Shown one piece after another: positions 1-25,102 of a DNA stretch of 25,102 nucleotides (the stretch's first letter is position 1; the number at the start of each line of letters is the position of its first letter). This DNA is from a virus (taxonomy: Duplodnaviria; Caudoviricetes). The notes under the pieces are model-generated. The model had not been told where the DNA came from, did no database searches, and worked only from the letters and a program-made list of their open reading frames with translations. The translations under genes and the position numbers were made by a program. Location of the stretch: positions 1 to 25,102 of IMG/VR virus record IMGVR_UViG_3300009409_000040; one strand, 5' to 3'.

Positions 1-1430
1 GCAGTAGGAGCAGTAACGCCGTTGAGGGTAGTGACAGTAGCAGCGGCGGGAGTACCCCCACCTAGTACGCCGTCCAGCGTTCCAGTGAAGCCGGTAGCAA
101 CAGCCTCTTGCCCAACTAGCCCGGCGAGGACATTCGTTGCGTCGGTTACGTCAGCAGATGCCTCGATGCCATCTAGTTTTGTTTCCTCTGCGCTGGTGTA
201 TTGCGCTGTTGGCGAAGTGACGCCGTTGATTGCGTCTGTCCAAGTCCCAGCCCAACGGACGCCGGTCGTTCCGAGGCTATCGGTGCTGTCGGCATCCGAG
301 ACGACGTTGCCGCCATGCGTCGTAACGCCAGCAATCGTGATGTTGGCGGGGAGGCCGACAGTGATTGTCTGTCCGCTTGCTGCGGTCTCGATCTCATTGG
401 CTGTGCCAGCGACGGTAAACGTCTGGCTGTCTAGATCAACTGCGCCAGTGCCAGTACCGCCAGCAAAATCCAGATCAGAAGCCGTGACCTGCGCGTCCAC
501 GTAAGTCTTAATTGATTTGGCCGACGCAATCGTGTCGTCGCTGCCGCTGACCGAAGACAGGTCGGTATCTACTAGGCCGCTGGCAAATTTCGGGTATGTC
601 ACGGAGCCGTCAGCCGGGGTCTCAATGGCCCTCTGGCTCATGTGCATGACTTCCACATTGCCAGTGCCAGCCGGTGGCGCAGCCGAGAACGTCAGCGTTG
701 TCCCTGATAGCGAGTAGGTGTTTTTCTGTTGGTAGACGCCGGAGATGTGGACATCGGTGTTGTTCTCGTCGCCGTTGGCCGGGGCAACCGAGAGCGTGAA
801 GGCAGTCTGGCTTCCCGTGCCATTGAACAGGTCAACAGTCTGAGTCCCTGCATACGCTGCAGCTTCCGCAGCAGACGCAGCAGCAGCATCACGGTCATCT
901 GGCGCGTTAGTCCCTGCAATCCAAGATACTCCCGCAAGATCTGAATCCATATTAAGGTAGTATCCAGCTACAGGTACAGGAGTATCACCATCAAACCCAA
1001 CTGCTGAAACAGATGGTATTAGGATAGCCCTGTCCAGTTGTTCTTGCATCTGTAGAAGTAGAATAGTGCTCTTGTCTAAAGCTGTTTCTAACGTCTCAGG
1101 TAGGTAAGCTCCTTGATTTGTTAAGTCAGTTGTCTGGGTGATAGGTAACACCCGTTTAATAGTGAGAGTCTCAGTAAGAGGCATTGCAGTACCTAAAATT
1201 GAGGCTGGATATGTTATAGAGCCAGTGGCTGGGAAGACAGTGAAGTCTACACTGTAGTTACTTGTGCCAACACCTTCAGTTAATACAGTTGTCACGTCAG
1301 TAGCTGTAACTGTATGTAACACTTCTATATCTGTTGATGCATAGATTACCATTGGACTAAATGAGAAAGTTCTTGAGCTAGAATTCCCCACTAGTGCAGA
1401 AGTAATGCTAGTTGTGTCTGTTACTGTCAT
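1..1430 (-). CDS. tail fibre/tailspike protein, N-terminal part (runs off the left edge; absent from the ORF track)
   Basis: ATG at 1430 overlaps the TGA of the 1974-aa ORF (ATGA). My translation is open to the window edge: MTVTDTTSITSALVGNSSSRTFSFSPM...TLTIKRVLPITQTTDLTNQGAYLPETLETALDKSTILLLQMQEQLDR. This resembles a T7 gp17-type podovirus anchor domain and is followed by Gly/Thr/Ala-rich beta segments (FNGTGSQTAFTL...GVYQQKNTYSLSGTTLTFSAAP). Confidence 0.85.
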   Translation of the reverse strand, partial: MTVTDTTSITSALVGNSSSRTFSFSPMVIYASTDIEVLHTVTATDVTTVLTEGVGTSNYSVDFTVFPATGSITYPASILGTAMPLTETLTIKRVLPITQTTDLTNQGAYLPETLETALDKSTILLLQMQEQLDRAILIPSVSAVGFDGDTPVPVAGYYLNMDSDLAGVSWIAGTNAPDDRDAAAASAAEAAAYAGTQTVDLFNGTGSQTAFTLSVAPANGDENNTDVHISGVYQQKNTYSLSGTTLTFSAAPPAGTGNVEVMHMSQRAIETPADGSVTYPKFASGLVDTDLSSVSGSDDTIASAKSIKTYVDAQVTASDLDFAGGTGTGAVDLDSQTFTVAGTANEIETAASGQTITVGLPANITIAGVTTHGGNVVSDADSTDSLGTTGVRWAGTWTDAINGVTSPTAQYTSAEETKLDGIEASADVTDATNVLAGLVGQEAVATGFTGTLDGVLGGGTPAAATVTTLNGVTAPT

Positions 1431-4400
1431 TCGTCTTCTCCAATCCCTCTTTGTTCTATGATCCAAGGAGAATACCCTAGCAGTAAGGCTAACCCTGTCT
1501 TAGTATCACCTTTAATTAACCTATCAAACCCTTTAACTTCATTCATAAACTGCTCTATAGGCACACCTGATACCATTCCCGCCAACTCCCCGCCATATTC
1601 AAGTGCCTTAACACCATCTATAAAGTCTTCCCATTCGATTGATGACCAATCTTCTTTTGCCATTTCTTTAGCAAATAAAGCTGCTGTTTTCATAAGTTGT
1701 AGAGGGTGTCTACCTTCCAGATCAAATCCTGTTTCCGGGTCATCTCTATAGGCTGTAGATAGTGCAGCGTTAGCTAATACTAAAGCATCTCCTAATAGGA
1801 ATAGACCATTCCAACTACCTAGGATGCTAGCTTGTAACATATCTTCTTTATCATAATCAAAACCATTAGCAATAAAGCTAATCAAATTAGGGATGAAGAA
1901 GTGATATACAAAGAATCTCTTCATAAATTCTTTCTTAGTTATTCTGCCTTTACCCATCTCAGTAATGGCCCTAAGCTCTCCTCTAGCTATAGCATTAGCA
2001 CCACTCATAAACTGAACTAACAATCTACCATAAGAACTACTGCGCTGTAGCTCACTTACTTTATCAGGATCTGTACTCTGTTGTGTATCATTTGATAGTT
2101 GTTCAAACTTCAAGATAGCATCTGGAGTCGACATACCCTGCTTCTCTAATGCTCTGATATGAGCATAACCACCAAAAGCAATAGCTCCAGCATCACCTAG
2201 CGTGATAGCTTTCATTACTACTTTAGTAAATGTAGGGTTCCTCCCCATAAAATTAAATATCTTATGACCTTGTTTGCTCTCAACTAGCTGCTGAAAATCA
2301 TGATCCAGCTTAATACCTCTATTCTTAAAGAAGGTGCTATTCTCGTTTAAAAACTTAATAGCTTTCTTGGGATTTGCCAGAAACTCTGTCAATCCTTTTA
2401 AGAAGTCAGTCATCTTTACATTCTCACTGAAGGCTGAGAAAGATGCTAACTGCTTAAGACCAATCTGTGGCTTAAGCCCCAGCTGTGCAAAGCTGAAGTT
2501 ACGCATCAACCCTACTAGTACATCTTCACCAGTCTGACTAACCATCACTCCTTTGTTAGCGAAGTACTCTATGTCTCTACGAATAGTATCATGCACAGGC
2601 TGGCTAGAAGTCTCCAAGATTCTTCTCATCACCTCGCTATTATTACCTGAGAACACTTTATTAATAAACTTGACCTTCTCAGCATACGCTATGAAATACT
2701 CCATCTCCATAAGATGTGTTTGCATCACTTCGAAGTCAGCTCTAACCTTAAGTCTTGAGTTGTTTTTAGTTCGTTGTTTCAAAGCTGATGGATTTATTAA
2801 GCCACGATAGAGAGCCCCCTTAAGGAACTCATCTTGACTGCCATCTTCACTAAGCCTACTGATAGGCACATACTGATCAACTTTAGGAAGGGTGACACCA
2901 TACATACGTTGGTACACTTTGTTGATACGTTCATAGAACTCATTGTAAAATTCTTGTTGTGCTCTGATCATCTGCCAGTCCAGCTTATCCATTTGTGCCT
3001 TCATAGCATCATGGATTTGGGTAGTATATCCTTCATTCTGTGAGTCCATCGCCATAGCTCTGATGTCATCATTCTCCAACTCCATCACACGCTGTCGTAG
3101 TTGTGACTTAGTGAAGGGTTTACCATTAGCTCCTAGTACTTCTTTAATTTGACCATTGCTTATGATATTGCCATCCGCATCTACCGTATCAGCAAACGTG
3201 AATGACTGACCTAATGGCACAGATTCAGTAAAATCTTTTTGCTGTTGTTTTAGTATCTGCTGTTCACTAAGTCCAGTGTTCTTCATAAGTATTTCAGTGA
3301 TACGTTGTACACTCCTACGTCTATTCTCTTCTGCTACTCTTGCTTCTCTGGTTAGAGATAGGACTGATTGTATCTCTTCAGCTAAGTTAGCATCACTTGT
3401 CGACATGATATCACCTAGCTTGTTCTTCCATACTCCACTAGGTCCTAACCACCATTTACCTTTCTTTTCTGACCAAGAAACTGCTAGTGTAGATCTAGCT
3501 TTAGTAGGCTCTTCCCCTATAGCCTTAATGAGATTAACTCGTGTACTCTCTTGCTGTATCTCTTCCTTGAATAGAACAGACTTACTCCTCTCTACACCTT
3601 GGTCAACAATATCACTAAGCCCTAACAATACACCTTCAACAAAGTCAGCGTTAGCTGTTGTAGGATTAGCTTTTAGAGTGAGAAGTGCATTGATGAGCCG
3701 TGCTTCTTCATCAAGCATGTCTGCGCTATCTAATGATTTAGCATCTGTATTAAGAACTAAAGAGAGACCGTCCCCATCCTTACCGCTTAACCTCTGTTCA
3801 AGGAGTAGGGAGGCATCGGCCTTCTTCATATTGAAGTGTTTGCTTAAGACAGTTATCAAATCAGTTGTCTTAGTATCTCTGAAGCCTGCCTTACCACGTA
3901 GAGCGTTAGTCGTACTATCAACTTTAGCTTTGTAACGTCCCAGTGTCTGCTTGATAGAAGAGATTATGTCAGCCTTACGCTGTCTATCCAACGCTTCCAT
4001 AACTTTAACTTGAATGTCTGGTAGTTTCTTAGCTAGTACAGCACTGTCTGTAATCGTATCAATCTGCTTTAAGAACCTAGCTTGGTTCGGAGCATTCAGG
4101 CCACTCTTTGTAATGAGATTGCGTAGTGTCTTCTGAGACAGCTGTATATCTTTCTTAACTAAACTCTTAGCTTCAGTGAAAGCCTTGCGTGTTTCTCTCA
4201 TACGAGTACGTTCAATAGCTACGCCTAGATCCAAGAGTCTACCAGCTTTCATCTTGATAGAGTCGCTACGCTGCGCCTTAAGTTTAGGTACTTTAGGTAA
4301 GGCCACTCTCTTCCCACCCTGACTAAGTAACCCTTCACCTTTCAACAAGGCATCTGGATCTGTGATACGGTTTCCGTTACCATTCCTAAGGAAAATCTGT

Positions 4401-7351
4401 ACAGGTAAAGACTTAAGCCCTGCCTTCTTAGCAGCCATAGCCCTGTGTCTACCTTCATGCCCTACTACTTTCCATTGATTCTTGGTGATATTCCACTGTA
4501 GTGTGAGGAACGGTGGAGCAATAGGTTTGCCGTCTCTGATAGCCTCCTCTAAGAACTCTACTGACTCTCCCTTAACCTGCTCAGGTGCTATAGCTTCCGC
4601 CAGTTCTAGAAACTCATCAGGAGATAGGTCCCTAGTAGGTGTCTCTTCTCTGTTAGCCCCTTCAATCTGATTAGGAGTTATGCCTATAGCACCTTTCACT
4701 ATCTTGAAGACAGACCTAGACTTCGTCACTTCATCAGGCTGGATAGCTTCATCGTTCTCAGGGCGTAGACCTGCCCTTCTATCAGGCAGCTGAGCTGCAG
4801 ATATCTGTGCCTCAATATCACCTTGCTGCTCTATAGCCTTAGCTAGTTTATTCTCTATTGCTTTGGTAGGTTTACCTGCTTCCGTAGCTTCATCAATCTT
4901 TTCATGTAGTCTAGCTATCTCTTTATCTTTGAGAACCAAATCTTCATCAAGGACAACAGCCCTAGCTTCTTCTAGCAGTATGGATACACCGAGGTCATCT
5001 TGCTGAATCTTATCAAGCATTACATCCAGTTCAGCCATGATACCACTACGGCTAGCTCCTAACAGAATCTCTTCTAAATCAACAGACTCTCCCTTCTTGA
5101 AAGCAGCAAGCCACTTACTAACTCTAGCAGCCAGCACAGGCTCAATAGTCTTAGCCTTAATCCTAGCTTCAAGCATCTCCTCAAGCTTCTTCTTGTTCTC
5201 TAGTATCTCATCTTCAACCCTCTGAGAAGAAGGGAACCCTGCTTCAAACTCAATGTGTGTAGCAATAGACGAGTAGTTCTTATGCCCCATGAGGATGTTG
5301 GCTAAGTCATGCCCACTGATCCTAGCATTAGCCCCTTGCATAATGCCAGCCATCTGCTCAGTTAGTTTAAGCTCATGCACCATGGCTGCAAAGCCCTCTT
5401 CAGTCTGCCCCATCCATTCGAGCAGCTTCTGACTAGGCACCTCCACCCACTCATAACCTTTCTTCTTAACAATCTCTACTCTGAGTTCAGCTGCTAAGTC
5501 TGGGTCTTCCTGAACTATCCCACTCTCTTCCATAGCAGTTACGACAGCATCCATAGCCCTCTTGTGTTTGACAGGCCTACCTCTTCCAGGTAGCAAGGCA
5601 CCAATGGTACCACCTATAACTGCCCCTATAAACCCTGCCTCTCCTATCTCACCTATGTCTATCTTATGGTCAGGGCTAATCAACCCCATACCTATTAGGT
5701 CATGCCCTATGTTCTCTACAATCTCCTGTGCCCCTTCGACACCAGCACTTGACAACATACGAAGGAATCTATTACGTACATTAGCAGGTATGAACTTGAA
5801 TATCTTATCAAGACCATACCGCTCTGTGGCTGCTGTCAACACTCCACCCATAACACCAGCAAACTGGAAGTCATCAGGGTCGAGACCATGCTCCTTAGCT
5901 ATGTCATCAACAGAGTCTTTACCCTGCTGGAACATAGTTGTATACGAGAGAGCTGGGTTAGCTAACCATAAGGCGACTTGGGCTCCCACTTGACCAAACT
6001 GACCTATAGTCTTCTGGAATAGATCAAGGTCATTGGTAGGGAAGAGATCATCAGCTGCCTCATCTAGTATGTCACCGGGTCTGCCCAGCACCTCAGTGGG
6101 TTTAAGCCACCACGGTACGTACCCACGGTAGTCGTCCTGCATCTCCTTAGCTACTTCAACAAAGTCTCCAAACCCTAGCTGGGTTAAGACTAGGTTCATA
6201 GGTGCACGGATACCTTTGTCTATAATATTGAATAAGGTCTTACCACTACGAAGTCCTGCTCCAGCTGTCTTTACTACATGACCTTGCAGCAGTCTACCGA
6301 TATCAAGGAAGTACTCATCATTATCATTCAAGGTGGCTGCTGTCTCAGCTGCTATAACCTGAGGTGCAGCCTTCGCCACCTTCTTCATCTTCTCAGGGTC
6401 TGTACCAATTGTGTTCAAGGTCTCAGGAGACAGTGACTCTGCCTGTCTCCTTCTCCAATCCCTAGCCCACTCATCAGGATCTAGTGTTTTCATTTGAGCC
6501 ATCTGGAACTCATCAGGCTGCTTCTGCATACTCTCTGCAATAGCAGTCCCATCAGTCAGACTAGTAGCGTACGGGGTGTTGTCAGCCAGCTGTCTCAACA
6601 CTCCAGCATGGTCAGGTAGAGTAGCTAGTGCTTCATCCTCATTGAGAAGTATGTCTACTTCACCAATACGTCTACCAGAAAATGCCAGCTGTGGCTCTAT
6701 CTCTGTACCATCCTCAGGTGCAACAAGAAGATTGTCTAGGAGTTTGCCATTCTTATCTTTCCTACCATTAGGATCTTTGATGTAGGAATAGTCAAGAAGC
6801 TCGTTCTGGATAGCTGCCCTATCTCTGTTCTTATAAGCCTCCACCATCTTAGGACCAAGCTTACCAAAGTGATTGGTAATAGAGGCAGCTACTGTTTGCT
6901 CACCAGCAGAGTATGACTCAAAGTCTTGCCCCACTTCCTCCCTAAACTGCTTCTGCAATCTACCATAGGTGAAGGACTGAGTAACCTTATTGATGTTCGC
7001 ATTCTCTTCATTTGTCAGGAAGATGCCATTAGCTGCCTTCTGCGCTGCATCCCCTTTTAAACCGTAGGCACCAGCAAAGGTGAGTTTGTCAAGGATGCTG
7101 TCTTGCACACCCATCTTCTTCATACTAGCCCTAGTCTCTTTACCTGCATCTAGCCCATGGTCACCTAAGGTAACACCAGAACTAGGGAAGTCTTTACCAG
7201 GGTGGTACGCTCTGATATACTCAGTGTTGTCTTCTTCAAGCGTGACCCTAGGAGCAGTGCCCTCAAACTCACTGATCTTAAAGAAGTCTATCTGGTGATC
7301 TTTCTTCTTCCTCTTCTTATCAGTAGAGGTAGGGACAGAAAGTAAAGACAT
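1427..7351 (-). CDS. large internal virion/DNA ejection protein (gp16-like position) with N-terminal pesticin-type muramidase domain and internal ParB/Srx-like domain
   Basis: 1974-aa ORF, last of three ejection genes before the fibre. N-terminal IDFFKISEFEG...AYHP...SGVTLGDHGLDAG...GLKGDAA...QTVAASI...RRIGEVDIL matches the pesticin C-terminal muramidase pattern. Internal VVGHEGRHRAMAAKKAGLKSLPV is a ParB-type motif. Confidence 0.8.
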   Translation of the reverse strand: MSLLSVPTSTDKKRKKKDHQIDFFKISEFEGTAPRVTLEEDNTEYIRAYHPGKDFPSSGVTLGDHGLDAGKETRASMKKMGVQDSILDKLTFAGAYGLKGDAAQKAANGIFLTNEENANINKVTQSFTYGRLQKQFREEVGQDFESYSAGEQTVAASITNHFGKLGPKMVEAYKNRDRAAIQNELLDYSYIKDPNGRKDKNGKLLDNLLVAPEDGTEIEPQLAFSGRRIGEVDILLNEDEALATLPDHAGVLRQLADNTPYATSLTDGTAIAESMQKQPDEFQMAQMKTLDPDEWARDWRRRQAESLSPETLNTIGTDPEKMKKVAKAAPQVIAAETAATLNDNDEYFLDIGRLLQGHVVKTAGAGLRSGKTLFNIIDKGIRAPMNLVLTQLGFGDFVEVAKEMQDDYRGYVPWWLKPTEVLGRPGDILDEAADDLFPTNDLDLFQKTIGQFGQVGAQVALWLANPALSYTTMFQQGKDSVDDIAKEHGLDPDDFQFAGVMGGVLTAATERYGLDKIFKFIPANVRNRFLRMLSSAGVEGAQEIVENIGHDLIGMGLISPDHKIDIGEIGEAGFIGAVIGGTIGALLPGRGRPVKHKRAMDAVVTAMEESGIVQEDPDLAAELRVEIVKKKGYEWVEVPSQKLLEWMGQTEEGFAAMVHELKLTEQMAGIMQGANARISGHDLANILMGHKNYSSIATHIEFEAGFPSSQRVEDEILENKKKLEEMLEARIKAKTIEPVLAARVSKWLAAFKKGESVDLEEILLGASRSGIMAELDVMLDKIQQDDLGVSILLEEARAVVLDEDLVLKDKEIARLHEKIDEATEAGKPTKAIENKLAKAIEQQGDIEAQISAAQLPDRRAGLRPENDEAIQPDEVTKSRSVFKIVKGAIGITPNQIEGANREETPTRDLSPDEFLELAEAIAPEQVKGESVEFLEEAIRDGKPIAPPFLTLQWNITKNQWKVVGHEGRHRAMAAKKAGLKSLPVQIFLRNGNGNRITDPDALLKGEGLLSQGGKRVALPKVPKLKAQRSDSIKMKAGRLLDLGVAIERTRMRETRKAFTEAKSLVKKDIQLSQKTLRNLITKSGLNAPNQARFLKQIDTITDSAVLAKKLPDIQVKVMEALDRQRKADIISSIKQTLGRYKAKVDSTTNALRGKAGFRDTKTTDLITVLSKHFNMKKADASLLLEQRLSGKDGDGLSLVLNTDAKSLDSADMLDEEARLINALLTLKANPTTANADFVEGVLLGLSDIVDQGVERSKSVLFKEEIQQESTRVNLIKAIGEEPTKARSTLAVSWSEKKGKWWLGPSGVWKNKLGDIMSTSDANLAEEIQSVLSLTREARVAEENRRRSVQRITEILMKNTGLSEQQILKQQQKDFTESVPLGQSFTFADTVDADGNIISNGQIKEVLGANGKPFTKSQLRQRVMELENDDIRAMAMDSQNEGYTTQIHDAMKAQMDKLDWQMIRAQQEFYNEFYERINKVYQRMYGVTLPKVDQYVPISRLSEDGSQDEFLKGALYRGLINPSALKQRTKNNSRLKVRADFEVMQTHLMEMEYFIAYAEKVKFINKVFSGNNSEVMRRILETSSQPVHDTIRRDIEYFANKGVMVSQTGEDVLVGLMRNFSFAQLGLKPQIGLKQLASFSAFSENVKMTDFLKGLTEFLANPKKAIKFLNENSTFFKNRGIKLDHDFQQLVESKQGHKIFNFMGRNPTFTKVVMKAITLGDAGAIAFGGYAHIRALEKQGMSTPDAILKFEQLSNDTQQSTDPDKVSELQRSSSYGRLLVQFMSGANAIARGELRAITEMGKGRITKKEFMKRFFVYHFFIPNLISFIANGFDYDKEDMLQASILGSWNGLFLLGDALVLANAALSTAYRDDPETGFDLEGRHPLQLMKTAALFAKEMAKEDWSSIEWEDFIDGVKALEYGGELAGMVSGVPIEQFMNEVKGFDRLIKGDTKTGLALLLGYSPWIIEQRGIGEDE

Positions 7352-9486
7352 TATGGGTCGATCTCCTCCATAGGCTTACCAGCTCTAGGTAACCGTCCTC
7401 TACGGACTTCAGTGCGTGGATCTGTAGCTTGGGGTACTTCCTTCTGAGCATCTTTAAGAGTCTTAGCTAAGTTGTTGAGAGCAGCTGCTTGGTTCTTAGC
7501 ATAGAAGATATTAGCTAGCTCAGCATCTCTAGGCGGTCTGCTGCCTTTACCATTCACAGCATAGTAGGTAGCTGTTGCATCAGCTATCTGCTCTTCTGTC
7601 ATACTTTGATGGATGCCTACAAGATCTGTGGTAGTACTGCCAACGATATCCTTCATCACAACAGGTGTGAAGTAACGCTGTATCAGATCCCCTGCTTCCT
7701 CAGTAGATAGAGGCCCTTGTAGTTTACGATTAGGATCAGCTATAAGAGCGTTCATACCTTGTATGAGCATACGCCTAGCATTGTTATACTTAGCATTGTG
7801 TTTCTTCTTAGTCCTTGCACTACCTACTGCCTTCGTACCCATGTGATCCTTTAGGGCACGTAAGACTATAGCGTGATTAGTTCTTTGTAGCTGCGCCCCA
7901 CCCTTCCTAGCAGACATCCACATCTGCTTACCGAAGTCATCATAGTCATCACCAGACATCCTCCCTCTCAACTCAGCAAAGTCAATTGCTTGTATCTCTG
8001 CAGGAGTGCCGTCCATAAGTGTGTTCATAATGTCAGGATCAGTTACAGTCGGCACTCCATGGGCAGCATCAGAGTACATCCTCTTAAGATGCTTCATCCC
8101 AGTAGGACCTATCAGCTGTTGGTCTTCAGCTGGGAGATCAGCTGGATCAAAGCTGGCTTCAAGGGCAGCACTCGAAGCCCTATCCATAGCGTCTATTGAA
8201 GCATCTTTACGTGCTCTCACCTTCTTAGCGTGTTCAGTAGTTAACTTACGATTTGCCCTATCTTCTACATCGTCATCCATAGCCTTGAGTATGCCTTGTG
8301 TACTTATAGCATCCTTAACAAGTGCTCTCAATCTTATACGCTGTTTACTATTTAAGAGTTTACCATCTTTTGTTCTGACCTTGTTAATAGAGGCATACAC
8401 TCTCCTTGAGTTAAACGTACCAGTCTTATAATCAGTTTCTGCATCTATAAGGCTGGATGCTATAGGCTCTACTACTGAGTCTAGTTCTCTATCAGCTGCT
8501 AGTCTACCTCTCTCTTTCCTCTGTAGTATATCGTTTAGATTACGCCTAATCTTAGCTATAGTTTGGTTGCGAACAGCCCCTCCAACACCCTCCATAGCTC
8601 TCAACTCTTTCTTCATCTGGGCTAGCGTCTTACTAGGATCATAGATTGCATCAAAAGTAGCAGCTGCTAAATCAGCTACATTCCTAGCGTAGAACTTATC
8701 CCTCATAGCATCGAGGATAGGGCTTGCTACTCCAGAGCTAGGGTTCTCAGCTTCAAACAGCATATTTTTAGCAGCGTCATAGTTCTTCTGAGACATTAAG
8801 CTGTTGAAGGCTCCTTGATATAGTGCTGTCTTAGCTTGCCTACGCAGCTTATCAGCCGCCATCCCAGACAACCCTTGCCTCTTAATTTGATCCTCAACAA
8901 CACCATTGACTGTATTGAAAGACTCTTTACGTACATCAGGATCTTGAGAGTTCTTAGAGAAGTTATCAGTAGCTACAGCCAGTCTCCCTACATCAGCTGA
9001 TACTTGAGCTTCTTCACGCTTAGCTACATCGTTACGACCTAAACCAGTCTGAGTAGTTTGCTCTCGGCTATCAAACATACCTTTTAAAGCTTTGCCTACA
9101 GCATCCTTAGCACCTTCAGTAGCTCTCTGTCTAGCGTCTTTCAATGCTCTTTCTAATGCTGGTCGTGCTTCTAAAGCAGCCTTCCCTTTTAAACCGTAGT
9201 AGCCGGTGGTTGATCCATCAGCTGAGCCATACAGTAGGCTATTAACTTCCGTAGCATACTTATTATCACGATCTTTAGCATCTATTTCATTAAGGTCCAT
9301 CTGCCGTTTATTGGCAAACTCCATCAAATCAAGACCAGCTTGCTGGGTGCCTCTAGCTGCTGCTATAGCACCACTCTGGTCAGCACCGAAGGTTGCAGCT
9401 GTCGCCTTAGACGCATCTTGTAAAGTGGCAGCAATAGCTTGCGGCTGCACTGTAGGTGTTTGAGAACTTAATGGTATTTTCGGCAT
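7351..9486 (-). CDS. internal virion/ejection protein (gp15-like position)
   Basis: 711-aa helical Ala/Lys/Asp-rich ORF starting MPKIP and containing GYYGLKGKAA, located between the gp14-like and gp16-like genes. Confidence 0.65.
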   Translation of the reverse strand: MPKIPLSSQTPTVQPQAIAATLQDASKATAATFGADQSGAIAAARGTQQAGLDLMEFANKRQMDLNEIDAKDRDNKYATEVNSLLYGSADGSTTGYYGLKGKAALEARPALERALKDARQRATEGAKDAVGKALKGMFDSREQTTQTGLGRNDVAKREEAQVSADVGRLAVATDNFSKNSQDPDVRKESFNTVNGVVEDQIKRQGLSGMAADKLRRQAKTALYQGAFNSLMSQKNYDAAKNMLFEAENPSSGVASPILDAMRDKFYARNVADLAAATFDAIYDPSKTLAQMKKELRAMEGVGGAVRNQTIAKIRRNLNDILQRKERGRLAADRELDSVVEPIASSLIDAETDYKTGTFNSRRVYASINKVRTKDGKLLNSKQRIRLRALVKDAISTQGILKAMDDDVEDRANRKLTTEHAKKVRARKDASIDAMDRASSAALEASFDPADLPAEDQQLIGPTGMKHLKRMYSDAAHGVPTVTDPDIMNTLMDGTPAEIQAIDFAELRGRMSGDDYDDFGKQMWMSARKGGAQLQRTNHAIVLRALKDHMGTKAVGSARTKKKHNAKYNNARRMLIQGMNALIADPNRKLQGPLSTEEAGDLIQRYFTPVVMKDIVGSTTTDLVGIHQSMTEEQIADATATYYAVNGKGSRPPRDAELANIFYAKNQAAALNNLAKTLKDAQKEVPQATDPRTEVRRGRLPRAGKPMEEIDP

Positions 9487-9529
9487 AGTTGTTCCTTAGT
9501 TAAAGATCTAGTACGCCATAACTCGTACC

Positions 9530-10093
9530 TTAATCCCCTGCAGTTCCTTGCGCCGGAGTATTAGCAAAATTACCCCACTTACTAGCAACACTACTAGTTG
9601 TTTTACCAAGCCCACTAATCAAAGTACCTCTAGCTTTATTGCTAGCATTGATCAAAGCGTTCTGTCCACTTACGCGATCTAAAGCAGCCCCTGCTGCTAA
9701 GTTAGAAGCTTGCTGATTAAAGTTAGCTGCCTCTCTAATACCTTGGTGTGTTAGAGTTAGCTGGTCTAGTGCACCAATACCTGTGATGTCTCCAACTACG
9801 TCATCAATTGATTCACTACCTACCTCAACCCCTTGACCTGCGCTAGATGCTATAAACCTAGCCTTACTAGCTGCAGCTTCCACACCCTTGTTAGAAGCTT
9901 TCTGCCTACCAGCTAAGAAAGCTCTATCAGCATTGCCCCTAGCAATGGCAGCATTTTGCTCACCTACTTTGGCTCTGTATTGAGCAGCACTATTGGCAGC
10001 TTCACCAGCAGTTTTCTGTGCGCTAGCTTGTTGAACAGTCCCTATAGCACTTATTGCCATACCAACGCCCATCACAATTGCCGGATGACACAT
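9530..10093 (-). CDS. internal virion/ejection protein (gp14-like)
   Basis: Probable start is ATG 10093 (MCHPAIVMGVGMAISAIG), preceded by GGAGG. It has a Met-Cys start, a hydrophobic N-terminus and an Ala/Gln/Gly-rich body with ASSAGQGVEVGSES, and follows the GNAT-like gene. Confidence 0.7.
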   Translation of the reverse strand: MCHPAIVMGVGMAISAIGTVQQASAQKTAGEAANSAAQYRAKVGEQNAAIARGNADRAFLAGRQKASNKGVEAAASKARFIASSAGQGVEVGSESIDDVVGDITGIGALDQLTLTHQGIREAANFNQQASNLAAGAALDRVSGQNALINASNKARGTLISGLGKTTSSVASKWGNFANTPAQGTAGD

Positions 10094-10094
10094 C

Positions 10095-10565
10095 TTATCC
10101 TCCTTCATCCCTCTTAAATTCAAATCTACAGAACGGCAATTTGTCAGGACCGTAAGGCTTAGGTGGATCTAACTTAAATCCTAACCATTTAAGCCACTTT
10201 ATAGATTCTGTATTCCTGCAATCTACGTAATTCTCTAGTCTAGAATAACGCTTCTTAATCTCTTTAGTATAAATCCTGTTAACTCTAAGGAATGTATGAG
10301 ATGTCTTCTCTACTAGATCAGATGCTAGTAACCAAGGCACACCCTCATCTGTGAAGGGGGTGTGTTGTGCAACACCAAAGATGCATACAACTTTATCATC
10401 CCACAGCCCAGTAAAGGCTTCATTAGACATAGACACACCCCTCTTTAAAGCATCGTATGGTTTACTATGCCTAGCTGCCCATATCTCCTCAACATCAGCT
10501 ACACGCATTGTCTGAGAAAGTTCTAGGATATGCTCTTCAGTCGTTGGTATAATTTGTTTAGACAT
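10095..10565 (-). CDS. T7 gp13-like / GNAT-fold acetyltransferase-like virion assembly protein
   Basis: Contains MRVADVEEIWA, GVPWLLAS and LENYVDCRNTESIKWLKWLGF (GNAT motif-B-like), in the conserved position after the nozzle gene. Confidence 0.75.
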   Translation of the reverse strand: MSKQIIPTTEEHILELSQTMRVADVEEIWAARHSKPYDALKRGVSMSNEAFTGLWDDKVVCIFGVAQHTPFTDEGVPWLLASDLVEKTSHTFLRVNRIYTKEIKKRYSRLENYVDCRNTESIKWLKWLGFKLDPPKPYGPDKLPFCRFEFKRDEGG

Positions 10566-13500
10566 TACGTTCTACTCTGCCTGAGCTGAACAGTGGCATC
10601 CCCCAATTGCATATCTGGGGCAATTGTCACAATTTCTATAGGTAGCGGATACCTCTGTCTGATGGCAACCCTCCCTTTATTATTCCAACTAGGTAGGATT
10701 TTAACCTCCTGCATACCTGTGAGTAGAGATGTCTCTTCACCATATGCCTCATACTGTCTCTGCTTCATTTCGATTAAGTTATCAAAGTCAGGGCCTATCA
10801 GCATACCTCTACTTCTATTAAACTTAACTGCCACACTTGCAATCTTCTTCTTTCTGTCTATGATGGTCCCTTTAGGTGGTTCAGCATCTAGTGTCTCAAT
10901 GTCAGTGTAGTAAGGTATACCTATATGCAGCCTACTAGTCTTAGTTGTTAGAGTTGCAACACCGGCGGTTATAATGATATCCTCTACGAAGTTACCATTA
11001 GATAGAGCAACAACTGTCTCACCTTCTAAGTGGTCTAAACCACTAACTGTTAACACCCTCTTTCTAACCTTACCATTCTTAACCCTAGCAACGTATGCAG
11101 AGCTGTCTAGCGGGGTGTGAATGGTACCACCATTAGTGTAAGCGGTAAAGCCACGAGAATCTAAAGGGTTGTCAGAAAGGCTATGCAAGTGGAAAGTGGT
11201 AGTTGACGGTACAGTACCAACTGTATAGACACTGTCGTTAGCCTCTGTCATACCTAAGACATTATGCAAGACAACTAAATCACCATCTGCCAAGCCATGA
11301 GCTAGTGACGTAGTCACAATTGCCGGATCAGCTTGAGATATACCAACTATGAAAGTGGTAGTGTTCACAGATACAGGTGTGAACATGGTAGCAGACTTAT
11401 CAGCTACTAGGAAAGGTACGCCATTTAGTTGGTCAGGTTGTGAAGCTGTCTTATTAGCAGTCAGTGTATCTACCCACTCAATATCACTAAAGTCCACTTC
11501 CTCACCATCTAGCAACCCATGAGTAGCTGTTGTGACAACACAAGGGTTGGCAAGTGTTACATTGCTGATATCGAAGGAGGTGTCTAGAGTTAGTCCAGAA
11601 TCTACAAAGAATGCATCTTGTATGTCAGCGAAGTTACGGCTATGGAGCTTCTCAATATACTGCACAGTCTTAGAGTTAATGACACGCTCCACTACAAAGT
11701 ACCCTGTATCATGTGGAGATGTTAGCGTAGGCTGTATGGAAGTAGTACTCTTGAACAGCCCATCGGTGTCCCAGTGAGTCCAACCTATAACTTCTTGTTC
11801 AGGCTCGAATGTCAAACTTAGTAGTTCACCATCATCTCTGCACATCATGATCAGATACAGGTGTTTAGCTAGAGACCAATCATCTATAGTGTGATTACGC
11901 AACAGATGCGAAGTTAGTAGGTTTAAGTCTGATCCAGTATAGCCATCAAGCTGTAAGTTATATCCTAAACTCCTGACAATTGCTTGGTTCTCCTGTACAA
12001 ACAAAGTAACATTACCAACCACAAGAGGTTCCCTATGAGAACTACCCCAATCAGTTTGAGGCTTTTGACTGATAGTTCCGGGAGTGAAAGAGTTACCCCC
12101 TCCACTGTTGACACGCCACTCCCCGCCACTGGTCAAAACAAGTAGGTCATTACCGGGGACAAAGTGTCTGATACTATTAACCTTCCTACTGGACATCGCT
12201 GTAGTTATAGCATCTGTATCTACAGTTGGAGAGCTTGAACTCAAGTTGTCAGGGAACCCCACTCTACTGTAATAGGAAGTATCAGGGTTGTCGGTAGTGC
12301 CACCAAACACTCTACGCTGTTCAAAGTATGATACAGCTCCCGGCCAATCCCCTGAATTAAGGAAGGGGTTACGAGCAGTGGGTGGGGTGAACTGTGTGTC
12401 TGGTGTGTCAATTGTATCATTAAACACAATGTTTGTAGTCTCACCTATTAACCCATAGCTGCCTGTACTACTCCTGTAGATAGCATACTTCTTAGCACTT
12501 GCGACTACTAACCATTCTACTTTCTGGATAGTTCCTGTCTGTGTAGATAGTACATTAGGAGCTGTACTGATTTCCACATGTGTAAGATTAGCTGTAAAAC
12601 CAGTTGCTACTTCTGCAGCGTATCCTGAAGCATCTTCATCGTCCAGAGTAAAGGTGTTAGCATCTGTAACTGTAATTAGAAAACGTCTACCATTTAACTC
12701 AGTCATTTCACCAGCAGCACTAATCTCTATCTCATCCCCAGTCTCTAAGCCATGAGAGGACTTAGTACATACAGGAGGGTTAGCGGCTGTAGCTGTTATG
12801 CCTGTTATGCTATTATTATTGAGAGCAGACAAACTCTCTTGCCCATCTGAATCAAATGCTGTAACCTTGTAATGGTACTTGGTTACTTTAACATTAGTAG
12901 TTACACCAACAGTTACCTGCATCCCTGTAGGTGCTGAATTAGTAGGAGCAAACGTAGGGGTGGTGAGGACAAACACATTGCTGGCGGTTCTAGTTAAGTG
13001 TCTAGGTGCGTACGAGGGATGTACGATGGTCATGGTGTCAGCTGACTGAGTGTACTTCAGCTCAAATAGATCAGCAGTTGTCCAAGGTGTTACAATCTCG
13101 TACACCTTCTTGCAAGTGTCAGTTCCACCTGTAGACTCAGCAACTGCAGGGGCTGGCACAACACCTCCATCAGCTTGTAGTGTTATCTCGAAAGTAGTGG
13201 CAGTCTTATTAGCTACTATGTAACGATTACCATTAAGTTCTGTAGCTTCTGTTAAACCACTGAGTAGCACTTCGTCCCCATTGGAGTAGAGATGGGTACC
13301 TGTCGTTACCACGGGCGGGGCGGCTGCAGTAATAGTAGCTACGTCCTGCGCGGAAGTAGATGTCTCAGTTACGATAGCATCAGCACGTATAAATCTGGCA
13401 TACAGATTGCCCAATTCTATGACATATGTATCAGTATTCTTAAATTGGAAGTCAATGATACGTACAGCTGTGCTATGATCCTTGCATGGACCTAGATACT

Positions 13501-13654
13501 GCAAACCGGGGCGATTGACAATCCCTCCATAAGGCTGTACAATGGCGTTCCTAGCAGTTGCTAAAGCTATTTGATAGGCACCTGTATCAGTACGACCATG
13601 AAGTGCTGGATCTAACTCCCCCTTTGAAAACGACGCCTGACTAAATGTGGGCAT
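10565..13654 (-). CDS. tail tubular protein B/nozzle (gp12/P22 gp10-like) with inserted E1-FCCH-like repeats
   Basis: Contains QASFSKGELDP...GR.D, NAIVQPYGGIVNRPG, YTQSADTMTIVHPSYAP, PGAVSYFEQRRVFGG, EQEVIGWTHWDTDG, FFVDSG and SGLDHLEGETV, all characteristic of podovirus nozzle proteins. Confidence 0.85.
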   Translation of the reverse strand: MPTFSQASFSKGELDPALHGRTDTGAYQIALATARNAIVQPYGGIVNRPGLQYLGPCKDHSTAVRIIDFQFKNTDTYVIELGNLYARFIRADAIVTETSTSAQDVATITAAAPPVVTTGTHLYSNGDEVLLSGLTEATELNGNRYIVANKTATTFEITLQADGGVVPAPAVAESTGGTDTCKKVYEIVTPWTTADLFELKYTQSADTMTIVHPSYAPRHLTRTASNVFVLTTPTFAPTNSAPTGMQVTVGVTTNVKVTKYHYKVTAFDSDGQESLSALNNNSITGITATAANPPVCTKSSHGLETGDEIEISAAGEMTELNGRRFLITVTDANTFTLDDEDASGYAAEVATGFTANLTHVEISTAPNVLSTQTGTIQKVEWLVVASAKKYAIYRSSTGSYGLIGETTNIVFNDTIDTPDTQFTPPTARNPFLNSGDWPGAVSYFEQRRVFGGTTDNPDTSYYSRVGFPDNLSSSSPTVDTDAITTAMSSRKVNSIRHFVPGNDLLVLTSGGEWRVNSGGGNSFTPGTISQKPQTDWGSSHREPLVVGNVTLFVQENQAIVRSLGYNLQLDGYTGSDLNLLTSHLLRNHTIDDWSLAKHLYLIMMCRDDGELLSLTFEPEQEVIGWTHWDTDGLFKSTTSIQPTLTSPHDTGYFVVERVINSKTVQYIEKLHSRNFADIQDAFFVDSGLTLDTSFDISNVTLANPCVVTTATHGLLDGEEVDFSDIEWVDTLTANKTASQPDQLNGVPFLVADKSATMFTPVSVNTTTFIVGISQADPAIVTTSLAHGLADGDLVVLHNVLGMTEANDSVYTVGTVPSTTTFHLHSLSDNPLDSRGFTAYTNGGTIHTPLDSSAYVARVKNGKVRKRVLTVSGLDHLEGETVVALSNGNFVEDIIITAGVATLTTKTSRLHIGIPYYTDIETLDAEPPKGTIIDRKKKIASVAVKFNRSRGMLIGPDFDNLIEMKQRQYEAYGEETSLLTGMQEVKILPSWNNKGRVAIRQRYPLPIEIVTIAPDMQLGDATVQLRQSRT

Positions 13655-13655
13655 A

Positions 13656-14273
13656 CTACCTACCTCTCACCCATTCGGATTCTCTAGGCGGTTGGGACAT
13701 TCTTTCGTTGGCGTCATGAGCTGGCGCAATCCTTATCATACCTTGGTACAAATTCAGCATATCGCTAGACACAGCCCTACTACCTGTCAAGGAGAAGGCC
13801 ATCCTGTGGGCTAGGAGTGCAGCTAGAGTGTCTACGAAATGTGCTGAGAACATGCTAGGGGATTCATTATCAAATGTATAGACAGCTATGGCATCTTCCA
13901 TATTAGTCATGACAACTCTAGCTTGGTTGCCAACTGTAGTCTCAATGTCAAAGGGGATTGCATCATCTGTGACACCATTAGGATTTGAAATCTTCCTCAT
14001 GGCTATACAGTCTGCTGGGTACTGATACCTGTAAACCCATTCGTAGTAAGCGTTGTCTGCAGTGTCATCACTGATCGTATTAATGATAGCTAGATCTAAC
14101 CTCTTCCTGCTAAACCCCCAGTCATACGCTTCCAACACTTGCAGTCGGGAGTAGTCGTACCATAGGTTAGCCTGTGCAGCTTCAGAGCTACTCTCAGTCA
14201 TAGACTCGATAGTAGAGTCTGCGCCTATGTGAGATAGAGCCATGTTACTAATTTGAACACTACTTAAAGCCAT
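13656..14273 (-). CDS. tail tubular protein A / head-tail adaptor
   Basis: Contains VQISNMALSHIG, LEAYDWGFSRKR, WVYRYQYPADC and FVDTLAALLA, and lies directly upstream of the nozzle gene with a GGAGA RBS. Confidence 0.8.
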   Translation of the reverse strand: MALSSVQISNMALSHIGADSTIESMTESSSEAAQANLWYDYSRLQVLEAYDWGFSRKRLDLAIINTISDDTADNAYYEWVYRYQYPADCIAMRKISNPNGVTDDAIPFDIETTVGNQARVVMTNMEDAIAVYTFDNESPSMFSAHFVDTLAALLAHRMAFSLTGSRAVSSDMLNLYQGMIRIAPAHDANERMSQPPRESEWVRGR

Positions 14274-14323
14274 TAACGTCTCCCTGATCTAATATGGAAT
14301 AGTCTAGCATCTTATTAAACCTC

Positions 14324-14452
14324 TTACTTCTTTAATTTAGCTCGTTCTTGTCTAATCACTACCAATGACGTTACCGTAATAACTATCGTGCTAAGAGTTA
14401 TAATAATATACGCTAGCGCAAGCAGAGGGTCGGTGTTCAACAGTTCAATCAT
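14324..14452 (-). CDS. 42-aa single-pass membrane peptide
   Basis: My translation is MIELLNTDPLLALAYIIITLSTIVITVTSLVVIRQERAKLKK: one long hydrophobic helix and a basic tail. AAGG lies upstream and the ORF fills the gap in the operon. Confidence 0.55.
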   Translation of the reverse strand: MIELLNTDPLLALAYIIITLSTIVITVTSLVVIRQERAKLKK

Positions 14453-14661
14453 AGCTCTACCTTTTAGAAAACAGCCTTAAGCTTACTAACCTTCTCAACT
14501 ACCGTTACATCCTTCTTCATTTGCTCAACAGCATCCATGAGCTGCTCTTGAACTACCCTATAGCCTTCTATCTCAGTAGCCAAAGTGGTGCTATCCGACA
14601 GTTCAAGCATAACCCCTCCTTTTTAGAAACTAGCCTTAATCTTATTAATCTTCTCAACTAC
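14438..14661. repeat. imperfect direct repeat of ~65 bp (14438-14502 vs 14596-14661) spanning two consecutive gene junctions
   Basis: Minus strand: GTAGTTGAGAAGATTAATAAGATTAAGGCTAGTTTCTAAAAAGG...ATGCTTGAACTGTCG versus GTAGTTGAGAAGGTTAGTAAGCTTAAGGCTGTTTTCTAAAAGG...ATGATTGAACTGTTG. Confidence 0.8.
14464..14610 (-). CDS. 48-aa shortened paralog of the adjacent 159-aa coiled-coil protein
   Basis: My translation is MLELSDSTTLATEIEGYRVVQEQLMDAVEQMKKDVTVVEKVSKLKAVF, with a strong AGGAGG RBS. It shares EIEGY, KKDV and VVEK..K.KA.F* with 14623..15102. Confidence 0.6.
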   Translation of the reverse strand: MLELSDSTTLATEIEGYRVVQEQLMDAVEQMKKDVTVVEKVSKLKAVF

Positions 14662-15102
14662 GTCTGTATGCAAGGTCATAGCTAAGGTTGTCCTCTTCTC
14701 CGCATCAGCAGCTTCAGCCAATGCCTCATCAACCTTGACCTGAGCAGCAGCTAGCATAGCTTTAAGTTCTGCTGCTGTGTCTTTACGCAGTAGATCTACT
14801 TCATCTTTAGCACGTTGTTTAATACCTTGAGCATCTAGTTTAGCGGCAGCACTGGCTTTTGCTTCCTGCTCCTTAGTGGCGATAAAATGCTCTTGGGCTG
14901 CTTTGACATCCTTCTTGATCTTCTCAACAGATACCTTATAACCTTCTATCTCAGCAGTCAAAGCTACTTTCATAGTGGCTGCTTCTTTAGCTTGATCTTC
15001 TATATCGCCAAGGTTGGCTAAGACATCCTTGACGTACTGAAGAGATTCATGCATTTGGACAAAGCTGTCTAAATGTTTTACTGCGTCTGTAAAATTACTC
15101 AT
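14623..15102 (-). CDS. coiled-coil hypothetical protein
   Basis: 159-aa Ala/Lys/Glu-rich helical ORF, translationally coupled to its upstream gene. Confidence 0.75.
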   Translation of the reverse strand: MSNFTDAVKHLDSFVQMHESLQYVKDVLANLGDIEDQAKEAATMKVALTAEIEGYKVSVEKIKKDVKAAQEHFIATKEQEAKASAAAKLDAQGIKQRAKDEVDLLRKDTAAELKAMLAAAQVKVDEALAEAADAEKRTTLAMTLHTDVVEKINKIKASF

Positions 15103-15464
15103 TAACCGTTTCTACATAAAAGATAAACCGTAACTACAACACTACCACTGCCACTAGCTTCAAGCGGTCTCACCCATAAGGTGTTCTCACCAATCTGCTG
15201 GATACCGGGAGTGGCATCTGCAGTGGAAGAGATAGCAGTGGTGAAGTTCTGAACTGCATTGAGTTCAAACCACGTTGTACCATCGTTGCTACCTTGCATC
15301 GAAATTGTTGCGCCATCCCAAGTGCCTACCATCTGAACACTTTTATCAACAGCACCCGGTATACTCACTCCTACCCCAGTACTGTCATCAATCATGTCCC
15401 AAGAGTATAAATGAACACCCCTACCTACTTGCTTGTGTGTTGCGACTGGTGCGTTAGCTGCCAT
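15102..15464 (-). CDS. hypothetical beta-rich virion protein
   Basis: 120 aa with GTWDGATISMQGSNDGTTWFEL, a motif of small phage beta-sandwich proteins. Coupled to neighbours in the head cluster. Confidence 0.65.
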   Translation of the reverse strand: MAANAPVATHKQVGRGVHLYSWDMIDDSTGVGVSIPGAVDKSVQMVGTWDGATISMQGSNDGTTWFELNAVQNFTTAISSTADATPGIQQIGENTLWVRPLEASGSGSVVVTVYLLCRNG

Positions 15465-15877
15465 TAGATATCACTTTCTGCCGAGTCTTTACTCTGTCCT
15501 TTGCTTATTAAACCTTCTACATCAAACTTTGTGATACGGCCTTCTTTGCCAGTACCTATAATTGAGTTGGCATCTAGCTGGTGTTTCCCAATCAACTCTT
15601 TAGCAGCTGGGCTAATCATATTAAAGTTATCAGCAAATGTCTCATTAGCCTCATTCATCGTAGCAGAGTATGAATCACTCTCAATACGATCTGTATCAAA
15701 ATCTTTAAGGCTGAGAGTTGTTTCCTCTGCAAACAGCTCACCTTCAATCTCAAATTCTACAATCTGTGCAGATCTAGGTAAGATATTTTCTAGTTTTTCA
15801 GGGACAGTTTGCGACATCATGTTCTTCTTCCAACGACGCTCACCATCAAACCAATCGTTCTTAAATACTACTTGCAT
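15464..15877 (-). CDS. acidic protein with C-terminal E3-binding (peripheral subunit-binding, PSBD)-like domain
   Basis: Probable start is ATG 15877 (MQVVFKNDWF). C-terminal ISPAAKELIGKHQLDANSIIGTGKEGRITKFDVEGLI matches the PSBD pattern SPAA...GTG..GRITK.DV. Confidence 0.75.
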   Translation of the reverse strand: MQVVFKNDWFDGERRWKKNMMSQTVPEKLENILPRSAQIVEFEIEGELFAEETTLSLKDFDTDRIESDSYSATMNEANETFADNFNMISPAAKELIGKHQLDANSIIGTGKEGRITKFDVEGLISKGQSKDSAESDI

Positions 15878-15893
15878 TGTTCTCACTTTAATT

Positions 15894-15925
15894 AGAAAGA
15901 AGGGGAGGTGTTTTAATCCCTCCCC
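15894..15925 (-). terminator. intrinsic terminator after the capsid/cement genes
   Basis: Minus strand GGGGAGG-10 nt-CCTCCCC followed by TTCTTTCT, immediately after the stop codon at 15933. Confidence 0.7.
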
Positions 15926-15932
15926 AGTTTAA

Positions 15933-16382
15933 CTAAGCTGCGAATGGAGTTGCTTCCGTGCCACTCTGTGAAATCTGTCCTTTAATGAACCAGACTCCAG
16001 AGGCAACGTCAACAACTTCAATGAAGTCACCGATAGCGACACCACCAGTAGTGGTCCCGTTAGTGATATACTTGGTCTGCGTAGTAGCAGTCCAGCCTTC
16101 AGCGTTACCAGTAGTAGAAGCATCATCGCCGACACCCATGACATTCCCTTTAAACACGTCCGTGCCTGCAGCGTCTACAGTAACGGCCTGAGCCGCAGCC
16201 GCGTGGACAATGGTGTATTTAGCACCAGTGCCTAGAGCAGGTGGGAGAGTGATGGTAGTCGTTCCCGACACATAGCAGATACGGCCTTCGTGGCCATGCA
16301 GTGTGAGGGTCGTAGCTGCAGCGATAGCGACCACTCTGGCCGACACATCGCAGTTGTTCCTAATCTCTCGTTGTGTAGTCAT
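15933..16382 (-). CDS. putative head decoration/fibre protein
   Basis: Probable start is ATG 16382 with an AAGGA RBS. Thr/Gly/Ala-rich beta protein (TTITLPPALGTGAKYTIV...GTEATPFAA) downstream of the cement gene and before the terminator. Confidence 0.6.
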   Translation of the reverse strand: MTTQREIRNNCDVSARVVAIAAATTLTLHGHEGRICYVSGTTTITLPPALGTGAKYTIVHAAAAQAVTVDAAGTDVFKGNVMGVGDDASTTGNAEGWTATTQTKYITNGTTTGGVAIGDFIEVVDVASGVWFIKGQISQSGTEATPFAA

Positions 16383-16410
16383 ATCGTTTTCCTTCAATCC
16401 AGAAGTTGGA

Positions 16411-16433
16411 GAGGAGGCGGCTGCCCCCTCCCC
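16411..16433 (-). other. GC-rich intergenic hairpin (transcript stabiliser or weak terminator)
   Basis: Minus strand GGGGAGG...CCTCCTC stem between the cement gene and the next ORF, with no clear U-tract. Confidence 0.4.
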
Positions 16434-16443
16434 TTAGCTGTTA

Positions 16444-16917
16444 TTAGTTACTCGCGTCAGCGTAACCATCAATGTTCGTGCCCATAGGATCTGCCGTCAA
16501 GAAGACTTCGATATTACCAGCATCAAAGCCAGCAGTTGCAACAACTACCTGAACACCCAGGTAGCGTTCATAAGTGTTACTTGTTCCTGCAGGAGGAAGA
16601 GGGTAGACGTAGCGATCACCAACAGCCAGCGCAGCCTTAAGAATAGGCGGCGAGGTGATGTGACCAGTAGACGTTGTAGCATGGATTGCAGCACTGCTGT
16701 CACTACGCAAGCGCAAAGACAGAGTAGCAGCATCCCCACCATCAGTAAAGGCGGTGGTGACTACAAAGCACATGTACATCTGCTGACCTGCACCCGGATC
16801 ACGACCTGTAACTCCGAGGTCAATCTGGTTAGTGATGAGTGAAGTGCCCGCTTCTAAGTTACAATCGAATGGAGTACCATCGACAGAGAAGTGGAGTAGT
16901 GAGTCCATAATAGCCAT
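16444..16917 (-). CDS. Bbp16-like capsid cement protein
   Basis: MAIMDSLLHFS...TNQIDLG...G.G..M...VVTTAF...YERYLGV...AGNIEVFLT fits the jelly-roll cement pattern. Lies directly after the major capsid gene. Confidence 0.8.
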   Translation of the reverse strand: MAIMDSLLHFSVDGTPFDCNLEAGTSLITNQIDLGVTGRDPGAGQQMYMCFVVTTAFTDGGDAATLSLRLRSDSSAAIHATTSTGHITSPPILKAALAVGDRYVYPLPPAGTSNTYERYLGVQVVVATAGFDAGNIEVFLTADPMGTNIDGYADASN

Positions 16918-16946
16918 TGTGTTATCCTTTGTGTTAGAGAGTTATA

Positions 16947-17957
16947 TTACGTAATAGCTGCTTCGTCGGCAGACAAACTATCGCAACGCTTGAGGGGGAC
17001 ACCGTTCCAAGAAGTAATGAACTTACCACCGACATTCGCATCGACAAGCGTAGAACCACCAGTACCATTGGTGAGCTGACGGCGGAGGTAGGACATGGTG
17101 TTACGGCTCATGTAGAAGGCCGCTCGCCCAGCACCCAAGTTGGGGATCTGAGTGATTGCTTGGAACATGAGATCAGGAAGATCGGCTCCACCAGACGCAT
17201 CATTCGTAAGCAGGGACTTGTCGATGTTACAGATACGAACCGCGTAGCGCCAGTCACGAACAGTAAGACCAACGTCAAAGCGGAAGTGACTACGATACGC
17301 TTGCATACGTCCAGAACCAGCCGTACCAGCCGTAGCATTCTCAAGCGTAACTTCACCAAGATCCTGATGCTGTAGACCAGCCTTACTACCCTTGGGGATG
17401 ATGCCGTGAATCGTATTCGGACCCCAGACAACAAGCCACATAGAGGCATTGTCTGAACCCGTACCACCACCATCAAGGACATTTTCACTGTTGTCATCAG
17501 CAGTTAGATTGGCATAGCGAGGGGACAGTCCAGTGAAAGCTTCTGGCTCCGTACCTTCATTACCATAGAACAGCGTGTCAACAACTTCCTGAGTAATACC
17601 TTCGATATGAGGGCGAGTCTCAGACATGCGGAAAGCAGCAGTGTTGCCATTGAGGTCGGCTAGAGCCTTATCAATTTCAGCATACGCTTCTAGCATACCA
17701 GTGTTGTCCGTAACCTGAGCGTTCGTGCTCTTCGTGGGCTGGACACCACCATATAGCTTACGCCACGTCGGGGCGGGGATGCCAGTTCGGATCGTAGTAC
17801 GATGACCAGTGGGAAGATTACCTTCCACAAACGTCATATCATCAAACACTTCATTCGTCTCATTGAGAATTTCTACAATGGACGCGATAGAACCATCGGG
17901 ATCAGTTGCTTTAGCAATGTCCAGAAGGGTTGGGTTTGTTACGGCTAATGCAGCCAT
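16947..17957 (-). CDS. major capsid protein (BPP-1 Bbp17 / epsilon15-like)
   Basis: Contains NPTLLDIAKATDPDG..IVEILNETNE, EGNLPTGHRTTIRTGIPAPTWRKLYGGVQP, GMLEAYAEIDKALADLNGNTAAFR and GLTVRDWRYAVRICNID. Confidence 0.95.
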   Translation of the reverse strand: MAALAVTNPTLLDIAKATDPDGSIASIVEILNETNEVFDDMTFVEGNLPTGHRTTIRTGIPAPTWRKLYGGVQPTKSTNAQVTDNTGMLEAYAEIDKALADLNGNTAAFRMSETRPHIEGITQEVVDTLFYGNEGTEPEAFTGLSPRYANLTADDNSENVLDGGGTGSDNASMWLVVWGPNTIHGIIPKGSKAGLQHQDLGEVTLENATAGTAGSGRMQAYRSHFRFDVGLTVRDWRYAVRICNIDKSLLTNDASGGADLPDLMFQAITQIPNLGAGRAAFYMSRNTMSYLRRQLTNGTGGSTLVDANVGGKFITSWNGVPLKRCDSLSADEAAIT

Positions 17958-17969
17958 TAACTATCTCCT

Positions 17970-18602
17970 TTAAGTTTTCCCTTGATTAGGGAATAATAAA
18001 TCAGCATGGGACTTCTTAACTTGAGGGTTGTTCTTACCAAAGACAAAGCTATCATCGCTAACAGCTGTTCCAATCTTGGTAAGCATACGAATAACCTCTG
18101 GGTGATTTCCCATACCACTAGTATTCAAAGCTTCTTTTAGTTTCTCGTTACCAAAGACATCTAAGCCTTTCTTGGCAAGACCGATATTCTCTTGAAACTT
18201 AGCTCCACCAATATCTGGATCAGAGCTAGCCTCATCTCTCCAGCTAGCTAGCTGATCCTGCCATGCTGTCTGTTGTGCTTCAAGACCATCAGCCTGAGCC
18301 TTCTGGTACATGCTAACAAACTTGTCAGCCTGAACCTGTGTGAGTGAAGCATCCTTTGCAATCAAGCTGAAGTCAGCTGCAGTAGCTTCATCCAACTCAA
18401 CACCTTCAGGCATACTAAACTCATACGTCTCTGGGACTGCACTCTCTTCTTTTGGGTCCGCCTTGTCACTAGAGTCAGCTGGGCTGTCCTCTTCTGATTT
18501 GCTTTCCTCATCAACTGAATCTGTGAGTAGAGTGTTATCTACATTAACATCTTCAGATGTCTCTTCAGAAGTTTCTTCAACCTCTGTATTTTCTTCTGCC
18601 AT
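17970..18602 (-). CDS. capsid scaffolding protein (Bbp18-like)
   Basis: Acidic N-terminus, VPETYEFSMPEG, DPDIGGAKF, LNTSGMGNHPEVIRM..KIG..VSDD and C-terminal ADLLFPN. Directly precedes the capsid gene. Confidence 0.85.
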   Translation of the reverse strand: MAEENTEVEETSEETSEDVNVDNTLLTDSVDEESKSEEDSPADSSDKADPKEESAVPETYEFSMPEGVELDEATAADFSLIAKDASLTQVQADKFVSMYQKAQADGLEAQQTAWQDQLASWRDEASSDPDIGGAKFQENIGLAKKGLDVFGNEKLKEALNTSGMGNHPEVIRMLTKIGTAVSDDSFVFGKNNPQVKKSHADLLFPNQGKT

Positions 18603-18916
18603 CAGGCATCTCTCTCAATTGCTTCATCACGTATCTGGGAATAGAAGTGGGCATCCACCTCTGCTATCATTTCAATAACATCTAAACCAATGCTTCTTCT
18701 CCCCTCATAATAAAATGTTCTGTTATCACCAGTCATGCTATCTTTATACATTCCGCATTTGCTTAACAAACGCCAGAAGACAGCTCTCCCTTCATACGTA
18801 TCTAGTACAGCCTTAAGCTCACTAGCCTCTCTATCCTGTATCAATTCATACTTAGTCTTCTTAGACTTAGTCTGAGCTACATCGCCAGCATCATATGCTT
18901 TAGTTTCCTGTGGCAT
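18602..18916 (-). CDS. Bbp19-like conserved phage protein
   Basis: LKAVLDTYEGRAVFWRLLSKCG...TFYYEGRRSIGL, located between portal and scaffold. Confidence 0.8.
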   Translation of the reverse strand: MPQETKAYDAGDVAQTKSKKTKYELIQDREASELKAVLDTYEGRAVFWRLLSKCGMYKDSMTGDNRTFYYEGRRSIGLDVIEMIAEVDAHFYSQIRDEAIERDA

Positions 18917-20597
18917 CTGCTAAACTATCACCTAGTTGATTCTTCATCTCATCTGGCATGATGTTAGCAACCTTACTACCTGCATCTGCCATCTGACTCA
19001 TCTGTTCCATCTGCTGCTGTCGTGCTGCTGCTTCAGCATCTGCTTGCCTCTTCTTAGCAACCTCCACATCACCTACAACTAGCTTAGGTGGTGCCATGAT
19101 AGCAGTACTAAACTCATCAATAGCTTGATCCATATCCAACTTATCCAAGACAGCTGGGTTCATCTGAGCCATACCACCTACGAAGTTGGTAAGACGTTCA
19201 ATGCCACCTGTAGCGACAGCCCTCTGAGCTTGTGCTAGAGAACTGATATAGTTAATCTTCAACTCTTGCCCTTCCAGTTCAGGAGGGGGTGGAGGTAGTA
19301 TCTCAGCATTGGCAACCTGATTAAAAGTGCGATCAACCAGCTTGTCTAGAAACTCTCCATGAAACTGCTCCAAGACTGGACCCAACTCTTGTAACCTCTC
19401 TTCATTACGCTGGGAGAGTTCAAGCTGATTCTTAGGTTGAATCCCTTCCATGTTACTGATAGCCCTGAATAGATCAACATGAAACGCCTCTTCAATACGT
19501 TGTTCTACTTTCTGAATATCGAAAGACAACTCTTGAATTTGTGGATTTACTTGATATAGCGGCGCTAACGTCTCTCTATCGCTACTACCATCATGGATAG
19601 TCAACCCTCCGGGTATCGAGTAGACAGGGACGTTACGTAGAGAGGCTGGCCCCTTAAGCGGGGGATTGACCATCTTGTCAATTGCTTGTGCCTTCCTCTT
19701 CTCTTCAATCTGCAAACTTTTCACATCACCTAGAGCAATCATTCCGGGGCAGTCAGTGCCATATACATCTTCCCCAGCAGTACCCCATCTAGGTACATAC
19801 GCTGGGAACTCATCAAAGCCCGACTGTCTTAGTAGCTTCTCTCTCTTAGCAGTGTCAGGTTGAAAGTAGACAGATCTAAATGCCTTATCAACACTGAATA
19901 GTGGCTTACTCTTAGACTCTGGATTAGGCTCAATGACATGACATACAGGGTACCAAGCATCATAGTTAGACTTATCCCACTGATCCTTAACACTCTCACT
20001 TACATTCTCTAATCCAAACTTACCAACAATCTGACTGACTGTCATCTCCCACTCTCTAATGACAGTATCAACTTCATACCTATCATTCTGAGATATCATG
20101 TAACTGCCAGCTGTCTGTGTATAGAAACGAGCTACATCCTCGAAGTCATCTACATGCAGCATACAGCCAGTGCCGAATAGCATCGTCTCACCTAGCATGA
20201 CAGGCGCCATATTATATAGGTTGGATGCATTAAAGATGGCACGTATTAACAGCTCAACTTGGTTAAGCCAGACCTTGACAGGTCTAAATTCCATCATACT
20301 TGGGTCTGGGGTTCCGAGGTTGAACCACGGCCTACTCGGGCTCATGATACCACTGAACACTCCAGAAGTTGCTGTACGTAACGCTTGGCTACCTTTAGAG
20401 TTGATGATTAGGTTATGCCGCCTATCACCTTTGTTGCGATCAGAGGTGGTGTCAAACCTACCTCTACGAGGTTGTATGTTTTCACTAATCTCTTTATAGT
20501 GACTAATGAAACTCTGCCTTTCCTTCTTGGCTTCAGACAACCGTCTAGCCAAGTAGTCTTGGATAGTATTGGGGGCGGAGCTGTTTATATCTGCCAT
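18900..20597 (-). CDS. portal / head-tail connector protein
   Basis: Contains GIMSPSRPWF, SNLYN, FGTGCM, SGFDEFPAYVPRW...DVYG..CPGMIALGDVKSLQ, IDKMVNPPL and INYISSLAQAQRA. Confidence 0.93.
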   Translation of the reverse strand: MADINSSAPNTIQDYLARRLSEAKKERQSFISHYKEISENIQPRRGRFDTTSDRNKGDRRHNLIINSKGSQALRTATSGVFSGIMSPSRPWFNLGTPDPSMMEFRPVKVWLNQVELLIRAIFNASNLYNMAPVMLGETMLFGTGCMLHVDDFEDVARFYTQTAGSYMISQNDRYEVDTVIREWEMTVSQIVGKFGLENVSESVKDQWDKSNYDAWYPVCHVIEPNPESKSKPLFSVDKAFRSVYFQPDTAKREKLLRQSGFDEFPAYVPRWGTAGEDVYGTDCPGMIALGDVKSLQIEEKRKAQAIDKMVNPPLKGPASLRNVPVYSIPGGLTIHDGSSDRETLAPLYQVNPQIQELSFDIQKVEQRIEEAFHVDLFRAISNMEGIQPKNQLELSQRNEERLQELGPVLEQFHGEFLDKLVDRTFNQVANAEILPPPPPELEGQELKINYISSLAQAQRAVATGGIERLTNFVGGMAQMNPAVLDKLDMDQAIDEFSTAIMAPPKLVVGDVEVAKKRQADAEAAARQQQMEQMSQMADAGSKVANIMPDEMKNQLGDSLADATGN

Positions 20598-20819
20598 TTA
20601 CGTTCCTAGCAGTGACTTTACACTATTCTCGTTAGAACTAACCAATCCTTGCTTACTAGTTGCCGTTGTCTGCTCAGAGAGACCAGCTGCTTGCTGTCTA
20701 GCAGCTACACCGCTTCTAGCCCTTTTAACTTGAGGGGAGAGGTTGGAAGGTTGTATCTGAACAGGGGGTGGCGGGGGAGGTACGGTTGGAGCCGGAGCTG
20801 GGGCTGATGATAAGCACAT
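20598..20819 (-). CDS. small Pro-rich virion protein (T7 gp6.7/7.3-like position)
   Basis: MCLSSAPAPAPTVPPPPPP...TTATSKQGL...KSLLG, located between TerL and portal. Confidence 0.7.
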   Translation of the reverse strand: MCLSSAPAPAPTVPPPPPPVQIQPSNLSPQVKRARSGVAARQQAAGLSEQTTATSKQGLVSSNENSVKSLLGT

Positions 20820-20833
20820 GTTGTTCTTTCTTC

Positions 20834-22390
20834 CTAGAAATTAGGCTGTAGAGGATCGTAATCACTCTGTGCCTGTTTATGTCCATATGCTGTCCCAGCT
20901 TCCATATCATCTGAAACATCTGCATAGTATGTGAGTGCCAGAGCATCTGCTATGTTGGGAGATTGGACCCCTCTCTCCTTCATGTCCCTCTTGCTTTCAA
21001 GATTGACCTGACCTTGTATCGTGTATCCATATTCTCTTTGAGTAAGTTCTACAAACAACTCTTTACCAATGGCTGAACTTCTCTTGGGTAGACGTAGACC
21101 ACCTATTACAGCCTCTTTCATCCTCCCCCACATCTCATCAGTTCTAAACCTGTATCCAGCTCTGTCTATAGGACGATGCTGGGCGTGAACTTCAGTGGGA
21201 GCGTAACCAAGATGATGTAGCTGATCAAATACACCGCCACCAACACCTCCACAATCGACAAAGATTGCACGTACAATCTTACCCAACTCTTTAAACTTCT
21301 TAACCTCATCAATGACTGCACCTGCTACTTGAACTGTATCTGCCCCCTTAAGGATGACAGGCTTCCAACTGCTAGCATCCCTTCCCATTCTAGGGTAGAT
21401 CACGGAGTCATCATCTCCAAACCTAGCAACATCAACCCCCAGTACAAGTGATGAACTCCTATCATCATAAGCTTCACGTTCCATAGACTCAAGTACATTA
21501 TCAGTCGGAATGAACTGAAAGATACCAACTGAAGGAAACACCCCTTTAATTCTAACTTTAACAAAATCACTCTCCTCCCCGTAATCTTCTACCCACTGGG
21601 AGAGTCGGGCTTTGTTAGTGATATCTACATCTCTTGAATCAATTGAATGAACAATGTACCTATGTCTAAACTGCCCCATGCAGTTCTCGAAGAAGCGTCC
21701 AGTGTTTCTAGTAGGGTTACCGAAGTCAAATGTCATCGGTTCCCCATCAGTTGTACCCCCCTCCCTAACATCAAAGATCTTATCAGGGATGGCTGACGCT
21801 TCATCGAATATGTAAAAAGAAGTGGAAGATGCCGCATGTTGCCCAGCGAAGGACTCACTGTTCTCCTCTCTACTGGTTTGTGCTGAACACTTCCACTCTA
21901 CTTTATTATCAACTTGGTGAATGGACATATTACCACGCCCAGAGTTGTAAGTGAACCAGTGGCTATTAACACTCATCTTATGCCACTTACCTAGTTCAGC
22001 CCAAGTCTTTGTTCTTAATTGCTCTGCTGTATTAGCTGTAACTGTACCTTGGCAATTAGGTCTTGTACTCATAATCCAGAGTACTAGCCAAGCTGTCAAT
22101 GTGCTCTTACCTATACCATGCCCTGAAGCGGTAGAGAACTGGATTGGGTCCACGGCATCTCTACCATTAAACCCTCTTAACTTTACTTGTTCACCCAGTC
22201 CTTCTAACCACCTACAGGCCCATCCATCTGGTCCGTATTTACTCCCGTACTTCAATTGATAATCGACAGGAAGCTCGACCAGTTGGATAGCCGGGTTCGT
22301 AGTCCAAGGAAAGGAATACATTACGAACCCTAAAGGATCGTCATAGAAAGTAGCCATGTCATCTGCTAGCATCTCTTCAGGATTGGTCAT
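20834..22390 (-). CDS. terL: terminase large subunit
   Basis: Walker A SGHGIGKST, Walker B YIFDEAS, GNPTRNTG coupling motif, and nuclease motifs LGVDVARFGDD and SPNIADALALT. Confidence 0.95.
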   Translation of the reverse strand: MTNPEEMLADDMATFYDDPLGFVMYSFPWTTNPAIQLVELPVDYQLKYGSKYGPDGWACRWLEGLGEQVKLRGFNGRDAVDPIQFSTASGHGIGKSTLTAWLVLWIMSTRPNCQGTVTANTAEQLRTKTWAELGKWHKMSVNSHWFTYNSGRGNMSIHQVDNKVEWKCSAQTSREENSESFAGQHAASSTSFYIFDEASAIPDKIFDVREGGTTDGEPMTFDFGNPTRNTGRFFENCMGQFRHRYIVHSIDSRDVDITNKARLSQWVEDYGEESDFVKVRIKGVFPSVGIFQFIPTDNVLESMEREAYDDRSSSLVLGVDVARFGDDDSVIYPRMGRDASSWKPVILKGADTVQVAGAVIDEVKKFKELGKIVRAIFVDCGGVGGGVFDQLHHLGYAPTEVHAQHRPIDRAGYRFRTDEMWGRMKEAVIGGLRLPKRSSAIGKELFVELTQREYGYTIQGQVNLESKRDMKERGVQSPNIADALALTYYADVSDDMEAGTAYGHKQAQSDYDPLQPNF

Positions 22391-22399
22391 TATTGTTTA

Positions 22400-22570
22400 T
22401 TAGTCATCTTTACTGTCTTCCCATGCTGTCTCAGCTGACTCAACCCTACCCTTGACAGCTGCCAGATACTCTAAAGCTTTAGCCTTATCACCGACAGTAG
22501 CCGCTTCAATAGTCAAACTGATAAGTTTCATAGCTTCTAACGCTGCTAGTACAATCTCAACCGTTCCCAT
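22400..22570 (-). CDS. 56-aa hypothetical protein
   Basis: My translation is MGTVEIVLAALEAMKLISLTIEAATVGDKAKALEYLAAVKGRVESAETAWEDSKDD. It fills the gap between the lipoprotein and TerL and has GGTG upstream. Confidence 0.6.
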   Translation of the reverse strand: MGTVEIVLAALEAMKLISLTIEAATVGDKAKALEYLAAVKGRVESAETAWEDSKDD

Positions 22571-22574
22571 GCTA

Positions 22575-22877
22575 TCACCCTTCAGCCTTGATTATAAGTA
22601 GTGCCTTAATACCCTCTTGGATTCTAGTGAGGGCCATAGGTGCAGCTGTTGAGTCAAGACCTGTATTCTTGCATGTAGGGCCTACTGTCGCTACAACTTT
22701 ATCAACGATCAAGATATCTTGCTGACCTAGCCAACCACGTTCATTCATACCTGCTACAACCTTGAGAGTTGATGCATACGTATCACAAGCAACCCCTACA
22801 CTCACTAGCTTATCCGTAGTTGTACAAGCTGCTAGAGTGAAGAGGAGTAGAAAGGACGCTGCTACAATTTTAATCAT
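22575..22877 (-). CDS. lipoprotein (possible spanin-type lysis component)
   Basis: Signal peptide MIKIVAASFLLLFTLAAC ending in a LAAC lipobox, plus two further Cys residues. Confidence 0.7.
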   Translation of the reverse strand: MIKIVAASFLLLFTLAACTTTDKLVSVGVACDTYASTLKVVAGMNERGWLGQQDILIVDKVVATVGPTCKNTGLDSTAAPMALTRIQEGIKALLIIKAEG

Positions 22878-23019
22878 TTGCAATCAGGTACACCATAAGG
22901 GTTGTAAGGAGGGTTCCAAGTGCTGTTATCACTGGAACATAGTCTGGAAACATAATCACCAACACACCAGTAACACCAGCTGATATAGCTGCTGCTGTAG
23001 CTTTGTTAAACTTCATCAT
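22870..23019 (-). CDS. 49-aa two-TM holin-like membrane protein
   Basis: My translation is MMKFNKATAAAISAGVTGVLVIMFPDYVPVITALGTLLTTLMVYLIAND, with two hydrophobic segments and a GGAG RBS. It overlaps the end of TerS and the start of the lipoprotein. Confidence 0.55.
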   Translation of the reverse strand: MMKFNKATAAAISAGVTGVLVIMFPDYVPVITALGTLLTTLMVYLIAND

Positions 23020-23584
23020 TAATCAACTCCACATCCTGTGTAATATCCTTTATTCTAGCTCTCTCTCTACCCTTCTGAATACGTTCTACCAGATTAACAT
23101 TCCCTTCAACTGTTATTCGATCATTGAACATACCTAGATGCCTAGCCAACGCTTCTAACGCTCTAAGCTTATCTTGCAACTGCACCCTAATACGCTTACC
23201 ACTCTTCTTACCCTTCCCTCTACCATCACTAAATTCATCTGCTGAGTAGGATGACAGTGATGCCATGAACTCAGGGGATGCTAGAGACAGGTCCACAGAA
23301 GCTGTACCATCTTCATTCTGTACCAACACTTCCCCCATGGATGCATTGATAATCTCTAAGTACTTAGTAACAATGAATTCAGCAGTGACACCTGCCTTCT
23401 TACTCATAATGTCCCTCTTGTTCTGTATGTACGCTGAGACATCAACCCTATCAAATACGCTACTTTGTGCCTTACTAGCGGTTTGATGAGAGTATTCAGC
23501 AGATATTAAAGCCTTATATTTATTATGATGGATAAGCCAATGGTCAGCAACAATCTTATGTCTAGGATTCAGAACAGTTTTCAT
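23006..23584 (-). CDS. terS: terminase small subunit
   Basis: Probable start is ATG 23584 (MKTVLNPRHK). N-terminal HTH-like region (ALISAEYS..TA...S.VF....V..YI) and C-terminal LQDKLRALEALARHLGMF, upstream of TerL. Confidence 0.85.
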   Translation of the reverse strand: MKTVLNPRHKIVADHWLIHHNKYKALISAEYSHQTASKAQSSVFDRVDVSAYIQNKRDIMSKKAGVTAEFIVTKYLEIINASMGEVLVQNEDGTASVDLSLASPEFMASLSSYSADEFSDGRGKGKKSGKRIRVQLQDKLRALEALARHLGMFNDRITVEGNVNLVERIQKGRERARIKDITQDVELINDEV

Positions 23585-23651
23585 AGCAGCAATCACACTC
23601 ACAATCAGAACATTCTACGCATTCACAATCAGAACATGGACATTCACTCAT
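23562..23651 (-). CDS. 29-aa cysteine-rich, metallothionein-like micropeptide
   Basis: My translation is MSECPCSDCECVECSDCECDCCYENCSES (10 Cys of 29). AAGGTG RBS directly upstream; overlaps the TerS start. Confidence 0.6.
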   Translation of the reverse strand: MSECPCSDCECVECSDCECDCCYENCSES

Positions 23652-23669
23652 AATACACCTTTTTTTTTG

Positions 23670-23987
23670 TCAGATTTTAAAACCCTTATACACACCATCT
23701 AGCAAGACACATGCTCTACCACTAGGATGTAGTGCTACCAGTGTCCAGCTATTCTTGCTTTCTAGCAATATAATCATTAATTCATCATTCATAAGGTAGT
23801 GCTTAGTTGCTACTTCTTTATATATCTTTTTAGCATTACCCAGTATAAGCTCATATGCATAGCATTTCTTATCTTTAGGGAGTTGCTCATGTGATGATTG
23901 TGTAGCAATTGTAGCTGAATGAACAACTTTACTAACTATGGTTATGCTTGAAAGAAATATTAATAAAGTTATTAGAATCCATTTCAT
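23670..23987 (-). CDS. hypothetical secreted/membrane-anchored protein
   Basis: Probable start is ATG 23987 (MKWILITLLIFLSSITIVSK, signal-like) with AGGA upstream. The body reads C...KKIYKE...SWTLVALHPSGRACVLLDG. Confidence 0.6.
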   Translation of the reverse strand: MKWILITLLIFLSSITIVSKVVHSATIATQSSHEQLPKDKKCYAYELILGNAKKIYKEVATKHYLMNDELMIILLESKNSWTLVALHPSGRACVLLDGVYKGFKI

Positions 23988-24144
23988 TTTCCTAAACTTC
24001 CTTTTTTTTTCTAAATTCTTTTTCATTTAGCTGGACAATTGTCTAGTATATAAAAACACACCCTATACTATGTATATCGGTTTTTTCAGGTTTTTACGAC
24101 ATTTTTTCTTCATTTATTTTCATTTATTTTTGACAATCGTTATA

Positions 24145-24157
24145 TATCAATAACTTA
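24145..24157 (+). promoter_or_regulatory. IHF-consensus binding site within an AT-rich tract
   Basis: TATCAATAACTTA is an exact WATCAANNNNTTR match, preceded by T-tracts (CATTTATTTT x2 at 24111-24130). Confidence 0.45.
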
Positions 24158-24410
24158 CATTTTATTTTTATTTTCAATTATAAACTTTTTTTTATTTTTA
24201 CTAGACATTCCTAAATAATACTTAGGGGTCTAAGCATTATTTGATTACGCTTTTCATTCGCTAGTGAAATACGTGTCAGTTTTTTGGAAATTGAAAGGTG
24301 TGGTCTGGGAGGTGCCAAGGCTCTCCTAGGGGGTGGTACGAAATCAAATGAGGGGCACCGCCCCCCGAACATCGACATCTCTCTAGTCACTCTCTCGATG
24401 CAAGCGGGTA

Positions 24411-24495
24411 CAACTGTCTAGACAACTGCCCCTCCCACTGCCCCTCCAACTGTCTAGACAACTGCCCCTCCAACTGTCTAGACAAACTGCCTCCC
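24411..24495. repeat. tandem 24-bp repeats containing the palindrome TGTCTAGACA
   Basis: CAACTGTCTAGACAACTGCCCCTC at 24411 and 24447, a variant at 24471, and a half unit CCACTGCCCCTC at 24435. Confidence 0.9.
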
Positions 24496-24613
24496 AAGAT
24501 TGTGGATGGAAGTGCGGGGAGTGTGAAGGGGTTGTGCTACCAGCAACTGTCTAAGTGCCCGCATGCGCTCACATCCACTCACAAACTTTTTTGCAAGTTT
24601 CTCAATTAATCGC

Positions 24614-24642
24614 TTGACGGTTGGCAACCGTGCACTTAAGTT
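24614..24642 (+). promoter_or_regulatory. sigma70-like rightward promoter with overlapping operator-like inverted repeat
   Basis: TTGACG-17 bp-TAAGTT with an AT-rich upstream element. ACGGTTG-G-CAACCGT (24617-24631) overlaps the -35 box and spacer. Confidence 0.65.
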
Positions 24643-24795
24643 CAATTCACCAGCCCGGAGACAACCGGGAGGCCCGGTCCACAGGACAGCAGCGCCACAC
24701 AAATCTCCGCCCCGGTTAGTAAGCCGAAAGCTGAGACGCCGGGGCGGGTCACGGAGCCTCAATGAGGTGCGATCCCGGTCCTGCCTAGCAGGGGA

Positions 24796-24847
24796 ATAGT
24801 CGCGGTTGATACTGGCCGCCTGACGAGATCAAGGGGATCGAAACTAT
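24796..24847 (+). ncRNA. type III hammerhead self-cleaving ribozyme
   Basis: ATAGTC / stem I GCGGTT-GATACT-GGCCGC / core CTGACGA / stem II GATC-AAGGG-GATC / GAAA / CTAT pairing with ATAG (stem III). Predicted cleavage is after GUC at 24801. Confidence 0.88.
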
Positions 24848-24932
24848 GACCACCGACACACTGACAGTGAAACAGGGCCGATCCTACTAAACCACGATCA
24901 ACCCAACCCAACCCAACAAGGATACCAAGAAC

Positions 24933-25102
24933 ATGACATTAAAATTCAAAATGACTCGCAACGTAGACGGCGGCACGGCAGTTGTTAAAGCCGATTATAA
25001 GATCGTTCGGTTCTATCGTAACGACAAGCCGTGCCGGACAATTAAAGCCGGATTGACGCTGAAAGAAGCGCAAGCGCATTGCAGCGACGCGGCAACGTCC
25101 AC
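24933..25102 (+). CDS. small early-type phage protein (runs off the right edge)
   Basis: My translation is MTLKFKMTRNVDGGTAVVKADYKIVRFYRNDKPCRTIKAGLTLKEAQAHCSDAATS..., open to the edge with AAGGA upstream. I recall YKIVRF...GLTL.EAQAHC from small phage proteins of unknown function. Confidence 0.65.
   Translation, partial: MTLKFKMTRNVDGGTAVVKADYKIVRFYRNDKPCRTIKAGLTLKEAQAHCSDAATS

Follow-up and report, generated by a model that had tools for sequence, protein, structure and literature searches.

The early region of the uncultured marine phage studied here appears to open with an optional non-coding cassette, composed of an early promoter, a conserved folded leader RNA and a type III hammerhead ribozyme. 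In the reading that we favour, and to which we give about an even chance, the hammerhead frees the leader as a folded small RNA of ~150 nt, which likely acts on its own by binding protein. The leader RNA is likely to be a small RNA gene that is made first on infection. The ribozyme and its position are of a known kind; the RNA upstream of it is unclassified and conserved.

Genome context and early promoter

The window, that is the whole stretch of DNA analyzed, is a complete virus record of 25.1 kb. Its minus strand carries the genes for the small and large terminase, portal, major head and tail proteins, and the nearest portals and capsids of cultured phages are those of epsilon15, BPP-1 and BcepC6B-type podoviruses (45–58% identity). 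The leader element is located where the divergent early region, on the plus strand, begins. No tRNA or tmRNA gene was identified in the window with ARAGORN. At least half of the words of the region were found in 12 of the 20 sequencing runs listed for it, all 12 being marine or seawater metagenomes and two of them possible sources of the record. None of the 20 is listed as an RNA run, which carries no information on expression. Contigs from four of four further runs match the element letter for letter where they overlap it, and a single 312-nt contig covers the whole of it; the leader element is therefore not an assembly artefact.

The early promoter (24614..24642, plus strand) comprises a -35 sequence TTGACG (24614-19) and a -10 sequence TAAGTT (24637-42), separated by a 17-nt spacer. 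It scores 8/12 in the window, which is below calling in the scan, and the aligned site in the loci L124 and L130 scores 10/12. Upstream of it lies a T-tract (24587..24600, plus strand), identical in the alignment with L124 and L130, which may be an UP element. As judged from the promoter match, transcription would start at A24649. A back-to-back promoter (10/12) overlapping the T-tract is present in L124 (977-1006) and L130 (4914-4885), and was not called in the window by the scan. A promoter-motif search returned no record beyond the two already known.

Two stretches of the neighboring sequence were noted in passing. Repeats of CAACTGTCTA, with the palindrome TGTCTAGACA occurring three times, are found between the divergent operons (24411-24553, also 24036-24046); they are possible operator, origin or packaging sites, and a copy is kept in locus L002. 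Upstream of the late genes lies a GC-rich non-coding stretch of 55 nt (24319-24374) that includes a minus-strand terminator-like hairpin; its identity to L002 is 84%, compared to 59% between the terminases.

An exchangeable slot behind the promoter

The same promoter is followed by different sequences in different phages. In L130 and L131, the matches of which score equally and which may be one phage, it precedes a homologue (60% identical) of the first gene of L119 and L124, with a leader of 28 nt and no hammerhead. Two further contigs run from the same promoter into a similar short leader. A third (run X15, record 8; joined at window position 24653) leads from the promoter into unrelated GC-rich sequence, of which 30 of 158 letters are visible; a different RNA or ribozyme may occupy the slot there. 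The bounds of the insert are the putative start site and the first AUG. Since the same promoter and first gene occur with a leader of only 28 nt, and other contigs diverge at this place, the slot is exchangeable and the first gene is independent of the 150 nt. The promoter-ncRNA-hammerhead unit is thus, as far as these comparisons indicate, an optional cassette. The sequence following the AUG in the window differs from that in L119 and L124. The identity of the cassette is 91–96%, against a mosaic pattern in the genes downstream of it.

Predicted fold of the upstream RNA

The predicted 5′ cleavage product (24649..24801, plus strand) would be a non-coding RNA of 153 nt without a known family. 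Five hairpins, P1–P5, were distinguished in it. P1 (24654..24669, plus strand) has 5 bp in the window and 4 bp in L124; it is the weakest element and the least conserved hairpin, its outer pair being lost in both L119 and L124. The P2 domain (24671..24696, plus strand) contains a hairpin formed by 24677-80 and 24684-87, the only one with compensatory changes; it was absent from the list in an earlier note on this DNA, which had been made from the letters of the window. P2 is possibly extended by the pairing of 24671-73 with 24694-96 across an invariant internal loop, and this modelled extension never varies. P3 (24706..24748, plus strand) is built of a 10–11 bp stem, the internal loop (U)AGUA / GAGAC, a 3-bp upper stem and a variable loop; its 9-bp stem is formed by 24707-15 and 24739-47 and encloses 24716-38. 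Changes at 24716 and 24745 keep the pairs of P3, and its loop has changes as well as an insertion. P4 (24756..24768, plus strand) varies in its loop only, and a pairing of 24669-76 with 24752-60, predicted in the window, competes with it. P5 (24780..24792, plus strand) is invariant in L119 and L124 and adjoins stem III of the hammerhead. Two more pairs can be added to stem III, and another three can close it around P5 (24777-79, 24793-94, 24849-54), with either of two different downstream genes; P5 may therefore belong to the periphery of the ribozyme. The hammerhead and the four hairpins that the earlier note had described (P1, the 9-bp stem, P4 and P5) were correctly located there.

The long stem of P3 is more stable than in shuffled sequences (z -4.63, 1/200 shuffles; region chosen after sight), and a stem with at least nine Watson-Crick pairs arises in 9 of 300 shuffles. 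The whole 235-nt region folds marginally (z -1.73, 10/200 shuffles). Among the elements, P3 alone is clearly above chance; P2 and P3 are backed by substitutions, and the other hairpins are predicted.

As the earlier note had recommended, Rfam was searched with ribozyme motifs included. The upstream RNA gave no gathering-level match in Rfam 15 (including SRP, riboswitch, RAGATH and other ribozyme models), the best scores being E 0.41 in the window (on the wrong strand) and E 1.3 in L124, and the hammerhead was matched below the gathering level. The view that the upstream part has no named RNA class was thus upheld. Resemblances of the upstream RNA to SRP RNA, twister and the T-arm of a tRNA were considered and dropped, there being no match in Rfam or with ARAGORN. 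The leader has no complement of at least 12 nt in the window or in the next 2.9 kb (27.5 kb examined), which makes a cis-antisense role unlikely. The 8-mer CCCGGTCC, to which attention had been drawn as a repeat, does occur twice, with the first copy starting at 24673 (not 24674) and a spacing of 101; no meaning for it is supported, as 716 of 2000 shuffles also contain an 8-mer repeat and L124 has a changed first copy.

Conservation of the leader

In a scan of one metagenome, three of 25 matches (L105, L119 and L124) were homologous; the other 22 were set aside as unrelated. L105 is identical to the window over 1202 bases and reaches 2.6 kb further. Together with a 151-nt contig (run X13), a fourth, partial variant with 15 differences (11 of them listed), these loci make up the homologue set, in which the leader is represented by three distinct sequences and that partial one.

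Between L119 and L124, the leader and hammerhead are identical in 163 of 179 columns (91%), compared to 16 of 27 fourfold sites (59%) in the first gene that they share (Fisher p 9e-5). This high identity could instead come from recent exchange. Of the 102 paired positions, 8 differ among the variants, and seven of these retain their pair: four form two compensatory pairs in P2, while the remaining three are single changes that are all accommodated by G-U pairs, which fits an RNA transcribed from the plus strand. The eighth breaks the outer pair of P1. Variation was found at 7 of 31 loop positions versus 14 of 169 others (p 0.026), and all three indel events are in hairpin loops. Since one-base indels shift any frame, there is no conserved reading frame, and the upstream RNA is non-coding. 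An ORF of 78 aa (24563-24799) was rejected: it begins upstream of the putative start site and is frame-shifted in the homologues. Conservation of the upstream RNA is seen at unpaired and paired positions alike.

The variants were partly taken into account when the structure was drawn, and the two compensatory P2 pairs may be one event. The covariation test of homologues for which the earlier note had called was not significant with three sequences (47/500 shuffles); the evidence thus consists of conservation and well-placed changes, not of proven covariation. We consider it probable that the leader is under selection as a folded RNA. Together with the near-consensus promoter of the relatives, the conservation of the RNA and the structure-compatible changes support the earlier proposal of a promoter-plus-ribozyme unit that would define an ncRNA of ~150 nt.

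The hammerhead alone might matter, by setting a stable 5′ end that is ready for translation; in that case the upstream RNA would be a disposable, recently exchanged passenger. Relatives do without the upstream RNA, the fold of the whole region is marginal, and mosaic downstream genes next to a nearly identical cassette are what recent recombination would give. However, the changes are placed with regard to the structure (in loops, in kept pairs and in two compensatory pairs), and hitchhiking alone predicts nothing of this kind. We therefore regard a passive leader as unlikely.

Further homologues were sought in several ways. The exact inner-hairpin motif had no match in viral contigs, and the leader motif none in species genomes; searches with the P4 motif and the internal-loop motif gave 3 and 20 matches, respectively, none of them homologous (in the latter case by eye). 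A profile of the first gene gave four weak matches in species genomes, judged to be unrelated. Among 80 small-terminase loci, the two close ones stop short of the leader, at 424 and 629 bases upstream of the terminase. Blastn against cultured phages and plasmids returned short chance matches or nothing. A covariance model of the three sequences detected no new homologue in 89 sources, where the next-best loci (L108, L118 and L127) had been preselected by the same motif, nor in 5 viral records. The same was true of 151 genomes of the class of a Rhizobiales genome, possibly the wrong group for the host; three matches among these genomes (E 0.001–0.004) lack P3 or everything except P3.

The hammerhead ribozyme and the embedded start codon

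The leader ends in a type III hammerhead (24796..24848, plus strand), with the cut predicted after C24801. It consists of stem III (24796-800/24843-47, 5 bp), stem I (24802-07/24814-19, 6 bp) and stem II (24827-30/24836-39, 4 bp). The core contains CUGANGA (24820-26) with the C3-G8 and G10.1-C11.1 pairs (the latter G24827-C24839), GAAA (24840-43), the A15.1-U16.1 pair and a UH site (GUC, 24799-24801). In the minimum-energy fold of 24790-24855, stems I and II are closed by loops and stem III is open; the ribozyme stretch by itself folds to the hammerhead shape. The Rfam model RF00008 (Hammerhead_3) matches 24794-24849 with 29.7 bits (E 4e-4), below its gathering score of 48.5. Since the defining core and stems are present, we read this sub-threshold match as a divergent type III hammerhead. 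It shares with RF00008 the core, GAAA, the GUC cleavage triplet and the open stem III, and differs in its low score and in having a ribosome site in loop II and an AUG in stem III. The sole core change in the homologues is at the free position 7. For a tertiary contact between loops I and II, two possible pairs were seen by eye, and loop II varies in L119. Our own hammerhead descriptor gave six matches in 138 sequences (1.0 Mb, both strands), all of them in the window and the three homologous loci. The hammerhead is very probably active.

The ribozyme overlaps translation signals. A Shine-Dalgarno-like AAGGGG (24831..24836, plus strand; GAGG in L119) lies in loop II, 9 nt ahead of an AUG that is embedded in the 3′ strand of stem III, where the first two bases of this codon (24846-48) are paired. 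In L119 and L124 the AUG opens a gene of 68 aa, the family of which comprises 21 protein clusters. In the window it opens an ORF of just 14 codons (24846..24890, plus strand), which counts against the favoured reading. This ORF starts with MTTDT, like a different early gene of L119 (start 820), and may be a recombination remnant behind the hammerhead. The first full early gene (24933..25102, plus strand; 67 aa in the identical contig L105) has its own ribosome site. The predicted accessibility of the Shine-Dalgarno sequence after cleavage goes up in L119 (0.36 to 0.62) and L124 (0.48 to 0.61), and goes down in the window (0.45 to 0.25).

A second hammerhead, of type I, is found 1773 nt downstream in the same phage (L105 1244-1188, minus strand), and also in L119 (370-316, minus strand), with stem loops that differ between the two. 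In L105 and L119 there are thus two hammerheads, of types III and I, flanking short gene blocks. In the early operon of both phages, the type I hammerhead is followed by a shared leader and ribosome site.

Alternative folds and roles of the leader

Another point against the favoured reading is that, in the window, the active fold of the full precursor is predicted to fall short of the ensemble in stability by 4.1–7.5 kcal/mol, the penalty being 2.2–8.0 kcal/mol across the three sequences; cleavage may therefore be slow. The leader might instead act as a switch in cis. The segment CGATCCC (24770..24776, plus strand; CGAUCCC in RNA) is complementary to 24834-40, which takes in the 3′ arm of stem II together with some of the Shine-Dalgarno sequence. 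As a blocking helix it would break stem II and mask the ribosome site, and a protein or ligand bound to the upstream domains would decide on hammerhead folding, cutting and release of the first gene. With ViennaRNA, the probability of this 7-bp helix is 0.90–1.00 in the window and L124 and 0.70–0.99 in L119; it forms once 24840 is transcribed, and without the segment the penalty falls from about 5 to about 1 kcal/mol. A 7-bp match to the 13-nt target of the segment occurs in 150 of 3000 shuffles. However, shuffled leaders penalise the hammerhead equally (mean 4.98 versus 5.04 observed, 66/150), 1104 of 3000 shuffles contain 7 bp of complementarity to the ribozyme somewhere along its length, and the single change that touches the helix (L119, 24834) breaks a pair and is uncompensated. 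Moreover, tertiary contacts stabilise natural hammerheads, and folding models such as the one used here leave them out. A switch of this kind is improbable in our opinion.

In the earlier note, alternative folds gating cleavage had been suggested on the basis of another helix. Complementarity between CGGTCCTG (24776-83) and CAGGGCCG (24873-80) does exist, and CGGUCCUG was thought to pair with CAGGGCCG around the hammerhead in alternation with P5; the eight pairs form a duplex of -13.1 kcal/mol in isolation. The enclosing helix is at chance level, as such a helix is found in 73 of 400 shuffles, and its ensemble probability is 0.00. Because the sequence following the AUG differs in the homologues, the 3′ arm is gone in both diverged ones (L119 and L124), where the best partner is G-U-rich, provides six pairs and lies elsewhere. 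This toggle is extremely improbable. Gating by alternative folds would have to rely on the blocking helix described above, which is possible yet not above the shuffle null.

The antiterminator RNA of the HK022 put type consists of hairpins that modify RNA polymerase for read-through. The leader is positioned at the very start of the early operon and its hairpins P1 and P2 are adjacent, so a comparable role of the post-start hairpins in the nascent RNA, promoting read-through of the early operon, can be envisaged. No terminator-like site was found on the early strand in a scan of L105 1-3300, P1 is the hairpin that is conserved least, and cleavage would separate the RNA from the transcript; we judge this role to be very unlikely.

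A model for the cassette

We return to the reading in which the hammerhead releases a small RNA. Host RNA polymerase would start at about A24649, as the promoter match suggests, and the leader would fold into P1–P5. The exact core predicts a cut by the hammerhead after C24801, yielding an RNA of 153 nt with a 2′,3′-cyclic phosphate end and an mRNA with a 5′-OH end capped by stem I, in line with known hammerhead chemistry. With the 5′ piece lost, the AUG located in stem III is predicted to become unpaired. The released RNA might then act in trans while infection is only minutes old, most likely by binding protein as a decoy or scaffold, with the invariant internal loops of P2 and P3 as candidate surfaces. 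That the 5′ RNA is dispensable for the first gene, conserved and without a long complement suggests a function of its own via protein binding. For action in trans itself, we put the chances slightly below even.

CsrB and RsmZ are decoy small RNAs in which repeated GGA is shown in hairpin loops. The upstream RNA is similar in being a short multi-hairpin RNA, here with five GGA triplets; unlike in CsrB and RsmZ, none of the five is centred in a terminal loop, and there is no Rfam match.

More tentatively, and rather doubtfully, the hammerhead may replace a terminator in maturing the product of a small RNA gene that occupies an exchangeable first-transcript slot. The 153-nt RNA would then represent an undescribed trans-acting family, such as a decoy for a defence protein or an RNA-binding protein of the host, and the cut would also turn on the first gene by freeing its AUG.

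The cassette suggests a concrete purpose for a hammerhead, which would make both the 3′ end of a small RNA and the start of the mRNA behind it. With less than 200 nt, it is testable by in vitro transcription without a host, and natural phages that have or lack it can be compared. Should the released RNA prove to have a target in the host, phages would possess a new kind of effector that is made first.

Relation to known systems

That phages carry hammerheads in front of early genes has been known since 2011. In the haloviruses HF1 and HF2, a hammerhead (HHphage) directly precedes the first ORF of a polycistronic early transcript, the 5′ end of which was mapped near the cut, and 13 nt separate the ribozyme from the start codon downstream, according to the available portion of PMC3088659 (Perreault et al. 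2011). The position before the first early ORF is common to both systems; here the AUG is inside the ribozyme, and a conserved structured RNA lies upstream of it, unlike in HF1/HF2 as described in that portion of the article. In view of this precedent, the term 'undescribed system' applied to the cassette in the earlier note was too strong. The same article (PMC3088659) describes clustered hammerheads that flank genes in phages and prophages and proposes that they cut transcripts into gene-sized mRNAs. Likewise, two hammerheads bracket small early genes in L105; here, however, the first piece is geneless and is itself conserved.

The glmS riboswitch-ribozyme (PMC6765202, in the sections at hand) resembles the cassette in that a self-cleaving RNA lies in a 5′ leader and could control expression of the downstream gene; it belongs to a ribozyme class other than the hammerhead. 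In the same sections of this 2019 review, the role of bacterial and phage self-cleaving ribozymes is called largely elusive. A ribozyme-released phage small RNA was not found described in the literature searched, subscription journals being mostly outside the search.

Finally, an intergenic stem was observed in four copies, all on the minus strand (L105 ~2632-2585, L119 ~1386-1338 and ~897-850, and L124 ~217-165). It had no match in Rfam, and a search with its motif gave none. The base of the stem is fixed (AAGCYTTCA...GAGTGCTT), while the upper stem varies freely yet is always paired. Each copy is located between a stop codon and a CCCAAC-rich spacer with a ribosome site, and we presume that the stem may be an RNase III-type processing signal.

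Follow-up and report, generated by a model that had tools for sequence, protein, structure and literature searches.

Analysis of a 25,102-nucleotide stretch of tailed-phage DNA (the window) revealed a type III hammerhead ribozyme whose 3' half likely also provides, as judged from its sequence and that of two relatives, a ribosome-binding site and a start codon for the first gene behind it. We hold that the RNA is very probably a real hammerhead. We further propose, with somewhat better than even confidence, that the ribozyme trims a structured leader from the transcript while its 3' half serves a dual use, and that the effect on translation is modest. The first-pass annotation had correctly read the element as a leader hammerhead, but it missed the start site in the 3' half and a type I hammerhead 1.7 kb further on.

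The hammerhead and its phage

All parts of the hammerhead core (CUGANGA, GAAA and UH) are there in the correct order, and three stems surround it, with loops closing stems I and II and the ends of the RNA meeting in stem III (Table 1). A descriptor of the core and three stems matched once in the window, both strands included, and in none of 1500 dinucleotide shuffles, which upholds the earlier claim of a complete type III hammerhead with each element in its assigned place. Stem I can be read equally well as 5 bp with an 8-nt loop. When 24785-24860 (i.e., the ribozyme with short flanks) was folded, the MFE and centroid structures were both the three-way junction, with a z of -0.07 against shuffles. 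In an alignment of ten examples, covariation was seen in two of the five stem III pairs; stem I, which is misaligned there, was left out of the count. The covariance-model check proposed for the element gave a divided result: RF00008 aligned over its full model to 24794-24849 (29.7 bits, E 4.9e-4), but this score lies under the gathering score of 48.5, and the whole window had no Rfam match at gathering scores. Clear hammerhead folds in two other contigs, L136 and L205, also scored below RF00008 gathering (45.0, 44.6 and 41.5).

Table 1 Features of the ribozyme, its leader and its surroundings (window positions)
Feature	Position	Strand	Remarks
Sigma-70-like promoter	24614..24642	+	-35 TTGACG 24614-24619, 17-nt spacer, -10 TAAGTT 24637-24642
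Structured leader, predicted 5' cleavage product	24649..24801	+	About 153 nt; no Rfam family
Leader hairpin 1	24655..24668	+	From fold; kept in L092 minus one outer pair
Leader hairpin 2	24671..24696	+	Inner stem 24677-24687
Leader hairpin 3	24707..24747	+	Long GC stem, 5x5 internal loop, -26.6 kcal/mol
Leader hairpin 4	24756..24768	+	Loop changes only in L091
Stretch complementary to 24834-24840	24770..24776	+	Would break stem II and hide the Shine-Dalgarno-like run
Leader hairpin 5	24780..24792	+	From fold
Type III hammerhead ribozyme	24796..24847	+	Predicted cut after C24801
Stem III 5' strand	24796-24800	+	Pairs with 24843-24847
GUC triplet	24799-24801	+	From sequence
Stem I	24802-24807/24814-24819	+	Four Watson-Crick pairs, then two U.G
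CUGACGA	24820-24826	+	N7 = 24824
Stem II	24827-24830/24836-24839	+	5-nt loop
Shine-Dalgarno-like run	24831..24838	+	Loop II and 3' strand of stem II, 7 nt before ATG
GAAA	24840-24843	+	Core
Stem III 3' strand	24843-24847	+	Stem III is 5 bp, AU-rich
ATG and ORF	24846..24890	+	14 codons in the window; 68-codon gene in L091/L092
Next small gene	24933..25102	+	Own ribosome-binding site; 67 aa in L090

According to the available text of PMC6155905, fast cleavage features a contact between loops I and II, made by a reverse Hoogsteen U.A pair or a pseudoknot. Loop I begins with U and is similar to that of the hammerhead in contig L129. The 3' A of loop II is missing in the window and in the relative L092, and in the relative L091 an A is penultimate. 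With no A at the end of loop II in the window, it is uncertain whether the usual contact between the loops can form; inspection by eye revealed no Watson-Crick pseudoknot of at least three pairs between the loops.

The window makes up an entire assembly. Its minus strand encodes podophage morphogenesis genes, including a capsid protein 56-58% identical to the capsid proteins of BcepC6B and BPP-1, and near-identical DNA is present in marine, seawater and brine metagenome runs. Leftward genes lie left of 24026, and the hammerhead stands at the start of the rightward arm, which we infer to be the early region, with a typical gene make-up. Contig L090, which may share the window's source, is identical to the window over 1221 bases; beyond this it encodes a primase/helicase and some ten small proteins without known function. 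Contigs of runs X4, X9 and X12 span the ribozyme stretch without one changed letter, and together with the L090 identity this shows that the stretch is no assembly artefact. The small gene at 24933..25102 matched no PHROG family. The 56-aa downstream ORF recurred at one distant locus, in whose upstream 1.5 kb no hammerhead was noticed on reading. A blastn search of 24000-25102 against cultured phages gave a single 28-base match (E 0.3). Among small-terminase relatives (80 of 224 loci kept), the closest two, L001 and L002, have less than 650 bases of upstream DNA, which ends before the ribozyme position.

A second hammerhead, of type I, lies 1728 nt downstream of the type III one (L090 2197-2252, minus strand). 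It is also found in L091 (317-369, minus strand), and the genes behind it begin alike in both contigs. Rfam misses this type I hammerhead, and a search of L090-L092 at E 1 gave no match. Clustered hammerheads flank phage and prophage genes, for which processing of polycistronic RNA has been proposed, and the hammerhead of haloviruses HF1/HF2 precedes the first gene of an early transcript by 13 nt (PMC3088659, Perreault et al. 2011). That hammerheads occur in phage regions of small genes, as the first-pass annotation had stated, is thus documented, and the type I copy fits the clustering. The hammerheads of that survey resemble ours in their canonical core, their position among small phage genes and the presence of several ribozymes per early region.

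A metagenome scan with the leader pattern returned four loci: L090 (the same phage), L091 and L092 (relatives that keep the cassette) and L089, a chance match. The ribozymes of the two relatives differ from that of the window at four sites only (24815, 24824 (i.e., N7), 24832 and 24834). Two loop II bases are altered in L091, a stem I U.G becomes U-A in L092, and the invariant core bases are unchanged in both. Four runs, each covering the ribozyme wholly or in part, show no variant letters. Furthermore, a comparison of L091 with L092 gives 16 differences over 182 cassette columns, as against 36 over 207 for the gene that follows. With only three sequences, this conservation is compatible with selection and falls short of strong proof by covariation. 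Exact hammerhead and hairpin-3 patterns had no matches in viral contigs.

Promoter, leader and start site

The ribozyme had been placed about 150 nt behind a promoter-like site, and we found the corresponding hexamers. In the window this promoter is weak (8 of 12 consensus letters) and was rejected by the rule of our promoter scan; in L092, the promoter at the same place has 10 of 12. Transcription would start near 24649. Contigs of runs X15 and X20 match 24582-24653 piecewise and diverge at 24646-24653. The promoter segment 24582-24653 is a reusable module, in that these contigs differ from about the inferred start site onward.

The leader is 92% identical to the window in L092 and, over 132 nt, 98% identical in L091. 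Apart from the loss of one outer pair of hairpin 1, the changes fall in loops and linkers or are one wobble and compensatory pairs. In hairpin 3, L091 replaces G-C by G.U, and all other changes lie in the terminal loop (L092 and run X13) or the internal loop (X13). Hairpin 5 is invariant in L091 and L092 and so offers no covariation. The leader hairpins accept nearly only loop, wobble or compensatory changes, and this substantiates the structured upstream RNA of the earlier reading; folded alone, the leader has a z of -1.49. We take the internal loop of hairpin 3 (24716-24737) to resemble a bacterial loop E sub-motif, and run X13 alters only the outer part of this loop. A search of 24649-24795 against Rfam gave no credible match up to E 10, and three boxA-like patterns did not match the leader. 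Readings of the leader as an SRP-like, twister, pistol or tRNA-like RNA were without Rfam support and were rejected.

The start codon at 24846-24848 consists of the last two stem III bases and the next G, and the Shine-Dalgarno-like run ahead of it pairs with a generic anti-Shine-Dalgarno core at -6.2 kcal/mol. In L091, where loop II is altered, this pairing is still -5.9. The 68-codon ORFs of L091 and L092 differ by 22 synonymous and 7 nonsynonymous codon changes, and by 8 and 1, respectively, ahead of the next in-frame ATG. There is no in-frame start codon upstream of the stem III ATG in either relative, and Met stands at this position in 17 of 21 homologous proteins (P0008 being the L092 protein). 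The codon changes indicate that the 68-codon gene, read from the stem III ATG, is under purifying selection.

Similarity between the window and its relatives ends directly after the ATG. The first 16 bases of the window's 14-codon ORF resemble the start of another L091 gene, and the ORF is therefore probably a stump. Of the 16 letters of the ribozyme 3' half that lead up to the ATG, 14 are shared with an ordinary gene start in L092, a likeness suggesting that the fusion of ribozyme and gene start could have arisen by recombination.

Embedded starts among other hammerheads

A scan of viral contigs that required the ATG returned 76 loci, comprising seven true folds, one doubtful fold (L154) and 68 chance matches. 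Three of the seven passed our strict filter (L120, L136 and L151; L120 and L136 are near-identical). The other four (L106, L129, L152 and L160) were missed by it because of extra bases before stem II and were recognized by eye. A scan of genomes gave five loci, of which four were chance matches and one (L298) was a true fold with a 5-codon ORF. With L120 left out, the ATG-selected folds number ten (the window, L091, L092, L106, L129, L136, L151, L152, L160 and L298). An ORF of at least 30 codons follows in eight (the short ones being those of the window and L298), and the loop II/stem II run reaches -5.9 kcal/mol or better in seven. Loop II contains GGAGG in L106, L129, L136/L120 and L152. Four different ORFs follow in L106, L129, L136 and L152, each of 51-78 codons and ending at or a few bases from the next start; leader pieces common to these loci make them approximately one clan. 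L151 and L160 are ambiguous, as each has an in-frame downstream ATG with its own Shine-Dalgarno sequence. In addition, L289 has one ATG flush with stem III, and L205 has two.

Several of these loci have features of their own. L205 carries tandem type III hammerheads (687-742 and 996-1051, minus strand) with an ATG one base after each, and the first is preceded by a leader with a hairpin-2-like motif. In L106 (minus strand, about 1881 in reverse coordinates), the type III hammerhead has A9 separated from stem II by an extra 4-bp hairpin; its relative L152 has a single additional U there. The L298 hammerhead (1501-1552, plus strand) is in a Saccharimonadales genome bin and is followed by the 5-codon ORF and a promoter-like site. 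L151 contains, 2 kb past its type III hammerhead, a match to the Rfam Proteo-phage-1 RNA (4505-4587, plus strand; 38.9 bits, gathering 42).

A control scan blind to the ATG, using one stem II pattern, found at least 125 loci, and an estimated 1400 or so stretches fit this pattern; phage hammerheads are thus common already. Among the matches listed, 131 were distinct (72 type I, 33 type III, 24 unclassified and 2 without stem II). We scored 36 type III folds, i.e., the type III hammerheads among the matches listed and others of type III in their flanks. A gene start lies within 60 nt in 31 of these 36, and the ATG is inside stem III in none and one base behind it in three. Among the other 33 controls, again from the matches listed, the loop II run is -5.9 or better in 8 and -9 or better in 3, compared with 7 and 5, respectively, of the 11 long-ORF cases whose start is embedded or flush, which stem from few lineages and are not independent. 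Strong Shine-Dalgarno-like loops also occur without a usable ATG or long ORF beside them (type III hammerheads of L212, L262 and L274). As a rule, the ribozyme precedes an ordinary ribosome site by 6-47 nt, and the embedded start is a minority variant.

The Shine-Dalgarno-like run and ATG inside the ribozyme set the window apart from the phage hammerheads of PMC3088659, where the passages on start codons, ribosomes and translation describe no such arrangement. Nor did we find, in literature searches and in passages of PMC3088659, PMC5737381, PMC13725137, PMC10353319, PMC6155905, PMC3664830 and PMC6765202, a natural hammerhead with the Shine-Dalgarno sequence in loop II and the AUG in stem III. 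We can offer only tentatively the broader idea that some type III hammerheads of phages form a natural class, built round the start of the first early gene in this way, in which cleavage and leader release switch the gene on, possibly under control of the leader.

Cleavage, leader release and translation

In the mechanism we favor, host RNA polymerase would start near the predicted site, and after about 200 nt the ribozyme, given its intact core, would fold and cut. The 153-nt leader, then held by the five AU-rich pairs of stem III only (-1.6 kcal/mol), would drop off, leaving an mRNA with a 5'-OH and the stem I hairpin at its front. The 5'-OH end of the downstream product, as claimed previously, follows from hammerhead chemistry if the cut occurs (PMC6155905, available text), and such an end resists decay in E. 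coli (PMC3664830, available text). The ribosome would load on the remains of the ribozyme, with the Shine-Dalgarno-like run in loop II/stem II and the ATG freed from stem III. By geometry, an intact ribozyme and a bound 30S subunit could not coexist, because the footprint would cover stem II, the GAAA core and stem III. First genes would be swapped at the stem III ATG, the slot of the window holding the 14-codon stump only. The cut would probably influence translation modestly, and not act as an on/off switch.

A stricter version, in which the uncut ribozyme fully blocks the first gene and the cut turns it on, strikes us as unlikely. The Shine-Dalgarno-like run, core and ATG are all within the fold, and stem III (6-9 bp) spans the whole ATG in L106, L129, L136 and L152; in the window clan, only two ATG bases are paired. 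We computed the energy of opening the region from -16 to +13 before and after the cut. With long leaders, the cut lowers this energy by 2.3-3.3 kcal/mol in L091 and L092, while the window start becomes less open (9.4 vs 7.5-8.6 kcal/mol). Across 12 embedded or flush cases, the gain does not exceed that of 28 ordinary controls (medians 0.45 vs 0.45 and 1.2 vs 0.6; p 0.64 and 0.38, respectively), and once cut, the embedded or flush class still has the less open starts (9.15 vs 5.15). In these models, then, the site is not clearly opened by cleavage in the manner of an engineered switch. Nearest-neighbour models ignore the tertiary stability of the ribozyme and hence understate the block by the uncut form; with tertiary energy and the order of folding left out, they can decide neither for nor against gating. 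Finally, two homologues (P0012 and P0014) carry extensions that read, at the protein level, like ordinary ribosome-binding sites, so that the gene seems to work without the ribozyme.

We think it quite unlikely that the leader is the main product (i.e., a 153-nt phage small RNA with a task of its own, for example as antitermination element or decoy) and that the overlap with the gene is a matter of compaction, although this reading is compatible with leader trimming and a dual-use 3' half. The leader's 92-98% conservation with structure-compatible changes would suit such a product. The order of promoter, 100-210 nt leader and type III hammerhead recurs in L129 and L151, and a hairpin-2-like motif is found again in L205, 135 nt ahead of a type III hammerhead. 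Against this, hairpin 2 provides the one independent covariation event (two compensatory pair changes in L092, with the same allele in run X13), and the leaders of other lineages are unlike. A leader motif scan of viral loci found at least 119 loci, and the L205 contig alone had a hammerhead behind the motif; the pattern was partly built from that contig, so this match is not independent. A leader profile search does not recover L205. The hairpin-4 pattern gave seven matches in viral contigs, all by chance.

It is very doubtful that the leader regulates the ribozyme, with 24770-24776 pairing to 24834-24840 so that ribozyme and ribosome site alike stay shut until freed by a ligand, a protein or the timing of transcription. 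Full-leader folds do favor this competing helix, which the first-pass annotation overlooked, over the ribozyme by 1.5-4.9 kcal/mol (2.9-5.6 in a separate calculation), and its pair probability is 0.88-0.99 in the window, L091 and L092. However, the penalty (4.0 kcal/mol in the window, 4.9 in L092 and 1.5 in L091) is within the range of 34 control type III hammerheads (median 2.7; at least 4.0 in 8 of 34). One pair of the helix is broken in L091 without compensation, and because stem II is palindromic, any upstream GAUC competes with it. That the ribozyme is slow or idle in the window genome, a leftover before a truncated gene, is highly improbable: the 14-codon ORF, the loop II without its 3' A and the competing folds would fit, but the core is perfect, the four runs show no variant letters, and the L092 copy, one base apart, precedes an intact gene.

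Leader trimming with a dual-use 3' half has a partial counterpart in engineered hammerhead translation switches, in which the ribosome-binding site is placed in an extended stem I (PMC3664830, available text). In both, the ribosome site lies in the ribozyme, the cut removes the pairing strand and the 5'-OH product is stabler. The engineered switches rely on a long designed anti-Shine-Dalgarno helix, whereas the window has a natural type III ribozyme with the ATG in a short stem III and the Shine-Dalgarno-like run in loop II/stem II, for which folding models predict little gain from the cut. Hammerheads of eukaryotic RNA viruses likewise lie near the start codon, in one case at a distance of 7 nt, and have a link to initiation; unlike ours, they are of type I and lack a Shine-Dalgarno sequence, and the paper describing them, in its available text, set DNA bacteriophage matches aside. 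Reviews state that the role of bacterial and phage self-cleaving ribozymes is open (PMC6765202 and PMC6155905, available text). A catalytic core that overlaps a selected start site offers a direct test of that role. If the cut raises translation, phage hammerheads would be expression switches besides scissors; if it leaves translation unchanged, a hammerhead and a ribosome site sharing 25 bases would form a compact natural insulator. The leader would be an unnamed conserved RNA with predictable ends.

The early transcript of phage T7 is processed by RNase III. That system too has an early transcript made by host polymerase, a trimmed leader and cuts between small genes. Here the proposed cut would be RNA-catalysed, leaving a 5'-OH and requiring no host enzyme, and the phage head is BPP-1/BcepC6B-like, unlike that of T7. 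A repeated intergenic hairpin is found in L090 (about 3594-3640, minus strand), in two copies in L091 and in one in L092, always just before a ribosome-binding site; its outer arms are fixed, and its inner stem varies yet still pairs. Its pattern matched four times in 2.7 Mb searched, all within the L090-L092 clan. We presume, by analogy with T7, that this hairpin may be an RNase III-type processing site.

Between the divergent arms of the window lie repeats of a palindromic 10-mer and of C-rich units (24411-24553, 24036-24046 and 24196-24207), possibly a genome-end, packaging or replication region. At the other end of the window, a comparison of 1-1000 with 1000-2500 shows a drop in GC content from 56-60% in the tail-fibre-like gene to about 38%, which suggests a swapped tail module.
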